DNA from: Escherichia phage ekra
Direction: 5' to 3' (one strand)
Sequence record: MN850644.1
Length of the DNA: 64,000 nucleotides
Below the pieces are notes generated by a model. It searched no databases. It was not told the origin of the DNA and worked only from the letters and a program-made list of their open reading frames with translations. Within the stretch, counting starts at the first letter, position 1. Every line of letters begins with the position of its first letter. The translations under genes and the position numbers were made by a program. This document shows, piece after piece, positions 1 through 64,000 of the stretch.

Positions 1-1465
1 CTTCTAACAAGCCTTCTAAACACTCTTCTAACAAGCCTTCTTAATAACCTATACAATCACCTTAACCATCCCTCTACACCCTCTTAGAAGCTCCTATACA
101 CCTCTTAATCTCTAGGTTAGCTATGTGACTCTCTATAGGTGTTCACTAGATATTACTAAGCCTCTATATAGACTGTTTTAACAAACTTAACAGGAATATC
201 TTTACAGACCTTATCTCACAAGGTCTAACACGGCACTAACAAGGTATCTTATAAGCCTGTTTCTACCTGTATTTTAGAAAGACTGTATAGGTAATTATTC
301 AGAATCTTAAAATTTTTATAAAATAGGACTATCAAGTCATTTTTTAGGGTCTTTGAAGGAACTGAAAAATATCTGTAGAAGATGTATATCTGCTTGGTAG
401 CCCTTAACAACTCCCTTACAAGTACTTTGCAAAATTTTAAAATATCCTTAACAATCTCTTAACAGTTCTCACATCTTCTTAACATCTCTTCAAAGGTCTT
501 AACAGATTCTTAACAGAACTAACAAGGGTGTAACAAATCTCTAACAAGTGCTACATAGACTTTACAGAATCTTAACAGATTGCTAACAAGAGCTAACAAG
601 TTAATTTTAAAGGATTATTTTGTAGGGATTGGTAACAATACCAATTAAGATAATTAACAAGTCTCTAACAAGTGTTTAATCTTTTTAACAAGCTGTTAAC
701 ATGGTCACTACTCTTTTCTTATCGTTCCCTTTCCTTTCTTAGTGATTCCTTAAACATACCTCTTAAAAGCTCTCTATAGCTCTTTATAAGCTCTTTTAAG
801 TCTCTTCCTAGTAGTTACACCCCAACTGTACAGATACCTCTTTATAGGGCTTTACAGGAGCTTTTAAGGCTATGTCAAAGACTCTTACAAGGCTTTTACG
901 TGGTCTTAACAAAGATTTAACAAGGGGCTAACAAGTTGCTAACAAGTGCCTTAAAAGCATAACTATGTAGGGATTGTTAAGAAATTGTTAAGAAAATGTT
1001 AAGGGGGCTAGCATTTACGTAACTTTTAAGCTACTTCAAAGTAACTTTAAAGCCCCTATAACATACTTTTCAGTTACTATCAAGGGGGTTGTTTAGTAGT
1101 TCACAAGATAGCTAACGAGATAATAAAGCTTACACCCTTATAAGATTCTTTTAAGGCTCTGTGAAGCTTTATAAAGGGCTTTTAAGGGTGAGGTAATGCA
1201 ATCCCTTAAGTTAGGTTAAAAAGGCCGTTATAGGGCTTTATATGGCGTTTAAATGGGTTGCCCCCTTTCTGGGGTTATTGGCTTATGTTTAAGGGCTTAT
1301 TAATAAGGCCAATTAATTGACTTAGTAAAAGGCTGTAAAGTTATTGCTTTTAAGGTCTGATAAGATTCTAGAAAGGAAAGGGAAAGGGATTGTATAAGGA
1401 TTCGATAGGATGCAAAAAGCCCCATTTAAGGGGCTGTATAAAGGTATCTGGGCTATTTAGCCCCG
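1..1465. repeat. Non-coding field of about 30 dispersed short repeats, consensus (C/T)TAACA(A/G), in both orientations, plus degenerate copies of the CTTTATAAG/AAGCTCTTTATA motif
   Basis: Read directly: cttctaacaagcc twice in first 40 nt, runs such as cttaacagattcttaacagaactaacaagg (about 497-530), ttaacaaggggctaacaagttgctaacaagtg (about 915-950), inverted copies tgttaag x3 near 975-1005; no ORF of 60 aa or more. Confidence 0.7.
1417..1437 (-). terminator. Hairpin (agcccc / aggggct) followed by T-run on minus strand, downstream of early gene cluster
   Basis: Inverted repeat aagccccatttaaggggct; minus-strand reading gives stem-loop then tttttgc. Confidence 0.45.
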
Positions 1466-1474
1466 TTGCGGCGT

Positions 1475-1723
1475 TTAGTTAGTGCCTTCTTTGTCGTAGT
1501 ACAGGGAGACAATTTTTTCGCCCCAATAGTGATAAGTGTAACCATCTTTAAGGGCTTCTTGTTTTGTTTCTTTCCAGAATTCATCAGAGGGGTTGTAGTC
1601 ACTGATGGTCTGGCTGATAAGGCCTTTCACCATTTCAAAGGCGTTATCAGTACCTACAAGGTCAAATTTAACGTCCAGAGAGTAGAAGCCAAATTCGTTA
1701 ACAGTTGCGCGGATAGTAGCCAT
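1475..1723 (-). CDS. hypothetical early protein (82 aa)
   Basis: ORF; start preceded by conserved leader/RBS cassette (type A hairpin at about 1745-1790). Confidence 0.5.
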   Translation of the reverse strand: MATIRATVNEFGFYSLDVKFDLVGTDNAFEMVKGLISQTISDYNPSDEFWKETKQEALKDGYTYHYWGEKIVSLYYDKEGTN

Positions 1724-1943
1724 TTTTGAATCTCCAGTTTAGGATTTTATTTAGTGGGGATGTTATTGCCTCCCCGTTGATTAGTAATTTACTTGTTTTG
1801 ATAGCTGATTGCAAGCAATTTTTTAAGCTTATCTATAAAGAATCTTTTAAGTGAATCCCTTTTAGATAAACCCCCTCGAACAAATTTACCAATGTCAAGG
1901 GGTATTGTCAATACTTTTTAAAAAGTTTTTTGTAAGTTATTGA

Positions 1944-2285
1944 TTAACTGATGAATATTTTTTCAGGTTTTACGTAGCTGATACGTTGGTTTTTTAGCAG
2001 GTCATCCCAGATTAGCGCGGCAATATGAGAATAACCGGATTCACGTAGAAGCTTCATTGTTTTACTTCTCGTTTCGAAGCGGCTCGCATAGTACTCACTG
2101 TTCAGAGTCGTTTTCTTCCCTTCATTGTCTACATGAATAATCTGCATCACTTGAAAGGGGCTGACATCCTCGCCTTTGTTCCACTGCTCAAAGTATTTTA
2201 GGCACTGCATAGGTGACATCTTATCACTTACTTGAGTTGACCAAGATGAATCTTCTTTATCGGTAATTACAGTTACATAAGCCAT
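1944..2285 (-). CDS. hypothetical early protein (113 aa)
   Basis: ORF; conserved cassette immediately upstream (2286-2365). Confidence 0.5.
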   Translation of the reverse strand: MAYVTVITDKEDSSWSTQVSDKMSPMQCLKYFEQWNKGEDVSPFQVMQIIHVDNEGKKTTLNSEYYASRFETRSKTMKLLRESGYSHIAALIWDDLLKNQRISYVKPEKIFIS

Positions 2286-2376
2286 TTTAGAATCTCCTAG
2301 TTTAAGGACTTTATTTAGTGGGGAAGGTCATTCCCTCCCCGTTGATTGACAATTTACAGACTTTTATCAGGCTTGT

Positions 2377-2610
2377 CTAGTCTTTTTCAATGATAATTTC
2401 ATATTGACCATCGACACTGTCAAAATAGACGCCGTCTTCATCTTCTGTCTTAAAGTAGCATTGAATATCATCACTGGCGGGATAGTCTTGTCTTGCTATC
2501 TGGCAAACTTGAATAGCATTTTCTTTACTCCCTGTAAACTCCTCAAGCCCTTTAAAATCACATGAATGACCATTACATATAGAAAGGATAAGATAAACGG
2601 TTGTAAGCAT
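2377..2610 (-). CDS. hypothetical small protein (77 aa), 4 Cys
   Basis: ORF with RBS-like aagagg upstream and GC hairpin at 2628-2645. Confidence 0.45.
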   Translation of the reverse strand: MLTTVYLILSICNGHSCDFKGLEEFTGSKENAIQVCQIARQDYPASDDIQCYFKTEDEDGVYFDSVDGQYEIIIEKD

Positions 2611-2676
2611 GATTTAAGCCTCTTAAAAGCCCCTACAAGGGGCTAATCAGTGTTTATAAGGTGATTGCATAGGTTT

Positions 2677-3219
2677 TTAGAAAAAGCTCTTTAAATCCTC
2701 TTCTGCAATGTTTCCTGTTAGTGTATCCATGATGTCACAAAAAACCTGAATACTGTCTGACTGTTGAACACTTTTAGCAAGAAGCTCCAGAGACTCATCA
2801 AGATAGTTTAAATTTGGGTTATCCAATGAAGGAAGACAAAAAGGTGAATACATAGCGTTAAACTCTGTTGTATAGACCTTTTTAATCCAATTTACATCAA
2901 AGTACTCTGTAAAACTTGCTACACTCGACATATTATCACAAGAATAATCATCATTTAGCTCATCCTCTGGAATATCGAGTTCTAAGATAACAATATTTTG
3001 AGTCTTCATCTGAAAAGCTGCGGTGATAGTGGCATTGCCTAGAGCTTGCTGAATGCCCTCTGATGCTATTTCTTCCTCATCGTCGCCATAGATTTTATTT
3101 TCTGGATACACGTAAAAATTGCCGTCCATATCCGAACAATTCCATGCGCCTGATGGTTTATCACCGTTATTAATCAGGTTGATAAAGTTTTCTTGAGTAG
3201 TACCGTGAAAGCATTTCAT
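2677..3219 (-). CDS. hypothetical highly acidic protein (180 aa)
   Basis: ORF; D/E-rich (DDEEEIASEG, DIPEDELNDDY); conserved type B cassette upstream (3220-3304). Confidence 0.55.
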   Translation of the reverse strand: MKCFHGTTQENFINLINNGDKPSGAWNCSDMDGNFYVYPENKIYGDDEEEIASEGIQQALGNATITAAFQMKTQNIVILELDIPEDELNDDYSCDNMSSVASFTEYFDVNWIKKVYTTEFNAMYSPFCLPSLDNPNLNYLDESLELLAKSVQQSDSIQVFCDIMDTLTGNIAEEDLKSFF

Positions 3220-3304
3220 TTTTGAATCTCCAGTTTAGGATTTAGTGGTAAAGCTCTTTATCTGGGGCTTAAGATATCAACTTTTAAGCCCCCTGTAAAG
3301 TACT

Positions 3305-3508
3305 TTATCCGTTAATTTTGACAACCTTTAAAACCGCGCGATAACCTAAGCAATAGGAATCACCGAAAAGCGTCCGACCCATGAAAGAATCCTCTTTGAT
3401 ATCCTTTGCAGTGACAGTTTTTTCTACGCCGTGGGAGAGGACTACATCACCGACTTTAATATCTTTGATGTGTGCAGTCTCGATAGATACACCGTTAATA
3501 ATAGCCAT
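3305..3508 (-). CDS. hypothetical small protein (67 aa)
   Basis: ORF; type A cassette upstream. Confidence 0.5.
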   Translation of the reverse strand: MAIINGVSIETAHIKDIKVGDVVLSHGVEKTVTAKDIKEDSFMGRTLFGDSYCLGYRAVLKVVKING

Positions 3509-3611
3509 TTTAGAATCTCCTAGTTTAAGGGTTTTATGTAGTGGGGATGGTCATTCCCTCCCCGTTGATGTGTAATTTAATATATATAAAAACCAGTGTC
3601 AACAAAAATTT

Positions 3612-4016
3612 TTAAAGTTCTGCATAAATTGCATCACAGATATTACGGAAGTCGTGATTTGACAAATTACGCTGCAACCAAGTGGCGAAAAAGTCAGCGA
3701 TTGCATAATTAGCATCATACTCGACGGATAGCCATACTTTAACAGCAAAACGAAACATTTTCAAATCAAGCTCCCTATTCATTACCTTAGATTTGCCTAA
3801 CATGTCGGCCATTTCATATTGTGCACCATCTAGCGTGATACCTGCTGCAACGTCAGTTAATGAGTTTTTTACGTTTTCAACGTCTAAGATAACACTTTGA
3901 ATCTTCCCGATAATGTTGTGCAATGTTTCATCGGGTGCTGATGATGTCAGAACATTAATCCGGTTAACGGTCAAACGTGCTTTTAAGATTGATAACTCAC
4001 GGTTATTAATAGCCAT
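3612..4016 (-). CDS. hypothetical protein (134 aa)
   Basis: ORF; type B cassette upstream (4017-4101). Confidence 0.5.
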   Translation of the reverse strand: MAINNRELSILKARLTVNRINVLTSSAPDETLHNIIGKIQSVILDVENVKNSLTDVAAGITLDGAQYEMADMLGKSKVMNRELDLKMFRFAVKVWLSVEYDANYAIADFFATWLQRNLSNHDFRNICDAIYAEL

Positions 4017-4101
4017 TTTAGAATCTCCAATTTAGGATTGAGTGATAAAGCTCTTTATCTGGGGCTTACTTTATCGAACTATAAGCCCCTTGTAAAGTAC
4101 T

Positions 4102-4374
4102 TTATACTAAATGCAGCTTTTTACCTTTTACCATGATGTAACTTGTTGCGCTATTGCTGTGCACATCTTGATAAATTCTGCGCAAACGTCCTTTGTAGTA
4201 TACTTTCCAACTAGTTGGAATCTTTTTACCGTATCCTGTAGCAGTTTTTTGCAGCCCTGCAAGTTGCCAATTCAGAATATGTTGTTCGGCTTGTAAATCC
4301 TCGAAGTGCATTACACCGTTCACATAGTGGCGCAGGGTTACGTTTAAGGTGCGACCGTTGTTAGTAGTATACAT
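4102..4374 (-). CDS. hypothetical protein (90 aa)
   Basis: ORF; type A cassette upstream. Confidence 0.5.
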   Translation of the reverse strand: MYTTNNGRTLNVTLRHYVNGVMHFEDLQAEQHILNWQLAGLQKTATGYGKKIPTSWKVYYKGRLRRIYQDVHSNSATSYIMVKGKKLHLV

Positions 4375-4462
4375 TTTGAATCTCCTAGTTTAAGGGTTTT
4401 ATGTAGTGGGGAGGTCATTTCCTCCCCGTTGATTAGTAATTTACTTGCTTTAAAAACCAAAA

Positions 4463-4795
4463 TCAAGAGGAATTTTTTCGTTTGCTCAATTCTTGAACAA
4501 TTACAGCGTGATAGTCTTTCAAGTCACTGATGTTTAAAGCATTTATCAGAGAATTATAATCATCAACTAACTGAAAATCATCTTTGAAGATGTCACTTAT
4601 CTGATAGGTTTTCGCTTTATATCTGAAGCTCATTTCTAACCGTTTTAATTGTTCATCACTCAAACGCCCTAGAAAGCTCTCTACAAGGCTATTTCTAACC
4701 TGCTGCGTGATTGCCTTACTTGCCAGATTATAGGCTTTATATGCCTTATAAAGTGCTATAATGGCAATGATTGCAGTGATACCAGTCATTAACAT
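4463..4795 (-). CDS. hypothetical protein with N-terminal transmembrane helix (110 aa)
   Basis: ORF; hydrophobic N-terminus ITAIIAIIALY; 7-nt overlap with upstream ORF. Confidence 0.5.
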   Translation of the reverse strand: MLMTGITAIIAIIALYKAYKAYNLASKAITQQVRNSLVESFLGRLSDEQLKRLEMSFRYKAKTYQISDIFKDDFQLVDDYNSLINALNISDLKDYHAVIVQELSKRKNSS

Positions 4796-5085
4796 GGTAT
4801 TTCCTCTTTACGTGATACTTTACCATTTACAGTTATCTCATAGGATTCTAATAAATCGCTTTTAGACTTTACAGGACTTTTAAAAGTATCATCATAAATA
4901 TTAACTTGCAATACAGGTTTTTTATATTCCCTGCAACTATTCCATAAGCAAATCACTACACGACGGCCTTTTATTTTGCCGTGTAACCATTCCATAACAT
5001 CATGACTATTTCTTGATGTCTCGATAAAATCAATTTTGTTGAGTAACTTGCTTAGATTTTCACGAACTTTATTCGATAATTTCAT
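4789..5085 (-). CDS. hypothetical protein (98 aa)
   Basis: ORF; type B cassette upstream (5086-5170). Confidence 0.5.
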   Translation of the reverse strand: MKLSNKVRENLSKLLNKIDFIETSRNSHDVMEWLHGKIKGRRVVICLWNSCREYKKPVLQVNIYDDTFKSPVKSKSDLLESYEITVNGKVSRKEEIPC

Positions 5086-5277
5086 TTTAGAATCTCCAGT
5101 TTAGGATTTAGTGGTAAAGCTCTTTATCTGGGGCTATCTTACCAGCTTGATAACCCCGTGTAAAGAAATCTATTTAGTCCTTAAAGATATTCATCACTGA
5201 GTCTTTTAATGATTCCAAACGTTCTAATACTTCAGATTCTGCGTCTGAGTTGTTCACTTCTTCTTTTAGCCTGTCAT

Positions 5278-5685
5278 CTAAATCATCGCCGTCACTATAG
5301 CACCAATCAAAAGCGTAACCGATATAAAACTGTCTAAAATTGTTTGACCATTTGCATCGACAACTTTCGCGGCAAGGTTGTATTCTGAAGCCTCTAAATC
5401 TCTTTCTAGTTCTTTCTGTAAGCTTGTGTAAGCCTCTTTTGATGGATTTTCCCGGCCTTGTTTTGCATAGTCACTTGAAAGCTGTTTAAGGCTGTAATGC
5501 AAAGGGATTGCATATTTAAAATCATTACGCTGACAGTTGGGATTTTTAACAGTCACACCGCCTTGATGGTCGTTTGTAAACTCCCAATTATCGAGATTAT
5601 GGCTTGCTTCGTAGCAATTTACCGCTTCGTAAATGATGGAAAATTTTTCTTTTACAACTTCAAAGGTAGCGTCTACAGTTTTCAT
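5278..5685 (-). CDS. hypothetical protein (135 aa)
   Basis: ORF; type B cassette upstream (5686-5780). Confidence 0.5.
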   Translation of the reverse strand: MKTVDATFEVVKEKFSIIYEAVNCYEASHNLDNWEFTNDHQGGVTVKNPNCQRNDFKYAIPLHYSLKQLSSDYAKQGRENPSKEAYTSLQKELERDLEASEYNLAAKVVDANGQTILDSFISVTLLIGAIVTAMI

Positions 5686-5780
5686 TTTTGAATCTCCTAG
5701 TTTAAGGACTTGATTTAGTGGTAAAGCTCTTTATCTGGGGCTTAAGATACCAACTTTTAAGCCCCTTGTAAAGTACTTTA

Positions 5781-6038
5781 TCAGATTAAATTGCCAGTTA
5801 ATGATAAGTGCATTTTATAGCCTTTTTTGGTAAACACGTTCACTTTACCGAGTGATTTTACACCTTTAAAAAGGTTGTTTGAATTACGTTTTAAGGTTAA
5901 TTGCTTATCCGACTTCACGTTCCACCTTACAGCGGATTGTTTTCCGTTGTCAACCACTTTCCCGCCTAACTTTTTCGCCATGATGCGAGCGTCATCACGA
6001 GTTTTTGCAGGAATTACAACGTTTTTGATAATAGCCAT
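5781..6038 (-). CDS. hypothetical basic protein (85 aa)
   Basis: ORF; K/R-rich; type B cassette upstream. Confidence 0.5.
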   Translation of the reverse strand: MAIIKNVVIPAKTRDDARIMAKKLGGKVVDNGKQSAVRWNVKSDKQLTLKRNSNNLFKGVKSLGKVNVFTKKGYKMHLSLTGNLI

Positions 6039-6123
6039 TTTTGAATCTCCAATTTAGGATTTAGTGGTAAAGCTCTTTATCTGGGGCTTACTTTATCGAA
6101 CTATAAGCCCCTTGTAAAGTACT

Positions 6124-6507
6124 TTATTTGTTAATTTTGAAGATAGTTACATAACCATCGCTGCCGATGATTTGTGATGCTCCAGCTTTTTCTACTTGAT
6201 AGCCCATATTTTCAAGATGGTAAACAGCATCATCATAACCATATGCGCCGCCCTGATAACGTCTCTTATCACATCTTACTAATACCTTTCCACGTCCTGC
6301 CAGTGCATTTAGTACGGCTTTTTCACTTGAAAGTGTACCATCTAACATGGTTGCCGTGTAATGGTTGATTCTATTCCCGTTTACATCATACTTAAAATTG
6401 AATGCGTGAACAACGATAATGTTACCTTTAAAATTTTCATCAAGTGACTTCTCCAGTGCGTTGCGAAAGTTGTCTTTGTTGATGAATTTAGGTGCACGAT
6501 ATGCCAT
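6124..6507 (-). CDS. hypothetical protein (127 aa)
   Basis: ORF; type B cassette upstream (6508-6597). Confidence 0.5.
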   Translation of the reverse strand: MAYRAPKFINKDNFRNALEKSLDENFKGNIIVVHAFNFKYDVNGNRINHYTATMLDGTLSSEKAVLNALAGRGKVLVRCDKRRYQGGAYGYDDAVYHLENMGYQVEKAGASQIIGSDGYVTIFKINK

Positions 6508-6597
6508 TTTTGAATCTCCTAGTTTAAGGGTTAATTTGGTAAAGCTCTTTATCTGGGGCTTACTTTATCGAACTATAAGCCCCTTGTAAAGTACTTT

Positions 6598-6819
6598 TTA
6601 TTTATCGTAGTAGTAAATTGCTGTCTGTCTCGTAAATTTTTTAGTATTTCTTGTAAGGTAGCAATTAGAGTTTATAGCTGTTTCTACATAGTTGCAATAG
6701 TCAGCTTCTGATATTCTGGACCATACGCCACAGATTTGCATGTAAAAACGTTTTGCCTTTGTGTTAACGTTAGTTGTAACCATCAATTCGCGACTGTAAA
6801 GCATTATTTCGCGCTCCAT
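6598..6819 (-). CDS. hypothetical protein (73 aa)
   Basis: ORF; 16-nt overlap with upstream ORF. Confidence 0.45.
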   Translation of the reverse strand: MEREIMLYSRELMVTTNVNTKAKRFYMQICGVWSRISEADYCNYVETAINSNCYLTRNTKKFTRQTAIYYYDK

Positions 6820-6992
6820 TTCTCAAAGAGTTCAGCAGGGAAACGTTCGCTATACCCTTTTAAGGAAAAAGTATTATCTTTGTGGATAGCTTCCACCTGA
6901 TAAACCTTATAAGAGCGTATAGTTAGCATTTTGTAAGAGTATTCGTGCTTAATGTTAACCTCATCGCCAACTTTAATTTTTCTTGATGCCAT
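6804..6992 (-). CDS. hypothetical protein (62 aa), first gene of the early cluster
   Basis: ORF; type A cassette upstream (6993-7060). Confidence 0.45.
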   Translation of the reverse strand: MASRKIKVGDEVNIKHEYSYKMLTIRSYKVYQVEAIHKDNTFSLKGYSERFPAELFEKWSAK

Positions 6993-7205
6993 TTTTGAAT
7001 CTCCAGTTTAGGATTTTATTTAGTGGGGAAGGTCATTCCCTCCCCGTTGATGTAAATATTAGATAACCACGTTCAAAGAGTCAATAAAAATTTTAAAAAT
7101 ATTTTTGGCAAAACTGTAATGAAACGGGTGCGCAAGACTACCACAAAACAGAACGCAAATCAAGAATTATTTTTCAATCCGCTACAAATTTTTCTCTTGA
7201 CTTTT

Positions 7206-7240
7206 GGGGAGAGGGGGAGTAAGAGGGGGAGAGGGGTTGG
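7206..7240 (+). other. Canonical G-quadruplex-forming purine tract (C-rich on the transcribed minus strand)
   Basis: ggggagagggggagtaagagggggagaggggttggg: five G3-5 runs with short loops, in an otherwise AT-rich genome. Confidence 0.5.
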
Positions 7241-7249
7241 GCTGGCTGT

Positions 7250-7450
7250 CTATAAAAACCTACCTGCACAATTCTAAAATGATTTTTCTTGCCCGACCTG
7301 AGCGGGGTCTGCACGTTTTGAAAATGAAAAAGCTCTTTGGAGATTACCTGCACAGTTTGAAAATGAATTTTCTCTTTGGAGTTCAAAATTCTCTCTACAG
7401 ATTTCTCTACAGAACTCTACCTGCACAATTCTAAAATGAAAAAGCCCTCC
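7250..7450. repeat. Four copies of a roughly 20-bp repeat, acctgcaca(a/g)tt(c/t)t(a/g)aaaatga, in the non-coding region upstream of the early cluster
   Basis: Copies read at about 7261, 7301, 7347 and 7420; associated motif ctctttggag twice. Confidence 0.5.
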
Positions 7451-7512
7451 TTACCTGAAAAATTTACCAGATAAGAAAGGCTTAGGCTATTGTGAATATA
7501 CTACAGAGTTTC

Positions 7513-8298
7513 TTAGTTCTTTGCGTCTAAGAAGGTAACTTCTGGTGAAGAGAAGATTGCCTCGATATCCTCATCAGTTCTTGCATAGATATAAGCTTCT
7601 GCATCACTACCAAATGTTACAGCAATTCTGTGATTGCTCTTTGACAGGTGGGTAACTAGAGCGTTACTTAGAGACATCTTTTCAACCGGAGGGTTACTTT
7701 GATGTATCTTACCTTTTCTTCGTCTGAAGAGGGTAACTGCGTTATCTGTGAACACTGCTACACCTGCAAAGTATTCTGGTTCACAGTAGTTCTTCCAACC
7801 TGAGCGTAACTTGTGGTACATCTCGCCTTCATAGACATACAGATAAACATCTACACTCTTCATCACCTGATTGATGATAACTGTGACAGCTTGAGGGTCA
7901 AGTCCACCGATACCTGCACCAATCATAGGTAAACCAACTTTCTTCAACTGATTAACTTCACAGTATCTGTTAAGCTGTTTCAAAGATGACTCTAAAGCAC
8001 TGTATCGGGCATCTTTACCAGTCTTAAGCTGAGTGTAAAGGTTAGCTATACGACCTTGTTTTAAGCGTGCTACAGAGAAATTACCTAGTAAATTCTCACA
8101 GGGTTTGTGACCTATACCACCTGCATAGAGATAAACTTCTGTATCGGTCTCATATGCTTTTGGGTAAAGTTTAGAAATCTTGTCAGCGATACCTGCGCCC
8201 ATTAGGTTCATGCAGTTACAACCATGACCAATGATGTCAAACTTACCTTTATCAAATGCAGCAAAGATATCACCATTGATGATTTTTACAATACCCAT
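7513..8298 (-). CDS. Macrodomain protein, TARG1/DarG-like ADP-ribose-processing fold, with about 110-aa C-terminal extension
   Basis: N-terminal NGDIF...IIGHGCNCMNLMGAGIA matches the HCxS/N...MGxGIA signature of TARG1-type macrodomains; second glycine-rich stretch MIGAGIGGLD. Confidence 0.6.
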   Translation of the reverse strand: MGIVKIINGDIFAAFDKGKFDIIGHGCNCMNLMGAGIADKISKLYPKAYETDTEVYLYAGGIGHKPCENLLGNFSVARLKQGRIANLYTQLKTGKDARYSALESSLKQLNRYCEVNQLKKVGLPMIGAGIGGLDPQAVTVIINQVMKSVDVYLYVYEGEMYHKLRSGWKNYCEPEYFAGVAVFTDNAVTLFRRRKGKIHQSNPPVEKMSLSNALVTHLSKSNHRIAVTFGSDAEAYIYARTDEDIEAIFSSPEVTFLDAKN

Positions 8299-8499
8299 TT
8301 AGCATCTCTCCCAAGATTCTTTATCTTCTGAAGGTTTTACACGTTGCCCCTCATGGTCTACCCAGATGCACCCACAACCTTCACAGATTACTGGCATTGC
8401 ATAACCAGCTTTAAAATCATCTTCAGTGATAAGACCTTTTAAGTCACCTGTATCACGTCCGAACATTTCGATAGAACAGTCTTTACAGAAGTCAGCCAT
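8299..8499 (-). CDS. hypothetical small Cys-rich (zinc-ribbon-like) protein; likely start at internal Met (MADFCKDCS)
   Basis: CKDC ... CEGCGC pairs; ATGgcTGA start/stop overlap with upstream ORF. Confidence 0.4.
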   Translation of the reverse strand: MADFCKDCSIEMFGRDTGDLKGLITEDDFKAGYAMPVICEGCGCIWVDHEGQRVKPSEDKESWERC

Positions 8500-8719
8500 G
8501 AATAATTGCCTCTTGAATGATGATACCTTTACCACAACGACTTTTAAAGTCTTCCAATGGTTCAGAGATGAAGCCACGTAAGCAGTCAGTGAATACTAAG
8601 TTCTTCCTGTAAGCTATCACATCATTTGCTGTAAATGGGATGACCTCATTTCGTCCAATGAATACTGCTGACCTTATAAGTTTTCGTGTCTTTTTATCTC
8701 TGGCTAGTATTACTTTCAT
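8492..8719 (-). CDS. hypothetical protein (75 aa)
   Basis: ORF in operon context. Confidence 0.4.
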   Translation of the reverse strand: MKVILARDKKTRKLIRSAVFIGRNEVIPFTANDVIAYRKNLVFTDCLRGFISEPLEDFKSRCGKGIIIQEAIIHG

Positions 8720-9020
8720 AGTTTACCTTCTCAGTTAGTTCATATAAATCAACATGCTCAATACTGTCAATGTTGATATCAATCTTTTTGAAACGCTCCA
8801 TCACTTCGTTATCAGTCATCCATATCAGACACCAATGATTCTGGATGGATTCTTCAAGAAGGTCAACACAATCTTTAAAGGTTTTTGTATCACTTCTTGT
8901 TCCTACTACTGCGATTGTTCCATATATCCACTTACCATTGCCATAAGATACTTGTGCTACGCCAACTTCTTTACCTTTCTCATAGTAAACGGCTACAAAA
9001 TCTCTTCCATTAATCTGCAT
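8694..9020 (-). CDS. hypothetical protein (108 aa)
   Basis: ORF. Confidence 0.45.
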   Translation of the reverse strand: MQINGRDFVAVYYEKGKEVGVAQVSYGNGKWIYGTIAVVGTRSDTKTFKDCVDLLEESIQNHWCLIWMTDNEVMERFKKIDINIDSIEHVDLYELTEKVNYESNTSQR

Positions 9021-9022
9021 AG

Positions 9023-9292
9023 TTACTTCCTCGTTTTAAGAACTGCTAAGATTTCTTTAGAATCTGGTAAGAACCATGTGTAGTGATTCTCTTTGATTTC
9101 TGGATGAGTGTCAACCTTTATTTTGCACTCTTTACCAACATGTTTAAGCTGTGCTGTGACACCTTGCATAAAGATATGGCACATCACATTATCCATAATG
9201 GTTGGTGAGAAATCAATTCGCATATAAGTCTCTTTTGGTCGTGGTAACAGTAAGTACCCTTCTACGTAAAAAGTATCTTGATTCTCTGTCAT
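9023..9292 (-). CDS. hypothetical protein (89 aa)
   Basis: ORF. Confidence 0.45.
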   Translation of the reverse strand: MTENQDTFYVEGYLLLPRPKETYMRIDFSPTIMDNVMCHIFMQGVTAQLKHVGKECKIKVDTHPEIKENHYTWFLPDSKEILAVLKTRK

Positions 9293-9558
9293 TGCTGCTT
9301 ATTCCCTAATAAAATCATGTCAATAAGGTTGTTAGCTTTGATTGTGCACTGGTAAAAGCCGTCACGATAGAACTCAAGGGCTGCTGCTACATCGCTGCCT
9401 GTGTTGCCTTTGATGATATACCGTGATTCTTCTTGGGTGTACTTATCACCCTCACTTACTTGGGAGTTTTTGAATGTACTGCTCACTTTGTTCGTTGAAC
9501 ACCCTGACATAGTTATCAGTAACACAAACATTATAAAACTCTGGCTTAGTTTTTTCAT
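9289..9558 (-). CDS. putative o-spanin (outer-membrane lipoprotein), start embedded in the i-spanin gene in another frame
   Basis: MKKLSQSFIMFVLLITMSGC: signal peptide plus lipobox-like SGC; overlaps 9452-9799 by about 107 nt. Confidence 0.45.
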   Translation of the reverse strand: MKKLSQSFIMFVLLITMSGCSTNKVSSTFKNSQVSEGDKYTQEESRYIIKGNTGSDVAAALEFYRDGFYQCTIKANNLIDMILLGNKQQ

Positions 9559-9799
9559 ATGTTAGTACCTCTTTTGTATGCTTATTCTTAGCAAGCACAT
9601 CTTTCAAATCATTTTTGTAATTGGTGCTGAGTGTGGCTAAACCTTCCTGATAAGCATCTTTAGCAACACTTATTAGTTTCTCATTATTTAGCTCAGTTTC
9701 AGCAACTTGATAGTCTCTGTAAGAGTATCCTCCCCAGACACCTGCACCAACTAAGAAAACAATTATGAAAGTAGCTTGACAGAACTCTTTAAATGTCAT
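9452..9799 (-). CDS. putative i-spanin (N-terminal TM helix plus periplasmic domain)
   Basis: ATFIIVFLVGAGVWGGY hydrophobic helix near N-terminus; charged helical remainder; overlapping lipoprotein ORF. Confidence 0.45.
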   Translation of the reverse strand: MTFKEFCQATFIIVFLVGAGVWGGYSYRDYQVAETELNNEKLISVAKDAYQEGLATLSTNYKNDLKDVLAKNKHTKEVLTYEKTKPEFYNVCVTDNYVRVFNEQSEQYIQKLPSK

Positions 9800-9820
9800 T
9801 TAACAATCTCCTAAAATGAA

Positions 9821-9842
9821 AAAGGCTCCCGAAGGAGCCTGT
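9821..9842 (-). terminator. Intrinsic terminator hairpin (aggctcc cgaa ggagcct) with T-run on minus strand
   Basis: Read directly; downstream of 9852-10316. Confidence 0.55.
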
Positions 9843-9851
9843 ATCTTAACC

Positions 9852-10316
9852 TTAACCGAGGACTTTAGCAAGGATATTCGCAGCCATCGAAGAAGCTTTT
9901 GCAGCAGCAACTACGCCAGCTTTGACAGTGCTATCCTTAATAGCAGATACCGTTGCAGCATCAGTAAAGAGATAAGTGATTGTTTTAGAACCACTTGTAA
10001 AGGAAAGCATAAGAGTAGTTTCCAGATTGAAAGAGCGATACGGAGCACCTTCTTTAACGATACCTTCAGCACCTAACTCTGAAGCCTTACCCATATCATA
10101 GATAGTCATCAGGTTTTCTTTGTGTGCAGTCGTTGAACCAGCACCTTTTACGTGTTTTTTAACATTCAATAATGCACGATATTCACGAATGCTGCCATCA
10201 GCTTTTACATTAACAGCACGAAAAATTTTACCTTCAAAGTTACCTTGAATCATTTTACGAACTATTGCAGATTTGTTTACCGTATCGTCCAGTGCTACCG
10301 TAATGATATTGTTCAT
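9852..10316 (-). CDS. hypothetical protein (154 aa)
   Basis: ORF followed by terminator. Confidence 0.5.
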   Translation of the reverse strand: MNNIITVALDDTVNKSAIVRKMIQGNFEGKIFRAVNVKADGSIREYRALLNVKKHVKGAGSTTAHKENLMTIYDMGKASELGAEGIVKEGAPYRSFNLETTLMLSFTSGSKTITYLFTDAATVSAIKDSTVKAGVVAAAKASSMAANILAKVLG

Positions 10317-10326
10317 AAGTTTTCTC

Positions 10327-11022
10327 TCAATGTTTAACTAACATGGTTTTAATGTGTGGAAGGATTCTGTTCACCTTCTGCACATTCTTCTCTGTGTCTT
10401 CTATAAAACATACTATATTAAAGTAAGGCAGGATGCAAGACTGAATCATCCTCACTTTCAAACTTTCTGCACTTATAGAGTTAGTTCCAAAACCACGCAT
10501 AAAAAGCATGTAGTCATGCTCTATGTTGTGCCTTAAAAACATCTCAGTAGGTATTCTCTGAGATTCACCTCTCGCTGTCAAGAGTCCAATGGCAGCATGA
10601 TTAGCAATTGCATCAATAATACTAAAGACATACGTTGGTTTTGCTCTTACAGAGTCAAGAAGATTAGTGTACTGTGAGAATGACCCATCAGTCAATTCCG
10701 TTGAGCAATCTTCGTGATTAAAATTTGTAAGAACACCATCAATATCTGCTAAGATGAGGTTACCTTTTTCTACAAGGTCTTTATTGACTATGACTAAGCT
10801 ATCACGACTTACACCTATAGTTTGTCCAGTCTCTTTATCTACAACATTCACAATTGGCTCTGATGTGTGGAACTCTTCGAGTGAACATACAACTTCTCTT
10901 GCAGTGTCTTCAAAATCCCTACACTGTTCTGGAGTCCATACACAGGAATCAAGACCTAACTCATGAGGATGTAAGTCGTAAGCATGACACAGTACTTCAT
11001 CAGACTTTTTTAATTTTTTCAT
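10327..11022 (-). CDS. HAD-superfamily-like hydrolase/phosphatase candidate
   Basis: Motif ILADIDGVL resembles HAD motif I (DxDGT/V); otherwise unassigned. Confidence 0.35.
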   Translation of the reverse strand: MKKLKKSDEVLCHAYDLHPHELGLDSCVWTPEQCRDFEDTAREVVCSLEEFHTSEPIVNVVDKETGQTIGVSRDSLVIVNKDLVEKGNLILADIDGVLTNFNHEDCSTELTDGSFSQYTNLLDSVRAKPTYVFSIIDAIANHAAIGLLTARGESQRIPTEMFLRHNIEHDYMLFMRGFGTNSISAESLKVRMIQSCILPYFNIVCFIEDTEKNVQKVNRILPHIKTMLVKH

Positions 11023-11548
11023 GGTTTACCTTAGAAATGTTTGTTGCAAATTCACATTGAGCAATGACTTTCATGTTGTTATAGACATCTTGAGAATATT
11101 TCTTAGCTTTAGGGATTTTGTACGAATACCCAGCATTATATGATGCTAAAACTTTTTGTAAAGTCTTCTTTGACTTTGGCTGACCATGCACCTTTGTCCA
11201 AAACTCAAGCTCTTTGTGAGTTTCCTTCGCAGCATAGTTAAAGTCTTTTAAGAGTTTCTTTTTAGCCACATTAGGACTAATTTTGTTACGCTTTACAACA
11301 GTCTTCAAGTGATTCTGGAAAATACCATAATCATGTGTCTTTTTATTCTCTACCTTCAGACCTAACTCTGACTCTTGTAAGGCTATAGCAGCTAGAGTGA
11401 TACCCCAACCTTTACCCATGTTGTTCTCACCATACTGGTAAGCTTTTAACATGTTTACTTTTTGGCTAATTGATAGCTCTGGGCAGTCAACTGCATAAGA
11501 TAAGTGTGCTGTAAACATTAAGCACAAACCTAGAATCAATTTCTTCAT
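11000..11548 (-). CDS. Lytic transglycosylase (SLT domain) with N-terminal signal peptide; endolysin candidate
   Basis: MKKLILGLCLMFTAHLSYA signal; SLT motifs AIALQESELG (catalytic Glu-Ser), GIFQ, SYNAGYSY. Confidence 0.65.
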   Translation of the reverse strand: MKKLILGLCLMFTAHLSYAVDCPELSISQKVNMLKAYQYGENNMGKGWGITLAAIALQESELGLKVENKKTHDYGIFQNHLKTVVKRNKISPNVAKKKLLKDFNYAAKETHKELEFWTKVHGQPKSKKTLQKVLASYNAGYSYKIPKAKKYSQDVYNNMKVIAQCEFATNISKVNHEKIKKV

Positions 11549-11612
11549 TGGTTCTCCTGTTTAGTTTATCGTGACAACAATTATACAGTACTCTGCACAA
11601 AATACAAATAAA

Positions 11613-11638
11613 AAAGGCCGCCGAAGCAGCCTTTTAAG
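11613..11638 (-). terminator. Intrinsic terminator hairpin with T-run on minus strand
   Basis: ggccgccgaagcagcc stem-loop flanked by aaaaaa (plus) = tttttt on minus. Confidence 0.5.
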
Positions 11639-11648
11639 AAATTACTTA

Positions 11649-12758
11649 TTAGATTTCACGTTTACGCTGAGAGATGAGTTCCCCAGCAGTGCCAACGATG
11701 ACATGCAAAGCTTCAGTCTTGCCATCCCATGCTTTCAGTACTTTACGTTGATTATCAACGATTGCTGCAACTTCATAACGTGATGAACGCATCTTCATAT
11801 CGTTGTAATCAGTTGGTACGGACACAACATCTCGTGGATGGACACGAACCTTCAGAATTGTATCACCTGAGAAGCAACGAACATAATCCCAAGCACCAAC
11901 ATGAAGACCTTGAGAGCAAGTCATGTTACGGTTATTATCAACCATCCAACGTGGCATTTCTACAATGTTACCCAAATCATTAGGTACTCTGTAGGTGTGG
12001 TAGTCAACCAGCTTGCCTTCACGAGTAGATACTTTCTTCCAACCAATGATGTAGCCTTCTTCATCAATTTCAACATCAAGGTGAGATACGAAGCCCCAAA
12101 GTTGTTCTACGGAATCTTTAGATGGGTTTTCCATCAGTTTTTCGAAGAACATCACAAGGCGTTCGAAACCTTTATCTCCAGTCTTCATCATGTGAAGAAT
12201 ACGGTCAACCAGAGTAGAACGCATCTCAACAGCACCGTAGAATAACTTGTCACCTTTGATGGTGATAGCACCCTGAGTGAAGTTTTCGATAGACTTACGA
12301 ATGTTCATCAGTTCGAAAGCTTTCTTATACTCACCGGATACAACAGCCATCACGATTTCTTTATAGTTCGGATGGGTAGATTCAACGATTTCAGAATCTG
12401 CACCGAAAGTCATGATAACAGAGTCACCAGTAATCATATACTCAATCTGGTTGCCATTCTGCATAGCTTCATGCAGTTTATTTACTGGAGCTTTCTGTAC
12501 AGCGTCTTTAACAACTTTTTCAACTGGCTTGTCAGCTTTCTTTTTAAAAGTCTTAGCAACTTGTTTCAAAGTCTTCGTAGCTGGTGTAGAAGTCGCCTTC
12601 TTATTCCCTTTTAAGGTTGCTTCATGACGCTCTACAGCACGACCGACTGAACGGGTTGAAGTATTAAATTTCTGTGCAATAGCTGTTTTAGTCAGCTTAC
12701 CTTCTTTAACCAGTTTGTAAATTTCTGCGTCAATCTGTGCTTTAGTTTTAGTAGTCAT
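11649..12758 (-). CDS. rIIB-like protein candidate (369 aa) with N-terminal HTH-like segment
   Basis: Positional partner immediately downstream of the rIIA-like gene; similar size class; N-terminus TAIAQKFNTSTRSVGRAV looks helix-turn-helix; no diagnostic motif. Confidence 0.35.
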   Translation of the reverse strand: MTTKTKAQIDAEIYKLVKEGKLTKTAIAQKFNTSTRSVGRAVERHEATLKGNKKATSTPATKTLKQVAKTFKKKADKPVEKVVKDAVQKAPVNKLHEAMQNGNQIEYMITGDSVIMTFGADSEIVESTHPNYKEIVMAVVSGEYKKAFELMNIRKSIENFTQGAITIKGDKLFYGAVEMRSTLVDRILHMMKTGDKGFERLVMFFEKLMENPSKDSVEQLWGFVSHLDVEIDEEGYIIGWKKVSTREGKLVDYHTYRVPNDLGNIVEMPRWMVDNNRNMTCSQGLHVGAWDYVRCFSGDTILKVRVHPRDVVSVPTDYNDMKMRSSRYEVAAIVDNQRKVLKAWDGKTEALHVIVGTAGELISQRKREI

Positions 12759-12839
12759 CTTATTACTCTCTCTCTTGTTAGTTAATAAATCATTTTGTGA
12801 TGCTATTTTAAGGGGTTTTGAAGCCCCTTGTCAAACACT

Positions 12840-15206
12840 TTAATCGTAAATTGTAGTTCCTTCTGGAACACATTTTACATCAAAACCTAAGAACTTACTC
12901 ACTTCGATGGGTGACACTTTATTCCAATCTAAATGAGAAAGCAAGAAGTTTTCTTGTTTTCTTTTTGAAAGATAGTTTGTCACCTTAATAACCATACGGT
13001 CACCAGCTTTCTTAATTTTCTTGTAAAGCTTTGTATCGTTGTCAAGACAGTCTTTCAAAGTTTTCAATACACTAATAGTATAAGTGTATGCAAATGGTGC
13101 AGCAACGTATTGGATTTTACCGAACATTGCCTCTACAGCCTCTTCATTACCTTCTAGGAAGATAGTTTTGTTTGTATCCCGTGAATAGCAATAACCACGA
13201 GAAATCTTCCTATTATTGAATGTAAAGTTTCTGGCAATAATCCAGCTACTTGTAAGGTCAAGAACACCATTCATGTAGATGCGTGTCATATACCTGTTGT
13301 GATTAATCCAATGAACATCAGTTAAGCTGTCGTTCAAGAGCTTCTCATCTACTTCAATCCAGTCTTCTGGTATCTTTTTCCAATTTGCTTTTCGGAAAAC
13401 ATAGACTGTCTTTCCAATAACATTAGTAACTGACTTAGCTACATCTTCTGGGGATGAGCAAAAACATTCACCATCAACTGTGTCACCAATTGCCTTAATG
13501 TAAAGCTGAGGTTCTTCAATTGTGTCTAAGTCCTCTGACACCTCTTTGTAGGAGGCTACACCTTCTGCTGGAACAGCTTTCCAGAGTTTTACAACACCTC
13601 TTACAGCTTCTTTACGCTGGTAATGGTGTTCCTTATCAGACATTTTCACAATCTTTAACAAGCTTTTATCAAGTTTGTGTAGATTGATTAAATCATCTAA
13701 CTCTTTTTCAGTCGAGAATACAAACACAATACCATTATATCTGTGAAACAGACTGGACTCACTGGCGTAGTCTCGACATGCACCACGCAGAATCTGATTG
13801 CGGCCTACAGTCTTCTCAGTACCGTTTTTATTGCGACGGTCATTAATAACAAACAAAAACTGTTCAATTTGACTTTTACGCATTGCACCAAAGATATTGA
13901 ACATACTTGCCTCTTGAGTGTAGGAAAGTGCTGTTGCACGAATCTTACTCTCTAAAGAGTTGAACTTGACATAAGCAACTGGATTGTATAGGTAGTCAAC
14001 TTTAGGGATATTGTTTCCTTTGCTGTCAACCTTAATATTGCCTTTGCCGTCACGTTCATAGACGACTGAGCCGTCTTCTGCGTAGATAATTCCACGACGA
14101 ATGTTTAACAATTCTTCTTCCAGAGAGTCAAGCTTAACACCTCCCCACTCTAACTTTGGACACACAGCATTAAACATCTCTCGTGAGTTCAAACGTAACT
14201 CAGCATAAGCCTGTGCAGCATCCATGAGTGTAGGTTGACTGTTAACTTTCTTGATAACATCCTTTGTAATTGCTTCAGTTATCTTTTTAGTAGCCTCAAT
14301 GATAACATTTTTTGTCGTGTCATTCATCTGCAATGCTTCACGAGAAGCTGCAATAGCGACTGAACCAATAGGCATGTAGATGTTTACAAGGTCTACGCTC
14401 CTACGGAAAAATTCTGGCAAGACTTTGAAGAAATCATCGCCAAGTAATGCTTCCATATTAACTGGGTAGGCAATATTACCCATTACCACATTAAAATCTG
14501 TCCTGTTGCCACTAGAACGCCAGCTTTGCTTATGAATCATAGCATCATAAACACCTTCTTCACGGGCAATGACGTTCATATCTGCTAACACGTCATCATA
14601 CACAATGTTACTTTCTGGTTTTACAGCAAAGTATGAGTATACGTGACCAGCCTCTTCAAAGAACTTTGAGATGCGGTGGTCAGCAACTGCCACACGTACA
14701 GCTAAACCATTAGGTTCTTTTGTTGGGTTAGTTGTCAGCTTAGTTACTTGAGGGATACCATTCTCAAGGTAAACAGAGTACTTATTAACAACACCATCAA
14801 CATAGCTAGATACTGTGAATGACTGAGCAATTGCAAATGGTGACTTTGAGCCGATACCCATTGCACCAATGTAGTCATTGGAGTCATTCTTTGTAGAAGC
14901 CCCGTAGTTTAGGTACAAGCTCATAACTTTGTCATGAGTTAATCCAGTTCCAAAATCACGAACTTCAAAGTAAGGCTCAAAACGAGTAGGTAAATGCACA
15001 TGGAATGGGATGTTCTCTTTTCCAGCTTCTTTCTGAGCATCTACTGCGTTACATGACAGTTCACGAATAACTGCCCTTTCTTTAAATGTGTATACACCAG
15101 AACTCAAAAGGCTGAACATTTCAGGTGTCATTGTAATCTGTGCTTGAGACGTCTCTAAAGAAGTTGAACTCTTAATCACTTCTGCGTGGTCGTTTACCAT
15201 GCGCAT
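12840..15206 (-). CDS. rIIA: rIIA-like protein with N-terminal GHKL/HATPase-type ATPase fold
   Basis: N-box-like ELSCNAVDA and G1-box-like DFGTGLT near N-terminus; 788 aa; adjacent putative rIIB. Confidence 0.5.
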   Translation of the reverse strand: MRMVNDHAEVIKSSTSLETSQAQITMTPEMFSLLSSGVYTFKERAVIRELSCNAVDAQKEAGKENIPFHVHLPTRFEPYFEVRDFGTGLTHDKVMSLYLNYGASTKNDSNDYIGAMGIGSKSPFAIAQSFTVSSYVDGVVNKYSVYLENGIPQVTKLTTNPTKEPNGLAVRVAVADHRISKFFEEAGHVYSYFAVKPESNIVYDDVLADMNVIAREEGVYDAMIHKQSWRSSGNRTDFNVVMGNIAYPVNMEALLGDDFFKVLPEFFRRSVDLVNIYMPIGSVAIAASREALQMNDTTKNVIIEATKKITEAITKDVIKKVNSQPTLMDAAQAYAELRLNSREMFNAVCPKLEWGGVKLDSLEEELLNIRRGIIYAEDGSVVYERDGKGNIKVDSKGNNIPKVDYLYNPVAYVKFNSLESKIRATALSYTQEASMFNIFGAMRKSQIEQFLFVINDRRNKNGTEKTVGRNQILRGACRDYASESSLFHRYNGIVFVFSTEKELDDLINLHKLDKSLLKIVKMSDKEHHYQRKEAVRGVVKLWKAVPAEGVASYKEVSEDLDTIEEPQLYIKAIGDTVDGECFCSSPEDVAKSVTNVIGKTVYVFRKANWKKIPEDWIEVDEKLLNDSLTDVHWINHNRYMTRIYMNGVLDLTSSWIIARNFTFNNRKISRGYCYSRDTNKTIFLEGNEEAVEAMFGKIQYVAAPFAYTYTISVLKTLKDCLDNDTKLYKKIKKAGDRMVIKVTNYLSKRKQENFLLSHLDWNKVSPIEVSKFLGFDVKCVPEGTTIYD

Positions 15207-15392
15207 AATACTTTCCTCTCAGTTTACTGTTAAATTACTTATTAAACATTTTACCAGAACCACCACACATAGGGCAACATCCTGCCCTTATGTACCCCTC
15301 TCCATTACAGTAGTCACATTTTTTGTGCTCTGCAAAGTACTTGCAAAGGAGGTAGACAAATACTGCTACACTACCAAGTGACAGTAAAATTT

Positions 15393-15728
15393 CTATCCAA
15401 TATGCTTGCATGACTCACCTCTCATATTCTTGTAAAGGATAAAGCTTCTGTCATGGACGATACTTGTAGACACTGCAAAGTTACTTTCAAGCATCTGTTT
15501 GTTTGGATTGTAGAAGCTTCCTTTAAACTCGTCAAGTGCAAATTGGTGATTATCTGGAAGACCTTTTACACAGACCTTTATTGTAATTGCTGCTGCGACC
15601 TTGCCAGTCAGTTCTTCTTTAGCTGCTACTAAAATTTTGTTAAGAAACTTATGGCCATCTTCAGGCTTCTTGATGTTCTCCCAACGTTCTTCTAAGACAA
15701 TGTTGATGTTCATCTCTTTGATTTTCAT
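15393..15728 (-). CDS. hypothetical protein (111 aa)
   Basis: ORF. Confidence 0.5.
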   Translation of the reverse strand: MKIKEMNINIVLEERWENIKKPEDGHKFLNKILVAAKEELTGKVAAAITIKVCVKGLPDNHQFALDEFKGSFYNPNKQMLESNFAVSTSIVHDRSFILYKNMRGESCKHIG

Positions 15729-15750
15729 AGTTTTCTCCAGAAATTAAAAA

Positions 15751-15770
15751 GGCTCCCGTAGGAGCCTCTT
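15751..15770 (-). terminator. Intrinsic terminator hairpin (ggctcc cgta ggagcc) with T-run on minus strand
   Basis: Read directly; downstream of the NAMPT-like gene. Confidence 0.55.
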
Positions 15771-15781
15771 ATCATATACTT

Positions 15782-17467
15782 TTAAAGCTGCTTGTCAATA
15801 TTATTTCGAATATCACCAAGAGTTGTGTAACCAAACTGCTCAGAGTCACTAAAGACTAAACGTAAAGCACAAGCTGGGTGGTCAAGTACATCTGCAAAAC
15901 TCTGGAATCCATAGCCATCTACAGCTTTCAGCTTACCACCATCCCACATAGGTGCTACACCACCAAAGGCAGATTTCTTAACACCACTATCTGTTTTAGG
16001 GTCTTTTGCAAGCATAATCTCTTTACCACCAATGCTTGCAAGAGTTGCTTTGACAGCAAATGCAAAGGTGTCACGAGTCATGTACTGGTAAGTGTAAGAA
16101 CCTACGCCAAACACTACGTTAGAGCTTGCAAAACCCATTTCATACAGACGCTTCAGGATTTCGTTTGCACGTTCCAGCGTGATAGAGTCACCATAGATAA
16201 GTCCGATATGCTCATCCAGTACCTTAAACCCTTTAGAGTTAATAGTTCCCCCAAAGATGTTGTACAGTGTCTTAATAGCTCCATCAATCTCAGCTACAGG
16301 ACGTGTTACAACGTTTGCAGAACCAACCATATAAGCATTTTTCAACATCACTGTATCAGCAACTTCAAAGTCTTCTCTGTCAACAACCATTTCGTAGCCT
16401 TCTGACAGTAGCCATCCAGCAATACCATAGTTGATATTTTCAAGCTTCATGTTCAGAACAGCATTCAACATTGTGTCACTGGCTTCCAGCTTGCTTAGGT
16501 GCTCGTAATAAGCCTTTTTAGCACATTCTAAGTGGATTGCTTTATAACCTGTGACAATATGTACAGGGTCTCCAGAGTCAGGACGAATTACCAGTTTGCC
16601 ATCACGTTCCATAATTTCTTTACGAAGTGCTGGTAAAATTTCTGACACAGTTCTCCAGAAGTTATAAGTGTCTGAAACAACACTTGCAATACCAGTTGGG
16701 TAAGTTTCTGTTAAGAAACGACGGAAGGTTTGTAACTCACCTTTAAAGCGTCTTTCTTCTTCAATCAACTCATTACCACCTTCCCAAGCAATGTTTGCAC
16801 ACATTACAGAGTGCTCAGTGGCTGGTACAGAACCACCAATATCAGAGATTGGGTAAGACTGCCCGTAGATGCGTTTAGCTGTATATACAGCAGGGAAGCT
16901 ATCAGTTCCTTTAAAGCTGGTTAAGTGGCCTACAGCATTAAATGCGTCATCAGTAAAGCCGGACATACCACGCATAGCAAAGTCATGGCACTGATAAGGC
17001 AAATGTAAGTCGTTGTCACAAGTAAGGTCAGCCCACTTCTTACAGATACGTTTGTAGTGTAATGCAATAGTTGCAATGGTACAAGCCTTCCAAATCTCAG
17101 CAGAAAAAGCATCTTCCAGATACCCCGCTACCCAATGGAAACCTGAAACAGTGTTCTGGAAGACAATCATTGGCACACGCATAGGGACAACTGTGCCTTC
17201 TTCTACAGCGTATACTTCAACTGGCAGATAACCCAAGTCGTGAAGTGCTTCCCAATGCTCTCGACCGATAGCATCTTTACCCAGAACACCATTCATGACT
17301 TCTAAGATTTCGTCAATTGCTTCTTTTTTATCACGTTCAAAGAAGGTGGCATTCCAATGGTCTATCAAGTAATCTTTAACAAAACGTTGAATACCAAAAG
17401 CCACTACACCGTCAATTGCCAAAGGGCTGTTAAACCATTTGTCGCTACGTGGTGTCAGGTTCAACAT
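15782..17467 (-). CDS. Nicotinamide phosphoribosyltransferase (NAMPT/NadV) family protein; may be a nicotinamide ADP-ribose transferase of a phage NAD+ reconstitution pathway
   Basis: Matches recalled NAMPT motifs: IRPDSGDP, GDS...GVGSY, KDPKTDSGVKKSAFGG; 561 aa. Confidence 0.8.
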   Translation of the reverse strand: MLNLTPRSDKWFNSPLAIDGVVAFGIQRFVKDYLIDHWNATFFERDKKEAIDEILEVMNGVLGKDAIGREHWEALHDLGYLPVEVYAVEEGTVVPMRVPMIVFQNTVSGFHWVAGYLEDAFSAEIWKACTIATIALHYKRICKKWADLTCDNDLHLPYQCHDFAMRGMSGFTDDAFNAVGHLTSFKGTDSFPAVYTAKRIYGQSYPISDIGGSVPATEHSVMCANIAWEGGNELIEEERRFKGELQTFRRFLTETYPTGIASVVSDTYNFWRTVSEILPALRKEIMERDGKLVIRPDSGDPVHIVTGYKAIHLECAKKAYYEHLSKLEASDTMLNAVLNMKLENINYGIAGWLLSEGYEMVVDREDFEVADTVMLKNAYMVGSANVVTRPVAEIDGAIKTLYNIFGGTINSKGFKVLDEHIGLIYGDSITLERANEILKRLYEMGFASSNVVFGVGSYTYQYMTRDTFAFAVKATLASIGGKEIMLAKDPKTDSGVKKSAFGGVAPMWDGGKLKAVDGYGFQSFADVLDHPACALRLVFSDSEQFGYTTLGDIRNNIDKQL

Positions 17468-17579
17468 AAGATATTGCGTAGCATCTGGATACTGATATAT
17501 ATATGTGATGCCTTGTAAGCATCTGCATTAAGACCTGCTGGTACTGCGTAAAGTGACTTACTCATATTTTATCTCTCTC

Positions 17580-18071
17580 TTAGTTATGTCTTGCAAACTC
17601 ACCATGAAGTTCTATTCGCTTTTTAATTACAGCTTCTTTTGCTTCTTCTACCGTTTTAAATCTTCCACAAAAGTATTCTTTATGGTAAAGCATGACTCTT
17701 GCTTTGTAAAGACCTGTTTGTTTACAAAAACTTACACCCTTCACACCAGTTTTATTATTCTTGTATATACCTCTATTCCTCTGATTTTGTGACTTTGTGC
17801 TAAGTCTTAAATTCTCCAACTTATTATTAGATTTATCAAGGTCTATGTGGTCTATCTCATATCCACTTGGTATCTCACCTCCAGACATAATCCATGCAAT
17901 ATTATGTGCATAGTACCTCTTCTTATTTATCTGGACTTGGATATAACCCTTCTTAGACCTTGTGCCAGCCACATTACCAGCAATAGCGGTACTGCAAAGG
18001 GTTACTCTCCAAATTAATAAACCTGTATCTGGTTCATATATTAGGTATCTTTCAAAATAACCCTTATTCAT
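17580..18071 (-). CDS. Free-standing HNH homing endonuclease with AP2-type DNA-binding domain
   Basis: YAHNIAWIM...EIDHIDLDKSNNKLENLRL (HNH) and NKTGVKGVSF...YKARV (AP2); paralogous to 30369-30869 and 40472-40984. Confidence 0.75.
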   Translation of the reverse strand: MNKGYFERYLIYEPDTGLLIWRVTLCSTAIAGNVAGTRSKKGYIQVQINKKRYYAHNIAWIMSGGEIPSGYEIDHIDLDKSNNKLENLRLSTKSQNQRNRGIYKNNKTGVKGVSFCKQTGLYKARVMLYHKEYFCGRFKTVEEAKEAVIKKRIELHGEFARHN

Positions 18072-18079
18072 ACTGTTAC

Positions 18080-18976
18080 CTAATCAATGTTTGCTACAGT
18101 AACTTGACCATAATGTGTTAAGCCACGGTCTTTAGCTTCTCCTAAAGAGTTTGTAGTGTAGATATGGTCAATACCATTGCCAAGTAAGTTTTCAACCCCT
18201 TTAGAGAAAATGCCATGAGTTACATAGAGTTCCACACGTTTTGCACCTGCTTCACGTAGGTGTTTAGCTGCCTCTACGAAGGTTCGACCACCATCACAGA
18301 TATCATCAAGAATCATGACAGTTTTATCGGTCAAATCAACATCGTCAAGGATTCGCATACCAGTGATTTCTCCAGTCTTAAGATTGCGCACCTTAGACAT
18401 TGTGATATATGGTTTATCCACCTCTTTAGCGGCATCTTCAGTCTTCTTAGCTGCACCTGCATCTGGGGCTACCAAGAAATCAATGCGTGGGTCACTTGCA
18501 AAGTGTACTGCCACATCTTTTTGCTTCATGCTCTGAAAACACTTAAATAAGTTTTCTGCAACATTACTGTGAGGGTCAAGAGCACATACTGCATCAAAAC
18601 CCATTGCATTAACGAGGTTGGCAAAAACTTTCAGTGCTGCTGCATCACCTTTGAACATATGGCGGTCATATCGAGCATTTGGTAAGAACCCGAAAACAAC
18701 GGTTTTCATCGCTGATTTATAGGGAACAAGACTATCAACGGCATCCTTAGCCAAAGCTAATGCAAACAGTGTATCTTTGTCATATCCCTGTACAGTAATT
18801 ATAACATTATCAATCTTACCAGCATTACGCTCAGTAAACTTAACAAAATCTTCAGAGAAGTTTCCACCAATTTCTCCAGATGGGAATTGAATGATATTAA
18901 ATTTTTCTGTGTGGAAGAATTTCTCTTGTGCGGTGACGACGGCTTCAATAACAGTTTTCATAGTTTTCTCTCTCAA
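18080..18976 (-). CDS. Ribose-phosphate pyrophosphokinase (PRPP synthetase, Prs)-like protein; may be an ADP-ribose pyrophosphokinase
   Basis: PRPP-binding-type motif MILDDICDGGRT (DDIxDxGxT); 298 aa; beside NAMPT-like gene. Confidence 0.75.
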   Translation of the reverse strand: MREKTMKTVIEAVVTAQEKFFHTEKFNIIQFPSGEIGGNFSEDFVKFTERNAGKIDNVIITVQGYDKDTLFALALAKDAVDSLVPYKSAMKTVVFGFLPNARYDRHMFKGDAAALKVFANLVNAMGFDAVCALDPHSNVAENLFKCFQSMKQKDVAVHFASDPRIDFLVAPDAGAAKKTEDAAKEVDKPYITMSKVRNLKTGEITGMRILDDVDLTDKTVMILDDICDGGRTFVEAAKHLREAGAKRVELYVTHGIFSKGVENLLGNGIDHIYTTNSLGEAKDRGLTHYGQVTVANID

Positions 18977-19251
18977 TCAAAAGTTACGTTTGTTACTGCC
19001 ATTGCAGATTTGCATTTTGCAGGGTCTACAACGTGATAAAGTACACTACAGTTACCTGTGCTATCTGGTACAGGCTTTACCCATTGCTGCTTTATAGTTG
19101 GCTCCCCTAAGTCTTTGTAAGAGCCATCTGTAAAGTTGTTTACCATCTCAAGTGCAATTGGTTCTGGAACATGACCACGTATCATGTACATTTCACAACC
19201 ATTACCGCCTTCACTGACTAATGGTAAAATCTCCCACTTCTCTTTAGCCAT
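18973..19251 (-). CDS. hypothetical protein (92 aa)
   Basis: ORF. Confidence 0.45.
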   Translation of the reverse strand: MAKEKWEILPLVSEGGNGCEMYMIRGHVPEPIALEMVNNFTDGSYKDLGEPTIKQQWVKPVPDSTGNCSVLYHVVDPAKCKSAMAVTNVTFD

Positions 19252-19759
19252 TGTAAGTTGCCCTATAAACTGTCTCGAACTTCAACAGGAGAGATATTGC
19301 CAAATCTGTATAGTTGTTGTCAAGCACATCTGGCATATTATTTTTGATATATTTCTCTTGCTCTTCATAGGTCATCTTAGGGATGCTTAGGAGTCTATCT
19401 CCTTGCTTCTGGTTATCAGCTTTAGTTTGGATAAACCAGTTCGCACAGTGATGCTCACCACCCTTTGTAACAGGTTTGTGGTGGCCTAATGTGAAGGATT
19501 GACTACCTGTGTATCTGCAAAGTCTATTAAGTACTGTAATGGTGTTCTTCACAACAAAACATTCATACAGGTTATCTATGGTGTAATGCGGGTAGTAACG
19601 GAATAGTGCTCTTTCACGAGTACTGCCACGATTCCAGAGAATCATGTGATTGGAGTTAGAAGGGTCGTATTGGTGGGAGTCAATGAACTCTTGACGTTCC
19701 TCAAAGCTGAGTCTTAGCACTGACATTGCAGCAGAACGTTTTAGGTTTGACAGATACAT
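19244..19759 (-). CDS. hypothetical protein (171 aa)
   Basis: ORF; His-rich segment GHHKPVTKGGEHHCANW of unknown meaning. Confidence 0.45.
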   Translation of the reverse strand: MYLSNLKRSAAMSVLRLSFEERQEFIDSHQYDPSNSNHMILWNRGSTRERALFRYYPHYTIDNLYECFVVKNTITVLNRLCRYTGSQSFTLGHHKPVTKGGEHHCANWFIQTKADNQKQGDRLLSIPKMTYEEQEKYIKNNMPDVLDNNYTDLAISLLLKFETVYRATYNG

Positions 19760-19810
19760 ATCATCTCCAAAATAAAAAGGGAACCTTTACAGTTCCCTTA
19801 TAGTATCTGT

Positions 19811-20131
19811 TTACTGAGCTACTTTCAAGATGCTTGTGAATGAAATCTCACTCTCATCCATAAACTCTTTTGCTTCTCCAGTAACTTTTACAAAGTTATC
19901 TAGGCAGATAATCTTCTTATCTTTCTTACTGTAAGTTAGCTTAACCTTTTCAATATCTTTCTTAGAGCTTTTCTCTTCATTAAAGAGTTTTACAGCTTCT
20001 TTGAATGGTAGGTATGAACCATCATCGTCGCTAATAAAACCTGTGCCGCAATAGTAGAAGTTGTATTCTTTAGCCATAAACTGGCACAGTACGAAAATCT
20101 GTAATTTGCGAGTGTTATAAACTTTGCTCAT
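19811..20131 (-). CDS. hypothetical protein (106 aa)
   Basis: ORF. Confidence 0.45.
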   Translation of the reverse strand: MSKVYNTRKLQIFVLCQFMAKEYNFYYCGTGFISDDDGSYLPFKEAVKLFNEEKSSKKDIEKVKLTYSKKDKKIICLDNFVKVTGEAKEFMDESEISFTSILKVAQ

Positions 20132-20133
20132 GA

Positions 20134-20415
20134 TTATTTAGCCTTCTTATTACGTTTACGGTTACGAGCTTTTTTAGCTGCACGTTTAATTGCTGCTGCA
20201 CCAGTTGGTCGATGTGCTTGTTTTTTACCACCTTTGCCACGGCCTACGTAGATGTAAGGTTGCTGTTCAATTTGGCTTGTAAGAACTTGTGCAACTGCTG
20301 AAGCATCTACACCAACCTGCTTTCCAGTCATAGAAATGATTGCTGCTGCTTTTGCCAGTGCCTTCAAGAAGCCAGCTTTCATATTACCTAAAATTCCCAT
20401 TTTAGTCTCTCTCAT
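20134..20415 (-). CDS. hypothetical protein with strongly basic C-terminal tail (93 aa)
   Basis: C-terminus AAIKRAAKKARNRKRNKKAK. Confidence 0.45.
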   Translation of the reverse strand: MRETKMGILGNMKAGFLKALAKAAAIISMTGKQVGVDASAVAQVLTSQIEQQPYIYVGRGKGGKKQAHRPTGAAAIKRAAKKARNRKRNKKAK

Positions 20416-20771
20416 TAAAGTTTAATACAGAACTTATGAAGTTCTTCTTCAGTGATACCAATTGGAGTCATGCCTTCTCTGATGTTTTGAATCCTGTAGA
20501 AGTCTCCAAACTTATCTGAGTCATGAATGTCAAAGGTAACGTTCTTCACCATCGTTGCAAGAGCACATAATGAACTTGCACCAAATTTTTCTCTCGTATA
20601 AATCATCCAAGCATCTAACTTGTTGATGTCGTAAGTCCATTTGCCAGAATAATCACTCTGCTCGCCATTGACAATCGCCTTGCCATCCATACTCTTTTCT
20701 CCAGAGGTTTTGGTTATCAGAACCACGATATGGTTTAACTGTTGGTTTAGATGAATCATACTTACCATCAA
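20415..20771 (-). CDS. hypothetical protein; likely uses an internal start (about 20690) so that it overlaps nrdG less
   Basis: ORF overlaps 3-prime end of nrdG in another frame. Confidence 0.4.
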   Translation of the reverse strand: MMVSMIHLNQQLNHIVVLITKTSGEKSMDGKAIVNGEQSDYSGKWTYDINKLDAWMIYTREKFGASSLCALATMVKNVTFDIHDSDKFGDFYRIQNIREGMTPIGITEEELHKFCIKL

Positions 20772-21138
20772 TCACCACGTCAACATATTTCATCACATCT
20801 AGGTGAATTTTTTCGTGTAACTGAAAACCTGTCCAGAGCCAGATAGATTTTTCTGGGTAAACGGTTTTAATACGTTTGCATATGTTGGTAACCTCTTGAA
20901 TATTTCTATCATCCAGAGGTTCTCCACCAAGTATTGACAGCCCACTGACAGCATCATCATCCATTAACTTAATGATGCCGTAGAGGTTTGCATAAGTGAA
21001 CACTTTACCAGCATTAAACTTCCAAGACTCCCTGTTAAAGCAGCCTTCACAGTGATGCTTACAACCAGCTACGAAGAGGCTTACACGAACCCCTTCCCCA
21101 TTAGCTGTGTCAAATGGTCTAATCTCCATGTAATTCAT
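20653..21138 (-). CDS. nrdG: Anaerobic ribonucleotide reductase activating protein (radical SAM)
   Basis: VAGCKHHCEGCFN cysteine cluster; overall collinear with remembered T4 NrdG N-terminus. Confidence 0.8.
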   Translation of the reverse strand: MNYMEIRPFDTANGEGVRVSLFVAGCKHHCEGCFNRESWKFNAGKVFTYANLYGIIKLMDDDAVSGLSILGGEPLDDRNIQEVTNICKRIKTVYPEKSIWLWTGFQLHEKIHLDVMKYVDVVIDGKYDSSKPTVKPYRGSDNQNLWRKEYGWQGDCQWRAE

Positions 21139-21197
21139 CTAGTTACCTCACCAATAAATATAAATGTTCTTTAAACCTTTTCTTCGAATTGTTTTAC

Positions 21198-21593
21198 TCA
21201 TTCAAACACTACCTGACAAGGAACCTGTTTAGTAATAAATTCTTCACAGTGTTCTTTAATGAAGTTTTGTAATGGAACACAGTCTTGTGCACAAGTCATT
21301 AGCATAATGTACTCTGGATTCATAATATTTTCAAGACTGTAGAAGACAACATCGTCAGATAATTCATGACCGTCTTCTTCAGACCAAGTTCCAGTGACTA
21401 CAGCTAATTTGTCAAGCAATTCATTAGGCAACGCTACACCATCTTCTACGGAATCACTTAGAACGTTGTCGCCAACATACAATGTGAAGGTTGTATGGAA
21501 TGTTGAGTATCTTACGTGATTCTTCTCACAAGAGCCACACTCTGAGGTATAATCTTTAATCCACTCTAACTGTTTCTGGTTGAGCTTAATCAT
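21198..21593 (-). CDS. hypothetical protein (131 aa)
   Basis: ORF. Confidence 0.45.
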   Translation of the reverse strand: MIKLNQKQLEWIKDYTSECGSCEKNHVRYSTFHTTFTLYVGDNVLSDSVEDGVALPNELLDKLAVVTGTWSEEDGHELSDDVVFYSLENIMNPEYIMLMTCAQDCVPLQNFIKEHCEEFITKQVPCQVVFE

Positions 21594-21790
21594 AATTTCA
21601 CCTTAGTTGGTAATGCACTGAATGCTATAGCTAACCCTAAAAATGGTTTGAAGCATGACCATAAATCCATCTGACCATGATATGAGAAACTCCATTGTGG
21701 GTCTGAAAAACCCCATACCATGACACTAACTCCAAAGAAGAAGATTAGTATGTGGAATATAGGTATCAACGTTTTTGATATTTTAAACAT
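21590..21790 (-). CDS. small membrane protein (66 aa)
   Basis: Two hydrophobic segments. Confidence 0.4.
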   Translation of the reverse strand: MFKISKTLIPIFHILIFFFGVSVMVWGFSDPQWSFSYHGQMDLWSCFKPFLGLAIAFSALPTKVKL

Positions 21791-21943
21791 TTTAACTTGC
21801 CTCTTAATTCACAATAAGAGAGTCCTAAAAAGAACCCCAGTAAGACAGAACCTATGAATAGGCCAATGATGTTCTCTGCCATATCTAACATCCAATAAAA
21901 AAGGTGATGTAAGCCTATCAAGACTCACACCACCTTGTCAAGT

Positions 21944-24088
21944 TTACATAGAAACCCTGTCACGAATCTCAGCAATTTTTGCATCATTCATTCGGGATTC
22001 ACCTTTAATCTTAGTCCATCCCAGATATCCGCACACCCTGTTAATCACAGAGATGTCATGTGAATGGCAAACCTCACATTCTTCAACATCAGCCTTTGGT
22101 CTGTTACCACAATGTTCACAGATTGCTAAGTCAAAGTTAAGTCCCTGATAAAAACCCTTCAACATCCCTCTGGTAATACAACTTTTAAGTGCTGTTAAGT
22201 TTTCTGGGTTAGCTACCCTTACATACTGGATTCTACCACCTCTACAGATATGGAAGAAGGGTTCTTCTAAGTCCTGCTTCTCAAATGGTGTAATGTCTGC
22301 TGCAACATTCATATGGAAACTGTTTGTAAAGTATTCCTTGTCAGAAACGCCTTTGATAACGCCAAACATATCTCTGAACTGTTTTAGCTGAGTTCCACAA
22401 AGTGATTCTGCTGGAGTGCCATAGACTGCATATAAGAAGCCATCTTCATTTTTAAACTCTTCAGTCTTCATGTTGATATATTCCAGAACATCATATGCAA
22501 AACTACAGCTTCCAACTTCATGAAGTCGTTTACCTTCAGCAAGAACAGATAGCTCATCAAGCGCAGTAACCCCAAAAGAAGCTGTGAAGGACTTCACGAT
22601 ATCCCAGCCAACCTTGTCAGTAGGTTTCTTATTCCCTTTGTACAGGCCACCTTGTGTGAATGCAAGAGGGTTAGAACTTGCTGGCATATTAGCAATCATT
22701 TCGTAACGTTTCTTGTGGAAGCTGCGAATCATTTCTAGGTACTTATCAAGCTCTTTCCAGAAATCTAAGTCATTCTCTTTAGAATACTGGTAAATCATTG
22801 GTAAGTTCAAAGATACAGCACCAATGTTAGCACGACCAACGTAGAACTCTTCCCCATTCTCGTTAAAATATGGAGATAAGAAGGCTCTGCAACCCATCGG
22901 TGAAATTACCTTACCAGAACGCTCAAAAGCCTCTGCTACAGCACCATGTCCAGATACACTTAAGAAATCTGGATACATAGCTTTAGAGCAACACTCAATA
23001 GCTTTACTGTACAGGTGGCCTTGACAGATATTCTCATTATGTCTCTTCTGGTCATAAATATAAACCAGTTTAGGGAATACAACAGGCTTCTTGCTCTTAC
23101 CTTGTCCATTCATACGAACATCTAGGAGAGTGCTTGCAATCATGTATTGCAGTCGGTTATCTTCATTAGACATATCTGAGTCAAGTAACCCGAATGTCAA
23201 AGTTGTGAATGCAAAATCACCACGGCTACAAGGCACAGTATTGAGCTTCATTTCAAGAGACTGAAAACCTTGAGTTAATTCAATCTGTAGCTGCTCCATG
23301 ACATAGTTGTGGTAATGTTCTTTAGGAATACCATAAGCTGTTGCTTTTTCAGCATGGTAACGTAGAGACTTCTTAGCATACGGTACAAGTACCTTATCAA
23401 TCTCTGCTAAAGTAAAGCCACCAAATTGCTGTGCAGTTGCTGAAAGAACTACATCACCAATAACCTGTAAGGCTGACAGTACAGACTTCGGTTCACAGTA
23501 TTCAATGCCAGACATTTCAAAGCCACCTTTCAGCACTTTACCAATGTCAAACAAGCAACAGTTGATACCACCAAAAATCAGGTCTCTTAAATCATGGATA
23601 TAGATAAACCCTTTTTCAATGGCTTCAAGTTCCTCTGGTGTTAGGTGGTACTGTTTAAAGATTTCTTTAGTCAGGTAACCACGAATAATTGAGCCTTTTG
23701 TAGAAATTAAACTGCTGTCAAAATTAGCGTTTTCTCGGTCACCTAAGAAGAGTGTATCTTTGGTCTTCTGGTAGAGTTCATCCCAATTTTGAGCAACCTC
23801 TTTACGGTAATTTCTATATGTTGAGTAAGACTCATAAATCTCGTGATTGACTTCTGCCAAAGCACCTTCAACAATACTGTGAATATCATTTACTGAAATG
23901 AGTAAATTATTCTGCTTAGTAGATTTTACCAGAATCCTCATAAATGCTGACTCAAGAGCTTGGGTAACATCTGGTGGAAGTTCTTTATACCCAACCCTAT
24001 TAGCTGACTTTGAGACTGCTGCTAAAACTTTTTTGATATCAGGTTCTTCGAGTGAGCCATTCTTTTTAATAATCTGTACTTTGTTCAT
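21944..24088 (-). CDS. nrdD: Anaerobic ribonucleoside-triphosphate reductase (class III)
   Basis: C-terminal glycyl-radical motif RVCGYLG and zinc ribbon CEHCGN...CEVCHS; 714 aa. Confidence 0.85.
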   Translation of the reverse strand: MNKVQIIKKNGSLEEPDIKKVLAAVSKSANRVGYKELPPDVTQALESAFMRILVKSTKQNNLLISVNDIHSIVEGALAEVNHEIYESYSTYRNYRKEVAQNWDELYQKTKDTLFLGDRENANFDSSLISTKGSIIRGYLTKEIFKQYHLTPEELEAIEKGFIYIHDLRDLIFGGINCCLFDIGKVLKGGFEMSGIEYCEPKSVLSALQVIGDVVLSATAQQFGGFTLAEIDKVLVPYAKKSLRYHAEKATAYGIPKEHYHNYVMEQLQIELTQGFQSLEMKLNTVPCSRGDFAFTTLTFGLLDSDMSNEDNRLQYMIASTLLDVRMNGQGKSKKPVVFPKLVYIYDQKRHNENICQGHLYSKAIECCSKAMYPDFLSVSGHGAVAEAFERSGKVISPMGCRAFLSPYFNENGEEFYVGRANIGAVSLNLPMIYQYSKENDLDFWKELDKYLEMIRSFHKKRYEMIANMPASSNPLAFTQGGLYKGNKKPTDKVGWDIVKSFTASFGVTALDELSVLAEGKRLHEVGSCSFAYDVLEYINMKTEEFKNEDGFLYAVYGTPAESLCGTQLKQFRDMFGVIKGVSDKEYFTNSFHMNVAADITPFEKQDLEEPFFHICRGGRIQYVRVANPENLTALKSCITRGMLKGFYQGLNFDLAICEHCGNRPKADVEECEVCHSHDISVINRVCGYLGWTKIKGESRMNDAKIAEIRDRVSM

Positions 24089-24110
24089 TATTGCCCCTTT
24101 ACATGCTAAA

Positions 24111-24128
24111 AAGGTCTCCGAAGAGACC
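24111..24128 (-). terminator. Hairpin (ggtctc cgaa gagacc) with T-run on minus strand
   Basis: Read directly, between small membrane ORF and nrdD. Confidence 0.5.
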
Positions 24129-24136
24129 CTTTCATT

Positions 24137-24343
24137 TTAAATCTTTTTAGAAAACTTCGCAAAGAGTTCTCTTAGTTTTTCAGTGATACCTAACTGTATC
24201 TCTAATATTTCAAAGATAACCCATAGTAACATGGCTCCAAACAATGAACCTTGTTCAAAGTCAGTAAATAGGTTAACAATAAGCATACCAATCACAATAG
24301 CTGGTGCATCAACAACCAAACCTTCCCAAATGCGTTTAAGCAT
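24137..24343 (-). CDS. small membrane protein (68 aa)
   Basis: Hydrophobic core PAIVIGMLIVNLF, LFGAMLLWVIF. Confidence 0.4.
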   Translation of the reverse strand: MLKRIWEGLVVDAPAIVIGMLIVNLFTDFEQGSLFGAMLLWVIFEILEIQLGITEKLRELFAKFSKKI

Positions 24344-24578
24344 TATTCACCTCTGCCATAAAATTCTGTAGCGTCCCAACAGGTTTTAGGTTTTGTCCAT
24401 CAGTTTTCATGATGAATGGCATCTGACGAACTGGCATCTGTGCAATATCCATCAGGTCTGATAGCTCATAGTCCTGCCCTAACATTCTCACAACATGGTC
24501 AATACCACGAGCTTTTGCAAAATTCTTTGCAGTCTCACACTGAGGGCATCCAGTTTTGGAGTAAATTATATAAGTCAT
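24336..24578 (-). CDS. Glutaredoxin/NrdH-like redoxin
   Basis: CPQC active-site motif near N-terminus, 80 aa, placed between nrdB and nrdD. Confidence 0.6.
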   Translation of the reverse strand: MTYIIYSKTGCPQCETAKNFAKARGIDHVVRMLGQDYELSDLMDIAQMPVRQMPFIMKTDGQNLKPVGTLQNFMAEVNNA

Positions 24579-25711
24579 TAAGGAACCTCTAAAAATCCAC
24601 TATTCAAATCATCTACAACAGTATTCAACAGGTACGCACCGTTCTGTTGCTCCTGATTAGCATTCTGCTCTTTATCAATTTCCATCTTCTTAATCATGTA
24701 CTTCAAAGGTGGTTCTTTGGGAGCTACAAAATCTCTTGGAATGCCAAACATATCATACAGTGGGGCAGCATTATAGTAAACCCACTCATGAAGAAGCTTT
24801 GTATTTAAGCCAACTACAGCACGTCCTTCGGAGAAGATATAATACGACCATTTCTCTTCACTTTCAACTACTTCATCTAAGATTACTTTAATCTCTGGAA
24901 GAATCTGTTGAAAAGCTTTCTGCCACTCATCATCTCTTAAAGTTTCTTTTAAAACTTCAATATCAATTTTAGTGTGAAGGATTTCATCAAGCATAATTTT
25001 CTGGACAGCTTGAGCAATACCCTGAAATTTATCTTGAGCATCAAGTGCAAAAGTACATGCAAAGGATGCCATAAAAGAAATACCTTCCAGTGCAGTCACT
25101 GCAAATAGACCTTTTAGAATCACTTTATGGAAGTGTAAAGGGTCTTTGTCCAGAAGTGAGTCACGGACATAACTCAGTCGATAGTTTATACCCTCATCCA
25201 GCAATTCTTCGAGAACACGATTCACAGTTTTTAATCGGTCTTGCACAGCAACATTCTGGTTAATCTCATCTAAGATTGTTTCAGGGTTTTTAATACATTG
25301 TCTTACAATCTCTGAGTAAGTAAGAGCATGTAGGTTTTCAATCTCAGACTGCTTCATAATTGCAGTTGCATAGATGTCGTCAGAGATAAAGGGTGCAAAG
25401 GCAAATGCCAAGCTCTTAGCAACTTGAGTGTCTGCTTCCCATTGCCACTTAAGAATCTCAAGCATTACACCTGACATTGATGCTGGGACACTCTCAAAAT
25501 CAAGACGTGATTGTTCAAAAGGGAACTCATCTTCTGACCAATCTTGTGCTTTTTGTTGTTTATAAAGTTCAAAGATTTTTGGGTAGTGCTTATTGAGTGA
25601 GTCAAAAGTTTTTCTCTCACCACCTAAAAAGATTGGGTGCTGGTTAATCATAGTGTGATTTCTCCTTTCTTTATCATTTCTGAGGCTTGTTTTCTGTCTA
25701 AAACTTCCCAA
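24578..25711 (-). CDS. nrdB: Ribonucleotide reductase small subunit (class I beta); true start probably internal Met (MINQHPIF, about 25651)
   Basis: Ferritin-like motifs (EILHTKID; ALEGISFMASFACTFAL resembling the R2 EGxxF segment). Confidence 0.75.
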   Translation of the reverse strand: MGSFRQKTSLRNDKERRNHTMINQHPIFLGGERKTFDSLNKHYPKIFELYKQQKAQDWSEDEFPFEQSRLDFESVPASMSGVMLEILKWQWEADTQVAKSLAFAFAPFISDDIYATAIMKQSEIENLHALTYSEIVRQCIKNPETILDEINQNVAVQDRLKTVNRVLEELLDEGINYRLSYVRDSLLDKDPLHFHKVILKGLFAVTALEGISFMASFACTFALDAQDKFQGIAQAVQKIMLDEILHTKIDIEVLKETLRDDEWQKAFQQILPEIKVILDEVVESEEKWSYYIFSEGRAVVGLNTKLLHEWVYYNAAPLYDMFGIPRDFVAPKEPPLKYMIKKMEIDKEQNANQEQQNGAYLLNTVVDDLNSGFLEVP

Positions 25712-25989
25712 TTTTCTTTGTTAAACATCTCATAAGGTCTTGCATAGATTTTACCATCTACTGTGGAGATGTAAGAGATACCAGCAACCCATGAGTCATC
25801 CTTTTGTTTTATCATCATATCTGTGCTACTCACATAGTACATCGTTTTCCGAGGCTTGTGGAGCAAGTATATAGGTCGCTCATGTTTTTCTATTAAATCT
25901 TTCATGGTCTCTCCAAAGTTATTTTTAGAGGGTCTTTTACGACCCTCATAGTTATTAAAACTAAACACCACAACCCTCGCAATAAGCAT
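25648..25989 (-). CDS. hypothetical small protein between nrdA and nrdB; start uncertain
   Basis: ORF overlapping both neighbours; internal Met MKDLIEKHE likely start. Confidence 0.35.
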   Translation of the reverse strand: MLIARVVVFSFNNYEGRKRPSKNNFGETMKDLIEKHERPIYLLHKPRKTMYYVSSTDMMIKQKDDSWVAGISYISTVDGKIYARPYEMFNKENWEVLDRKQASEMIKKGEITL

Positions 25990-28195
25990 CTTGCAGTGCA
26001 GATTTACCTACACCAATGCGACTGTTAAGGTAGTACATGGTTTTCATACCAACTGAGTTGGCATAAATCATGTACTTCAAAGCTTGAGCCAATGATACCT
26101 TCTTAGACTTTGCATAGTCAACATAGAAGTCTGAAGAAATAGCTTGACCAGTGAACTTTTGAACAATTGCATAACAATCAATCATATCAAAGGTGTCAAT
26201 ATCCCAAGCAATTTCATAAACATACTTCAACTCTTCATAATCTGGAACAATAAACAGTACGTTACCAGTTGCAGATTTTTTAGTTAAAATAAAGTCACGA
26301 ATTGGGTACAAGCCATTTGTCGTATTAGTTGCTAGTGAAGAACTCTCATTAGGCATGTAAGCTTCTAATACAGAGTTTCGGATTCCACCATTCTCTTTGA
26401 TACGTTGTGCTAAGTCATCCCAATCATATCTTAGTTTTGCATCATGCTTTTCATCAATCTTCTTGTTAGCTGTCTTTGGAGGAACCCAGCCTTCAGGATA
26501 CTTAGTGAACTTCATGTACTCTGGAACACCACGCTCTTTAGCAAGTCTCAGAGAGGCTTCATGCAGATAGTAAGAGTGCATTTCAGCAAGCTCATGAAGC
26601 TTCGTTTTACCTGCTCGTGAAGAGTAGTTCACGTAGTTCTTCGCAAGGTAATGAGCCACATTTGTAAGGCCAATCCCAACAGAACGACGCTTCTGAACAT
26701 GGTTACGCATCGACGGATACGGATAATCCATAAGGTCAATAACGGAGTCAACCATTGCAAGAGCATAATAAGCAACGTCAGCGTATTCATCTTCTGAAAT
26801 TCTCCCTGCAACCAAACTAGCTAGGAAGCAAAGAGCCACCTCACCATCCTCTTTCACAGCATCATCTCTGTAAAGGTCTGTCTCTTTCTCAAAACCATAC
26901 ACTGGCAACACAATTTCCATACAAAGATTTGACATCTTCAATGACTCTTTAAATGGTGTATGCGTGTTTGCATTGTTAGTGAAGAATGGATACACACGAC
27001 CTGTAGCATAACGCTGTTGAATAAACAGCTTAGCAATTTCACGAGCCTTTACTCGTCTGTGCTTAACTCCTGAATGTACTGCGTGACCAACTGCCATAGC
27101 AAACTCATCAGCAGATGCTGTGTAGAACATGTCATAGAGTTTTGGTGCATCTTTGTAAGAGAATAGCAACCAGTCTGTATCATACTGAACACACTGCCAG
27201 AAATAATCGTTTGTGCCGAATGAGTAGTCCATCTCATTAATACGTTTAGAAGGAACCGTTGTAGGATGCTTCAAACGCAGTAAATCTTCAATCTGCGGGT
27301 CTAGAGCAGTGTAGAAGTTATTAGCTGAACCACCACGACTCTTCTGTTTGTTTGCCTCTACAGATGAACGTACAAGCTTATAATAAGGCAGCTTACCCAT
27401 GTGTTCAATAGTATTTTGACGGATGCCATCACCAATAGTGCGAGTCTCCATCAGCATCCCAATACCAGCTTGCTTTGTGGTCATGTCATAGGCAACCTTT
27501 GCAGCAATACCTAGAGATTCAGCAGTATCATTCGCCTTAATCAAACAGCATGACGCATAACCTGATTTAGTAGCTCTTAAACCGTTTAAATAAGGTGTGG
27601 GAGCATTAATCTTCAGGTCAGATAGATAAGTGTACAGCTTGATAACATCTTGCAGTCTACGGTGCTTTGGTTGCTTCTCAAAAGCTTTCATAGCCATACC
27701 CATAAACATAAATTGTGGTGACTCAAAAAGTCTTCCCGTTTTAATATCACGGATACCATACTTGTCTCTGAACTGTTTCAAGACTGCATAACCGTAAGAG
27801 ATATCTTTTGAGTGTACGATGTAACCTTGCAGGTATTCAAGCTCTTCCTGTGAATAATCCATCTTCTCCCAAAGTCCTGCTCTCTCCATATTTTTAACGA
27901 AGGTAACCAGCGTAGGAACCTTAGTAAAGCCTCCAAAGGCTTCTTTGTAGATAATACCCAAAAGCAGTCGTCCAGCCATATCTGAGTACTCTTGAGTTTG
28001 TTTATCAACACAAACATCAATCATGGCTTGGTGCATCTCTTTTGTAGTGCAACCCTCATAAACACGTTTCATGGCTTCCATAGTGACTTCTGACCAGATA
28101 ATCCCACGTTTATCTGCCCATGATGCCCACTTATTCAGTCTTTCTGGGTCAAAGCTTACTACTGTACCGTTTGATTTTTTAATTGTCTTAATCAT
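25961..28195 (-). CDS. nrdA: Ribonucleotide reductase large subunit (class I alpha)
   Basis: Active-site NLCMEIVLP, C-terminal CEGCGV cysteine pair, 744 aa. Confidence 0.85.
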   Translation of the reverse strand: MIKTIKKSNGTVVSFDPERLNKWASWADKRGIIWSEVTMEAMKRVYEGCTTKEMHQAMIDVCVDKQTQEYSDMAGRLLLGIIYKEAFGGFTKVPTLVTFVKNMERAGLWEKMDYSQEELEYLQGYIVHSKDISYGYAVLKQFRDKYGIRDIKTGRLFESPQFMFMGMAMKAFEKQPKHRRLQDVIKLYTYLSDLKINAPTPYLNGLRATKSGYASCCLIKANDTAESLGIAAKVAYDMTTKQAGIGMLMETRTIGDGIRQNTIEHMGKLPYYKLVRSSVEANKQKSRGGSANNFYTALDPQIEDLLRLKHPTTVPSKRINEMDYSFGTNDYFWQCVQYDTDWLLFSYKDAPKLYDMFYTASADEFAMAVGHAVHSGVKHRRVKAREIAKLFIQQRYATGRVYPFFTNNANTHTPFKESLKMSNLCMEIVLPVYGFEKETDLYRDDAVKEDGEVALCFLASLVAGRISEDEYADVAYYALAMVDSVIDLMDYPYPSMRNHVQKRRSVGIGLTNVAHYLAKNYVNYSSRAGKTKLHELAEMHSYYLHEASLRLAKERGVPEYMKFTKYPEGWVPPKTANKKIDEKHDAKLRYDWDDLAQRIKENGGIRNSVLEAYMPNESSSLATNTTNGLYPIRDFILTKKSATGNVLFIVPDYEELKYVYEIAWDIDTFDMIDCYAIVQKFTGQAISSDFYVDYAKSKKVSLAQALKYMIYANSVGMKTMYYLNSRIGVGKSALQDAYCEGCGV

Positions 28196-28216
28196 TTTTG
28201 AATCCTACAGATGAAA

Positions 28217-28234
28217 AGAGCCTCCGAAGAGGCT
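28217..28234 (-). terminator. Hairpin (gagcctc cgaa gaggctc) with T-run on minus strand
   Basis: Read directly. Confidence 0.5.
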
Positions 28235-28241
28235 CCATAGT

Positions 28242-28577
28242 TTAAATCTTGAAAATTTGCTCATTCTGCCACATATCGTAAAACTTATCACTTACTTTTG
28301 TGACTGACGAGGTGTGCATACAATTTAGGAACCATGATGGTGCGCTAGCATCCATAATTGTTTCAAGTTTTTGTGTAACGTTCACATCCATGTCTGCAAC
28401 AACGTAATTACCTCTCATCTTGCAAACAATTCTTCCAAACAAGATTGCACTTCTACCTCTTCGGTCATCACAGTACATGACTGTGTCTCCGTGCTTAACA
28501 TCTTGTCCGATACTATCAACACCTAACTTAGCACCTGAGATAATGTCATCATAAGATAGCTTTTTTGCTTTAGACAC
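28242..28577 (-). CDS. hypothetical protein (111 aa)
   Basis: ORF. Confidence 0.45.
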   Translation of the reverse strand: MSKAKKLSYDDIISGAKLGVDSIGQDVKHGDTVMYCDDRRGRSAILFGRIVCKMRGNYVVADMDVNVTQKLETIMDASAPSWFLNCMHTSSVTKVSDKFYDMWQNEQIFKI

Positions 28578-28902
28578 GGTATTTCTCCAAGTTTCTTTTC
28601 AGATACAACCAACCATAGTCAGTCCTTTCTACACCCATAAAGAGTGGAGCCATCACAACTTTACCGAAAGTATTTCTGTGTTGGCAGATTTCAAAGGAAT
28701 ACTCTTTCTCAATATCAATCCCATATTTGTACAGGACTGCTTTTAAAACTTGTTCATTGTCCAGAAGTGTATCTGGAGTCTCACCATATTTTTCTAGTAA
28801 CGGGTCATTCATAAACACCGTCATAGAAATATTGTAGTTTGAGAAGTGGCTCTTCTGAGCCACACCCTCTTTATTAATGTTCTGTGAATCCATTATAACC
28901 AA
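28570..28902 (-). CDS. hypothetical protein (110 aa)
   Basis: ORF. Confidence 0.45.
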   Translation of the reverse strand: MVIMDSQNINKEGVAQKSHFSNYNISMTVFMNDPLLEKYGETPDTLLDNEQVLKAVLYKYGIDIEKEYSFEICQHRNTFGKVVMAPLFMGVERTDYGWLYLKRNLEKYRV

Positions 28903-29629
28903 CCCCTTTTAACCAGCACTTCAGGTTATTAGCATCATAATTCAGTTTCGGGTATGAGGTTACATGGAACTGCTCACCATCATAATAGACAATATCTGCA
29001 ATCCATAGTCCATTCTCTTTACAGAAGTCTTTATCTGCTTTAGAGGTAATTGGATTAACTTCTACAAAACCATCTACACCCAAATCCTTTAAGCTACCTA
29101 CAATACCTTTGCAGATAACGCATGTCTCAGATACTACCACAAAAAGTTCTTGGCTTTCAAGTTCTACAATGTATTCACCAAGCTGTACTTTAGGGAGATT
29201 TGATTGCTTCATAATCTTCCCATCGGCTGCACGAACAATAGCATACCACTCTTTACCATCAACTACTGACATTCTGATAATACACTCTTGACCAGTACGC
29301 TTTTCAATGTCTGCAAGACGTTTTAAAGCTTCTTCATAGTCATCTGTGTATTTCAGGTCATTATTATGGCAAACAGCTTTCATAGCACCGTTATGGTCAT
29401 GTTGTGACAGGTAAATCAAACCGTCAAGAACATATTGCAAATCTGCCTGAGCATCCAGTGTCTCAATGGGGTCTTTCTCTTCAATTGCTTTTACAAGCTC
29501 TTTTGCTTCTTCAAGCATACACAGAGATTGAGATTTTAAAGATTCCCAATACTCATCACTGTAAGGTTGCTTTTTAGTGTTTCCACAACGAAGGTTCCAG
29601 TTTTTTACTGATTCTCTTGAGTTAAACAT
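28874..29629 (-). CDS. hypothetical protein (251 aa)
   Basis: ORF. Confidence 0.5.
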   Translation of the reverse strand: MFNSRESVKNWNLRCGNTKKQPYSDEYWESLKSQSLCMLEEAKELVKAIEEKDPIETLDAQADLQYVLDGLIYLSQHDHNGAMKAVCHNNDLKYTDDYEEALKRLADIEKRTGQECIIRMSVVDGKEWYAIVRAADGKIMKQSNLPKVQLGEYIVELESQELFVVVSETCVICKGIVGSLKDLGVDGFVEVNPITSKADKDFCKENGLWIADIVYYDGEQFHVTSYPKLNYDANNLKCWLKGVGYNGFTEH

Positions 29630-29868
29630 TCGGATTCCTTAAAATATTTGTTAACCTTTAGCTCTCGTGTTTCAATATATTCTAGATGTTCACGTAGCTC
29701 TTGACGTTTAAGCATTAGGTGCTGCATTTGAGACTCAACAGCTTCAACTTCTTTAATTATTGACTCTCTAGCATTTGCAAGGATGCGCTCAAGTTCTTCA
29801 ATCTTACTGTCAACTTTTGCTACATGACTCACAGCTTTACTTTTGTTAAACATTTTATTCTCTCTCAA
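29605..29868 (-). CDS. hypothetical coiled-coil protein (87 aa)
   Basis: Heptad-like E/L/K/R-rich sequence. Confidence 0.4.
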   Translation of the reverse strand: MRENKMFNKSKAVSHVAKVDSKIEELERILANARESIIKEVEAVESQMQHLMLKRQELREHLEYIETRELKVNKYFKESECLTQENQ

Positions 29869-29874
29869 TAGTTA

Positions 29875-30372
29875 TCAAGCACAATTTGCTTTCATTACCT
29901 TATGGATTCTTTTTTCAGCATCTTCATAAGTTTCTTTAGTAATAAACTTAATTGCTGCAATATTGGCATTGTAGAAGAGTCTGAGCTTCGAGTCAATCCT
30001 TTTTGTCATTACATCGAATTTATGTTGAAGGTTTGCTTCACCATAGACTAGGCCACCTTTTGTGTAGTAGGTCTGAATAATGTAAAAGTCAAAAAATTCT
30101 TTTCCAAAGCTCTCAATATCTTTTTTAATATACTCAGAAGAAGTCTCGTAAGTCATCCAATCACTCTCCTTAGTGACTACCTTCTTCCGAGTCTTCCCAG
30201 CAACTTTTCTTTTTGTCACACTGTTAAGCTGTTTCTTTCCGATATAATATTGTCCAGTCTTCTTACAGTGCACTAAATAGACAAAGCCAAAATGTTTAGT
30301 GGGGTCAACTTCCCCACATAAAGATACCCAATGACCGTAGGTAGGGCAATTGCCAAATCCTTTAATCTTCAT
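29875..30372 (-). CDS. Possible GIY-YIG-type homing endonuclease
   Basis: FVYLVHCKKTGQYYIGKK resembles the GIY...YIG motif; adjacent to HNH endonuclease. Confidence 0.35.
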   Translation of the reverse strand: MKIKGFGNCPTYGHWVSLCGEVDPTKHFGFVYLVHCKKTGQYYIGKKQLNSVTKRKVAGKTRKKVVTKESDWMTYETSSEYIKKDIESFGKEFFDFYIIQTYYTKGGLVYGEANLQHKFDVMTKRIDSKLRLFYNANIAAIKFITKETYEDAEKRIHKVMKANCA

Positions 30373-30869
30373 TCATAAGCTTCTCCGTGATTTGAAAACT
30401 CTTTATGTAGTTCTTCTCTTTTCTTTGTGACTGCATCTTTGGCATCTTCAATACTGTCAAAATACCCCAGAAAGTGAGATACTCCGTGTGTCATAACTCT
30501 GGCCTTCCATTTTTGGTTAGCCTTATAGAAAGATACACCCTTAACTCCAGATGTGTTGTTGGAGTGTGTTCTTCTATTCCAAGAGTTTTCAGCTTGTGTG
30601 CAAACCCTTAGATTTAATCTCCGATTATCATTAGTAATACCGTTTCGATGGTCTACTCTGTTAGGTAGGAAACCGTCTGTGTACAGGATTGCTAAATCAT
30701 GAGCCATATAGGGTTTTCTTTTAATTTTTATCCTAATATAACCTCGCTTATGTGGTGTACCTGCAATGGAACCTATAACTGTTCTTTTAGCTGATTTCTT
30801 TATCCACGTAAAGACCCCTGTTTCGGGGTCATAGTGTAGATATTCTTTAAGTATCTGCTGAGTCAACAT
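30369..30869 (-). CDS. HNH homing endonuclease with AP2 domain (paralog 2)
   Basis: HYDPETGVFTW, GYIRIKIKRKPYMAHDLAILY, VDHRNGITNDNRRLNLRV, SGVKGVSFYKANQKWKARV; probable start at MLTQQILKEY. Confidence 0.75.
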   Translation of the reverse strand: MLTQQILKEYLHYDPETGVFTWIKKSAKRTVIGSIAGTPHKRGYIRIKIKRKPYMAHDLAILYTDGFLPNRVDHRNGITNDNRRLNLRVCTQAENSWNRRTHSNNTSGVKGVSFYKANQKWKARVMTHGVSHFLGYFDSIEDAKDAVTKKREELHKEFSNHGEAYE

Positions 30870-31893
30870 TTGGAGTCCAACCATACTTTTCAAATGAAAA
30901 AATATCTGATTTATTTCGCTCTTGATAAGCTAGGAAGAAATGCTGTTCCATTAACTCTAACGGCGTCTTTGTAACGGTCTGTCCATCCCATGACACATAG
31001 GTATAAGAGTCTTTTTTAGCATAAAGTTCATAGATAGCGTCAAGACACTCTTTGTAGGTCTCTTTACCCTCTAAAGCATTCATCACAGCTACTTTACCAG
31101 CACCTTTTAGGCCGAAGTAGTTGTCTGCATTATCTCCAGCAACAGCCTGATAACACAAGAATTTAAAACCTACACCAACTGTTTTTGCAGCTTTTGGTTT
31201 TGATTTGATAGGGCAATCCCAGATATTACCAACATTATTATCAGCGATAAAAATTAGTGGTGATTTTTCATAAGTCATATCAATACAATAAGTCCCTTCA
31301 GCTTGTCGAAGGTCTTTGTCAATACTCATAAGAGCAGCTTTCTTACCCATCTTTTCAGCTTTAGCAATTACGATTGAATCGGCTTCGAAGCCCCCCTTTA
31401 AGAGTTTGAACTCTGGTCTTGACAGGAGATACTCACGACAAGCAACTAAGTGTGTTGGTGTGACAGCATCTTTGCGGTTACCTTGATATTGGTGCTCGAG
31501 ACCTTTAATGTCTTTATGTTTATGCACACCTTTCTCTGTTAAATAACCTACCCAAGTTCTCTCTTTACCAACAACCTTAAGCCATTCCTGAAGCACCTGT
31601 TGAGTAGCCATGATAGCTTCTTTTTCACTCTTAGCTTCTTTCCAAGTCTGTCTTTCCCATTCATCTTCATCAAATGTCAGGCCAAGTTCTTCCACAAGGA
31701 TTCTCTGGTCTGCTAACCATCTTGCAGCATCTTTCGCATTATCAAATGGTTCAGATTCTTCTGCTGTGAGTTTATTGACATATTTATATTTTGCTTTCTC
31801 AACTACACAAGCACCTTTATAGGCAATACTGTCAGAGTCAATAAAAACATGTGTAACTGAATCGGGAAGTTTTGTTAATGTGTACTTCTCCAT
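30847..31893 (-). CDS. Putative 5-prime-3-prime exonuclease / flap endonuclease
   Basis: N-terminal VFIDSDSIAYKGA resembles FEN-family N-terminal motif; location in replication module; tentative. Confidence 0.4.
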   Translation of the reverse strand: MEKYTLTKLPDSVTHVFIDSDSIAYKGACVVEKAKYKYVNKLTAEESEPFDNAKDAARWLADQRILVEELGLTFDEDEWERQTWKEAKSEKEAIMATQQVLQEWLKVVGKERTWVGYLTEKGVHKHKDIKGLEHQYQGNRKDAVTPTHLVACREYLLSRPEFKLLKGGFEADSIVIAKAEKMGKKAALMSIDKDLRQAEGTYCIDMTYEKSPLIFIADNNVGNIWDCPIKSKPKAAKTVGVGFKFLCYQAVAGDNADNYFGLKGAGKVAVMNALEGKETYKECLDAIYELYAKKDSYTYVSWDGQTVTKTPLELMEQHFFLAYQERNKSDIFSFEKYGWTPNVDSADT

Positions 31894-31955
31894 TATGGCT
31901 CTCCATATGAAAAAGCCCCATACTAAGTACAGGGCTTTAAAGTAACTTTTAGAGA

Positions 31956-32813
31956 TTAGTCTTCTGTATCGAAGTCTTCATCTTCTTCGTCATCTGGGTC
32001 TGGCAAATCTTCATCATCACCATCATCAGAAGCATTCGAAGGTTTATGGTCTGTTGCGTCTTCTTCAGTGATTTCACCGTTATCTTCAACACCATCAAGA
32101 CCAAGCATAGCCAGTTCATCTTCATCAAGTTCAGGTTCACCATTAGCACCGTTACCACCAGTGTAAGGTACAAGAGTATCAATGATAAACTGTTCCTGAA
32201 TAGGTTTTGTCAGAACATTGTTCTCAAAAGTGTAGAAGTGAGTAGAAAGAATCACACTACCAAAAGAACCGTTACCAACTGCGATATCTGGATGAATTAC
32301 ATCATAGTTCTTGTCATCTTCATGTTTATCAGATGCTTGAGCTTTGATTTTCTTCATCGGCTGCTTAACAGCTACACGCTTACCATTTACTTCTTCAATC
32401 AGCATTACAGGGAATGACTGTTTAGCTGTCCATACAGCACCATCTTTATAAGCTGCTGCACGACTTACTTTCAAGATGTAGTAAGTGTCTGCTTCAAAAG
32501 GTGGCTTACAACCAAACTTCTCTTCAAAGTCATCTGCGTCAACTGCTTCAGTAGTAACTTTATCCCAGCCTTCTGGATTTTTCTTAGACTTAGTAAACTC
32601 TTTAAAGAGCTTGTTACCGTCTTCTGCCAGAATTGATACGCTGTAGTTACAATCTTTTCCTGGGAATTTTTTATCAATAGACTTACCTTTTCCCGGACGT
32701 GGTGAAGTGTTCAGGTAATAAAACCAGACATCTTTCAGCAGGTAACGCAGAGTTTGACGTTCAGTACCGTTGTACTTCTCTACCGGAGCTTTCATTTTAA
32801 CAACTTTAGACAT
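31956..32813 (-). CDS. Single-stranded DNA-binding protein candidate
   Basis: Extremely acidic C-terminal tail DDGDDEDLPDPDDEEDEDFDTED; position next to primase-helicase. Confidence 0.45.
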   Translation of the reverse strand: MSKVVKMKAPVEKYNGTERQTLRYLLKDVWFYYLNTSPRPGKGKSIDKKFPGKDCNYSVSILAEDGNKLFKEFTKSKKNPEGWDKVTTEAVDADDFEEKFGCKPPFEADTYYILKVSRAAAYKDGAVWTAKQSFPVMLIEEVNGKRVAVKQPMKKIKAQASDKHEDDKNYDVIHPDIAVGNGSFGSVILSTHFYTFENNVLTKPIQEQFIIDTLVPYTGGNGANGEPELDEDELAMLGLDGVEDNGEITEEDATDHKPSNASDDGDDEDLPDPDDEEDEDFDTED

Positions 32814-33287
32814 TATTTAAACCTCTATCTCAATTTATGAAGAGTACCAATTCTAATTTGTTGATACTCTATTGTCAAATACTAATTACTGGAAGTTGTG
32901 CTTATCTTTAGAAGCTGCTTTACGTGCAGTTTTTCCAGTTCTTACACGTTTTTCTTCATAGTATTTTGCTGGTTTTCCAGCAGTGGCTTTTAAGGAATCC
33001 CCAAAAACTTTTTCAAATGCTTTAGAGTGTTTCATGATATTCTCCGATATACTTGATATTCAAACACATTTTCTTTAATTATAAACAGCCAACTAATATT
33101 ATGCTGAGGCAGTGCAATGATGACTGTAATCGTGCTTTGGCAGAAATCTTCTTTTATCTCAACTCCCCCATTGCATTTCATGAGGAGCATTCTATAGAAC
33201 CTATCAACCTTTGTCAAACACTCTTCCTGAAATTTATTTAAACTCTTTTCTTCAAAGAAGGGTATGAACCCCTCTCTTTTATAACTA

Positions 33288-35279
33288 TCACTCAGTTTCG
33301 AACGGGCAGTCATCTGCATCCTCACTTAATACAGGTGGAATCGTTGAACTTTGACGCTGTTCTTCAGTATAGACTTCACCAGTCTCACGGTCAAACACTT
33401 CATCCTCATAATGAGGTAAAGAGTCATCATAATGGTCTTCAGCTTCACCAATACCAAACTGCTGGCGAATATTTTCTGCTGCACCATCAATATCAACACC
33501 ACATCCAGAAGCTTTGATAAGACGTCCTGTATCTGGATTGTACCAAGTATGACCAGCAATACCTGTTGACTTACCATGACGACGACACTTAGTTAACTTG
33601 ATTTTTGTCAAGTTTTTCTTAACAGGGTCTGGGTCAACCTTGTTACGCATTAACAGGATGTTATTCATAGAAATCTGGAAATACGCACCAGAACCTTTGA
33701 TATCCTCTTCAGAGATGTCTCCACCTTCAGAGTTGGCTTTCTGACCACCTGCACTCTTACGAACGTGACATACGTTTACCTGTGCATACTGGTAGCGTTT
33801 GCAACGACGCAATAGCTCAGACAAGACTTCCTCTTCATCCGTATCAGAACGTGACAGAGCCAACGTAATAGGGTCAAGAATAATAATCTTACAGTCTAAA
33901 CTGTTAACAAGGTAGTCAACAAACTCTAGCAGGTTATCTTGGTCAATTGCCCCTTGATGGTCAACGATATGGATACGACGACCTTTAGACAGTTCTGCGT
34001 GTGCTCCTTTTAATTCATCCCAATCCCGTTCATCATAAGGAATCTCAGAAATCTGTTTGCTCAGGTGGATTGCACAGAGCATCTCCATCAACTCTTCATA
34101 GGTATCTTCTACAGGAATTACACCGATATTATAGTCAGTTTCTTTCCAAGCGGAATAAATCATCTCACGAGTGTAAGCTGACTTACCTACTGAGGATGGT
34201 GCTGCCAGAGTTGTAATCTCACCTAAACCATAACCACCATAAGTCAGTCTGTTCAAATCTCCGAAAGATTCTGGGAAAGGAATCAATGGAATCTGACCAC
34301 GATTCTTCATTGCCTCAAAACCATCTGCGAAGTTCTTGATACCAGCAGGACAGTAACGAGGTGCATTGTAGATACGCTGCTTAAATCCTTCCAGAACTGT
34401 ATCTTTCTCTTTATAGAACTTTGTCCACCACTCGTTAAGGTCTTTTACACCTTCTGGATACTGGAATAAACGAACCTTCTCAATAGGGAGAATACCAGCA
34501 GCCTCTTTGGTAGCTTTAGCACCTGCTTCATCGTTATCAAAGCACAAGTAAATCTCATTAAATGATGTAATGTACTGATAGTTGTCTTTGATAGACTTGA
34601 TGTTTGCACCTGATGGAACAGATACGTGACAGTAATTCTTACGACGAGACTTGTCCTTAATCGCAAGAGAAGTCATATAGATTGCTGTTGCACATTCCAT
34701 CTCACCTTCCCAGATGAATAGACGGTTACCACCTTCTGGAGCAATCCATGAACCAAACATTGCCAGTTCACCTTTAATGTCTCCAACACCACCTGAAAAG
34801 TCTTTTAGTTTACCTCGTAGGTGTTCTTTTGGATGGTCTTCTGGGTAACGGTGACGAACACGGTAGCCAACATGTTCTAGCTTACCATCTTCATTACGTT
34901 TGTAAGTTGGATAGAAGTGCGCATCAATTTCACCGTCACTGTCAATGTCAATCTTAATACCCAAACGCTCAAGAACTTTTGCAGGAATCTTCCTGTCTTT
35001 CAAGTCCATTGCTTCTAGGTTTTCTTTTACATCGTCTAAATCCATTCCACGGAAAGTACGGTTTTTATTGTCTGAACCAGTAGAATAAGTGCTCACGATT
35101 TGTCCTTTATCAAAATCCCACTCTGGGAAACCTTTGTTACAACTAAAGCAAGTCATCGAATAAGAATCATCGTCATGATGATAGATTGAACCAGCATCTG
35201 ATGAACCACAACGTGGACATGCACAATGACCAATAAACTGACCAGCCTCTTTCAATTTACGACCTTTAGACATTAGCAC
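33288..35279 (-). CDS. Bifunctional DNA primase-helicase (T7 gp4-like)
   Basis: N-terminal zinc finger CACPRCGSSD...CFSCNKGF; Walker A APSSVGKSAY in C-terminal DnaB-like half; 663 aa. Confidence 0.8.
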   Translation of the reverse strand: MLMSKGRKLKEAGQFIGHCACPRCGSSDAGSIYHHDDDSYSMTCFSCNKGFPEWDFDKGQIVSTYSTGSDNKNRTFRGMDLDDVKENLEAMDLKDRKIPAKVLERLGIKIDIDSDGEIDAHFYPTYKRNEDGKLEHVGYRVRHRYPEDHPKEHLRGKLKDFSGGVGDIKGELAMFGSWIAPEGGNRLFIWEGEMECATAIYMTSLAIKDKSRRKNYCHVSVPSGANIKSIKDNYQYITSFNEIYLCFDNDEAGAKATKEAAGILPIEKVRLFQYPEGVKDLNEWWTKFYKEKDTVLEGFKQRIYNAPRYCPAGIKNFADGFEAMKNRGQIPLIPFPESFGDLNRLTYGGYGLGEITTLAAPSSVGKSAYTREMIYSAWKETDYNIGVIPVEDTYEELMEMLCAIHLSKQISEIPYDERDWDELKGAHAELSKGRRIHIVDHQGAIDQDNLLEFVDYLVNSLDCKIIILDPITLALSRSDTDEEEVLSELLRRCKRYQYAQVNVCHVRKSAGGQKANSEGGDISEEDIKGSGAYFQISMNNILLMRNKVDPDPVKKNLTKIKLTKCRRHGKSTGIAGHTWYNPDTGRLIKASGCGVDIDGAAENIRQQFGIGEAEDHYDDSLPHYEDEVFDRETGEVYTEEQRQSSTIPPVLSEDADDCPFETE

Positions 35280-35466
35280 CTCTTCGTTGTAGTTCTGCCT
35301 TCAATCCATTTTCAATCTTGTCCAGTTCATGAATTTCATCTGCAATCTCTTTCCTTCGTGATTCAACTCTCTTAAGACGTTCAATCATTACCTCATTGGA
35401 AAGAGATGAGAGTTCCACTAAACGGTGGTCAATAACTTTAAAATTGTCTTTTACTCTCATCTTCAT
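35266..35466 (-). CDS. hypothetical coiled-coil protein (66 aa)
   Basis: ORF. Confidence 0.4.
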   Translation of the reverse strand: MKMRVKDNFKVIDHRLVELSSLSNEVMIERLKRVESRRKEIADEIHELDKIENGLKAELQRRGANV

Positions 35467-35474
35467 TCTCTCTT

Positions 35475-36218
35475 TTAAATCTTCAGGATAGCTCTTAGTT
35501 TGCTCTCAAGGTCTGCAAGAGTACCATTATTATGAATAATGTCACGCTCATATTTTGTAGAAATGCCATTTTCTGAAACATGTGATGAAACTTTGTCCAC
35601 ATTGTCTCTTTTTACTTCAATAGTTTGGTGTGCAAATCTACTCAGCCACTCAGCTTCAGAGTCAAACCTTAAATCACTGATTAAAACAACGCCTTCTTGA
35701 TTTCTAAGTGAACAAACATCAAAGAAATTTACCATTCGTTTTTCAAGGTCTTTAGCCCAGAACTTGTCACCCATAACTTTTCGGATAACTTCAGTGCCCC
35801 AAATCTGTTGAATTTGTCTTGATGAAAATTTATACTTCTTGCTAAATCCCAGACGTGTTAATAGAGTCGGTTTAGCAACCTTCTTAAGCTCCATGATTAA
35901 TCGTCCGGTTAACTCTGACATAAGCTTAAAATCCATATGGTAACGTTCGCCTTTGAAGGTGAACTCCATAGCTTCGGTAACTTTGAACATTAGTTCAGGA
36001 TATGATAAGTCAAAAACCTGTGGAGTCTCTTTAGTTTCACCATACAGGTCATTCCAAGTCAGGTCAAATATCCTTGATGCAGATAGCTTAAGGTTGTCTG
36101 CATAGGCCATTACTGCAACATTGTAGCCGTACTCATCCTCTAAGATGTTCTTCACAATCGAACATGAGGTGTCTTTTCCAGAACGTGCCTTTCCAGTAAA
36201 TGCAATAATATTACTCAT
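35475..36218 (-). CDS. P-loop kinase, T4 gp1-like deoxynucleoside monophosphate kinase candidate
   Basis: N-terminus MSNIIAFTGKARSGKDT resembles T4 dNMP kinase N-terminus. Confidence 0.55.
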   Translation of the reverse strand: MSNIIAFTGKARSGKDTSCSIVKNILEDEYGYNVAVMAYADNLKLSASRIFDLTWNDLYGETKETPQVFDLSYPELMFKVTEAMEFTFKGERYHMDFKLMSELTGRLIMELKKVAKPTLLTRLGFSKKYKFSSRQIQQIWGTEVIRKVMGDKFWAKDLEKRMVNFFDVCSLRNQEGVVLISDLRFDSEAEWLSRFAHQTIEVKRDNVDKVSSHVSENGISTKYERDIIHNNGTLADLESKLRAILKI

Positions 36219-36279
36219 TTTATCTCCCTTAATTACTAAAAAGCCCCCAACTAAGGAGGCTTGTAAGATTTATAAAGAC

Positions 36280-37080
36280 TTAGTGCAGTTGCTCAGCAGA
36301 CTCTTTTTCAGCCATAGCTGAGATTTGCTTCACAAAATCATCACCGAAGTTAATGCGTAGTTTTTCTTCAATGATTGAAGCACCAATGTTCACCAAAACA
36401 TCATTGATGGCTTGCATACTAACGCCACCAGTCATCTCCTCAATGAACTCAATACTTACACCCATCATCTGTGAAAGTTGGATTAGTGCAACGATATTCA
36501 TCATCGTAGAGATAGCTGGAATCATCAGTGCAACTTTCACCTGAAGTGGTTCTATATCAGCTACAGAGTCATTTTCAACAGCTTCTTCCAAAGAATCTTT
36601 GGTTTGCTGGATAATTTCTTGGATTCGTGGGTTTAGTTCTTCTACCCCCCAATCAAGTTTTTCATATCGTGACAGCTTCTCTTCCATTCGCTTCTCAAGA
36701 GCAGCCATAACAGCACTTGTTGATGAAATTATCATGGAAATTAACTCATTATTACCTAATGACAGTAATAAGTCCTTTTCTTCAGAGTTAAGGGAGATAT
36801 AGTCATTTTTCTGCATCTCCTTAAAAATGAACTCTGCAAGAGCATCAACACCTACGACTATAGATGCTAAAGCAAGTGTAGTGTCTGTCAACATCATGTT
36901 AACCTGTTCTGCAAAAGCACCGTTATCAGACTTGTCTTCAGGCAAGTTATAGCTTGAAGGCATAAACTGTTCTGTGTAGTTGTTCCCACGAAGAATCATA
37001 GCCATGCTTTCTACGGCATTGATTAAAAATGCTTCGTCAATACCTTTTTCTTCAAGCATCTTTTCTACATCGATATTCAT
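36280..37080 (-). CDS. hypothetical acidic protein (266 aa)
   Basis: ORF. Confidence 0.5.
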   Translation of the reverse strand: MNIDVEKMLEEKGIDEAFLINAVESMAMILRGNNYTEQFMPSSYNLPEDKSDNGAFAEQVNMMLTDTTLALASIVVGVDALAEFIFKEMQKNDYISLNSEEKDLLLSLGNNELISMIISSTSAVMAALEKRMEEKLSRYEKLDWGVEELNPRIQEIIQQTKDSLEEAVENDSVADIEPLQVKVALMIPAISTMMNIVALIQLSQMMGVSIEFIEEMTGGVSMQAINDVLVNIGASIIEEKLRINFGDDFVKQISAMAEKESAEQLH

Positions 37081-37081
37081 A

Positions 37082-37504
37082 TTATTTCTCTCTCAGTTGG
37101 TTAAGTTTCTTTCTAGAACATTTTAAGTTTTCGGATGAAGAAAAGTCAAGTGTCTTTTCAGAACGTGGATAATAGTGCCTATCCCAAGAAGTTTCAACAT
37201 CGTTAATCAGTGACGCTAGATTACACAGGTCTGTACCACTTTGCAACCTCTTTTTAAGAGAATCTAGTAAAGCAACTGTGTCTTTAGCTTTACGTCTCGC
37301 TGTAGCAACATCTTTCATATGCTCAAACACAGAGCATTTTAAGTCATCTTCATAGTTTTCAGATAACTCTATTTCGTGTTGTATATCAACCATTCTCCTG
37401 TGATGGTGAGCATATTCCCGTTGAGCAGCAATGTCAAGTTCTTCCAACTTCTGCAAAGCTCTAACAAAGTCAGCTATGTCTGGGTGAACAAACATTTTCT
37501 GCAT
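37082..37504 (-). CDS. hypothetical protein (140 aa)
   Basis: ORF; first gene of the minus-strand block. Confidence 0.5.
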   Translation of the reverse strand: MQKMFVHPDIADFVRALQKLEELDIAAQREYAHHHRRMVDIQHEIELSENYEDDLKCSVFEHMKDVATARRKAKDTVALLDSLKKRLQSGTDLCNLASLINDVETSWDRHYYPRSEKTLDFSSSENLKCSRKKLNQLREK

Positions 37505-37761
37505 GTAAGCCTCTTTTAAGTAACTATTTAGTTTTAATCTTTTATCTTAACGTATTCTATACGTTATACTTTAAAGCTTTTTAAAAGCTATTAAATAATC
37601 TTTTAAGAGTTTTAAAGTATCTGTATAGTTAAACTGTTAAGTAACCTTTTAAGTAAAAACCCACTTCGCAAAGATTAACACCTTGTCAAGTGCATTGTCA
37701 ACTTGCTTTTTATAATTTTTTGCAGTAATGTATGAGGTTAATGATTTTAGAGGGAGTAAAA
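37505..37761. promoter_or_regulatory. Divergent intergenic region at the strand switch; AT-rich, contains duplicated TTGTCAA and TATAAT-like hexamers
   Basis: No ORF; ccttgtcaagtgcattgtcaacttgctttttataatt; genes diverge from here on both strands. Confidence 0.45.
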
Positions 37762-40461
37762 ATGGAAAACGTAGATTTTAAAAACTTACATTTAGTTGGT
37801 GATACAGAAACTGATGGTTTACTCCTTGAGTTCACTAAAGTGCACGTAATGGCTTTCGCAGACTATAAATCTGACGATGAAGAGCCACCTGTATGGGTCT
37901 TTACAGATGAGCCTATCCTCGGTCACAAGTACACTAAGTACATCAAGGGCGGCTTACGTGAAGGTGTTGAATTTGCGTTAAAGGCAAAACGTCTTTGCAT
38001 CCATAATGGTCTCGGCTATGACTGGTGGGTTTTCAATCACATTGCGCCTGATTTATGGAACTTTGATAATCCAAAATGTAAGCCGTGGAGTAATTTCTTT
38101 CAGGATTCTCTTATCCAGTCTCGTGTTCAGTGGATGGATAGGCCAACCCCAAAGGGTTATAAAGGTGCTCATGGTTTGGCTGCATGGGGTGCTCGTGTTG
38201 GTGTCCGTAAACCAGAGATTGAACATTGGGGTGTGTGGAATGCAGAAATCTTCACTCGTGTTGTAGAAGATATCCGTATTAACGCCAAAACTAAACGGGC
38301 ACTTGATAATGAGTATCTCAAGCTTAAGAAGTGTGGCATAGATACTTATGAAACCTATATGCGAGCTAAAGAAACATCTTTCTGGATGAGTCAACAAGCT
38401 ATCAATGGTTGGAAAGCTGATAAGGAGCTTATGGAGTTCCATGTAAAGGAACTTGACAAGTTGACTAATGAGCTTGCTTCAGAGGTTGAACCACATCTTC
38501 CTCCAACTATTAAGACCAAAGGTAAAGTGACTGGAGAAGAGTTTGCAAAAGCTTGGAATGAGTATGTTGAAACATTTGGTCATGCAGATGGACTGAAGAG
38601 GATTACCAAGTACCCTAAGACAAAGTATCGTCAGCAGGTACGTAATGGTGAGATGCAGACATATGAAATCAAGCCATTTGGTAAGCCAACTACAAAGATT
38701 TTTAACATTGAAAAGAGAAATTGCTATACACCAACCAACTCTGTAACTGGTGAAGAGTACAAGGAGGGTTTTGTAGCAATGAAGGATGCTCGTGAAATTT
38801 GCAATGAGTTGAATGCAAAGATTGGTAAGAAATGCAAAGACTGGAAGCCAGTAAAAACAGTCAAAACTGTGAAGTACTATAACAGTCACGTTGTTAACCA
38901 CTTTGAACTTGAGTCAAGTCGCTACACAGGTTTGATTGATGCACCGTATACACCAATTGAGTTTGAAGTTTCTCGTATGACTCAGGTAGCAGTTGTTAAA
39001 GACTACTTGAAATCAGTTGGTTGGATTCCAGATGACTGGAACTACAAGAAAGACTCAGATGGTCGCCCTGTCAAAGTTTGTCGTTTCAAAGACAATAAAA
39101 AGATGATTACAAAACATCCTAAGTGGCAGGAAATGGTTGAGCGGTGTGGTTTGAGCTATGTTGAGCACGAAGGTGTACAGTATATTGAGCATAACTGGTC
39201 TGTGAAGAAGTACACAGATTTGCTTGAGCCTTGCTTAATCCGTACTTCACCAAAACTTACTGAATCATCTTATGATACGATTGAAGGTGAGCTTGGACAG
39301 AAGATTGCGAAATACTACACTTTGATGCACAGACGCAGAACTATTGAGAACTCAAAGGATGATGAAAAAGGTTGGTTGAACCAGATTCGTCCTGATGGTC
39401 GCCTTAGTGCTGGTGCAATGGTGTTTGGTACTTCAACTGGACGTATGACACAATATGGTATTGTAAACGTACCGTCTGGTGCTGCTGTCTATGGGGAACC
39501 AATGAGGGCAGTGTGGATTTGTGAGGAAGGGACTAACGTTGTCTCTGTAGACATGAACTCAGCCCAGCTAGTTCTTCTTTGTAACTTTATGGGTGACAAA
39601 GACTTCACCAAAGCGGTAACGCAAGGTAAAGAAGAGATTGAGTTCATTCGTCAAGAAGATGGACGCTATTACTGCAAACATTTTGATGAGTATCTCAACC
39701 CAGAAATTGATAAGTACCTTCGCTATGACTCTGAGAATGACCTGTACGTTGTCTATTCAGGGACTGATGCACATACACTGAACAGTATTTACTTTAGCTT
39801 GAATGATGAGCAGGATATCTTGACTTGTCGAGCTACTCAGGATGAGAATCTTCTTCATGAGATTAGCAAAGGTCGTAAGAAAGCTAAGAATGGTATCTAT
39901 GCACTGCTGTTCGGTGCAGGTGATGAGAAGTTTGCTAAGACGATTAAAGCTGCAACTACTCAGGAAGGAGCACTGACTAAACAGACTTACTTTATTCGTT
40001 TGCCTAAAATTAAGAAGCTGCTAGATGACTTGGAAGCTGACTACAAAGCAACTAAAAAGGCACTTGAAGAGGTGTTTGGTAAGACTGCTGCAATCTCTAA
40101 AGGGGGTTTTGTAAAGGTTGCTGGAGCTTGGTTGTGGTGTAAATCTCCACATAAGTTATTGAATTATTTGCTCATGGGTTCAGAGGCTCAGATTCAAAAT
40201 GAGGCGATTAACCTTGCTTGTAGAAGAGCATGTGAAGAAGGGTTGACAAAATTAAATGGACGAAAACCAGCAATTGGTGCTAGGCTTTTGCTGGCATACC
40301 ACGATGAAAACAGTTGGGAGTGCCCAGAAAGTATGACTCAAGAAGTTAAAGCCATAACTGACTGGATGTATGGTCAGGCATCTAAGAATTTAGGTTTGAA
40401 GAGTGAGACGCTTGTAACTGGCACAGGTAAGGTTGGTAAGAGCTGGTTGGAAGTGCATTGA
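37762..40461 (+). CDS. DNA polymerase, family A (T7/Pol I-like)
   Basis: Motif A-like SVDMNSAQL, motif B-like KAKNGIYALLFGAG, motif C LLAYHDE; start placed at ATG with GGGAG RBS (MENVDF). Confidence 0.85.
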   Translation: MENVDFKNLHLVGDTETDGLLLEFTKVHVMAFADYKSDDEEPPVWVFTDEPILGHKYTKYIKGGLREGVEFALKAKRLCIHNGLGYDWWVFNHIAPDLWNFDNPKCKPWSNFFQDSLIQSRVQWMDRPTPKGYKGAHGLAAWGARVGVRKPEIEHWGVWNAEIFTRVVEDIRINAKTKRALDNEYLKLKKCGIDTYETYMRAKETSFWMSQQAINGWKADKELMEFHVKELDKLTNELASEVEPHLPPTIKTKGKVTGEEFAKAWNEYVETFGHADGLKRITKYPKTKYRQQVRNGEMQTYEIKPFGKPTTKIFNIEKRNCYTPTNSVTGEEYKEGFVAMKDAREICNELNAKIGKKCKDWKPVKTVKTVKYYNSHVVNHFELESSRYTGLIDAPYTPIEFEVSRMTQVAVVKDYLKSVGWIPDDWNYKKDSDGRPVKVCRFKDNKKMITKHPKWQEMVERCGLSYVEHEGVQYIEHNWSVKKYTDLLEPCLIRTSPKLTESSYDTIEGELGQKIAKYYTLMHRRRTIENSKDDEKGWLNQIRPDGRLSAGAMVFGTSTGRMTQYGIVNVPSGAAVYGEPMRAVWICEEGTNVVSVDMNSAQLVLLCNFMGDKDFTKAVTQGKEEIEFIRQEDGRYYCKHFDEYLNPEIDKYLRYDSENDLYVVYSGTDAHTLNSIYFSLNDEQDILTCRATQDENLLHEISKGRKKAKNGIYALLFGAGDEKFAKTIKAATTQEGALTKQTYFIRLPKIKKLLDDLEADYKATKKALEEVFGKTAAISKGGFVKVAGAWLWCKSPHKLLNYLLMGSEAQIQNEAINLACRRACEEGLTKLNGRKPAIGARLLLAYHDENSWECPESMTQEVKAITDWMYGQASKNLGLKSETLVTGTGKVGKSWLEVH

Positions 40462-40471
40462 TGGTGTTGAA

Positions 40472-40984
40472 ATGATTACAGAAATTCGTCTTAAGGAGCT
40501 ATTGGACTACGACCCCGAAACAGGGGTCTTTACTTGGAAGTTTAGAGAAGGTAATGCAAACTTTAACTCTAGATTTGGAGGTAAGAGGGCTGGAAACTAC
40601 AGAACAAATACTGATGGACACAAGTCAGTTCAGTTGCTGATTGATGGAAGGGGTTACCAAGCAAATCGTTTAGTTATCTTGTATATGGATGGATATCTAC
40701 CTGATAAAACCTTACAGGTTGACCATAAGAATGGGGACGGTTGGGACAATAGGTACTTGAATTTAAGGGTTTGTACAGCTTCACAAAACTCTTGCAATCG
40801 GTCAAGAGAGTCCCCATCTGGGTTGCCAAAAGGTGTACAGAAGATAAGTAAAAGGTTTCGAGCAATGATACGTTTACAAGGTAAAAACTATCATCTTGGT
40901 ATGTTTGACACACCAGAAGAAGCCCATAAAGCTTACTGTGAAGCTGCTATTAAACTCCACGGAGAGTTTGCAAAACTATCTTGA
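40472..40984 (+). CDS. HNH homing endonuclease with AP2 domain (paralog 3), abutting the polymerase gene
   Basis: DYDPETGVFTW, HKSVQLLIDGRGYQANRLV, VDHKNGDGWDNRYLNLRV; probable start at MITEIRLKE. Confidence 0.75.
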   Translation: MITEIRLKELLDYDPETGVFTWKFREGNANFNSRFGGKRAGNYRTNTDGHKSVQLLIDGRGYQANRLVILYMDGYLPDKTLQVDHKNGDGWDNRYLNLRVCTASQNSCNRSRESPSGLPKGVQKISKRFRAMIRLQGKNYHLGMFDTPEEAHKAYCEAAIKLHGEFAKLS

Positions 40985-41035
40985 CAAGGTGCTCAGGGAA
41001 GAGTACCTTATACAATATCTTGTATAGGAGGACTT

Positions 41036-41245
41036 ATGAGCCATCGTGGAAGAACCCATGCAGCGATGATGAAAGGCGCTTCAAAGGAAACTATCAAGAA
41101 CCGTAAGCAGAAGTTGTTTGAGAGAATGAACAGGTTAATTGACAATTCATCTCTTTCAGGTTCTGAGAAGGTTTTCTTGAAAGGTAATCTGAAAAGCATT
41201 GCACAAGAACTTATTGACATTGAGTATTGGAGACATCAAAAATGA
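41036..41245 (+). CDS. hypothetical protein (69 aa)
   Basis: ORF. Confidence 0.4.
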   Translation: MSHRGRTHAAMMKGASKETIKNRKQKLFERMNRLIDNSSLSGSEKVFLKGNLKSIAQELIDIEYWRHQK

Positions 41246-41454
41246 CACTTGCAGACGTTATCCAACAACTTCATGATAACTGCTATACTCCAGAGTTGAT
41301 TCAGGAGATGCTTATTGTAGTGATGCCTAGTAAGTTCGTAAAAGGTTTTAATAATGACTCTTTAAGGTCTGCGCATATCCTTATTGTTGATGGTAAGATT
41401 GCAAGGGACCGTACTGGAGTCCTTAAGGGCGAACGTATTAATATTAACCTCTGA
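41227..41454 (+). CDS. hypothetical protein (75 aa)
   Basis: ORF. Confidence 0.4.
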   Translation: METSKMTLADVIQQLHDNCYTPELIQEMLIVVMPSKFVKGFNNDSLRSAHILIVDGKIARDRTGVLKGERININL

Positions 41455-41641
41455 ATATTGGAGATACCGAAAATGAAACGCAAAGTTAAGTTTTTTAATT
41501 TATATGGAAGAGTTGGTAAAGGTTTTGACTGGCAACTGTTACGCTCAAATGTTAAAAGCAATGAATTAGCACCACTTATCATTCATTATCGACGTACATA
41601 CAGAGAAGTAGAGCATCGTGAACAGTAAACAGGGGTGTATT

Positions 41642-41878
41642 ATGTGGAAATCAGTAATTGCGCTTGGTGTTATTTTTCTATCTGGCTGCAACCCTTCTTA
41701 TGAAGATAAAAATGCTTCTTACAGCCTCCCACCAGAGATGCAAGATTGCAGAGTATACAAGTTACATGGTGATGCTATAAGCAGAGATATTGTTGTTGTC
41801 AGATGTCCAAACTCCCAAACAACAACATCTTATAGCTATGGCAAAAATGGTCAATCACACACTACGGTTATTGAGTGA
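41642..41878 (+). CDS. Small lipoprotein candidate
   Basis: MWKSVIALGVIFLSGC: signal peptide with lipobox LSGC. Confidence 0.45.
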   Translation: MWKSVIALGVIFLSGCNPSYEDKNASYSLPPEMQDCRVYKLHGDAISRDIVVVRCPNSQTTTSYSYGKNGQSHTTVIE

Positions 41879-41888
41879 GGGTTTCACG

Positions 41889-42095
41889 ATGGAAGTCCTA
41901 GTAAACTATATCTATTGTTATGATGTTGTTCACTCTACTACAACGGTAGCTCAACGTAACCCAATCGTCCCACGAGAAGGTGAGTTGGTTCGCATTGATG
42001 GTTGGACTTACACTGTGGAAAGCATCATTCATAAGTTTGATGTTGCTGGTGATGTTCAAGTTATTGACGTAGAAATTGGTGGCAAGAGGAAATGA
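41889..42095 (+). CDS. hypothetical protein (about 69 aa)
   Basis: ORF starting MEVLVNYIY. Confidence 0.35.
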   Translation: MEVLVNYIYCYDVVHSTTTVAQRNPIVPREGELVRIDGWTYTVESIIHKFDVAGDVQVIDVEIGGKRK

Positions 42096-42283
42096 ACAAA
42101 GAAGATAAGCATAAAAATGCTGTACGGACTCCTGATGGAAAGATTCAGTCCTTCGTCCTGACAGTTGGTGGAAAGCCATTTCGTTGCCACTGCGGAGCAA
42201 ACTGTTTTCATAAACCAGATAAAAATGACTTAGAGCTTTACGCATGTAATGCTTGCAATACTTGGTATCACTCAGAGGAATAA
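42092..42283 (+). CDS. Small zinc-ribbon protein
   Basis: CHCGANC ... CNACN cysteine pairs. Confidence 0.4.
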   Translation: MNKEDKHKNAVRTPDGKIQSFVLTVGGKPFRCHCGANCFHKPDKNDLELYACNACNTWYHSEE

Positions 42284-42285
42284 AA

Positions 42286-43389
42286 ATGACAATCCTATAC
42301 AAACAAAATAAAGATGGCTCTTTCAACGTCTGGTCATGCGTTGCTGTAGGTGACAAAGTTATTACAACCTATGGTAAAGAAAATGGCAAGATGATGTTTG
42401 AAGAGTACACAGCAGAACCGAAAAACATCGGTAAAAAGAATGAGCGTAACGCTGAACAGCAAGCTCTCTTTGAAGTTGCTGCTAAGTATAAAAAGCAAGT
42501 TGACCGTAAAGGCTACGCTTACACAAAAGAGTCTGCAAAGAATACTGAGAAAGTAGGTGTACAACTTGCTCATGATGCTGCAAAGGTTAGTCATGCAAAG
42601 TATCTGAAGTTCCCTGCTGATGCTCAACCAAAACTTGATGGTGTACGTTGTAGAATTTCAAGACACTTAAGTATTGGCAGTGTATTTACAGCATATTCTC
42701 GTGAGAATACTGTTTACAAAATCCCTACTGAACTAATACCTGACATTATGGCAATGTTAAGGCTCCACAAAGATGTTGATGAATTTGATGGAGAGATTTA
42801 TGCTCATGGGTGGGACTTAGAAGATATTGTCTCCATGATTAAAAATGAAGACAATCCTGACAGACACTTACTTAAGTTCTACTGGTATGATATCTGTGAC
42901 AGTACTAAAACGTGGCCTGAGCGTAGAGATATTATTGAGACTTCACCATTGAATGACTTTAGAGACGGCTGTAAAGTTGTCCCTGTTAAATCTCGTCGTG
43001 TAAATTCTTGGGAAGAGTTTGATGAAGCTCATGATAAGTGGGTTGAAGCTAAGTTTGAAGGTGCAATGTACCGTTCAATCTCTGAAGAATCTTTCTACGA
43101 GTGTTGTCACCGTTCATACTTCTTGATTAAGCACAAGAAGATGCACACTGAAGAGTTTAAAGTGACTGGTGTAAAGACCGATAAACGTGGTCATGGTAAG
43201 TTCGTTGTAGAGACTCTTCCTAACGTCTTTGTAGATGTTTCATGGAAGACTACTCACGAGAAGAAACAGTATCTTGCTGAACACCCTGAAGAGTTTATCG
43301 GGAAACCTTTAACGGTTCAGTTCCAGAAGATGACTCGTAAGGGGTCTTTACAGTTCCCTGTAGGGCTAGTTATTAGGGATTATGAATAA
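42286..43389 (+). CDS. ATP-dependent DNA ligase
   Basis: Adenylation motif I KLDGVRC; size about 367 aa as in T7-type ligases. Confidence 0.7.
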   Translation: MTILYKQNKDGSFNVWSCVAVGDKVITTYGKENGKMMFEEYTAEPKNIGKKNERNAEQQALFEVAAKYKKQVDRKGYAYTKESAKNTEKVGVQLAHDAAKVSHAKYLKFPADAQPKLDGVRCRISRHLSIGSVFTAYSRENTVYKIPTELIPDIMAMLRLHKDVDEFDGEIYAHGWDLEDIVSMIKNEDNPDRHLLKFYWYDICDSTKTWPERRDIIETSPLNDFRDGCKVVPVKSRRVNSWEEFDEAHDKWVEAKFEGAMYRSISEESFYECCHRSYFLIKHKKMHTEEFKVTGVKTDKRGHGKFVVETLPNVFVDVSWKTTHEKKQYLAEHPEEFIGKPLTVQFQKMTRKGSLQFPVGLVIRDYE

Positions 43390-43642
43390 ACTATGTTCAG
43401 TACAGTCATTCTGTTTATACTGGTTGTCTTTGTATTGTCATACGTTGCAAGTAAGCTTTTGGACACATCTTTTGCAATGGGTGTCTTGTTTACAATCTTT
43501 TGTTTCGTGACACATATAGCTATCAGAACTTTTTTATAAAAAGTTGTTGACATAGAAAATTTGGTGAGTATACTGAGCAGCATAAACCAACGGGTACTCA
43601 CCAACATCACTTAAGAGTCTTTGAAAAGGGTTTTTTAAGTGA

Positions 43643-43704
43643 TGTGGGGCGAGGCTCGGTGAGGTGGGGTAAGGCATAGTGCGGTGCTGTTTGGTATGGG
43701 TAGT
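43643..43704 (+). repeat. Tandem GGTNN pentamer array A1 (about 12 units) ending in GGTATGGGTAG
   Basis: 5-bp periodicity of GG read directly. Confidence 0.7.
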
Positions 43705-43773
43705 TAGTCTCAGCTACATTAAAATGAGACTTACCTTTTTAAAAGGTCTTTAAACAGGGTCTTTTAATAAGGT

Positions 43774-43866
43774 TGTGTGATGTGATGTATGGTGCTGTGG
43801 AGTTTGGTTAGGTCCGGTCAGGTATGGTATGGTGATGTGAGGTATGGGTGGATGGTAGTAGCCACG
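43774..43866 (+). repeat. Tandem GGTNN-type pentamer array A2
   Basis: 5-bp periodicity read directly. Confidence 0.6.
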
Positions 43867-43937
43867 TTAAAAATCTACCAAGTTTCTAAAGAGTCTTCTG
43901 TTGAGGGTTCTTTACAAACAACTTAACAATCAACTAA

Positions 43938-44543
<606 letters not shown>

Positions 44544-44545
44544 TT

Positions 44546-44986
44546 ATGAATACGAAAGCATTAGCAGCAAAGTTTAGTTACGGTGACACTGTATCACATT
44601 CTGAGATGGACACCTTCTTAGGTATTGTGAAGCCAACTTATCAAGGTGACATTGTTAAGTACGAAGATGAAATGAAGGCTTATGCGCTTACACGTCTAAA
44701 CCGACTTGAGAAGTTTATTGAGAAGCTTCTTAAAGAAGAGAAGATTTATCTGGTTGCTTCAATGGGTGTTGGTTATCGTGTGGTTGAACCTAAGCATCAA
44801 GCAACTATTGCAAAACGAAAAATGTCTGGTAAAATTGGTCGTGCTTTAAAGCAAGCCACTCAAGCGATTGAGAATGTGAACACTATGGCACTTAGCCATC
44901 AAGAACGCTCACGACTAATTGAACAGCAAAACCATTTAGCTGCTATGAAAGCTAACATTAACAAGCAACGTAGAAAACCTTTCTAA
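44546..44986 (+). CDS. hypothetical protein (146 aa), second gene of the repeat-flanked cassette
   Basis: ORF followed by terminator. Confidence 0.55.
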   Translation: MNTKALAAKFSYGDTVSHSEMDTFLGIVKPTYQGDIVKYEDEMKAYALTRLNRLEKFIEKLLKEEKIYLVASMGVGYRVVEPKHQATIAKRKMSGKIGRALKQATQAIENVNTMALSHQERSRLIEQQNHLAAMKANINKQRRKPF

Positions 44987-44996
44987 GTTAACTAGG

Positions 44997-45020
44997 TAGC
45001 CTCTTCGGAGGCTCCTTTTT
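44997..45020 (+). terminator. Intrinsic terminator (gcctc ttcg gaggc + TCCTTTTT)
   Basis: Read directly after the stop of 44546-44986. Confidence 0.6.
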
Positions 45021-45049
45021 AAAAGGTCTTTAAGAGGGTCTTTTAACAA

Positions 45050-45120
45050 GGTGCTGCGAGGTGGGGTCGGGTCAGGTACGGTCTTGTAAGGTCAGGTTAG
45101 GTAAAGTGAGGTATGGGTAG
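45050..45120 (+). repeat. Tandem GGTNN pentamer array B1
   Basis: ggtcg ggtca ggtac ggtct ... ggtat gggtag. Confidence 0.65.
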
Positions 45121-45186
45121 TTAATCGGAGCTACATAAAAATTCGATTACATCACTTAAGAGTCTTTTAAAAGGGTTTTTAAGTGA

Positions 45187-45251
45187 AGTATGGTATGGCA
45201 TGGCGCGGTGAGGTCGGGTGCGGTCAGGTCAGGTGAGGTTCGGTATGGGTA
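45187..45251 (+). repeat. Tandem GGTNN pentamer array B2 (12 near-perfect units)
   Basis: ggtat ggtat ggcat ggcgc ggtga ggtcg ggtgc ggtca ggtca ggtga ggttc ggtat gggtag. Confidence 0.75.
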
Positions 45252-45319
45252 GTTAGTCTCAGCTACATTAAAATGAGACTTACCTTTTTAAAAGGTCTTT
45301 AAGAGGGTCTTTTAATAAG

Positions 45320-45390
45320 GTATTGTATGGTGTAGTTTGGTTAGGTATGGTTGGGTGTGGTAAGGTAGGGTATGGAAGGATGGCAGTAGC
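45320..45390 (+). repeat. Tandem GGTNN-type pentamer array B3
   Basis: 5-bp periodicity read directly. Confidence 0.6.
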
Positions 45391-45499
45391 CTTATAAAAA
45401 ATCTGCCAAATAAGCTATAAAATCTGTTGACAAGTCAGGTGTTATAGCTTATTTTTATACTCAATGTAATACAAAATTTAATATAACTTTGAGGTCATT

Positions 45500-45883
45500 A
45501 TGAAAAAGGTTTTATTAGCTGCTGCAATGGTTATGGCAATGAATTTACCAGTTAATGCAACAGAACTTCCAAATGTGGACTTATCAGGTGTTCCAGAAGA
45601 CACTTGCCAGATTGTTAAAGGTGTTGCTCTAGCTAATGGTGAGCTACTTAAACCAATCTCTGAAGAGTCTTTGACAGAGATGACTGATAAAGTAACTGAC
45701 TATCAGTATCGTGTTCTTGCAGAGTATTTCCTGCAATCTGCAAACATTAAAGAGAAGCACCATGAAGATATTGATGTACAGGCTATGCTAAATCATCGTA
45801 TCCAGTTTAAAGAAGATTTGATGCAAAAAGCTATGTATGGTGTTGAATATTTCTTAGAAAACAGAAGCTGCACAGGTATTTGA
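45500..45883 (+). CDS. Secreted/periplasmic protein with signal peptide (127 aa)
   Basis: MKKVLLAAAMVMAMNLPVNATE; TTGACA-containing promoter-like sequence about 60 nt upstream. Confidence 0.5.
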   Translation: MKKVLLAAAMVMAMNLPVNATELPNVDLSGVPEDTCQIVKGVALANGELLKPISEESLTEMTDKVTDYQYRVLAEYFLQSANIKEKHHEDIDVQAMLNHRIQFKEDLMQKAMYGVEYFLENRSCTGI

Positions 45884-45884
45884 T

Positions 45885-46097
45885 ATGGCTCTTAAAAAGT
45901 TACATCCCAGAAGCGGTTATGGTAAGATAATTGACGATACAGACGGCTTTACAGTCTTTACAGTCATCTGTCAAGATGATTCACAGATTGAAAAGGCTCT
46001 TGACGATTATCTTAATGATGAACGTGAAAAGGTTAGGGCTACAAACATAGATTCATTAATTGACACTTCACGTAAACGGAAGAAGAAAGATGAATGA
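45885..46097 (+). CDS. hypothetical protein (70 aa)
   Basis: ORF. Confidence 0.4.
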   Translation: MALKKLHPRSGYGKIIDDTDGFTVFTVICQDDSQIEKALDDYLNDEREKVRATNIDSLIDTSRKRKKKDE

Positions 46098-46389
46098 AGT
46101 TTTTGACCCTTATGCTCCACAAGATGATTGGGAGGCTGACAGAGAGGCTGAAATGGAGAGTTATGTTTGTCCAATGGATGTAGACGAAATGAGAGACTTC
46201 GTTGCACATCGTTTTAAGAGAGAGATTAAATCCAGAGGTCTTTCTCAAGAGCAAGTTGCTAAAATTTGTGGTATCTCTCAGGCTCGTGTATCCAACATAA
46301 TCCACCTCACTGGGAATGTTTCCCTTGAGTATATGTTGGAAGTATGTGAAAAATTTGGTGTTAATTTTAATTTAAGGTTGGCAGATTAA
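46090..46389 (+). CDS. Helix-turn-helix (XRE/Cro-like) DNA-binding protein
   Basis: LSQEQVAKICGISQARVSNI; ATGAATGA start/stop overlap with upstream gene. Confidence 0.5.
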   Translation: MNEVFDPYAPQDDWEADREAEMESYVCPMDVDEMRDFVAHRFKREIKSRGLSQEQVAKICGISQARVSNIIHLTGNVSLEYMLEVCEKFGVNFNLRLAD

Positions 46390-46390
46390 T

Positions 46391-46750
46391 ATGAAACGTG
46401 AAAACATTATCCACTCTGAAAACTTCGCATTAGGCTTTTATGGCGTACCCACTCACCTTGAAAAGTATTATGGTGTGAAGATTCTCTCCAATCTCATTAT
46501 GGCTTACAAAGATGGTAAGATTAAGCATACTGAGAAGAAACGTGTCATGGGCTATATGGCTGTAGGCTCAGCAATCTCGAACATTAAGCTGGAGACAACT
46601 AGCAGTCAGATTGTGAAAGACCACTTCATCAAAGAGCTTTACCAGAATCTTGATGGTGTGGATGTTCAGGCTGTTTGGCTGGATGTTGATGGTCATAACT
46701 ACACGAGTTTTGTTTTCAAAAACGATGACATTAAGTGTCTGTTCCCATAA
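46391..46750 (+). CDS. hypothetical protein (119 aa)
   Basis: ORF. Confidence 0.45.
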   Translation: MKRENIIHSENFALGFYGVPTHLEKYYGVKILSNLIMAYKDGKIKHTEKKRVMGYMAVGSAISNIKLETTSSQIVKDHFIKELYQNLDGVDVQAVWLDVDGHNYTSFVFKNDDIKCLFP

Positions 46751-46763
46751 TAGGTGATTAACT

Positions 46764-47279
46764 ATGATTGATGTCTACTTACAAGATGCTCATGCAGATT
46801 TCCTTAAAGAGATGCTTAAAAAGTTTATGGCTTCACAGTATGAGAATGAAGCATCTTTTAAAATAGTTACATGTGGCGACGAAGCTGGTTTTGTTGAGAT
46901 TGAACATGAAGGTACTGGAAAGATTGTTTGTAAGCTACCTGATAGTATGTTCTCTAAAACGTTCTTAACAAAGACTAGTATAAATGTTAAACTTGTACCA
47001 CAGATTGAAACATACTCTGGTACAGATTACCCTAAAGGTTTCAAGTCACTGATGAAACACTTCTTAGATGACTTTGTGAGTAATCTTCTAAGTGAGGTAA
47101 CAGAAAGCCGTACAATATTAACTGTAGAGAATCTAGGGAACACTATCAGGGTTACTTCTGACCGATATTCTATGAGTCTCTTCGACTTTGTACCTAAGAA
47201 CTTTGATGGTATTCTGGATGAAGAAGATGACTGTGTAGACTTTATATTGGTTCTTGAACCAGTTTTTGAGGTTAAATAG
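46764..47279 (+). CDS. hypothetical protein (171 aa)
   Basis: ORF. Confidence 0.45.
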   Translation: MIDVYLQDAHADFLKEMLKKFMASQYENEASFKIVTCGDEAGFVEIEHEGTGKIVCKLPDSMFSKTFLTKTSINVKLVPQIETYSGTDYPKGFKSLMKHFLDDFVSNLLSEVTESRTILTVENLGNTIRVTSDRYSMSLFDFVPKNFDGILDEEDDCVDFILVLEPVFEVK

Positions 47280-47540
47280 ATGAAAATTGAACACTGCTAT
47301 GAGTCTGATGGAACACCTATCCGTTGTCCACATTGTGGGTGTACAGACTTACAAGGTGAGGTAAGTGAAATAGTCAACGGTCATATTGCTGAAGAAAGTA
47401 CCCGATGCACAGTGTGTAATGAAATTATCGCTTTCTGGGCTTATGGTTCATACCAACCCTCTCCACATTTTATCTACCATCGTAGTAAAGTTGTGAAGAG
47501 TGTCATCAACTGGTTCATTAAGAAAGGGTTTACAAAATGA
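47280..47540 (+). CDS. Small zinc-ribbon protein (86 aa)
   Basis: CPHCGC ... CTVCNE. Confidence 0.4.
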   Translation: MKIEHCYESDGTPIRCPHCGCTDLQGEVSEIVNGHIAEESTRCTVCNEIIAFWAYGSYQPSPHFIYHRSKVVKSVINWFIKKGFTK

Positions 47541-48082
47541 TTAAACTAATATTTGCAAGTGGTGAAAACGGTGAATTTGGTACTCCAACTGGTATGCCGT
47601 GGCCTCGACATAAACAGGACATGCAAGAGTTTAAGAGACTCACTAAAAATAACTTAGTAGTTATGGGTAATGAGACTTTTAAGACTCTGGGTAGTAAACC
47701 TTTACCAGAACGTGCAAACCTCGTCTTAACAAATTCTGTACCATACTTAGGCATAGACTTTGGCAAAGATGATGTAATGTATGCTAAAGCCAGTAAAGAG
47801 TCATTTGGAGCATTTTTGAAGTATCTTGATAGCTCTATTGGTGAAGATGTCTTTGTAATTGGTGGTGCAGGTATCCTTGTCAATGCTTTACCGTATGCTA
47901 GTGTGGTGTTCCATACTGTTTTCCATAAAGTAACTGAAGAGGCCACTGTGCATTTACCTTTTGAAAACTTCTTCGATAAGTTGTATGATAGCCGTGTATT
48001 TGCAAAGGTGCAGTCAAGACCCTCAGATGATGGTAAAGCAACCTTTGAAATTTATGTTCCACAAGTAAAAGGACACTTTTGA
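47537..48082 (+). CDS. frd: Dihydrofolate reductase
   Basis: N-terminus MIKLIFASGENGEFGTPTGMPWP typical of DHFR; directly upstream of thymidylate synthase. Confidence 0.8.
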   Translation: MIKLIFASGENGEFGTPTGMPWPRHKQDMQEFKRLTKNNLVVMGNETFKTLGSKPLPERANLVLTNSVPYLGIDFGKDDVMYAKASKESFGAFLKYLDSSIGEDVFVIGGAGILVNALPYASVVFHTVFHKVTEEATVHLPFENFFDKLYDSRVFAKVQSRPSDDGKATFEIYVPQVKGHF

Positions 48083-48083
48083 T

Positions 48084-48983
48084 ATGTCACAAGCAGATTC
48101 AAGTTACAAAAATATCCTGAACCATGTTTTATCCGTTGGTGAACTGCGTACTACACGAACTGGAGATGTTATCTCTGCTTTTGCTCCACCTAAGTTTCGT
48201 TTTGATATGCGTACTGGTTTCCCACTCTTAACATCTAAACAGGTGTTTACACGGCAAGTTATTGGGGAAGCTTTATGGTTCCTGAATGGTGAGAATAAAC
48301 TTGGTGAACTCCGTTATCGTACTTGGGGTGAAAATGATGGGGAGCGTTGGACTATCTGGTCAGATGATTTTAAACGCTGGTTAAGCTCTAATTATTCTTC
48401 TGAACAAGATTGGTTAGAAGATGCAGGTGGGAGAATCTACGGGGTTCAGTGGAGAAACTTTGAAGGTCATAATGGTTGTGTTGTAGACCAGTTAGAGACC
48501 TTAGTAACAAAGATGAAAGGTGATATCACAGACCGCTACATGCTTGTTAATGCTTGGAATGCAGCAGATATTGCAGCAAACTCGATGGCTTTAGCACCTT
48601 GTCATGTTCTGTTTCAGATTTATATCACCAACGAAGGTGAAGTTGACTTACAATGGTATCAACGTTCTGTAGACACCTTTTTAGGACTTCCATTTAATAT
48701 TGCGTCTTATGGTTTTATTCTGGAAGTTCTTTGTAAGATGACTGGATACACTCCACGATACTTGATAGGTGTCTTTGGAGATACTCAGATTTATCAGAAC
48801 CATATGAAGCAGGTTTATGAACTGATGAACAATGAAGAGTTCCATGCACCTACTTTTGAGATTGGTGTGCAGCTTAACACTCTAAGTGATTTAAAACACC
48901 TTACTGCAAGTGATTTTATTGGTGGCATTAACAACTACCAACATGCAGGGAAGATTGAAGCACCTCTGTCAGTAGGTAAGTAA
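48084..48983 (+). CDS. td: Thymidylate synthase
   Basis: Active-site ALAPCHVLFQ; 299 aa. Confidence 0.85.
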   Translation: MSQADSSYKNILNHVLSVGELRTTRTGDVISAFAPPKFRFDMRTGFPLLTSKQVFTRQVIGEALWFLNGENKLGELRYRTWGENDGERWTIWSDDFKRWLSSNYSSEQDWLEDAGGRIYGVQWRNFEGHNGCVVDQLETLVTKMKGDITDRYMLVNAWNAADIAANSMALAPCHVLFQIYITNEGEVDLQWYQRSVDTFLGLPFNIASYGFILEVLCKMTGYTPRYLIGVFGDTQIYQNHMKQVYELMNNEEFHAPTFEIGVQLNTLSDLKHLTASDFIGGINNYQHAGKIEAPLSVGK

Positions 48984-48990
48984 AACAAAA

Positions 48991-49014
48991 AAGGCTCCCG
49001 TAAAAAGGAGCCTT
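48991..49014. terminator. Bidirectional terminator hairpin between convergent gene blocks
   Basis: aaaaaaggctcc cgtaaaa aggagcctt flanked by A-run and T-containing run. Confidence 0.55.
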
Positions 49015-49019
49015 AAACT

Positions 49020-49391
49020 TTATTTTTCAGTATTCTTTGTGTTCTTTTCAGTAATAGCTTGGAGGGCTGATACTGATTGAGCCAGATTGTTCACACTGTC
49101 AGAGAATTTATCAAGAGTTTTGGTAAGTTTTGCGTTTTCACCCTTAACATTCTCTAACTGAACTTTCTGGTTCTCCATCCCTAGCTGAACCAATCTCATG
49201 TCAGACTGTAAATCACGAATAGCTGAATAGTTACTTTTGGAATAATTATCTAGCTGCTGTAACTTTGTTGTGACAGACACTTCTTGTTTACCACTTGAAA
49301 CTTGCATCGTGGTATACATCCCAATAACACTAAAAATACCAACTACAATTGCACCAATATTATTTTTAAAAGCTTCCTCTAGCCACTTCAT
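49020..49391 (-). CDS. Membrane-anchored coiled-coil protein (123 aa)
   Basis: N-terminal TM helix IGAIVVGIFSVIGMY, remainder heptad-like. Confidence 0.45.
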   Translation of the reverse strand: MKWLEEAFKNNIGAIVVGIFSVIGMYTTMQVSSGKQEVSVTTKLQQLDNYSKSNYSAIRDLQSDMRLVQLGMENQKVQLENVKGENAKLTKTLDKFSDSVNNLAQSVSALQAITEKNTKNTEK

Positions 49392-49586
49392 TTATTTCTC
49401 CCCCTTAAAAGCTTTTTCTAAGTTATCTACGAACTCATCATCAATAGGTGTGTCTGTTTTACTCGCAAGGTATCTTGCAAGCTTAAAGAACACTTTCTCA
49501 ATCATGTATTCACTTAGAAGGGATAAAATGAGTTTCCAGAAGAAGCTACCTAGATTTTTTAGAAGAATTGCTAGGATTGTAGGCAT
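49392..49586 (-). CDS. small membrane protein (64 aa)
   Basis: Hydrophobic N-terminus. Confidence 0.4.
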   Translation of the reverse strand: MPTILAILLKNLGSFFWKLILSLLSEYMIEKVFFKLARYLASKTDTPIDDEFVDNLEKAFKGEK

Positions 49587-49665
49587 TTAATCACCTCATC
49601 AGCCAAGATGGTGAGAATACCCATAAAGAATATTAACACCATCTTAACAATCAGTCAACAAGGGA

Positions 49666-52017
49666 TTAAGCAGTTCTCACCCAAGCCATTAACTTGTAGA
49701 ACTGGTTAGTAACACTAAATGCTGAACCAGAACCTGTACCACCAGTGTTACCACTTACTGTATGTCTGTGAGCACCAATACCAACACTGTGAGCATGGTT
49801 ACCAGCAGAAGCGGCAGTACCACTTACGGAGTGGGTGTGAGCACCGTTAGCATCGGTGTAACCCGGTCCTACACCAATACTACCACCACCACCACCAGAG
49901 TAGTGTGTAGAGTTCTGACCAATCCACGAAATGGAATGGTTGTGGTTACCAGCAGATGAAGTAGAGCCACTTACAGAGTGAGTGTGAGCACCAGTCGTGT
50001 TAGTGTTTTTTGTTCCGTAGTCAAACGATGAGGTAGTCGCAGAAAAACTGTGCGTGTGCGAAGGTAAGTTACCAACAGCTAACGTTACAGAATCTGAACC
50101 ACCAGTTGTAGCAACATCTGAACCATTTGCTGCTGCAATTCTAATAGTCCTACCAACACCATTCTTCAGATACGTCCAAGTTAGGCCAGGCAGTGCTGTA
50201 TTAGGGTTAACATTACTGTTAAACCACGTCACAATACCCACTGGATAGATTTTGTTAAGGTCTGTAGAGTCACTTACTGCCTGTGCAATCTTCTGGTCAG
50301 TTTCAGCTTTAGTGTATGCACCAAGCTCTGAAGGGGTTGGTTTCTGAGCCTCTGTGTAAACCTTAGACCACTTAGCCTCAAAACCTTTACTGTCTACAGA
50401 TGTTCTGTACCACATCCCACCATTTTTATACTGGAACTTTAGTTGCGCACAGGCAGTAGAAGAGGACACTCCCTGATACATTTGAAATACAAGTGATGTG
50501 TAATCACCATTTGGTGATGTTACATTATATAAGCCTGTTTTAGCGTTCCATGCCACACCATCTGCATTCTGCTCTGTAGCTTCTCCTGTAGAACCTGCAA
50601 CCATGAATCTCTGATTAGCTGCTGACTGAGTGAAGTATCTAGCATCTAAGTTAGACCAATCAGAAGGTTTTACCTGTCCAGTAATCTGTAGAGATTTAGA
50701 CAGAAGAATTTCGTCAGCTAAATCGAGTCTTGCACCAGTCAAGTAGTTATGGAAAGATGCAATACCAGAACCATTTGTCCCACAACCGATAAACCACTTA
50801 TTTGTGTTATCAGTATTCTTACCAACAATGTAAGAAGAATTATTCTGAGCCTTGTTGTAGATTCTTAATGCTTCACCATCAGATTGAATATTCTGCTGTA
50901 AAGTGAATGTGTTAGCTTCATTCTTCTTAGCAAGATTTGCGTATGAACCGATAAGAACATAACGAGAGTCAATGTTAGTCCAGTCAGAAGGTTGAACTTG
51001 ACCAGTTACAGTTAGTGTTTTATTGATATTAACACTTGTCCCTACAGTAATCTTGCCACTAGTTTTGTAGTTTCCTAGAGCTACGTTATCACCTTTGTTA
51101 CTATTACCAATGTACCATCTGTTGACACCTGTGCTATCAATCGCCTTAATGTACAATGGTTGTGCAGCATTGGCATTCTGTAGCCTAATTGCTTCACCAT
51201 CTTTTTTGAAAACACTTAGTTGGTTGAATGTGTTTAAACCACTGAATGTGTTATTACCAACTAGCTGCGCAAATCTCTGATTAGCAACTGTCTGAGTAAA
51301 ATATCTAGCATCTAAGTTAGAGAAGTCAGAAGGTTGTACTTGACCAGTGATTTGAATTGATTTATTCACAGAGATTAGGTTAGCTAAAATCGCTACGTAT
51401 GCACCAGATTTAACGTTTTTTAAAACAAGGTTGTCTGTGCCTTTATTATCATTGCCTAGATACCATCTGTTAGTGCCATCTGCATCTTGACCACGAATAT
51501 AGAGTGGCATCCCTTGTGTCAAATTCTTAAGAATTAACCCTTCATTGTTAGCAACAATAGTCTGAGTGGCTCTAAAGGTGTTATTTACAGCCAGTCTTGC
51601 ATATCTTGCATCATTCTCTTCATTAGTTCTCATCCCAAGTTCATTAGGGCTTGGCTTATTAAGAGTATGATAAACAGTTGCCGACCTTGAAGCATCTGCA
51701 ATAGTTAGTTTAAGGTCATTTGCGTTGATTTTAAAAGTCTTTAAAACATCCCCAATAGTAATCTCAGAAGAGCCTGTTGGGTCAAAGATTGCCTTACCAC
51801 CATAAAGTAACTTAACAATCCCTAAGTCACCCGTCATATTGCTACCAGCAATCTGAACAAATCTTTCGAGTTTGAAAGATGCTAAGAAGTCTTGATAAGT
51901 CATTCGACGGTCTTCATCACCAAGCATTTCAGGTCTCTTTTTAACCCTAACATGAAGAAGGTCATCTGAACGGATTGTATCGATTGAGTTTAATTCACTC
52001 AACTTGTAATCTGCCAT
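49666..52017 (-). CDS. Tail fibre protein with C-terminal His-x-His repeat region
   Basis: Repeated GAHTHSVSG...AGNHNHS units, C-terminal ...AFSVTNQFYKLMAWVRTA shared with paralog; 783 aa. Confidence 0.65.
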   Translation of the reverse strand: MADYKLSELNSIDTIRSDDLLHVRVKKRPEMLGDEDRRMTYQDFLASFKLERFVQIAGSNMTGDLGIVKLLYGGKAIFDPTGSSEITIGDVLKTFKINANDLKLTIADASRSATVYHTLNKPSPNELGMRTNEENDARYARLAVNNTFRATQTIVANNEGLILKNLTQGMPLYIRGQDADGTNRWYLGNDNKGTDNLVLKNVKSGAYVAILANLISVNKSIQITGQVQPSDFSNLDARYFTQTVANQRFAQLVGNNTFSGLNTFNQLSVFKKDGEAIRLQNANAAQPLYIKAIDSTGVNRWYIGNSNKGDNVALGNYKTSGKITVGTSVNINKTLTVTGQVQPSDWTNIDSRYVLIGSYANLAKKNEANTFTLQQNIQSDGEALRIYNKAQNNSSYIVGKNTDNTNKWFIGCGTNGSGIASFHNYLTGARLDLADEILLSKSLQITGQVKPSDWSNLDARYFTQSAANQRFMVAGSTGEATEQNADGVAWNAKTGLYNVTSPNGDYTSLVFQMYQGVSSSTACAQLKFQYKNGGMWYRTSVDSKGFEAKWSKVYTEAQKPTPSELGAYTKAETDQKIAQAVSDSTDLNKIYPVGIVTWFNSNVNPNTALPGLTWTYLKNGVGRTIRIAAANGSDVATTGGSDSVTLAVGNLPSHTHSFSATTSSFDYGTKNTNTTGAHTHSVSGSTSSAGNHNHSISWIGQNSTHYSGGGGGSIGVGPGYTDANGAHTHSVSGTAASAGNHAHSVGIGAHRHTVSGNTGGTGSGSAFSVTNQFYKLMAWVRTA

Positions 52018-52036
52018 TATAAATTTTCCTCTTAAA

Positions 52037-52056
52037 AGGGGCTATACAGCCCCTGT
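52037..52056 (-). terminator. Hairpin (ggggct atac agcccc) between tail-fibre genes
   Basis: Read directly; T-run on minus strand. Confidence 0.45.
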
Positions 52057-52063
52057 AAAGAAA

Positions 52064-53212
52064 TTAAGCTGTTCTCTGCCATACATACAATACGAAGGAT
52101 GGCTGTTCAACACTAAATGCTTGACCAGAACCAGTTGGACCAGTTGTGCCAGAGTGTGAATGCTCACCTGCTCCGGTTACTGTTACTGTTGCTGAGTGGT
52201 TGTGGGAACCAATTGCAACAGAATGGTTGTGAGCACCAATCCCAACTGTGTGATTATGCGCGCCAATTGCTACAGAGTGAGTGTGGTTGTTAGCTGTTGT
52301 CAGCGTAGCTCTTGGGTCATAGCTTGCCCCCTCAACTGATAAACCTCTCCAACCACCATCAGCATAACCACGATTAATGAATGTTGTTTGTGTTAAACCA
52401 GCAGCACTGGTTGTTCTGTTACCATAGTCATAAGTAGATACAGTCTTTGTTCCATAGTCAAACGTTGTAGTCCCTTTAGTACCGTAGTCAAAAGCACTGA
52501 TAGAGGCCGTTGCACCGTGTGTGTGACCACCACCAGTGACGTATACTGAGTGAGTGTGTGCAGGAATATTGTTAACTGTCAGTGCAGTAGTCTGCGAACC
52601 AAACGTTGAACCAACTGGCCTAGAAGCACTATCATAACCTACAAGTGCTCTTCCTTTTGAAACTAACTCCCAAGTACCCCCACAAATTAAATATGTAGAA
52701 GGGTTTGCAGGATTCATAGAGAGATGGATAGTACCTACTGGATAAGAAGCCTGAACAGCCTTGTACAAGTTATTTACTGCTCTTGCTGTAGCATACTTAT
52801 CTGCATCCTCATTATAAAGGTTAGATGTCACCCAGTTCTGAACATTGCTTAACCCAACCTGTGCCTTAGTAGTATTGTGTGGGTTGCTCTTATCATCAAT
52901 ATGTTGTTGAATAAGATTATTAACCTCTTCTGAAGACATAATCTGTAGATTTGCTCTTGCCTCAGCTACATTAACAATGTCTGATAAGTTATTTTCAGCA
53001 ACTAACTGGAGAGCATTAATAACGTTATCTAAACCAATTTGTGTCTTAGTAACACCATGAGGGTTATTTCTTAGGCTTGAGTGTGGAGCAAGTAATTGCT
53101 CAAGAGTACATCTCTTATCCTCGATACCCTGTTTAAGATGGAAGATATCACTAAGGTCAATTGGTAAGGCTGCTTGAGGCAAGGCACTAATTTGAATTTC
53201 ACCTACTGCCAT
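52064..53212 (-). CDS. Tail fibre protein (paralog) with HxH repeats
   Basis: HTHSV, AIGAHNHTVGIGAHNHSVAIGSHNHS; C-terminal SVEQPSFVLYVWQRTA. Confidence 0.65.
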   Translation of the reverse strand: MAVGEIQISALPQAALPIDLSDIFHLKQGIEDKRCTLEQLLAPHSSLRNNPHGVTKTQIGLDNVINALQLVAENNLSDIVNVAEARANLQIMSSEEVNNLIQQHIDDKSNPHNTTKAQVGLSNVQNWVTSNLYNEDADKYATARAVNNLYKAVQASYPVGTIHLSMNPANPSTYLICGGTWELVSKGRALVGYDSASRPVGSTFGSQTTALTVNNIPAHTHSVYVTGGGHTHGATASISAFDYGTKGTTTFDYGTKTVSTYDYGNRTTSAAGLTQTTFINRGYADGGWRGLSVEGASYDPRATLTTANNHTHSVAIGAHNHTVGIGAHNHSVAIGSHNHSATVTVTGAGEHSHSGTTGPTGSGQAFSVEQPSFVLYVWQRTA

Positions 53213-53214
53213 TA

Positions 53215-61212
<7,998 letters not shown>

Positions 61213-61213
<1 letters not shown>

Positions 61214-61452
61214 TACATTTTTCCTGCTCTTCTAAGTTCGTTGTAAGCAATTTCCTCTTTATACGACCTCTGAATTTCAAGAAATTGTCTCAATGATAAT
61301 AAATCAGAGAATGTCATAGCAAAGAGTTGGTCAAGTGTTTCTTTACACCCTTCCATACCATAAATAGCAAGCACAAATTTCATCTCGTCTGCTTCTTCAT
61401 AGGTTGCCTCTACAGCAGCATCAGTTAGTGGTGTCTGTAGAGTGTTACCCAT
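61213..61452 (-). CDS. Tail assembly chaperone (distal ORF of chaperone pair)
   Basis: Position between tube candidate and tape measure; abuts upstream ORF within 2 nt in another frame. Confidence 0.4.
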
Positions 61453-61454
61453 GT

Positions 61455-61853
61455 TTACTGAGAAGTTAGGCTTTTGAAAATGCTTGCTTCGAAAAAACTT
61501 CCGAAGTTTGCCTCCAGCGCAAATGCTAAGTAATCAATAAATTCACCATAGTTTGCTTGGAAGTATGTATCAATATTAAGTGGGAAGTCATCAACAGTTG
61601 CCCCTTGAAATAACAGGGTAGCCATTTCTTCAAGGTTGATTTCTTCAATTCTGTCAAAACAAGCTTCAACAAGTTCTTTAAATGGAACCATTGGAGCTTC
61701 TTTCTTATCTTTATCAGTCAGACTTGATAGCATCTGTGCAAAAGTTGGAACAACAATTTTACCCAACTTCATAGACATCTTAATACCATCTCTTGCCCCA
61801 AGCAGAACGATATTTACTTTCTTACCATTAATTACTCTAGATTCTGTTTTCAT
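61455..61853 (-). CDS. Tail assembly chaperone (proximal ORF)
   Basis: Position; 132 aa. Confidence 0.4.
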   Translation of the reverse strand: MKTESRVINGKKVNIVLLGARDGIKMSMKLGKIVVPTFAQMLSSLTDKDKKEAPMVPFKELVEACFDRIEEINLEEMATLLFQGATVDDFPLNIDTYFQANYGEFIDYLAFALEANFGSFFEASIFKSLTSQ

Positions 61854-61886
61854 TGTGATTCCTTAATACTTTTAAAAGAAACAAAA

Positions 61887-61916
61887 AAGGGGAAGACCTT
61901 TTAAAGTCTCCCCCTT
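61887..61916 (-). terminator. Strong hairpin (gggggagac tttaaaa ggtcttcccc) plus TTTTTT on minus strand after tube gene
   Basis: Read directly. Confidence 0.55.
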
Positions 61917-61926
61917 ATAGGATTTA

Positions 61927-62373
61927 TTAAACACTTGACGCTGGAATTGTTGAAGTGTAGTCTAGCTTCTCACAACCAAAAATCCAAGTTTTAGAGTTCT
62001 GGTCACGACCAAGTTCAATCTGTGGTAATTCCTGCAACCAAGCATTAATACCAGTTGCCAGAACAGAGCCTGATGGGTCGTAGATTACGAAGTTAGAAGA
62101 GATATCTTCTTCAAGTTCCATATTGTCTTGTTTAGCTTGAATTGCAGAAAGCATCTGGTTAGAGAGAGAAGTCTGCATTAGCTCAATCTCAATAGTACCT
62201 GTCTTGTCTGCATTTCGTGTCAGAGCAACCTGACCACCTGCACCAACAACTGGTGTCACAAGTGGTGATGTTCTCTGTAGACGCAAGAATGAGTCTGGAG
62301 CAAAGCCTTCAATAGCAATGCCGTTCCAGCTACATACAACGTCTTTAGGGGAATATTGCTGATACATAGCCAT
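61927..62373 (-). CDS. Tail tube protein candidate
   Basis: 148 aa, placed between sheath candidate and chaperones, followed by terminator. Confidence 0.4.
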   Translation of the reverse strand: MAMYQQYSPKDVVCSWNGIAIEGFAPDSFLRLQRTSPLVTPVVGAGGQVALTRNADKTGTIEIELMQTSLSNQMLSAIQAKQDNMELEEDISSNFVIYDPSGSVLATGINAWLQELPQIELGRDQNSKTWIFGCEKLDYTSTIPASSV

Positions 62374-62388
62374 TCCAATTTACCTCTA

Positions 62389-63741
62389 TTATTCGTAAGC
62401 CACTGTACCTTTCAAGTCAACATCCAAGATAGCCCCTGCTAAGATACCTGCGAAGGTAACATCTTTCAGGATACGTGCTTTCTTGTCTGCTAAAGCAACT
62501 TGAGAGGCTTTAGGAACATTAACTGTGTAAGATGACAGGAAGTTTCTGTTGACTGCTCTTTGCAGAGAGGTTTCAATGACTTGACGAATACGGGTAATAC
62601 CAGTATCATCATAAGTAATCTTACCACCCTTCTGGTTAATTAGCAAGTCTCTCAGAGAAGTTTTCAGGTCTGATTCTAACCAGTCAACACCACGGACGAT
62701 ATCAATCCATTCCCCACCAGAAGTAATCCCTCTACGAACCACTGGAACACCACCATCAAGGTCAATAAAGTTACAGTGACGTACATCTAAAGCAGACTTC
62801 TGAATACTTGTCAGAGGTCTCTGATTAGATGGTTGTAGAGAAGCTGCTACGCCAGTTAGCTGAGCATTACCCCAAGCAATTGAGCCTGCATCATATGGAG
62901 CACCATAAGCAATGTATGCCATCTCTGGATAATCTTCTGCTGCTGCGTGATGCCACAAGCAAACTGTACGAGTGTACATATTCTTAGCAAGCTGTGCTGG
63001 AACATCATTTGCACTGGCTAATTCTGTACCTTGTAGGGCTGTTACATCGGAGTTAGCCGTAAAGAAGATTTTCTTACGAGCCTGAATCTCAGAAGCCATT
63101 GCTAAGACAAACTGTTGAGTTCTGTCTTCTGCTGCAATGAAATACCAGTCAGTAGAGTAAGCTTCGATAGCTGCCAGAGCAGTTGCTGCTGTATCAGCAG
63201 TTGTACTTGCAATATATACAGTCTGTGCTGTGGTTGTTACTTTCACAAAGTCATTATCACCAGCTTTGGTAATAATCATTGTGGCAGAGCCATTGCTACC
63301 AGTTACATTCACAGAAACCTTATCTTTGATTGTTGGGTCAGCTTCAATCTGTGTTTTAAACTGTTGCAACACTACCTCAGCAGTGTCTGAATCTTGTGCT
63401 GTGTACTGGTATGGTTGAGAAATTCCACCGCCAACAGCTACAGTAATTGAGTAGTCTGTACTTTCGGTAACGGCATCAGGAATTGATACAGTGTACTGCA
63501 TAGCGCGTCTACCGATATAAAGCTGAGTTACTTTAGGAGTCTGACTCCAAAGTTGTTTAGCAGCCTTATATGCAGCAGTATTCTCATCGAAATCTTCAGC
63601 AACTTCAGTTAAGGAAGTGTAACCACGCACTCTTTCTTCAAAGTTATCTGTTGAAGCTAAGAATAGTGGCAAACCAAAACCTTCTCTTGTAGTTCCTGCG
63701 GTGTTCAATGTAATATCTACATTAACAATTGGATTCCACAT
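62389..63741 (-). CDS. Tail sheath protein candidate
   Basis: 450 aa, immediately upstream of tube candidate; by synteny only. Confidence 0.4.
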   Translation of the reverse strand: MWNPIVNVDITLNTAGTTREGFGLPLFLASTDNFEERVRGYTSLTEVAEDFDENTAAYKAAKQLWSQTPKVTQLYIGRRAMQYTVSIPDAVTESTDYSITVAVGGGISQPYQYTAQDSDTAEVVLQQFKTQIEADPTIKDKVSVNVTGSNGSATMIITKAGDNDFVKVTTTAQTVYIASTTADTAATALAAIEAYSTDWYFIAAEDRTQQFVLAMASEIQARKKIFFTANSDVTALQGTELASANDVPAQLAKNMYTRTVCLWHHAAAEDYPEMAYIAYGAPYDAGSIAWGNAQLTGVAASLQPSNQRPLTSIQKSALDVRHCNFIDLDGGVPVVRRGITSGGEWIDIVRGVDWLESDLKTSLRDLLINQKGGKITYDDTGITRIRQVIETSLQRAVNRNFLSSYTVNVPKASQVALADKKARILKDVTFAGILAGAILDVDLKGTVAYE

Positions 63742-63744
63742 TTA

Positions 63745-64000
63745 TTTTACCCCTTTGGAGTCTACATCTAGATGGATAGTATATTCTGGTGGCTCTTGTC
63801 CTTCTTCATAAACCAACTCACCATCAACAATGACACGCTCAATAATACTTCCACGTTCATCCTTCAGGACTGAGTTTTTTACAAGAGTTACAACAAGAGG
63901 CGCAGAATTTTCGAAATCTGTATTGAGATAAGTGTAGTCATTCGGGATAGCTCCAGTGTCTAGTACTGTAGCTCCTGTTTCTTCAAGGATTAAATCTCTG
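63745..64000 (-). CDS. 3-prime end of an upstream structural gene that runs off the window
   Basis: Open minus-strand frame from window edge to stop near 63745. Confidence 0.4.

Follow-up and report, generated by a model that had tools for sequence, protein, structure and literature searches.

A gene-free field between converging gene clusters

We investigated positions 1-1465 of a 64-kb window (the whole stretch of DNA that was analysed) of Escherichia phage ekra (MN850644.1), which on the evidence of its DNA matches is a Felixounavirus, a Felix O1-like myophage. A DNA search with positions 1-1500 matched 243 phage records, nearly all of them Felix O1-type phages of Escherichia, Salmonella, Shigella and Citrobacter by name, with 94.8% identity in the best match and a query coverage of at least 80% in 177 records. 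The field matched almost only Ounavirinae-type phages in these DNA searches, together with one record named as a Staphylococcus phage.

The field had been described as free of open reading frames, and this holds: positions 1-1465 contain no ORF of at least 60 aa, the longest ORF with a start codon has 53 aa, the longest stop-free stretch in any frame has 69 aa, and no long frame crosses the left edge. The suspicion that it continues past position 1 also proved correct, as in relatives a further 230 nt or so of non-coding sequence lie ahead of it, reaching back to the upstream gene's terminator. In annotated relatives two gene clusters converge on the field, a left-hand cluster of rightward lysis and tail genes and a right-hand cluster of small, leftward early genes. 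The counterpart in Felix O1 (12,280-13,726) is the gap between genes 23 and 24, according to the transcription-unit list of the Felix O1 paper.

An intrinsic terminator hairpin on the minus strand (1418-1435) ends the leftward early-gene cluster, and transcription is thus predicted to halt ahead of the repeat that is described below; a counterpart terminator in relatives, approximately 200 nt upstream of window position 1, ends the other cluster. This hairpin was the sole meaningful signal to emerge alongside a sigma-70 promoter scan of the field, which gave no convincing excess. An Rfam scan of positions 1-2000 at E<=1 returned two chance-level matches only, and no IHF consensus was found in the field. 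Elsewhere, the window carries genes for a primase-helicase of the Toprim/DnaB type and for a polymerase of family A, and its far end falls within tail genes (a tape-measure protein and a DUF3383 ORF); the gene for the large terminase subunit lies outside the 64-kb window.

The field comprises the following parts, given by window coordinates and by strand where one applies.

1-395, no strand: unique non-coding flank, predicted to precede the right-end repeat copy in the virion; conservation about 0.9 across 14 relatives
1-41, plus strand: 12-bp tandem CTTCTAACAAGC units, 3.4 copies by TRF, combining TTCTAA (at 2, 14 and 26) with TAACAAG
179-241, plus strand: two TAACA pairs (179/188 and 226/237) that lie beyond the repeat, kept in 11-14 of 14 relatives
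286-325, no strand: 40-mer with the highest A+T content in the field (88%), at a distance of 70 bp from the repeat boundary on its outer side
396-1008, no strand: putative direct terminal repeat (DTR), 613 bp, placed by the record ends of relatives and by boundary words
396-432, plus strand: left bracket, GGTAGCCCTTAACA followed by degenerate 11-bp units TTACAAG and TTTGCAA pointing inward (inverted-repeat pair I3, boundary alignment)
449-701, plus strand: main TAACA array, 16 copies in a single orientation, in clusters at 9-11 bp and in one helical phase (motif positions, Rayleigh test)
756-870, no strand: CT-rich segment in the repeat, with CTTWWAAG-type units CTCTTAAAAG, CTCTTTATAAG, CTCTTTTAAG and GCTTTTAAGG at a 10-11-bp period (TRF periods 10, 11 and 21)
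907-948, plus strand: four TAACA(A)G units at exact 11-bp steps (907, 918, 929 and 940; motif positions, TRF)
973-1008, minus strand: right bracket, reversed TGTTAAG at 975, 986 and 997, then GGGGGC at the terminus (11-bp period, 95% matches)
1009-1465, no strand: unique non-coding flank, predicted to follow the left-end repeat copy; G-rich, with CTTWWAAG(G) units (motif list)
1133-1158/1165-1190, no strand: palindromic pair in the right flank (inverted-repeat search)
1418-1435, minus strand: intrinsic terminator hairpin

The probable assignment of 396-1008 as a DTR makes 1-395 and 1009-1465 its non-coding flanks. A perfect 15-nt inverted repeat (725-739/1370-1384) was dropped from the list, as its second arm is unconserved.

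Strand, spacing and conservation of the TAACA array

Within positions 1-1465 we identified 28 copies of TAACA on the plus strand and four on the minus strand, with 25 copies that fit YTAACAR. The original prediction had placed about 30 heptamers here in both orientations; the number stands, but at a strand bias of 28:4 the arrangement is two-way only nominally. Of the four reversed copies, three sit together in a single cluster phased at 11 bp (975-997).

The enrichment is not a product of local base composition, which was the first point on which the array had been open to doubt. A first-order Markov model of the region predicts 3.2 +/- 1.8 copies and reached at most 11 in 5000 simulations; the prediction rises to 9.7 +/- 3.0 (maximum 25) with a second-order model and is 2.3 from the rest of the window, and the 28 copies on the plus strand far exceed all three. 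Longer words are more exclusive still: CTAACAAG has ten copies in the field, and none on the plus strand and two on the minus strand of the other 62.5 kb, while TAACAAG is enriched 85-fold in the field, so that both extended words are essentially private to it within the 64 kb. The second motif noted in the region is likewise genuine, with 11 of the 41 window copies of CTTWWAAG lying within 1-1465, mostly at 750-1350. TAACA and CTTWWAAG represent at least two motif families in the field, and differ in distribution.

Neighbouring copies of TAACA lie 9-11 bp apart in 14 of 27 cases and exactly 11 bp apart in 11 of 27, and TRF detects arrays of period 10 to 12 in the field. Most of the copies on the plus strand (21 of 28) fall inside 396-1008, where they share a helical phase, with a best Rayleigh period of 10.45 bp (R=0.78). 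This phase beats all 2000 controls under a uniform-position null (p<0.0005), and 96% of controls under a null in which whole clusters were randomly moved (p=0.04); the long-range phasing is only modestly significant when local tandem spacing is kept in this way. The arrays of the related phages HP1, I14.1 and NBEco005 have periods of 10.40-10.45 bp (R 0.72-0.81), despite their unequal repeat lengths.

The region is kept among relatives, which disposes of the second doubt, that it might be absent or unconserved in them. In an alignment of 14 genomes, conservation within the repeat is 93.8% at the cores and 85.4% at other positions, and most single TAACA copies are present in all 14 genomes; in the main array (449-701), 13 of the 16 copies are kept in at least 13 of 14 relatives. 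The best-conserved part of the field is the right bracket (973-1008), with a sliding conservation of 0.95-0.98. Against HP1, a Mooglevirus and the most distant alignable relative, cores are 89.4% and spacers 68.2% conserved, a difference that is matched by no circular shift of the core mask.

Genome ends of relatives and the putative terminal repeat

Several related records start or stop within the field at the identical nucleotide. Citrobacter phage HP1 (Mooglevirus) has a 570-bp repeat_region annotated at both ends, and the records of I14.1 and NBEco005 carry 581 bp and 651 bp, respectively, that are identical at both ends. The ends of these three records, which come from different laboratories, map to window positions 396 and 1008: read from the outside in, they begin 5'-GGTAGCCCTTAACA... 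and 5'-GCCCCCTTAACA..., corresponding to 396 and, on the other strand, 1008. Window positions 1-1008 align to the left ends of all three records, which run opposite to the window orientation, past the repeat and into unique DNA. Hafnia phage SPARTY, which belongs to another genus (Kolesnikvirus), has 439 bp identical at both ends, and its ends are exactly homologous to these two window positions, one lying after a conserved TATATCTGCTT and the other after ...GTGGC; the record of Erwinia phage Prophecy begins at most 1 nt from the homologous site. A further record end, that of RPN213 near window position 318, was rejected as a genuine terminus, since the ends of this record carry no repeat, and was taken as an arbitrary start.

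The boundary words GGTAGCCC and TAAGGGGGC, separated by 613 bp in the window, are invariant in 19 distinct relatives, and the adjoining sequence on their outer sides is likewise unchanged, or almost so, over approximately 15 nt. From the positions of these ends and words we infer that 396-1008 is a 613-bp DTR, that the window holds its single junction copy, and that virion DNA, in the window orientation, starts at 396 and ends at 1008. The earlier suggestion of a terminal region was therefore right, as relatives with mapped ends place both physical termini inside the field. HP1, I14.1, NBEco005 and SPARTY display two of the features expected of a DTR of the T7 type, namely an identical sequence at both record ends, and fixed, conserved termini.

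Related genomes have been described in similar terms. The available text on the Felix O1-like phage Ro111lw gives a 613-bp DTR by PhageTerm (PMC6454146), that on SPARTY a 439-bp DTR by PhageTerm (PMC8928762), and that on Fifi106 and Fifi318 further PhageTerm descriptions of Felix O1-like genomes (PMC11984208). The accessible part of the HP1 paper mentions direct repeats at both genome termini, and that of the paper on the Felix O1 genome deduces "short terminal repeats" solely from the size of the genome. The published PhageTerm results establish Felix O1-like genomes as non-permuted with short DTRs, and both the existence and the approximate length of the DTR in these phages are already published. 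The searched passages of the PhageTerm papers concern the same repeat at the homologous place and give its length only; in the searchable text of the literature on Felix O1-like repeats and origin, we found no description of the array of TAACA units, of its phasing and stepwise lengths, or of the inverted brackets.

The two ends of the repeat are mutually inverted arrays of three inward-pointing TTAACA-type units at 11-bp phase. In the inverted-repeat pair I3, CCCTTAACAACTCCCTTACAAGTACTTTGCAA (401-432) matches CCCTTAACATTTTCTTAACAATTTCTTAACAA, the complement of 974-1005. Thus, the sole reversed cluster of the field is the right-hand bracket. The distance from the putative cut to the motif differs by 2 nt between the left and right boundaries.

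Repeat lengths in 19 relatives fall into classes of 570, 580-582, 590-592, 601-603, 613-614 and 623 bp, with a step of approximately 10.6 bp, about one unit or one helical turn; lengths of 651 and 658 bp also occur, and fit these classes less exactly. Extra TTTTCTTAACA units are present at the right bracket in some genomes (L049 and L090). The indels of 10-11 bp argue against a hidden coding function.

We additionally identified the same architecture in Kolesnikvirus phages of Erwinia and Hafnia, in which blastn similarity is limited to about 85-125 nt. These phages keep a gene-free gap of approximately 1.4 kb, in which TAACA lies on one strand and the right border is marked by a cluster of reversed units, and the 439-bp repeat contains 14 copies of TAACA against 0.9 expected. 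The first unit of the left boundary is degenerate (AGTGGTCGCCTCTCAGAAGTTAACC), so that strict symmetry of the CCCTTAACA bracket does not hold throughout the subfamily. In the right flank, 12 TTAGAA units are found in place of the CTTWWAAG of this window, the flanks evolving differently.

A candidate packaging junction and competing explanations

It is plausible that the array would be bound by a single DNA-binding protein, as had been proposed; this is favoured by the helical phasing, by the conservation of cores above that of spacers, and by the persistence of the array across genera, although the field contains at least two motif families (TAACA and CTTWWAAG). On balance, we lean slightly towards a reading in which the array is a cis-acting surface for protein binding, through which the junction repeat and the two sites of its cleavage would be marked for packaging. 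Three 11-bp units lie directly inside each terminus, as would be expected of a packaging site.

The field would in that case be a concatemer-junction region, with the repeat between two transcriptionally closed, gene-free flanks. A sequence-specific phage protein would cooperatively coat the phased sites and so mark the repeat on replicated concatemers, and the bracket units would position cleavage of opposite strands at the two boundaries. The 5' ends in the records of relatives would place the top-strand cut at 395/396 (...TGCTT/GGTAGCCCTTAACA) and the bottom-strand cut at 1008/1009 (...TGCTA/GCCCCCTTAACA); with this putative polarity and chemistry of nicking, the resulting 5' overhangs would be filled in by polymerase, giving a repeat at both ends of every packaged genome. 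Fill-in of 5' overhangs, regenerating both repeats, is the general model for T7-type DTR phages.

Candidates for the coating protein would be the terminase itself, or a small subunit or accessory factor that has escaped recognition. No small terminase subunit, nor any DNA-binding domain, was recognisable among the genes beside the large subunit and beside the field in the relative bumzen. There, only one ORF separates the large-subunit gene from the tRNA block; it encodes 66 aa, has no Pfam match and belongs to a PHROG of unknown function. The accessible text of the Felix O1 paper reports only a large terminase subunit.

A more specific form of the packaging reading, which we regard as possible though on the doubtful side, would make the repeat a molecular ruler. 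The factor would polymerise on the approximately 20 phased TAACA units and be stopped by the inverted triplets at both borders, placing the opposite-strand cuts approximately 600 bp apart and so defining the end duplication. Gain or loss of one unit would then shift the repeat length by one helical turn, with function kept.

The CCTAAAG array of T7 is the closest precedent for the array in ekra. The terminal repetition of T7, with its arrays of CCTAAAG heptamers, was reportedly described by Dunn and Studier in 1983. The first 340 bp of the T7 genome hold 11 copies of CCTAAAG in one orientation, several of them at 13-bp steps, with three inside the 160-bp repeat and eight just beyond it. Both phages have a short, non-permuted DTR (putative in ekra) in a gene-free junction, and in both a short motif recurs many times, pointing one way, within the repeat and next to it. 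The motif and the phage are nevertheless unrelated (TAACA as opposed to CCTAAAG, ekra being a myovirus whose large terminase subunit is of the T4 type), and no T7-like phage was matched in DNA searches with the field. The ekra units differ further in lying mostly within the repeat and not beside it, in their helical phase of 10.45 bp, and in their closure by inverted triplets. To our knowledge, the function of the T7 array has never been firmly established.

Short repeats are also clustered where the genome is cut for packaging in the R sites of lambda cosB, the hexamers of P1 pac, and SPP1 pacL/pacR. These sites comprise 3-7 repeats beside one cut, whereas ekra has approximately 20 units over 600 bp between two putative cuts, with binding that is itself putative, and is without a recognisable small subunit. 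In Twort-like and SPO1-like phages, inverted repeats bracket the long terminal repeats, so that, as in ekra, one short sequence occurs in opposite orientations at both repeat borders. Those repeats are kilobases in length and gene-bearing, with a single 12-bp bracket word, whereas the ekra bracket belongs to the motif family of the repeat itself.

Units once per helical turn, along which a small protein polymerises and wraps the DNA, are known from ParR-parC of plasmid R1 and from p6 of phi29, the latter acting at genome ends. Ekra lacks par genes beside the field and protein-primed replication, and the resemblance is to a possible mechanism only. When IMG/VR was scanned for sets of four TAACA cores placed 11 bp apart, the matches listed included Felix O1-like contigs and mostly simple tandem repeats in unrelated viruses, which says little about the distribution of the motif. 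Among them, a 14.1-kb phi29-like contig (L101) ends in inverted terminal repeats of 119 bp that are densely filled with TGTAACA at an 11-bp phase, a similar device in an unrelated genome.

Alternatively, the phased TAACA units might be iteron-like sites at which a phage initiator, such as the primase-helicase, melts a nearby AT-rich stretch; from their place in the terminal repeat, they would provide two origins per genome. We judge a replication origin of this kind fairly unlikely. In its favour, the repeats are direct, phased and conserved, genes for the primase-helicase and the family A polymerase are present in the window, and satellite phage P4 uses arrays of short octamers as its origin sites. 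AT-rich 40-mers lie at 286-325 and 423-462 (80% A+T in the latter), in a field whose G+C content is only 31-38% throughout. However, cores of 7 bp at 10-11 bp are unlike iterons of 17-22 bp, and the inverted brackets in which the array ends coincide exactly with the putative physical termini, which an origin would not need. No initiator-like gene adjoins the field, the genes on either side have no recognisable function, and there is no cluster of DnaA boxes (one site with one mismatch in the field, and a chance level in the whole window). The GC skew does change sign across the field, but this switch is absent from the flanking genes and is explained by motif composition.

The repeat would be carried at both virion ends and would thus always be the first DNA into the cell, where a co-injected, early or host protein might coat the phased sites as p6 does in phi29, either as a shield against exonucleases or as an organiser of the ends for concatemers. 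A terminal nucleoprotein of this type is, in our estimate, unlikely. Phasing on one face over more than 500 bp would suit wrapping of the DNA, the array fills the terminal repeat, and the ends of the phi29-like contig, among the matches listed, are comparably packed; yet we identified no candidate protein, and the phage polymerase is of family A, with no protein-primed replication. Coating of the ends would also leave two features unexplained, namely the inversion of the outermost units exactly at the putative cut sites, and the six further copies outside the repeat.

An explanation that requires no protein appears very unlikely. The array would here be a minisatellite made by slippage, or intrinsically curved DNA, tolerated in a gene-free junction in which only the boundary words matter for cutting. 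Whole units are indeed gained and lost among relatives, including the extra TTTTCTTAACA of L049 and L090, pointing to active slippage or unequal exchange. Against this, cores are conserved far above spacers, most individual copies are retained in 14 of 14 relatives, and an identical core persists in genera beyond alignment; the spacers vary between units, unlike the simple tandem repeats of unrelated contigs among the matches listed.

Finally, a transcription-factor sink or a partition-type centromere, both raised in the original prediction, is highly improbable: TTAACA differs by a single base from TTGACA, the -35 hexamer of sigma-70, and several units score as weak promoter-like sites, and the 10-11-bp phased units resemble the iterons of R1 parC, but promoter-like sites (9, against 5.5 +/- 2.1 in shuffles) are not clearly above expectation, the motif is absent from promoters elsewhere in the 64 kb and from the rest of the window in general, and this is a virulent phage without par genes in the flanks, where no recognisable initiator, partition or DNA-binding domain was found in the window or in bumzen. 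A host-takeover region, suggested at the same time, does not agree with a field that holds no genes.

The array of ekra is a feature of the T7 kind in an unrelated myovirus lineage. How borders are recognised and repeats regenerated in phages with exact DTRs is poorly understood, even for T7, and a PhageTerm note that was published for one Felix O1-like phage, in its available text, treats the generation of the repeat as understood only in general terms. The repeat studied here has a legible grammar, of one motif on one strand and one helical face, closed by inverted brackets and provided with natural length variants of whole units, and it occurs in engineerable phages of E. coli and Salmonella, with Bas63 as a close relative. 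The boundary words GGTAGCCC and TAAGGGGGC can be used to locate the true ends of many Felix O1-like records that start arbitrarily. If the repeat does act as a molecular ruler in packaging, it would explain, in concrete and testable terms, the way in which phages of the T7 type gauge the length of their terminal repeats and restore them.

Symmetrical elements and early-gene cassettes

We identified the following symmetrical elements in and beside the direct terminal repeat (DTR):

725-739 and 1370-1384, perfect 15-nt inverted repeat with arms 630 nt apart (TTCCCTTTCCTTTCT / AGAAAGGAAAGGGAA)
1133-1190, near-palindromic pair with 6 nt between (CACCCTTATAAGATTCTTTTAAGGCT / AGCTTTATAAAGGGCTTTTAAGGGTG)

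The second arm of the 15-nt repeat (1370-1384) is absent or changed in several relatives, indicating that this repeat is probably due to chance. The near-palindromic pair lies in the flank adjoining the DTR and is made of CTTWWAAG units. Dispersed copies of this motif were also found in the early region (1844, 2622, 3281, 3980 and 5754, among others). A cassette stands ahead of every small early gene read leftward (1740-1930, and other early-gene gaps to approximately 12 kb), comprising a G+C-rich hairpin (GGGGAGGCAATAACATCCCC), CTTWWAAG-type words and a near-consensus promoter:

1911-1883, minus strand, TTGACA-17-TAAATT

Terminal motifs in other phages

In Kolesnikvirus, the flank adjoining the DTR contains 12 TTAGAA units at steps of roughly 10-12 bp (SPARTY, L147:560-870; phiEa104, L022), in contrast to the CTTWWAAG units of ekra. 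The flank motifs differ between genera, whereas the TAACA motif of the DTR is unchanged.

We additionally noted a similar motif grammar at the physical genome ends of a phi29-like contig of 14,105 bp (L101), although it is unrelated to the window. This contig encodes a type B protein-primed polymerase, a Phi29-type capsid protein and a connector, and 11-bp-phased (C)TGTAACA units fill both of its inverted terminal repeats:

L101:1-119 and L101:13987-14105, 119 bp each

A further contig, L117, resembles L101.

The metadata of two relatives look wrong: I14.1 (L006/L007, PP892526.1) is labelled Tequintavirus (Demerecviridae), yet aligns to the Felixounavirus window at 82-88% identity, and NBEco005 (L008/L009, MN994499.1) is marked circular despite a 651-bp repeat at both ends.

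Replication genes

Two replication genes lie on opposite strands, with a few kb between them:

33288-35279, minus strand, Toprim/DnaB-type primase-helicase
37732-40461, plus strand, family A DNA polymerase

A strand-switch region of this type is one in which a replication origin might be looked for, rather than in the DTR.

What the first reader, a model, noticed from the sequence alone, without database searches (positions are those of the whole stretch)
1724..7060. Reiterated hairpin-plus-leader cassette punctuating 14 small early genes, in two stem families with covariation
Between almost every small minus-strand ORF there is an 80-100-bp unit. Read on the coding (minus) strand it is: stop codon of the upstream gene, a hairpin, then a conserved leader CACTAAAT(A/C)AAGTCCTTAAACTAGGAGATTC(T/A)AAA-ATG. 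Type A hairpin (GGGGAGGGAATGACCTTCCCC) occurs about 5 times (near 1745, 2310, 3540, 4400, 7020); type B (GGGGCTTAA-loop-TTAAGCCCC, with variants GGGGCTTA...TAAGCCCC and GGGGCTATC...GATAACCCC) about 6 times (near 3250, 4045, 5110, 5720, 6070, 6535). The hairpins lack a T-run, so they are not classical intrinsic terminators; they resemble RNase III-type processing sites or protein-recognised hairpins, and the identical leader suggests uniform, strong translation initiation.
Basis: seen in the sequence. Interest (0 to 1): 0.65.

Follow-up and report, generated by a model that had tools for sequence, protein, structure and literature searches.

The report
Repeated promoter–hairpin–leader cassettes, Felix O1-like phage
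In the early-gene region of a Felix O1-like phage, eleven near-identical ~95-bp cassettes each give a small gene its own host-type promoter, an RNA hairpin and a standard ribosome-binding leader, and they also act as crossover points for swapping genes; this is the same design as the "PeSL" cassettes known from T4-like phages.

Summary
Exactly 11 cassettes with the leader GGAGATTC(W)AAA(A)ATG lie on the minus strand between 1721 and 7084: 5 type A and 6 type B, with none elsewhere in the 64 kb. The window is a Felixounavirus.

- Type A: -35, 17 bp, TAnnnT, then 10 nt, then the GGGGAGG hairpin. The hairpin therefore sits 3-4 nt from the predicted mRNA 5' end.
- Type B: the hairpin lies inside the promoter, TTTACA-17 bp-TAnnnT. 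This holds in 217 of 218 copies across Ounavirinae, with 14 different -10 hexamers and TGn in 51%.

The stems covary (G-C to U-A at four positions) and use U·G wobbles that pair only on the coding strand, so the hairpin works as RNA. In read-through RNA the type B flanks add an 11-12-bp lower stem. That gives a ~21-bp interrupted helix with the dimensions of a T7 RNase III site. None of the hairpins has a U-tract.

Synteny breakpoints between relatives fall inside cassettes (21 of 26), and one window cassette is a visible chimera.

Best reading: PeSL-like composite promoter/stem-loop/leader cassettes, so far described only in T4-like phages. Promoter activity, RNA processing and stabilisation are inferred, not shown.

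The parts
6990..7084 (-). Cassette 1, type A: -35 TTGACT 7079-7084; -10 TAATAT 7056-7061; hairpin GGGGAGGGAATGACCTTCCCC 7025-7045; SD GGAG 7001-7004; ATG 6990-6992 (gene 6804..6992)
6505..6598 (-). Cassette 2, type B: lower-stem 5' strand 6587-6598; -35 TTTACA 6585-6590; hairpin 6555-6583, with -10 TAAAGT 6562-6567 in its loop/3' arm; lower-stem 3' strand TAAAGAGCTTTA 6540-6551; SD 6516-6519; ATG 6505-6507
6036..6126 (-). Cassette 3, type B: -35 6113-6118; hairpin 6083-6111; -10 TAAAGT 6090-6095; lower stem 6115-6126 with 6068-6079; SD 6047-6050; ATG 6036-6038
   Evidence: (MFE -24.3 kcal/mol, z -3.3)
5683..5780 (-). Cassette 4, type B: -35 5767-5772; hairpin GGGGCTTAA..TTAAGCCCC 5737-5765; -10 TGgTATCTT 5744-5749; lower stem 5769-5780 with 5722-5733; SD 5694-5697; ATG 5683-5685
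5083..5172 (-). Cassette 5, type B: -35 5159-5164; hairpin GGGGTTATC..GATAGCCCC 5130-5157; -10 TGgTAAGAT 5136-5141; lower stem 5161-5172 with 5115-5126; SD 5094-5097; ATG 5083-5085
4372..4466 (-). Cassette 6, type A: -35 TTGATT 4461-4466; -10 TAAATT 4438-4443; hairpin GGGGAGGAAATGACCTCCCC 4408-4427; SD 4382-4385; ATG 4372-4374
4014..4104 (-). Cassette 7, type B: -35 4091-4096; hairpin 4061-4089; -10 TAAAGT 4068-4073; lower stem 4093-4104 with 4046-4057; SD 4025-4028; ATG 4014-4016
3506..3602 (-). Cassette 8, type A: -35 TTGACA 3597-3602; -10 TAAATT 3574-3579; hairpin 3543-3563 (one G×A mismatch); SD 3517-3520; ATG 3506-3508
3217..3307 (-). Cassette 9, type B: -35 3294-3299; hairpin 3264-3292; -10 TGaTATCTT 3271-3276; lower stem 3296-3307 with 3249-3260; SD 3228-3231; ATG 3217-3219
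   Evidence: (z -3.9)
2283..2379 (-). Cassette 10, type A: -35 TAGACA 2374-2379; -10 TAAATT 2351-2356; hairpin 2320-2340; SD 2294-2297; ATG 2283-2285
1721..1814 (-). Cassette 11, type A and chimeric: -35 TTGCAA 1809-1814; -10 TAAATT 1786-1791; weakened hairpin GGGGAGGCAATAACATCCCC 1756-1775; SD 1732-1735; ATG 1721-1723. The promoter half equals the Felix O1 cassette before ORF22; the hairpin and gene equal the cassette before ORF23.
7442..7483 (-). Canonical intrinsic terminator (Felix O1 t13) that closes the upstream transcription unit and marks the start of the array
   Evidence: Table 2 of PMC3185647
1418..1435 (-). Canonical intrinsic terminator (AGCCCCTTAAATGGGGCT + TTTTT; Felix O1 t23) that ends the array

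Best explanation
The units are composite regulatory cassettes of the PeSL type ('promoter-early stem-loop'), here in a Felix O1-like myovirus (Ounavirinae). Each ~95-bp cassette carries four things: an A/T-rich upstream stretch, a host sigma-70 promoter, a G/C-clamped RNA hairpin, and a standard 5' leader with GGAG/AGGAG, 8 nt and ATG. Eleven of the 14 small genes therefore have their own early promoter and the same ribosome-binding site. The whole array lies between two true terminators (7442-7483 and 1418-1435).

Type A. The promoter comes first. The hairpin begins 10 nt after the -10, which is 3-4 nt after the predicted start. It would be the 5'-terminal stem-loop of the mRNA, most likely protecting it from 5'-end-dependent decay. 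This step is inferred.

Type B.
- The hairpin occupies the promoter spacer and discriminator. The -35 TTTACA abuts the 5' arm, and the -10 lies in the loop and 3' arm.
- The cassette's own transcript is predicted to start just after the stem, at AGAUAAAG, and so lacks the hairpin.
- The hairpin exists only in RNA that reads through from upstream promoters. There it stacks on an 11-12-bp lower stem formed by TAAAGTACTTTA (stop codon/-35 region) and TAAAGAGCTTTA (+3 to +14). The result is a ~21-bp helix with a 3x3 internal loop.
- I infer that this structure ends or processes upstream messages. The options are RNase III-type cleavage, a barrier to 3' exonucleases, or weak attenuation. Each gene's mRNA would then be defined separately.

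Independently of expression, the ~100-bp near-identical cassettes are substrates for homologous recombination. That recombination inserts, deletes and swaps gene-sized modules between related phages.

Shown here: the anatomy, the promoter sequence signature, stem covariation, strand specificity and the breakpoint pattern. Inferred: promoter activity, start sites and what the hairpins do.
For: Identity. The window matches 255 Felixounavirus-type phage records at about 90% identity.

Type A promoters. All 27 copies extracted by the regex from 12 loci have -35 (TTGACA/TTGACT/TTGACG/TTGCAA/TAGACA), a 17-bp spacer in 26 of them (one copy needs an 18-bp register), and TAnnnT. Spacers are unrelated between paralogues. 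The distance to the hairpin is fixed at 10 nt.

Type B promoters.
- 217 of 218 copies in 61 loci have TAnnnT at 17 bp (205) or 18 bp (12) after TTTACA.
- There are 14 different hexamers, and 51% are preceded by TGn.
- The T and A of the hexamer sit in the hairpin loop, where the structure imposes no constraint.
- The promoter scan independently flagged these sites.

Hairpin.
- The upper stem is 98.4% paired. Three positions change on both sides, and no shuffle or slid control reaches the observed values.
- Kolesnikvirus copies change GGGG/CCCC to GGTG/CACC with no mixed forms.
- U·G wobble occurs in 26 of 41 copies at pair 5, so the stem pairs only on the coding strand.
- Stem energies are -11 to -14 kcal/mol, except cassette 11 at -7.1.

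Lower stem.
- The MFE folds include it, with z-scores of -2.2 to -3.9.
- It is 95.8% paired.
- One pair switches G-C (92) to U-A (18) against 11 unpaired. Fisher p = 1e-14, not corrected for phylogeny, and the switch appears across four hairpin classes and two flank haplotypes.

No terminators lie between the cassettes.

Recombination.
- 21 of 26 internal synteny breakpoints against five Felixounavirus genomes lie in cassettes covering 17% of the region (p = 2e-12).
- Cassette 11 is a chimera of two Felix O1 cassettes, with ORF22 missing.
- Phage LF82P5 lacks everything between cassettes 2 and 9.

Context and precedent.
- All 10 cassette-preceded genes tested belong to PHROGs of unknown function.
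- Felix O1 ORFs 13, 16, 20, 21 and 22 peak at 5 min after infection.
[quoted passage not shown] Promoter and attenuator activities were shown there by lacZ fusions (PMC2839356).
Against: - No transcript data exist for any Felix O1-like phage that I could find. Promoter firing, start sites and read-through are predictions.
- Cassette copies are related and exchange sequence. Covariation counts therefore overstate the number of independent events, and the lower stem rests on a single covarying pair. Its two strands could instead be conserved as -35/UP element and initial transcribed region.
- The hairpins lack the U-tract expected if they were the terminators that the PeSL authors proposed.
- BLAST segments necessarily extend into shared cassette sequence. 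'Breakpoint in cassette' partly restates that whole genes are the units of exchange.
- Cassettes 8 and 11 have mismatched stems, so a perfect hairpin is not essential.
- The -10 hexamers (TAAAGT, TATCTT, TAAATT) are only 3-4 of 6 matches to consensus.
Confidence: 0.72

Rival explanations
1. The array is one or a few long early transcripts. The hairpins are RNase III-type (or protein-recognised) processing sites that cut it into monocistronic mRNAs, as in the T7 early region. The promoter-like hexamers are incidental.
For: With its flanks, type B folds into 11-12 bp + a 3x3 internal loop + 9 bp. The dimensions resemble the T7 R0.5 fold of 8 bp + internal loop + 10 bp. The lower-stem pair covaries. 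There is no U-tract and there are no internal terminators.
Against: - TAnnnT at exactly 17-18 bp from TTTACA in 217 of 218 copies, with variable middle bases and frequent TGn, is not explained by a processing site.
- Type A has a full promoter with unrelated spacers upstream of the hairpin.
- Type A has only 7-8 bp and no lower stem, which is too short for RNase III (established knowledge: about 20 bp are needed).
- Processing of type B is compatible with the best explanation. Only the 'no promoters' part is disfavoured.
Confidence: 0.1
2. The hairpins are transcription terminators or attenuators, the function the PeSL authors assigned to T4-type stem-loops. Each would stop or dampen transcription from upstream so that each gene depends on its own promoter.
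For: An RB49 PeSL stem-loop reduced lacZ expression as strongly as rrnB T1 (PMC2839356). The type B hairpin directly follows the upstream stop codon. Stems are stable at -12 to -14 kcal/mol.
Against: - No U-tract. All type B stems are followed by AGAUAAAG and type A stems by ACUAAAU.
- None was flagged by the terminator scan, whereas the true terminators at both ends of the array were.
- Type B loops are 10-11 nt, unusually large for intrinsic terminators.
- Type A hairpins lie downstream of their own promoter.
Confidence: 0.12
3. The conserved palindromes TAAAG-NN-CTTTA on either side of the type B promoter (over the -35 and at +3 to +14) are DNA operators for a phage repressor that shuts off early genes. 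The hairpin would then be secondary.
For: TAAAGTACTTTA is a perfect 12-bp palindrome, and both sites share half-sites. How Felix O1 times its transcription is unknown (PMC3185647).
Against: - In 18 unique cassettes the left half of site 1 (G to T) and the right half of site 2 (C to A) change together. This breaks the symmetry of each site but keeps complementarity between the sites.
- G·U-type substitutions are tolerated.
- Type A cassettes lack the palindromes.
Confidence: 0.06

Closest known systems
PeSLs (promoter-early stem-loops) of T4-type phages RB49/phi1, PST/T4 and nt-1/KVP40 (Arbiol et al. 2010, PMC2839356; Comeau et al. 2014, PMC4122927)
   Same: [quoted passage not shown]
- A sigma-70 early promoter with an A/T-rich upstream region.
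- A G-run/C-run stem-loop with G·T pairs, whose position relative to the promoter differs between subclasses (inside the spacer, over the -10, or downstream of the -10).
- A Shine-Dalgarno sequence at the 3' end.
- Clustering among small genes of unknown function.
- Indels and replacements between close relatives that end in the cassettes.
   Different: - A different phage subfamily (Ounavirinae) and no sequence homology.
- Only two tightly conserved subclasses.
- A much more uniform leader.
- The type A hairpin lies after the predicted start site, so it is part of the mRNA.
- Type B has an additional covarying lower stem built from the -35 region and the initial transcribed region.
- No U-tract.
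- Promoter, terminator and mini-circle activities have not been tested here.
RNase III processing sites of the T7 early region (R0.3, R0.5, R1, R1.1, R1.3)
   Same: They are intercistronic in an early-gene array. The architecture is lower stem + internal loop + upper stem of about 20 bp in total (T7 R0.5 fold; type B fold). In T7 the cut leaves a protective 3' hairpin on the upstream mRNA (established knowledge).
   Different: - T7 sites are not overlaid on promoters.
- There is no sequence similarity.
- The type B lower stem is almost all A-U.
- Type A has no lower stem.
- Cleavage has not been tested.
5'-terminal stabilising stem-loops of E. coli mRNAs (ompA 5' UTR; Emory, Bouvet and Belasco 1992; from my own knowledge)
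   Same: The type A hairpin is predicted to begin 3-4 nt from the 5' end. That is within the distance at which such stem-loops protect against RNase E/RppH-dependent decay.
   Different: The start site is only predicted. Type B primary transcripts have essentially no 5' hairpin (0 to -3.7 kcal/mol).
Direct repeats listed in the Felix O1 genome paper (PMC3185647) and the 14-bp 'repeat_region' features in the Citrobacter phage Mordin record
   Same: These are the same sequences. The 57-bp repeat CTTTACATGGGGCTTAAAAGTCTGTAAAGTAAGCCCCAGATAAAGAGCTTTACCACT is type B. The 39-bp repeat TTGACACTGG...ATCAAC is a type A promoter. The Mordin repeats lie just upstream of ribosome-binding sites.
   Different: They were reported only as repeats. 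No promoter, hairpin, leader or recombination role was assigned, and none of these promoters is among the five predicted in that paper.

Membership tests
PeSL (promoter-early stem-loop) cassette | Repeated intergenic motif, many copies, concentrated among small non-essential/ORFan genes | tested here: met
   11 copies in 5.4 kb and none in the other 58 kb. All 10 cassette-preceded genes tested fall in PHROGs of unknown function.
PeSL (promoter-early stem-loop) cassette | Contains a sigma-70-like early promoter (-35, ~17 bp, -10) with an A/T-rich upstream region | tested here: met
   Met by sequence signature only. Type A: 27 of 27 copies. Type B: 217 of 218 with TAnnnT at 17-18 bp. Promoter activity was not measured.
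PeSL (promoter-early stem-loop) cassette | Stable stem-loop (G-run...C-run, G·T pairs allowed) placed in or next to the promoter | tested here: met
   Stems of -11 to -14 kcal/mol with covariation. Type B lies in the spacer and over the -10. Type A lies downstream of the -10.
PeSL (promoter-early stem-loop) cassette | Shine-Dalgarno sequence and start codon of the downstream gene at the 3' end | tested here: met
   GGAG/AGGAG, then 8 nt, then ATG in all 11 cassettes.
PeSL (promoter-early stem-loop) cassette | Stem-loop acts as a transcription terminator/attenuator | not testable with these tools
   The sequence argues against a canonical terminator: there is no U-tract and the scan flagged none.
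PeSL (promoter-early stem-loop) cassette | Indels and replacements between close relatives end in the cassettes; recombination between cassettes occurs | tested here: met
   21 of 26 breakpoints lie in cassettes. Cassette 11 is chimeric. Mini-circles are not testable here.
PeSL (promoter-early stem-loop) cassette | Host phage is a T4-like myovirus (the group in which the class was defined) | tested here: not met
   The window is a Felixounavirus, subfamily Ounavirinae. The class is defined by function, not homology, so this makes the case a new host group rather than an exclusion.
E. coli RNase III processing signal | About two helical turns (~20 bp) of dsRNA, possibly interrupted by an internal loop | tested here: inconclusive
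   Type B with flanks gives 11-12 + 9 bp with a 3x3 loop. Type A has 7-8 bp only, so it does not meet the feature.
E. coli RNase III processing signal | Mapped cleavage dependent on rnc; absence of antideterminant base pairs | not testable with these tools
   This needs in vitro cleavage or rnc- transcript mapping.
Intrinsic (rho-independent) terminator | G/C-rich hairpin immediately followed by a U-tract | tested here: not met
   The stems are followed by AGAUAAAG (type B) or ACUAAAU (type A). The scan reports only 7442-7483 and 1418-1435 on this strand.
5'-terminal mRNA-stabilising stem-loop | Hairpin within about 4 nt of the transcript 5' end | tested here: inconclusive
   The type A hairpin starts exactly 10 nt after the -10 in 27 of 27 copies. 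That predicts 3-4 unpaired nt, but the start site has not been mapped.
Rfam RNA families | Match to any curated covariance model | tested here: not met
   No matches at E <= 1 in window 1-9000.

The most novel reading that the evidence does not exclude
Type B is a dual-coded element. The same ~75 bp is a sigma-70 promoter in DNA and an RNase III-type processing helix in read-through RNA. The -35 region and the initial transcribed region form the two strands of its lower stem. The 3' side of its internal loop (AGA) coincides with the predicted transcription start. Messages made by initiation and by processing would then carry the same 5' end and leader, and each upstream message would be left with a protective 3' hairpin. 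That would give uniform, position-independent expression of freely shuffled genes.
Probability: 0.15. Interest if true: 0.6.

Novelty: new member of a known kind. Interest (0 to 1): 0.4.

Why it matters
- How Felix O1-like phages start and time transcription has been explicitly open since the 2010 genome paper. These cassettes supply eleven concrete early promoters, plus one hairpin-less promoter-like site at 1883-1911. None of them is among the five promoters predicted in that paper. They also give a testable model for how the early messages are shaped.
- PeSL-type 'plug-and-play' gene cassettes are not peculiar to T4-like phages. They occur in a second myovirus lineage spanning at least four genera. 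This supports the idea that repeated promoter/hairpin modules are a general way for virulent phages to shuffle small accessory genes, probably host-takeover or anti-defence genes.
- Felix O1-type phages are used for Salmonella and E. coli biocontrol and in phage engineering. The cassettes are ready-made insertion points and expression signals.

Tried and rejected
- RegB-type cleavage of the GGAG leaders. Erwinia phage Panisse annotates a 'RegB-like endoribonuclease'. Its homologue in the window is ORF 11000..11548 (44.6% identity), whose only Pfam match is a weak, sub-threshold SLT lytic-transglycosylase hit (E 0.0012, 18.9 bits against a cutoff of 21.3). No RegB was found among the ORFs tested. 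Dropped.
- A small 5' hairpin, GAUAAA-GAGM-UUUAUC, on type B primary transcripts. It shows no covariation and is 84% paired. Its energy is 0 kcal/mol in the major variant. Not supported.
- DNA cruciform or plus-strand structure. The U·G wobbles become C·A mismatches on the other strand, so this is disfavoured.
- N4-type hairpin promoters for a virion RNA polymerase. The sigma-70 signature explains the data, the loops are 5-11 nt, and Felix O1 encodes no RNA polymerase (PMC3185647). Rejected.
- Known RNA families. Rfam gave nothing.
- Literature searches for transcript mapping in Felix O1-like phages, or for any earlier description of these cassettes, found only the 'direct repeat' listing.
- A first MAFFT alignment (A1) put the 28-nt hairpin class out of register. 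I replaced it with a loop-trimmed, gapless alignment (A2).

Full report
**What the window is.** Region 1400-7600 matches 255 phage records at about 90% identity. Almost all are Escherichia, Salmonella or Shigella Felix O1-like myoviruses. A more sensitive search adds Mooglevirus, Suspvirus and Erwinia Kolesnikvirus. The finding lies in the block that corresponds to Felix O1 ORFs 14-23. This block is bracketed on the coding (minus) strand by two canonical terminators, at 7442-7483 and 1418-1435. They correspond to t13 and t23 in Table 2 of the Felix O1 paper.

**Checking the observation.** A search for GGAGATTC-N2-6-ATG gives exactly 11 sites in 64 kb, all on the minus strand between 1721 and 7004. 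The stricter leader pattern has 6 exact matches against 0.00 expected.
- Five cassettes carry GGGGAGG...CCYCCCC (type A). Six carry GGGGYTWW...WWARCCCC (type B). Exact coordinates come and are listed under parts.
- Fourteen minus-strand ORFs occupy 1475-6992. Eleven are preceded by a cassette.

- In type A, a complete sigma-70 promoter lies between the upstream stop codon and the hairpin. I extracted 27 type A copies from the window and 11 related loci. All have a -35 (TTGACA/TTGACT/TTGACG/TTGCAA/TAGACA) and TAnnnT (TAAATT/TAATAT/TAAAGT/TAGTAT), with a 17-bp spacer in 26 (one copy needs an 18-bp register), then exactly 10 nt ending in (A/T)TCAAC, then the hairpin.
- Spacer sequences are unrelated between paralogous type A cassettes. 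That pattern is the classical signature of a promoter rather than of a repeat.
- In type B, the invariant CTTTACA directly abuts the 5' arm of the hairpin.
- Over 61 loci, including 48 IMG/VR stretches from contigs of 53-94 kb, 217 of 218 type B copies have TAnnnT at 17 bp (205) or 18 bp (12) after TTTACA. There are 14 different hexamers, and 51% are preceded by TGn.
- The T and A of that hexamer sit in the hairpin loop, where the structure imposes no constraint. The rest of the loop varies.
- The consensus scan had flagged these sites independently.
- I conclude that each cassette contains a host-type early promoter. This rests on sequence alone; activity was not measured.

**The hairpins are selected, and as RNA.** I used a loop-trimmed gapless alignment of 41 distinct type B copies (A2).
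- The upper stem is 98.4% paired. Three positions change on both sides (U-A/A-U 28:13; A-U/U-A 28:12; C-G/A-U/U-A/U-G at the ninth pair).
- No shuffle and no slid control reaches the observed values.
- In the Erwinia phages the otherwise invariant GGGG/CCCC becomes GGTG/CACC, with no mixed forms among 61 distinct hairpins.
- Pair 5 is a U·G wobble in 26 of 41 copies. Type A has a G·U at pair 6. On the other strand these would be C·A mismatches, so the structure is read on the coding strand, that is, in the mRNA.
- Type A keeps the 5' arm GGGGAGG constant, while the loop varies freely: GAATGA, AAATGA, GAAA, GAGA, CGATAA.
- Predicted stabilities are -11 to -14 kcal/mol. Cassette 11 is weakened to -7.1.
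- No Rfam family matches.

**Where the hairpins sit relative to transcripts (inference).**
- With a start 7-8 nt after the -10, type A mRNAs begin (C)AAC-GGGGAGG. The hairpin is therefore 3-4 nt from the 5' end. From established work on ompA-type 5' stem-loops, that is close enough to protect against 5'-end-dependent decay.
- Type B primary transcripts would start at the A of CCCC-AGAUAAAG. They lack the hairpin, and their own 5' end is essentially unstructured (0 to -3.7 kcal/mol; no covariation).
- The type B hairpin therefore exists only in RNA reading through from upstream.
- There is no terminator between cassettes, so such read-through RNA is expected.

**A lower stem in type B.**
- MFE folds of read-through RNA extend the hairpin downwards. 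TAAAGUACUUUA covers the upstream stop codon and the -35. It pairs with UAAAGAGCUUUA at +3 to +14, giving 11 of 12 pairs. A 3x3 internal loop (CAA/AGA) separates this from the 9-bp upper stem. z-scores are -2.2 to -3.9.
- Across relatives the lower stem is 95.8% paired, and G·U substitutions are tolerated.
- One pair switches between G-C (92 distinct cassettes) and U-A (18), with only 11 unpaired combinations. Fisher p = 1e-14. The U-A state occurs with four hairpin classes and two upstream-flank haplotypes.
- This argues for RNA pairing and against two independent DNA operators. The paired changes break the symmetry of each palindrome but keep the two palindromes complementary to each other.
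- The caveat is serious. Copies are related and recombine, the test is not phylogeny-aware, and both strands have other reasons to be conserved.
- The overall dimensions resemble a T7 early RNase III site. My fold of T7 R0.5 gives 8 bp + internal loop + 10 bp. This is a resemblance, not a test.

**What the hairpins are not.**
- They are not canonical terminators. None has a U-tract and the scan flags none, while it does find the two terminators that bracket the array.
- Type A cannot be an RNase III site. It has 7-8 bp and no lower stem.
- A RegB-type mechanism acting on the GGAG leaders was considered and dropped. The 'RegB-like' gene annotated in phage Panisse is homologous to window ORF 11000..11548. 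That ORF's only Pfam match is a weak, sub-threshold SLT lytic-transglycosylase hit.

**The cassettes are recombination joints.** I compared the region with five Felixounavirus genomes.
- 21 of 26 internal synteny breakpoints fall inside cassettes, which cover 17% of the region (binomial p = 2e-12).
- Phage LF82P5 lacks everything between cassettes 2 and 9.
- JK55 lacks the two genes between cassettes 1 and 2.
- Phage allfine, JK55, LF82P5 and Felix O1 carry an extra gene flanked by two type A cassettes where the window has one.
- That single window cassette (1721-1814) is a visible chimera. Its promoter half is identical to the Felix O1 cassette before ORF22, and its hairpin and gene match the one before ORF23. 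The crossover lies in the shared TAAATTACTAATCAACGGGGAGG.
- Part of the breakpoint enrichment is built in, because BLAST segments run into shared cassette sequence. The chimera is direct evidence.

**Comparison with what is known.**
- The closest described system is the PeSL of T4-type phages. It is a repeated unit running from the stop codon to the ATG. It has an A/T-rich region, a sigma-70 early promoter, a G-run/C-run stem-loop with G·T pairs and a Shine-Dalgarno sequence. It is concentrated among ORFans and sits at indel boundaries. [quoted passage not shown]
- Type B is exactly that arrangement.
- Type A is close to the 'downstream of the -10' subclass, but its hairpin lies after the predicted start rather than before it.
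- The Erwinia relative shows further placements: the -10 in the loop of GAGGGG-TTAAAAT-CCCCTC, and the -35 in the loop of a true terminator.
- Differences from PeSLs are the phage lineage, the lack of sequence homology, the very uniform leader, the covarying lower stem and the absence of any U-tract.
- For Felix O1-like phages I found only a listing of the 57-bp and 39-bp 'direct repeats' and unexplained 14-bp repeat features in the Mordin record. The wV8 paper, the Felixounavirus comparative paper and other genome notes do not mention them.
- The Felix O1 paper states that how transcription is regulated is unknown. Its RT-PCR places ORFs 13, 16, 20, 21 and 22 at the 5-min maximum.

**Verdict.** The element is best filed as a PeSL-like composite promoter/stem-loop/leader cassette in a new host lineage, which makes it a new member of a known kind. 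It is of moderate interest. The most novel surviving reading is that type B is both a promoter in DNA and a processing helix in read-through RNA, with the cut site coinciding with the start site. I give that reading about 15%.

Noticed in passing
window 7261-7439 (minus strand): Four copies of a 22-nt motif, TCATTTT(AGAATT/CAAACT/CAAAAC)GTGCAG(GTA/ACC), lie within 180 bp and occur nowhere else in the 64 kb (0.06 expected). They sit between terminator 7442-7483 and the first cassette promoter. They could be binding sites for a regulator or a replication protein.
   Followed up: partly
window 1-1400: About 1.4 kb without convincing ORFs is packed with short repeats of CTTGTTA(A/G)/AACAAG and related 30-47-nt families (families D5, D6, D9). 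Related phage records annotate repeat_regions in this area.
   Followed up: no
window 5173-5685 (minus strand): The homologue of Felix O1 ORF16 (170 aa) has a 1-nt deletion in a T-run. The reading frame therefore stops at 5278 (135 aa), and the C-terminal 50 residues continue in another frame. This is either a pseudogene or a sequencing error.
   Followed up: yes
window 2628-2644 (minus strand): A third kind of hairpin lies inside the array: AGCCCC-TTGT-AGGGGCT followed by UUUUAAG. It resembles the terminal terminator at 1418-1435. It sits upstream of gene 2377..2610, which has a different leader (AAGAGG). It may be a weak internal terminator.
   Followed up: no
window 1883-1911 (minus strand): An additional strong promoter-like site, TTGACA-17 bp-(TG)TAAATT, has no hairpin and no standard leader. 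It lies about 100 nt upstream of cassette 11.
   Followed up: no
all cassettes; e.g. window 7001-7012 and 2294-2307: The leader occurs in two forms, CCT-AAA(C/T)T-GGAG (93 copies) and CCTT-AAACT-AGGAG (34 copies), and they are never mixed. The paired T/A insertion lengthens a small predicted hairpin over the Shine-Dalgarno sequence from 3 to 4 bp. The two sites are only 6 nt apart, so linkage alone could explain the association.
   Followed up: partly
L006 1-499 (Erwinia phage Panisse) and window 11000-11548 (minus strand): The Panisse gene annotated 'putative T4 endoribonuclease RegB' is 44.6% identical to a window ORF. That ORF's only Pfam match is a weak, sub-threshold SLT lytic-transglycosylase hit. 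The RegB label is unsupported and possibly a misannotation.
   Followed up: yes
L001 3664-3790 (Citrobacter phage Mordin): Two type B cassettes lie in tandem. The CTTTAC of the first cassette's downstream arm runs into the CTTTACA -35 of the second. This may be a footprint of slipped recombination between cassettes.
   Followed up: no
L006 10505 upstream region (Erwinia phage Panisse): A true terminator, GGGGCTTTACAGCCCC-TTTTTT, has the -35 hexamer TTTACA in its loop and TATACT 18 bp downstream. This is a terminator/promoter composite in the same gene array.
   Followed up: no

Follow-up and report, generated by a model that had tools for sequence, protein, structure and literature searches.

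An iteron-like repeat array conserved across Ounavirinae phages as a candidate docking site for a DNA-binding protein

What purpose is served by four short, nearly identical sequences that stand in a row in non-coding phage DNA? The window, that is the whole stretch of 64,000 nucleotides analysed here, belongs to a Felixounavirus (Felix-O1-like, Ounavirinae), and the repeats occupy a 520-nt non-coding gap reaching from the terminator of a macro-domain gene to the sigma-70 promoter that serves a small-gene cluster. The original prediction placed them between the macrodomain gene and the first early gene and proposed early promoters or operator sites; the location stands, with the addition that all flanking genes lie on the minus strand. 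The Felix O1-like phages are classics of phage diagnosis and therapy, and neither their replication origin nor the timing of their transcription is known, the latter being so stated in the 2010 genome paper (PMC3185647). No description of the array was found in the literature searched. As a single, strongly conserved non-coding element shared by the subfamily, it offers an exact handle for finding both its binder and the process under control, for which the start of replication, an early-gene switch and DNA entry are the candidates.

The four repeats are direct and lie on the same strand, as had been predicted (plus, 7264-7282, 7309-7327, 7348-7366 and 7421-7439), with start-to-start distances of 45, 39 and 73 nt. 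The pattern CTGCACNNTTYKAAAATGA fits all four copies with 0 mismatches and, with up to 2 mismatches allowed, matched nothing else on either strand of the 64 kb; shuffled sequence gave a mean of 0.11 matches, and at least four matches in 0 of 100 shuffles. The complete genome of JLBYU32 (86,143 bp) holds 4 exact cores, TGCAC-N7-AAATGA, every one of them within the array, while 3 more scattered sites appeared when one mismatch was allowed, against 2.5 expected. The array has the arrangement of an iteron origin, in which three or more direct repeats (17-22 bp) share one orientation and a single locus per replicon. The consensus first proposed describes a real repeat and needs correction in detail: it is 1 base too long, it finds as written 1 site only, with 3 mismatches, and it begins acCTGCAC, contrary to the gtCTGCAC of copy 2. 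The ctctttggag said to follow two copies is present, as CTCTTTGGAG, 3' of copies 2 and 3 (Table 1).

Table 1. Repeat units and flanking elements, in window positions
Feature	Position	Strand	Details
Unit 1	7261..7301	+	TGCAC (7265-7269)-N7-AAATGA (7277-7282), TTTTT, C-rich tail CTTGCCCGACC
Unit 2	7306..7342	+	TGCAC (7310)-GTTTTGA-AAATGA (7322-7327), AAAAG, CTCTTTGGAG (7333-7342)
Unit 3	7345..7381	+	TGCAC (7349)-AGTTTGA-AAATGA (7361-7366), ATTTT, CTCTTTGGAG (7372-7381)
Long spacer, units 3-4	7382..7417	+	two copies of TCTCTACAGA, 7392-7401 and 7404-7413
Unit 4	7418..7454	+	TGCAC (7422)-AATTCTA-AAATGA (7434-7439), AAAAG, CCCTCCTTACC
Macro-domain gene	7513-8298	-	Pfam Macro
Intrinsic terminator of macro-domain gene	7442..7483	-	17-bp stem, then TTTTTCATTTT
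Purine-only G-rich tract	7206..7236	+	directly 5' of unit 1
A/T-rich block	7140..7205	no strand	nearly invariant in the alignment of Felixounavirus, Mooglevirus and Suspvirus; window-Moogle identity 81%
Sigma-70-type promoter with upstream palindrome	7056..7112	-	TTGACT-17-TAATAT at 7084-7056, first promoter of the small-gene cluster, annotated in ASO1A; A/T-rich palindrome at 7082-7107
Next gene on the other side of the array	6804-6992	-	

The invariant core is set in units of about 40 bp, in which it is followed by a run of A or T and by a C-rich tail. Only A or T stands at positions +18 to +21, and A-runs exchange with T-runs from unit to unit, the counts among distinct units being 29 for AAAAG, 14 for ATTTT and 10 for TTTTT. 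Three types of tail are found among the units, and that of unit 1, TTTTTCTTGCC(C/A)GACC, recurs in unit 2 of the Erwinia phage phiEa21-4. The last unit is shared with its neighbour, the minus-strand terminator, whose T-run and 3' arm are at once the A-run and tail of the unit. This terminator lacks a T-run on the plus strand and is an annotated terminator in ASO1A and XTG1. On the other side, the G-rich tract forms a perfect mirror repeat of two 14-nt arms, GGGGAGAGGGGGAG and GAGGGGGAGAGGGG, around TAA, and its minus strand is C-rich and free of G. A G-rich tract is also present at the equivalent place in Moogle, SUSP1 and the Erwinia phages, and is replaced in phiWec174. The A/T-rich block next to it holds TTGACT (7197-7202, plus) and, 17 nt further on, TAAGAG as a poor -10; a promoter scan of the block called none.

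The search of related genomes that the original prediction proposed as a check found the array in every Ounavirinae genus sampled, always as 3-4 units in constant orientation just past the terminator of the macro gene. The spacing is 45 / 39-41 / 73-77 in Felixounavirus, Suspvirus and Mooglevirus and 39/37/37 in Kolesnikvirus (Erwinia phages), and three-copy variants such as phiWec174 lack unit 3. The distance from unit 3 to unit 4 is conserved in length (73-77 nt) and less so in sequence. Pairwise identity reaches 99% in the core columns, compared with 78% in the N7 linker and 83% in the spacers; between the window and Moogle, the array (81% identical) is as well conserved as the macro coding sequence (76%). 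In phiEa21-4 the cores persist where the adjacent non-coding DNA no longer aligns, and between genomes (L031, L040 and L041) the order of the units is shuffled while their number and spacing are unchanged. The array region was matched by 28 Erwinia phages. Enterobacterial phages have C as the base 5' of TGCAC, whereas 4 of 4 Erwinia-phage units have A; co-evolution of the sites with a phage protein would be expected to bring about such a concerted change. When IMG/VR was scanned with a two-copy pattern, only contigs of 51-94 kb were returned (most 84-94 kb), sizes that agree with whole or partial genomes of Ounavirinae, and no similar arrays were found in the Enterobacterales one-genome-per-species representatives of GTDB, in plasmids or in E. 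coli genomes.

Neither a peptide nor a folded RNA accounts for this conservation. The two open reading frames predicted across the repeats (7174-7386 minus and 7204-7434 plus) had been suspected to be artefacts, and this judgement is borne out, because annotated frames vary in identity and strand between genomes, because 2- and 4-nt indels separate the units between genera, and because core positions that would be synonymous (wobble) are invariant while the codons between them change radically. A plus-strand frame does run through units 1-3 in phase (L-H-x-x-K-M). It is an automatic outcome of the motif, in which ATGA shuts the second frame, and neither Moogle nor the Erwinia phages preserve it. 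That the repeats are non-random and lie in non-coding DNA is likewise supported. In many GenBank records, frames across this region are wrongly annotated. Structured RNA was rejected as well, as single-sequence folds, both-strand consensus folds and Rfam were all negative: fold z-scores were +0.25 on the plus strand and -1.35 on the minus strand (terminator included), consensus folds came to -4.8 and -11.0 kcal/mol and showed no more than 1 compensatory pair, and an Rfam search gave no match in the array. The lone match in a search of CRISPR direct repeats lies outside the array (7701-7737, E = 1.3), and the units are unlike CRISPR repeats. The exchange of A-runs with T-runs, neutral for a duplex and not for RNA, points to duplex DNA as the conserved form, rather than to RNA or peptide.

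The array looks like a docking array for a DNA-binding protein and not like a set of promoters. That its units are protein-binding sites on duplex DNA is probable, and the protein would most likely be sequence-specific and encoded by the phage. The units would be phased, same-orientation sites for this one protein, each read through TGCAC and AAATGA, whose starts are 12 bp, or about one helical turn, apart and which are separated by an A/T-rich 7-bp linker; in the A·T run of 4-5 bp that precedes the C-rich tail, either base is tolerated, as if shape and not base identity were recognised. Three to four bound units may then build a higher-order nucleoprotein complex at a site unique in the genome, which would mark a replication origin or an origin enhancer, with the adjacent G-rich mirror repeat and A/T-rich block as the putative opening region and the promoter at 7084-7056 supplying transcriptional activation. 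To this full statement, drawn from sequence comparison, a probability of roughly 0.3 is assigned. The surroundings are origin-like, since the mirror repeat, the conserved A/T-rich block, the easily melted A/T palindrome and the promoter all lie within 200 bp. Phage engineers would do well to treat the region as potentially cis-essential.

Comparable architectures are well known. Four 19-bp sites for the O protein lie beside an A/T-rich region in oriλ, the iterons of P1, F and R6K measure 19-22 bp, and the iterons of T4 oriE depend on RepEB. The array resembles such systems in having 3-4 direct repeats, each about 19 bp long and all oriented alike, at a single non-coding locus of the genome, with an A/T-rich flank that may melt easily and a promoter, and in keeping its copy number as the units diverge. 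It departs from classical iterons, which abut at about 22 bp, in that its units stand 37-75 bp apart, with wider and less regular spacing, an extra tail of about 20 bp in each and helical phasing that is inconsistent between genera. It also differs in that no recognisable initiator gene lies beside or around it; among ten neighbouring genes no DNA-binding or initiator domain could be recognised, Macro being the sole Pfam domain of their proteins and all their PHROG families being of unassigned function. Several further observations count against an origin. The A/T-rich stretch that starts at 7075 ranks only 6th among the least stable 30-bp stretches of the window and doubles as the UP region of the promoter; the array lies inside a long co-directional transcription unit; and the GC skew, which is dominated by the direction of transcription, shows no switch at the locus. 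A more conventional rival candidate is found at 37505-37731, a divergent intergenic region that is the most A/T-rich of all and lies beside the DNA polymerase gene, and the least stable 100-bp stretch of the window is at about 37516.

The proposal of early promoters found no support: no sigma-70-type promoter was called in any unit, on either strand, in the window (7255-7455) or in Moogle. On this proposal the units would be tandem promoters, either for a phage-modified RNA polymerase or as weak plus-strand sigma-70 promoters, in which the tail of one unit would supply the -35 and (T/G)AAAAT of the next the -10. In phiEa21-4 alone, two plus-strand junctions do pass the scan, with scores of 10/12 (TTGCCA-17-TAAAAT) and 9/12 (TTGCCA-17-GAAAAT), and TAAAAT is present within units 1 and 4 of the window. 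In the window, however, TTGCCC stands 25 nt from GAAAAT, and the other junction offers just TTGGAG-16-GAAAAT. Sigma-70 promoters are expected to conserve -11A, -7T and the TTG of the -35, with a variable spacer, whereas here the invariant TGCAC and AAATGA would fall in the spacer and at -10 to -8 and -6/-5, and the would-be -11 base is G in 23 of 89 distinct units (26%) and C in 1 of 89. The motif stands at no other gene, either in the 64 kb or in the complete 86-kb genome, and is absent from other early intergenic regions; the small early genes carry ordinary TTTACA/TTGACA-17-TAnnnT promoters. Transcripts of the plus strand would run only antisense to the macro gene, and neither an RNA polymerase nor a known sigma-modifying factor is encoded by Felix O1 (PMC3185647). 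Tandem promoters are judged a very improbable reading. The literature searched yielded neither 5'-end nor RNA-seq data for any Ounavirinae phage. As for operator sites, the term is reasonable in the broad sense of putative protein-binding sites; the array neither overlaps nor abuts a promoter that it might regulate. A role as transcription-factor sites (operator, upstream activating sites or insulator) comes close behind the origin role, and is itself rather unlikely. A phage regulator on the four units would switch the promoter at 7084-7056, and with it the terminal small-gene cluster, on or off; alternatively, the bound array would reinforce the boundary against read-through from the rII-macro operon. 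The array does lie exactly between the macro terminator (7483-7442) and the first promoter of the cluster, and the C-rich, G-free minus-strand tract (complement of 7206-7236) may resemble a Rho loading site, which would be boundary-like. The temporal control of Felix O1 transcription has no explanation so far (PMC3185647), and the phage encodes an XRE-type HTH protein. On the other hand, the -35 (7084) has its nearest core (7265) 180 bp and its farthest unit about 360 bp upstream, distances unusual for sigma-70 control, and around ten other promoters of the cluster lack such sites. The first downstream gene differs between genomes, so the array belongs to no single regulated gene. The HTH_3 protein (46060-46389), the only clear HTH protein in the window, was found in 258 records of Felixounavirus, Mooglevirus and Suspvirus and in no Erwinia phage at E<=1e-3; its absence from the matches in phages that carry the array counts against it both as regulator and as cognate binder of the array in general. 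Phage switches of this kind include the direct-repeat Cox/Apl boxes of P2/186 and, in φ29, the four p4 sites that separate early from late promoters. The array, with its putative complex, shares with them the several sites, presumably for one small phage protein, in an intergenic control region, but those sites overlap or abut the promoters that they regulate, while the promoter nearest to the array is 180 bp off.

Two more readings leave the duplex-binding complex at an origin aside. One strand might be transcribed into an unstructured repeat (...UGCAC-N7-AAAUGA... if from the plus strand) that would act as decoy, sponge or processing substrate for an RNA-binding protein or nuclease, as in ToxI-like arrays and the pseudo-ToxI of phage phiTE. 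Type III antitoxin RNAs (ToxI, CptI, TenpI) consist of 2-6 non-coding units, each of 34-45 nt, in tandem with a hairpin behind them, and phage-borne decoys of them are known. The likeness is in the tandem non-coding units, of 37-45 nt and similar in number, with AAAU in every one and a plus-strand hairpin closing the array; the Erwinia phages have in addition a strong plus-strand promoter, TTGACG-18-TATACT, 150 nt upstream. Antitoxin repeats, though, are near-identical, keep a fixed period and look like a host array, whereas here the period is inconstant (45/39/73, and 39/37/37 in the Erwinia phages), the tails vary between units, A-runs exchange with T-runs at one position, and no counterpart array was found in the Enterobacterales GTDB representatives, plasmids or E. 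coli genomes. Moreover, no plus-strand promoter was called in the window or Moogle, the hairpin has no plus-strand T-run, and neither an Rfam match nor a conserved fold on either strand was obtained. A function at the RNA level is judged unlikely. The other reading is a pause or anchor site for DNA entry, by analogy with the injection stop signal of T5: a terminal segment of about 7 kb, made of individually promoted small genes, would enter and be expressed first, and the remaining DNA would follow only once the proteins of this segment had acted. The genome end can be placed by homology with Pr103Blw, whose 581-bp terminal repeat (PhageTerm) corresponds to window 396-1008; UAB_Phi87 has a terminal repeat of 608 bp, shown experimentally. 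The array would then lie 6.9-7.0 kb from the end, at about 8% of an 88-kb genome, close to the 7.9% of the first-step-transfer segment of T5 (10.1101/866236), and the terminal segment likewise consists of small genes of unassigned function, each with its own sigma-70 promoter. The non-coding repeats surpass the flanking genes in conservation, as the T5 signal does its neighbouring genes (10.1101/866236), and all four Erwinia-phage units match a DnaA box at 8 of 9 positions. With the end so placed, both elements would be conserved untranslated repeats some 8% from a genome end, bordering a terminal block of small early genes. Yet the T5 region is much larger (1.2-1.7 kb) and lies within a 10-kb terminal repeat; palindromes and inverted repeats dominate it, it has paired DnaA boxes, and its signal is itself undefined (10.1101/866236), whereas the array consists of 0.2 kb of direct repeats only, with a 0.6-kb terminal repeat 6 kb away. 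A DnaA box (up to 1 mismatch) is absent from the units of the window and Moogle, the termini are placed by homology only, and two-step transfer is not reported for Felix O1-like phages in the literature searched. The position at about 8% from the inferred end, the conservation and the DnaA-box-like Erwinia cores speak for two-step delivery, which is nevertheless highly doubtful; were it true, a myovirus would have a T5-like two-step genome delivery that arose independently and uses a different, phage-specific site.

Several narrower identities were considered and set aside. The array is not the physical genome end or a pac site, since the terminal repeat of Pr103Blw maps about 6 kb from it. 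The R-sites of λ cosB, which bind the small terminase subunit, form a similar picture of 3-4 copies of a site of about 16 bp at irregular 40-50-bp spacing in non-coding DNA; however, cosB abuts the cleavage site, the inferred end is here between about 6.3 kb (repeat boundary at 1008) and 6.9 kb (end at 396) away, and Felix O1 has no known small terminase subunit. Two records do break near the array, Andreotti having its start and KhF1 its end within the locus. The other end of Andreotti is an inverted duplication, which is an assembly artefact. DnaA sites were rejected because the resemblance is confined to the Erwinia phages, and no IHF sites lie within the units. For a sigma-54 promoter (-24/-12), GCAC agrees, but no TTGC stands at the spacing that a -12 element requires; CRP, NtrC, PhoB and Fis sites do not fit (by eye or by pattern), and neither do type I restriction sites such as EcoKI GCAC(N6)GTT. 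The F-plasmid iteron has ACAAATTG in common with some units, but only in the variable linker. The metagenome arrays of TGCACCCATTTCAAATGA (L053, L084, L105 and others) are pattern-forced matches in unrelated, ORF-poor contigs. Units 1-3 are not terminator remnants either, as they have no upstream complementary arm. The TTTTTCATTTT that ends the terminator of the macro-domain gene also ends a second terminator, at 9840-9813.

The four repeats proposed in the original prediction are real. A 19-nt motif is present as four direct plus-strand copies starting at 7264, 7309, 7348 and 7421 (spacing of 45, 39 and 73 nt), and CTGCACNNTTYKAAAATGA matches exactly at all four, with no other match in the 64 kb when up to two mismatches are allowed. 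In shuffled sequence, a mean of 0.11 matches was obtained, and never four. The consensus as first written was one base too long; copy 2 starts gtCTGCAC. The further motif placed after two of the copies, CTCTTTGGAG, does follow copies 2 and 3. A comparison of 136 units, 89 of them distinct, drawn from 35 distinct arrays, showed that the invariant part is bipartite, consisting of TGCAC, a 7-nt A/T-rich linker (RNWTYKR, at least 26 variants) and AAATGA; this invariance is partly circular in the 136-unit set, where most core bases were demanded by the selection pattern, and it is independently seen in orthologous alignments. The core is followed by an A-run or a T-run (AAAAG, ATTTT, TTTTT) of four or five A·T pairs, in which just 1 of 356 positions is G or C. 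The C-rich tail behind it occurs in three types, CTCTTTGGAG, CTTGCC(C/A)GACC and CCCTCC(TT/AG)ACC. The unit has a length of about 40 bp, and therefore units 1–3 almost abut; units 3 and 4 are set apart by a 34–36-bp insert.

The 2-kb stretch around the array shares 99% identity with the Felixounavirus isolates LF82P5 and LF82P2, and 91%–98% with many Escherichia and Salmonella Felix-O1-like phages. Compared with the usual Felix O1 map, the window is reverse-complemented, which places every gene around the locus on the minus strand, in the order rIIA, rIIB, ..., macro-domain gene, terminator, non-coding gap, promoter and small-gene cluster. The cluster comprises genes of unknown function, almost all of which have a promoter of their own; these promoters are ordinary TTTACA/TTGACA-17-TAnnnT sites. 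Within it (window 1400–7100), repeated modules of promoter, 5' hairpin and ribosome site were observed, 100-nt intergenic modules recur many times, and ATGCCATTTTTGAATCTCC is the same at two small-gene starts (6501–6519 and 6986–7004). The long direct repeats of the Felix O1 genome paper correspond to these modules (PMC3185647). A second terminator (9813–9840, minus strand) has the same TTTTTCATTTTAG tail as the terminator overlapping unit 4, an 11-mer with only three occurrences in the window.

Features at and around the array and elsewhere in the window (window positions, except for phiEa21-4, numbered in L009)
Feature	Position	Strand	Remarks
Macro-domain "phosphatase" gene	7513-8298	-	Pfam Macro
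Intrinsic terminator after macro-domain gene	7483-7442	-	
Non-coding gap holding the array			520 nt, between terminator and sigma-70-type promoter
Purine-only G-rich tract adjoining unit 1	7206-7236	+	14-nt arms GGGGAGAGGGGGAG / GAGGGGGAGAGGGG, perfect mirror repeat round TAA
A/T-rich block	7140-7205		Almost invariant in three genera
Sigma-70-type promoter of small-gene cluster	7084-7056	-	TTGACT-17-TAATAT
Divergent intergenic region	37505-37731		Between DNA polymerase gene (37732-40461, +) and minus-strand gene
XRE/Cro-type helix-turn-helix protein	46060-46389	+	109 aa; Pfam HTH_3, E = 6e-10
Promoter-scoring unit junctions, phiEa21-4	2025-2053, 2062-2090	+	TTGCCA-17-TAAAAT, TTGCCA-17-GAAAAT
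Strong promoter, phiEa21-4	1791-1820	+	TTGACG-18-TATACT; points into array, 150 nt upstream

The motif search in relatives that had been suggested as a check recovered arrays of three or four units in four genera, namely Felixounavirus, Suspvirus (SUSP1), Mooglevirus (Moogle, Sf17, KMM4) and Kolesnikvirus (Erwinia phages phiEa21-4 and MM7), in all of them on the same strand and directly beyond the macro-gene terminator. Spacing is 45/39–41/73–77 in the first three genera, 39/37/37 in the Erwinia phages and 45/75 in three-unit variants. Pairwise identity across 29 distinct four-unit arrays was 99% in core columns, 78% in the linker and 83% in other array columns. Window and Moogle are 81% identical in the array and 76% in the macro CDS; with phiEa21-4 the macro CDS shares 65% identity, the adjoining non-coding DNA is unalignable and the four cores are kept, and in a blastn search with a 513-nt intergenic query only the units still match the Erwinia phages. 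TGCAC is preceded by C in enterobacterial phages; in Erwinia phages all four units have A at this position. In some genomes (IMG/VR Ounavirinae contigs L031, L040 and L041) the units stand in a different order with number and spacing unchanged, which suggests recombination between units; L041 carries two Moogle-type units and then two Felix-type units.

In the complete genome of JLBYU32 (86,143 bp) the exact core occurs four times, all inside the array; relaxing the search to one mismatch brings in three more, scattered sites, where 2.5 are expected. When IMG/VR was scanned for two copies of the pattern, the 29 contigs recovered all had sizes that fit complete or partial Ounavirinae genomes (51–94 kb, most 84–94 kb), and a similar scan of 185,579 species-representative genomes gave eight unrelated matches, none in Enterobacterales. 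Metagenome matches were Ounavirinae or unrelated perfect tandem repeats, and no match to the array was obtained by blastn in plasmids or in 5,426 complete E. coli genomes.

The array is read here as a set of putative protein-binding sites on duplex DNA, with a probability of about 0.6. Two invariant blocks one helical turn apart, an A/T-rich linker and a polarity-free A·T run point to a protein that would read the duplex by contacting bases in two major grooves and sensing the shape of narrow minor grooves; neither an RNA nor a peptide would be expected to show such a pattern. Three other traits agree with an iteron-like array where a higher-order complex would be built by a sequence-specific protein: each genome has a single locus, copy number and spacing are preserved, and a flanking base has changed in concert in one genus. 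As this base changed in concert and the obvious host factors do not differ between Erwinia and E. coli, the putative binder is probably phage-encoded.

As to function, a replication origin or origin enhancer is tentatively favoured as the most likely role, because the mirror repeat, A/T block, A/T palindrome and promoter resemble phage and plasmid origins; we infer both the binding and the replication steps. The purine-only tract could form H-DNA or a G-quadruplex, and its complement on the transcribed minus strand is C-rich and G-free and resembles a Rho loading site. At the equivalent place in Moogle, SUSP1 and the Erwinia phages there is also a G-rich tract, which is replaced in the three-copy variant phiWec174. 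The A/T-rich block, which may be part of the same element as the array, holds TTGACT (7197–7202, plus strand) with only a poor -10, TAAGAG, 17 nt downstream. The A/T palindrome near the array is the sixth least stable 30-bp stretch in the window.

Several observations speak against an origin at this site. The array lies inside a long co-directional transcription unit, classical iterons have tighter and more regular spacing, and no initiator or DNA-binding protein was recognisable among the ten neighbouring genes. The one clear helix-turn-helix protein is conserved in Felixounavirus, Mooglevirus and Suspvirus and was undetected in Erwinia phages by tblastn. The divergent intergenic region is a candidate for a more conventional origin than the array, or alternatively for an early control region; it is the most A/T-rich intergenic region, contains the least stable 100-bp stretch of the window, and carries a 27-nt palindrome (37566–37620) and several CTTTTAAG-type repeats.

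Control of the small-gene cluster, by a transcriptional switch or an insulator, is considered rather unlikely. It would suit an array placed between a terminator and a promoter and would speak to the acknowledged knowledge gap on Felix O1 timing; however, the sites are 180–360 bp from the promoter and no such sites occur at the cluster's other promoters. That the units are tandem promoters is very improbable, and the early promoters of the original prediction were not borne out: neither in the window nor in Moogle did the units contain a promoter-like site on either strand, the invariant bases fall where sigma-70 promoters vary, a G stands at the would-be -11 position in a quarter of units, and the motif is upstream of no other gene. 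The exception is phiEa21-4, in which two junctions pass the promoter scan because the 37-nt period sets TTGCCA of one tail 17 nt ahead of the next core's (T/G)AAAAT, a feature not conserved in other genera and absent from the window. An RNA decoy or processing array is unlikely, as the period varies, A-runs and T-runs interchange, enterobacterial phages lack a plus-strand promoter for the array and the genome and plasmid searches gave no host counterpart. Structured RNA was rejected on folding z-scores of +0.25 (plus strand) and -1.35 (minus strand, terminator included) and on consensus folds (-4.8 and -11.0 kcal/mol) that show no more than one compensatory pair; Rfam gave no match for the array. 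The overlapping ORFs are artefacts, as had been supposed: those called by annotators differ and lie on different strands, 2- and 4-nt indels separate units between genera, and core wobble positions are invariant.

A genome end at the array was likewise rejected, since the terminal repeat of Pr103Blw is annotated about 6 kb away. This repeat, found by PhageTerm, is 581 bp long (PMC8303462), and one of 608 bp was determined experimentally in UAB_Phi87 (PMC4837284). Window 396–1008 is a homologue (87% identity) of the Pr103Blw direct terminal repeat; judged from sequence, the physical end of the ekra genome is probably near 396, and the window probably begins about 395 nt past it, as in a circularised assembly. 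The record of phage Andreotti (MN850610) begins 40 nt before unit 1, in the non-coding region, and at its other end has an inverted duplication of a gene start; this break is an assembly artefact and not a genome end. Position is what argues for a T5-like DNA-entry pause site, which we consider highly unlikely: the array lies on the inner border of the block of individually promoted small genes, about 6.9–7.0 kb from the inferred end, giving a segment of about 8% compared with 7.9% for the first-step-transfer segment of T5, whose untranslated stop region is conserved (preprint 10.1101/866236). Matches to the DnaA box (8 of 9 positions) are confined to Erwinia-phage units, where all four units of phiEa21-4 have them and those of the window do not.

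Clustered direct-repeat arrays of binding sites are a well-known kind of element; this repeat family, its bipartite core and its distribution appear new to the literature. The Felix O1 genome paper (PMC3185647), which catalogues direct repeats of 24 bp or longer, leaves out those of the array, literature searched for Felix O1 and Ounavirinae repeats, promoters, origin and transcriptomes left the array undescribed, and GenBank records annotate only the terminator, promoter or spurious ORFs at the locus. Two records that bear the names of unrelated hosts, GU169904 (Staphylococcus phage SA1) and MG065664 (Campylobacter phage A132), share 88%–93% identity with the ekra Felixounavirus locus, and their labels or samples were probably mixed.

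Follow-up and report, generated by a model that had tools for sequence, protein, structure and literature searches.

A Gln-type macrodomain protein with an orphan C-terminal domain in Escherichia phage ekra, a probable counter-defence hydrolase

The Streptomyces coelicolor protein SCO6735, which lacks the catalytic Lys and Asp residues, outperforms both DarG and TARG1 in stripping DNA of the thymidine-linked ADP-ribose made by DarT. It also rescues cells from DarT and de-MARylates protein, and its Q85A and Q85E variants are inactive. In phage T4, tk.4 was the sole transposon hit of HIDEN-SEQ under DarTG2 and was named AdfM, for anti-DarT factor macrodomain; its clean knockout is DarTG2-sensitive, a genetic result reported in a preprint (doi 10.1101/2025.11.20.689424). 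The name AdfM is also used for gp104 of phage PhiKZ, a different, Lys-containing and DarG2-like macrodomain protein, for which an N23A construct has been made and whose Asn mutant has reduced activity.

The other relevant system is NARP1, an NAD+-reconstitution pathway that was discovered and defined in phage Bas63. The RES-domain defence aRES converts NAD+ to nicotinamide and ADP-ribose (ADPR)-1''-phosphate (ADPR-1''P), which NARP1 cannot use, and about 15% of NARP1 phages encode a Poa1p-like Macro protein, Adpp, at most two genes from the NARP1 genes Adps or Namat (doi 10.64898/2026.01.28.702374). Purified Adpp of Vibrio phage Gary (gp137) converts ADPR-1''P to ADPR, feeding NARP1, and its H24A variant (primer in Table S4) loses anti-aRES function (doi 10.64898/2026.01.28.702374). 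Unlike the phage protein described below, yeast Poa1p (PDB 6LFQ), also an ADPR-1''-phosphate phosphatase, is a eukaryotic housekeeping enzyme of tRNA splicing. Within the Gln-type branch of macrodomains, anti-DarTG2 and ADPR-1''P phosphatase activities have thus both been newly reported, in different phages.

We analysed a window of 64,000 nucleotides from Escherichia phage ekra (sequence record MN850644.1), a Felix-O1-like Felixounavirus; phages of this genus (Felix O1, Bas63) are mainstays of work with Salmonella and E. coli phages, both in therapy and as model systems. The open reading frame (ORF) at 7513-8298, which the original prediction described as a phage-encoded TARG1/DarG-like macrodomain protein, is a real gene on the minus strand, with its ATG at 8298 and its stop codon at 7513-7515, and it encodes a two-domain protein of 261 amino acids according to both the ORF list and the translation. 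Reading the same interval on the plus strand yields many stop codons and was rejected. The protein is the orthologue of Bas63 bas63_0095 (gp95, "putative phosphatase"; 97% identity) and matches the "phosphatase" family phrog_335 (E=4.6e-113), and public records label the gene either "putative phosphatase" or "macro domain protein". The macrodomain identity is therefore already annotated publicly, and both candidate functions considered below have been published for homologues. What is new is the pairing of the macrodomain with an orphan domain, the non-operonic coexistence with NARP1 in the lineage in which NARP1 was discovered, and an allele-replacement hotspot.

Immediately upstream lies a small minus-strand ORF of phrog_2210 (8299-8577; unknown function). 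Its TAA directly adjoins the ATG of the macrodomain gene, which suggests that the two are translationally coupled. Thirty nucleotides past the macrodomain gene's stop codon, a consensus scan detected a terminator-like hairpin on the minus strand (7442-7483; 17 pairs followed by a T-run), which probably marks the end of the transcription unit. The neighbours are small ORFs without Pfam matches, and neither a darT gene nor a phage ADP-ribosyltransferase partner was seen among them.

Assignment of the N-terminal part to the macro superfamily is supported by a match to Pfam PF01661 (Macro) above the gathering cut-off and by a macro fold in an AlphaFold2 model of the whole protein (pLDDT 86.8, pTM 0.85). 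By both sequence and fold, the top PDB matches are Bacteroides BT1257, SCO6735, TARG1, DarG and Poa1p, and ALC1 (CHD1L) was matched as well, so that the protein falls into the ALC1-like class that comprises TARG1, DarG, Poa1p and SCO6735. To this extent the predicted TARG1/DarG-type class is borne out. The prediction went further and read the N-terminal motif, which comprises NGDIF (residues 8-12) and IIGHGCNCMNLMGAGIA (residues 22-38), as the signature of the TARG1-type subfamily that includes the DarG macrodomain; it is not a catalytic signature of TARG1 and DarG, and the catalytic Lys and Asp positions are replaced. In HMM alignments, TARG1 Lys84 corresponds to an invariant Gln90 and Asp125 to Gly131, and Lys92, two residues past Gln90, varies within the family.

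Instead, the protein carries the His24/Asn27/Gln85 signature of SCO6735 as His25, Asn28 and Gln90. The His25 codon (8224-8226, minus strand) is invariant in alignments and aligns with His24 of both Gary Adpp and SCO6735. The codon of the canonical macrodomain asparagine, Asn28 (8215-8217, minus strand), is likewise invariant and aligns with Asn23 of PhiKZ AdfM and Asn27 of SCO6735. The Gln90 codon (8029-8031, minus strand) aligns with Lys84 of TARG1, Lys80 of DarG and Gln85 of SCO6735. None of the three residues varies among 17 family members that share 32-71% identity or in the wider sub-family; an Erwinia (Kolesnikvirus) orthologue has Gln at the position of His25. Residues 1-165 (7804-8298, minus strand) are thus a macrodomain of the ALC1-like class and of its Gln-type branch, together with SCO6735, BT1257, T4 Tk.4 and phage Adpp. 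This macrodomain has a very low dN/dS of 0.02-0.03. In two further positions the ekra protein departs from known relatives: Pro stands in place of the conserved GGxW Trp, and the DNA-contacting Lys34 of SCO6735 corresponds to Ala35.

A sub-family profile identified SCO6735 (PDB 5E3B) and BT1257 (2AFC/2FG1) as the closest solved relatives, with E values of about 1e-21 to 1e-22. Both share the His/Asn/Gln (H/N/Q) signature with the ekra protein, but they are bacterial, have a long mobile loop and lack a C-terminal domain, and SCO6735, unlike the phage gene, sits in a DNA-damage-inducible (RecA-NDp-type) regulon. The original prediction had named absent catalytic residues as grounds for refuting its reading. 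Since the Gln-type site of SCO6735 is fully active on DarT-modified DNA, absence of the Lys/Asp pair is not a valid ground for doing so.

Membership in the Lys-containing groups was rejected in each case. TARG1 (OARD1) was excluded by the replacement of its Lys84/Asp125 dyad by Gln90 and Gly131. The curated DarG model NF048014 aligned to residues 7-164 only and scored 48.1 bits, against an equivalog cut-off of 250; the same model gave 30 bits with T4-type Tk.4, 35 with Adpp and 138 with PhiKZ AdfM. Besides this low score, the ekra protein has Gln90 in place of DarG Lys80 and lacks the DarG C-terminal domain, as its C-terminus neither aligned to DarG models nor gave any fold match. In DarG this C-terminal domain binds DarT, and darT lies next to the gene. 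The DarG2-like AdfM of PhiKZ (gp104) shares only 24% identity with it (E=3e-4), and the lysine of the gp104 "PTK" motif is replaced by Gln.

Among characterised relatives, T4-type Tk.4 gave the top score with the ekra protein (34% identity, 82 bits, E=3e-24), followed by JG004-type Adpp (75 bits, E=8e-22), Gary Adpp (53 bits, E=2e-13) and PhiKZ AdfM (26 bits). Tk.4 resembles the ekra protein in its H/N/Q signature, in a spacing of nine residues between the catalytic Gln and the next conserved Tyr, and in being encoded by a stand-alone early gene with no adjacent toxin. It differs in being a single domain of 155 amino acids, without the orphan domain of about 95 residues, and T4 lacks NARP1. 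The Adpps listed in Table S1 carry the same H/N/Q motifs as the ekra protein, and Gary Adpp shares with it both the Poa1p-like sub-family and the catalytic His; moreover, phages Gary and ekra both encode NARP1, which uses the product ADPR. The Adpps differ from it in their low identity (27-30%), in the longer, aromatic loop that follows their Gln, and in a single-domain architecture of about 155 amino acids; their genes are at most two genes removed from Adps or Namat, whereas the ekra gene is 14 genes away from Namat.

The loop after the catalytic Gln separates these two kinds of relatives. The Gln-Tyr spacing is nine residues in the ekra protein, in all members of its family and in Tk.4, but 11-16 residues in every NARP1-linked Adpp, all Table S1 representatives being of the long-loop type; the extended loop as a mark of Adpps is our own, unpublished observation, and the ekra protein lacks it. 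When de-duplicated IMG/VR loci were scored for NARP1 within 10 kb, both NARP1 genes were found at none of 37 short-loop macro loci but at five of 23 long-loop loci (Fisher p=0.006). The loop difference amounts to one indel, and the DNA-active SCO6735 is itself of the long-loop type. With its homology to Tk.4 and its short loop, the ekra protein has the features of T4-type AdfM, and both suggest membership in that group, although a bootstrapped neighbour-joining (NJ) tree recovered an Ounavirinae clade at 78% but gave bootstrap values below 45% for the relation of this clade to the Tk.4 or Adpp clades, with the NARP1-linked Adpps paraphyletic. Net charge and pI were dropped as a proxy for DNA binding, since Tk.4 and PhiKZ AdfM are themselves acidic and the measure is thus uninformative.

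Both NARP1 genes are present in the window on the minus strand. The gene at 18080-18976, which the original prediction called Prs-like and presumed to use free ADPR, is indeed Adps, the ADP-ribose diphosphokinase of NARP1 (PF00156/PF14572, phrog_619), whose substrate is ADPR; it is 97.7% identical to Bas63 gp79. Namat, the nicotinamide ADPR-transferase of NARP1 (15782-17467; PF04095, phrog_448), is 98.6% identical to Bas63 gp80. Orthology to the experimentally defined gp79 and gp80 identifies the pair as NARP1, and the functional link between macrodomain and Adps that had been proposed is plausible. The macrodomain gene is separated from Namat by 14 genes and 7.5 kb, with a terminator-like site found by consensus scan at 9823-9840 between them, and hence does not lie within the two-gene distance that defines an Adpp operon. 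Relatives with as little as 33% identity still have Adps, Namat, rIIA, rIIB, ..., HAD/PNKP-like, ..., Macro in this order on one strand. Taken alone, this synteny would favour a NARP1 link, but it is not independent evidence, because it can be explained by common ancestry within one phage lineage. In Bas61, the neighbour of the macro gene was considered as a candidate Adps and rejected, as it is a ComF-like PRTase (PF15610).

The remainder of the protein, residues ~170-261 (7516-7791, minus strand), forms an orphan C-terminal domain of six beta-strands and one helix, whose fold was predicted confidently both in the full-length model and in isolation. Searches of 1.84e9 representatives and 5.8e9 proteins found no sequence relatives outside the family, and the only fold relatives in BFVD were members of the family itself. 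Only three positions are conserved family-wide, and the domain diverges fast: its dN/dS of 0.06-0.16 exceeds that of the macrodomain, although both are under purifying selection. In a metagenomic Felix-like contig whose flanks are 95-97% identical in DNA, similarity is lost at ~8156-7460, that is, over the body of the gene; the replaced stretch encodes an allele with 42% amino-acid identity in which H/N/Q are kept. The gene body is thus an allele-replacement hotspot, which would fit an arms race and a module that touches a variable host protein. We infer that the C-terminal domain, about 95 residues long, has no part in catalysis and instead helps with targeting or binds a protein.

By comparison with these homologues, the protein is likely to be an active Gln-type macrodomain hydrolase that serves counter-defence. 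In the mechanism that we propose, the ADP-ribose moiety would occupy the macrodomain cleft, Gln90, Asn28 and His25 would orient the distal ribose along with a water molecule, and the C1'' bond of the distal ribose would be hydrolysed without a lysine nucleophile to release free ADP-ribose. The main substrate would be the thymidine-linked ADP-ribose with which DarT2-type toxins mark phage DNA during replication, and the protein would act as an orphan antitoxin, as does its short-loop relative T4 Tk.4. DarT2-modified DNA as the principal target is a tentative assignment, which we regard as a good possibility; it is favoured over the Adpp role because the short loop is common to Tk.4 and absent from NARP1-linked Adpps. 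A second, compatible substrate may be the ADPR-1''-phosphate that RES-type NAD+ phosphorylases (aRES) generate. Because the C1'' chemistry is the same in both roles, the protein may well have both activities, and hydrolysis of either substrate would yield ADPR and feed the phage's own NARP1. The two roles put forward originally, removal of ADP-ribose marks and supply of ADPR to the Prs-like enzyme, thus both have experimental precedents among homologues of the same sub-branch. No phenotype of the Bas63 orthologue was found in the PhageMaP, HIDEN-SEQ, aRES and AdfN reports or in two survey preprints, and no Felix-like phage was among those tested in the aRES and HIDEN-SEQ preprints.

The chief competing explanation, which we consider possible but unlikely, is that the macrodomain gene encodes a distal Adpp, the third gene of an extended pathway (NARP1-AP) placed 7.5 kb from Adps and Namat, whose product would take the phosphate off ADPR-1''P made by aRES or other RES enzymes and thereby let Adps and Namat restore NAD+. 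Membership in the same sub-family as the proven Gary Adpp, including the histidine whose H24A replacement is inactive there, agrees with this role, and Adpp activity may even be ancestral, because in the NJ tree the sub-family as a whole is flanked by NARP1-linked Adpps. The ekra NARP1 is 97-99% identical to the experimentally proven pathway of Bas63, and all relatives, even those with only 33% identity, keep the macro gene and NARP1 together in one co-directional early block; in one IMG/VR lineage (L072/L074), too, some 6.4 kb separate the macro gene from Adps and Namat. Furthermore, aRES is known in E. coli, Klebsiella and Enterobacter. Although the published Table S1 lists no Escherichia or Salmonella phage (doi 10.64898/2026.01.28.702374), that survey would miss the ekra gene, because it was limited to two genes around NARP1. 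Against a distal Adpp stand the short loop, which NARP1-linked Adpps lack (none of 37 versus five of 23 loci), the position outside the NARP1 operon with a terminator-like site between, the single-lineage ancestry that underlies the synteny, and the fact that most family members, those of T4-like phages, lack NARP1; nor does a metabolite phosphatase require a fast-evolving extra domain or allele replacement. If the Adpp role were nevertheless true, Felix-like phages might already possess a "split" NARP1-AP that an operon-based survey overlooked.

Rather improbable is a different ADP-ribose adduct or signal as substrate, such as ADP-ribosylated host or phage protein or RNA (CmdTAC-like or DarT-like), O-acetyl-ADPR of a sirtuin-type defence, or the ADPR-derived signals of Thoeris. 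Macrodomains are promiscuous, as the action of SCO6735 on MARylated protein illustrates; Aravind's survey predicts that phage macrodomains act mainly on soluble ADP-ribose derivatives, and phage RyDEP degrades cADPR signals to ADPR, feeding NARP1. However, no homologue of the sub-branch is known to use such substrates in a phage context, the cADPR isomers of Thoeris are ribose-ribose glycosides, on which enzymes of another family act, and no ADP-ribosyltransferase partner is seen beside the gene. A purely non-catalytic role, in which the macrodomain binds ADP-ribose as a sponge or sensor and the C-terminal domain is the effector, seems very unlikely to us. Some macrodomains do only bind ADPR, and the lost GGxW Trp and the Erwinia orthologue without His25 would suit such a binder, but the His, Asn and Gln shown to be essential in SCO6735 and Adpp are found without exception in the 17 diverse family members, and the macrodomain dN/dS is as low as 0.02-0.03. 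Least probable of all, and hardly credible, is the classical Poa1p role, the clearance of ADPR-1''P that is left over when RNA (tRNA) is repaired through Tpt1/KptA in infected cells. The Poa1p-like character of the protein, its GenBank annotation as "phosphatase" and a HAD/PNKP-like phosphatase gene conserved nearby (10327-11022) speak for it, and PhageMaP reported a "slight" Tpt1-like structural similarity of Bas63 gp107. Nevertheless, gp107 as a Tpt1/KptA-like protein lacks Pfam or PDB sequence support and was dropped as the origin of ADPR-1''P. The "polynucleotide kinase" gave no Pfam match and is HAD-only, and RNA ligase, 2H phosphoesterase and KptA annotations are absent from the 30-kb block that was inspected; no Tpt1/KptA pathway was detectable in the phage.

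Returning to the counter-defence hydrolase that we prefer, its C-terminal domain might, by analogy with the C-terminal domain of DarG or with aRad1, latch onto a variable defence protein of the host, for instance a DarT2 toxin or an aRES/RES enzyme, a speculation to which we attach little probability. If it were true, the protein would be a two-in-one factor that couples enzymatic erasure of the toxin's product with stoichiometric neutralisation of the toxin itself, and allele replacement between near-identical Felix-like genomes would switch the toxin variants that are recognised. The hotspot suggests strong ongoing selection on the gene, which should help genome-based prediction of phage host range.

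Sequence comparison with L004, a metagenomic Felix-like contig, identified an allele-replacement hotspot at 7460-8156 of the window, a segment spanning the body of the macro gene and its terminator over which no nucleotide similarity to the contig (10143-10838) was detectable. The DNA of L004 is 95% identical to the window across 8713-17579 and 96.9% identical across 7073-7327. The macro protein encoded by the contig (P0009, whose cluster comprises 96 member sequences) shares just 42% identity with that of the window.

A 260-aa Ounavirinae orthologue of the macro protein is encoded at 8998-9780 of the locus compared from Erwinia phage vEam_W_25 (Kolesnikvirus). This protein carries Gln at the position of the otherwise invariant His25 (AIGQGCNC); the equivalent His is essential in Adpp, the NARP1-linked macrodomain phosphatase of Vibrio phage Gary. 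The orthologue also keeps the C-terminal extension, which BLAST could not align. In Escherichia phage EmilieFrey (Bas61), a three-gene block at 753-2968 of the compared locus encodes the macro protein bas61_0068, with an N-terminal extension of ~90 aa ahead of its macro part; its two other genes code for a ComF-like PRTase (PF15610) and for a HAD hydrolase. The block is thus not a NARP1 locus but a distinct macro-containing module.

The minus-strand gene at 10327-11022 (phrog_3970) is labelled "polynucleotide kinase" in relatives. Because its product contains the HAD DxDGxxT motif (as ADIDGVLT), while neither a P-loop nor a Pfam match was found, it looks, from its sequence, like a HAD-type phosphatase only. 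Synteny of this gene with the macro gene and NARP1 is kept in every relative examined.

Within NARP1, a minus-strand ORF for an HNH_3/AP2 homing endonuclease (17580-18071) is inserted between Adps (18080-18976) and Namat (15782-17467), whereas in Bas63, Shigella phage Tf and L004 the two genes are separated by a gap of only ~45 nt. Adps of the window is mosaic, with 97.7% identity to Bas63 as opposed to 77-84% to Tf and L004; Namat is ~99% identical to all three alike. For another Bas63 protein, gp107 (28154-28696 of the compared Bas63 locus), PhageMaP put forward a slight structural likeness to Tpt1, and neither Pfam nor PDB sequence comparison supported a Tpt1-like identity. Homologues of gp107 are present in Felix-like, Erwinia, Pakpunavirus and Vibrio phages, a distribution that overlaps the NARP1-carrying lineages.

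The intergenic region downstream of the macro gene (7249-7454) contains at least four copies, 39-84 nt apart, of a 25-34 nt direct repeat with the plus-strand core ACCTGCACARTTYKAAAATGA. These repeats may be promoter or regulatory elements of the phage that serve the next small minus-strand ORFs. Two early-region sites, 9807-9840 and 15734-15767, each carry a terminator-like element of ~34 nt, made up of a GC-rich hairpin and a T-run (AGGCTCCTTCGGGAGCCT), and they cross-match each other in the blastn comparison against L004.
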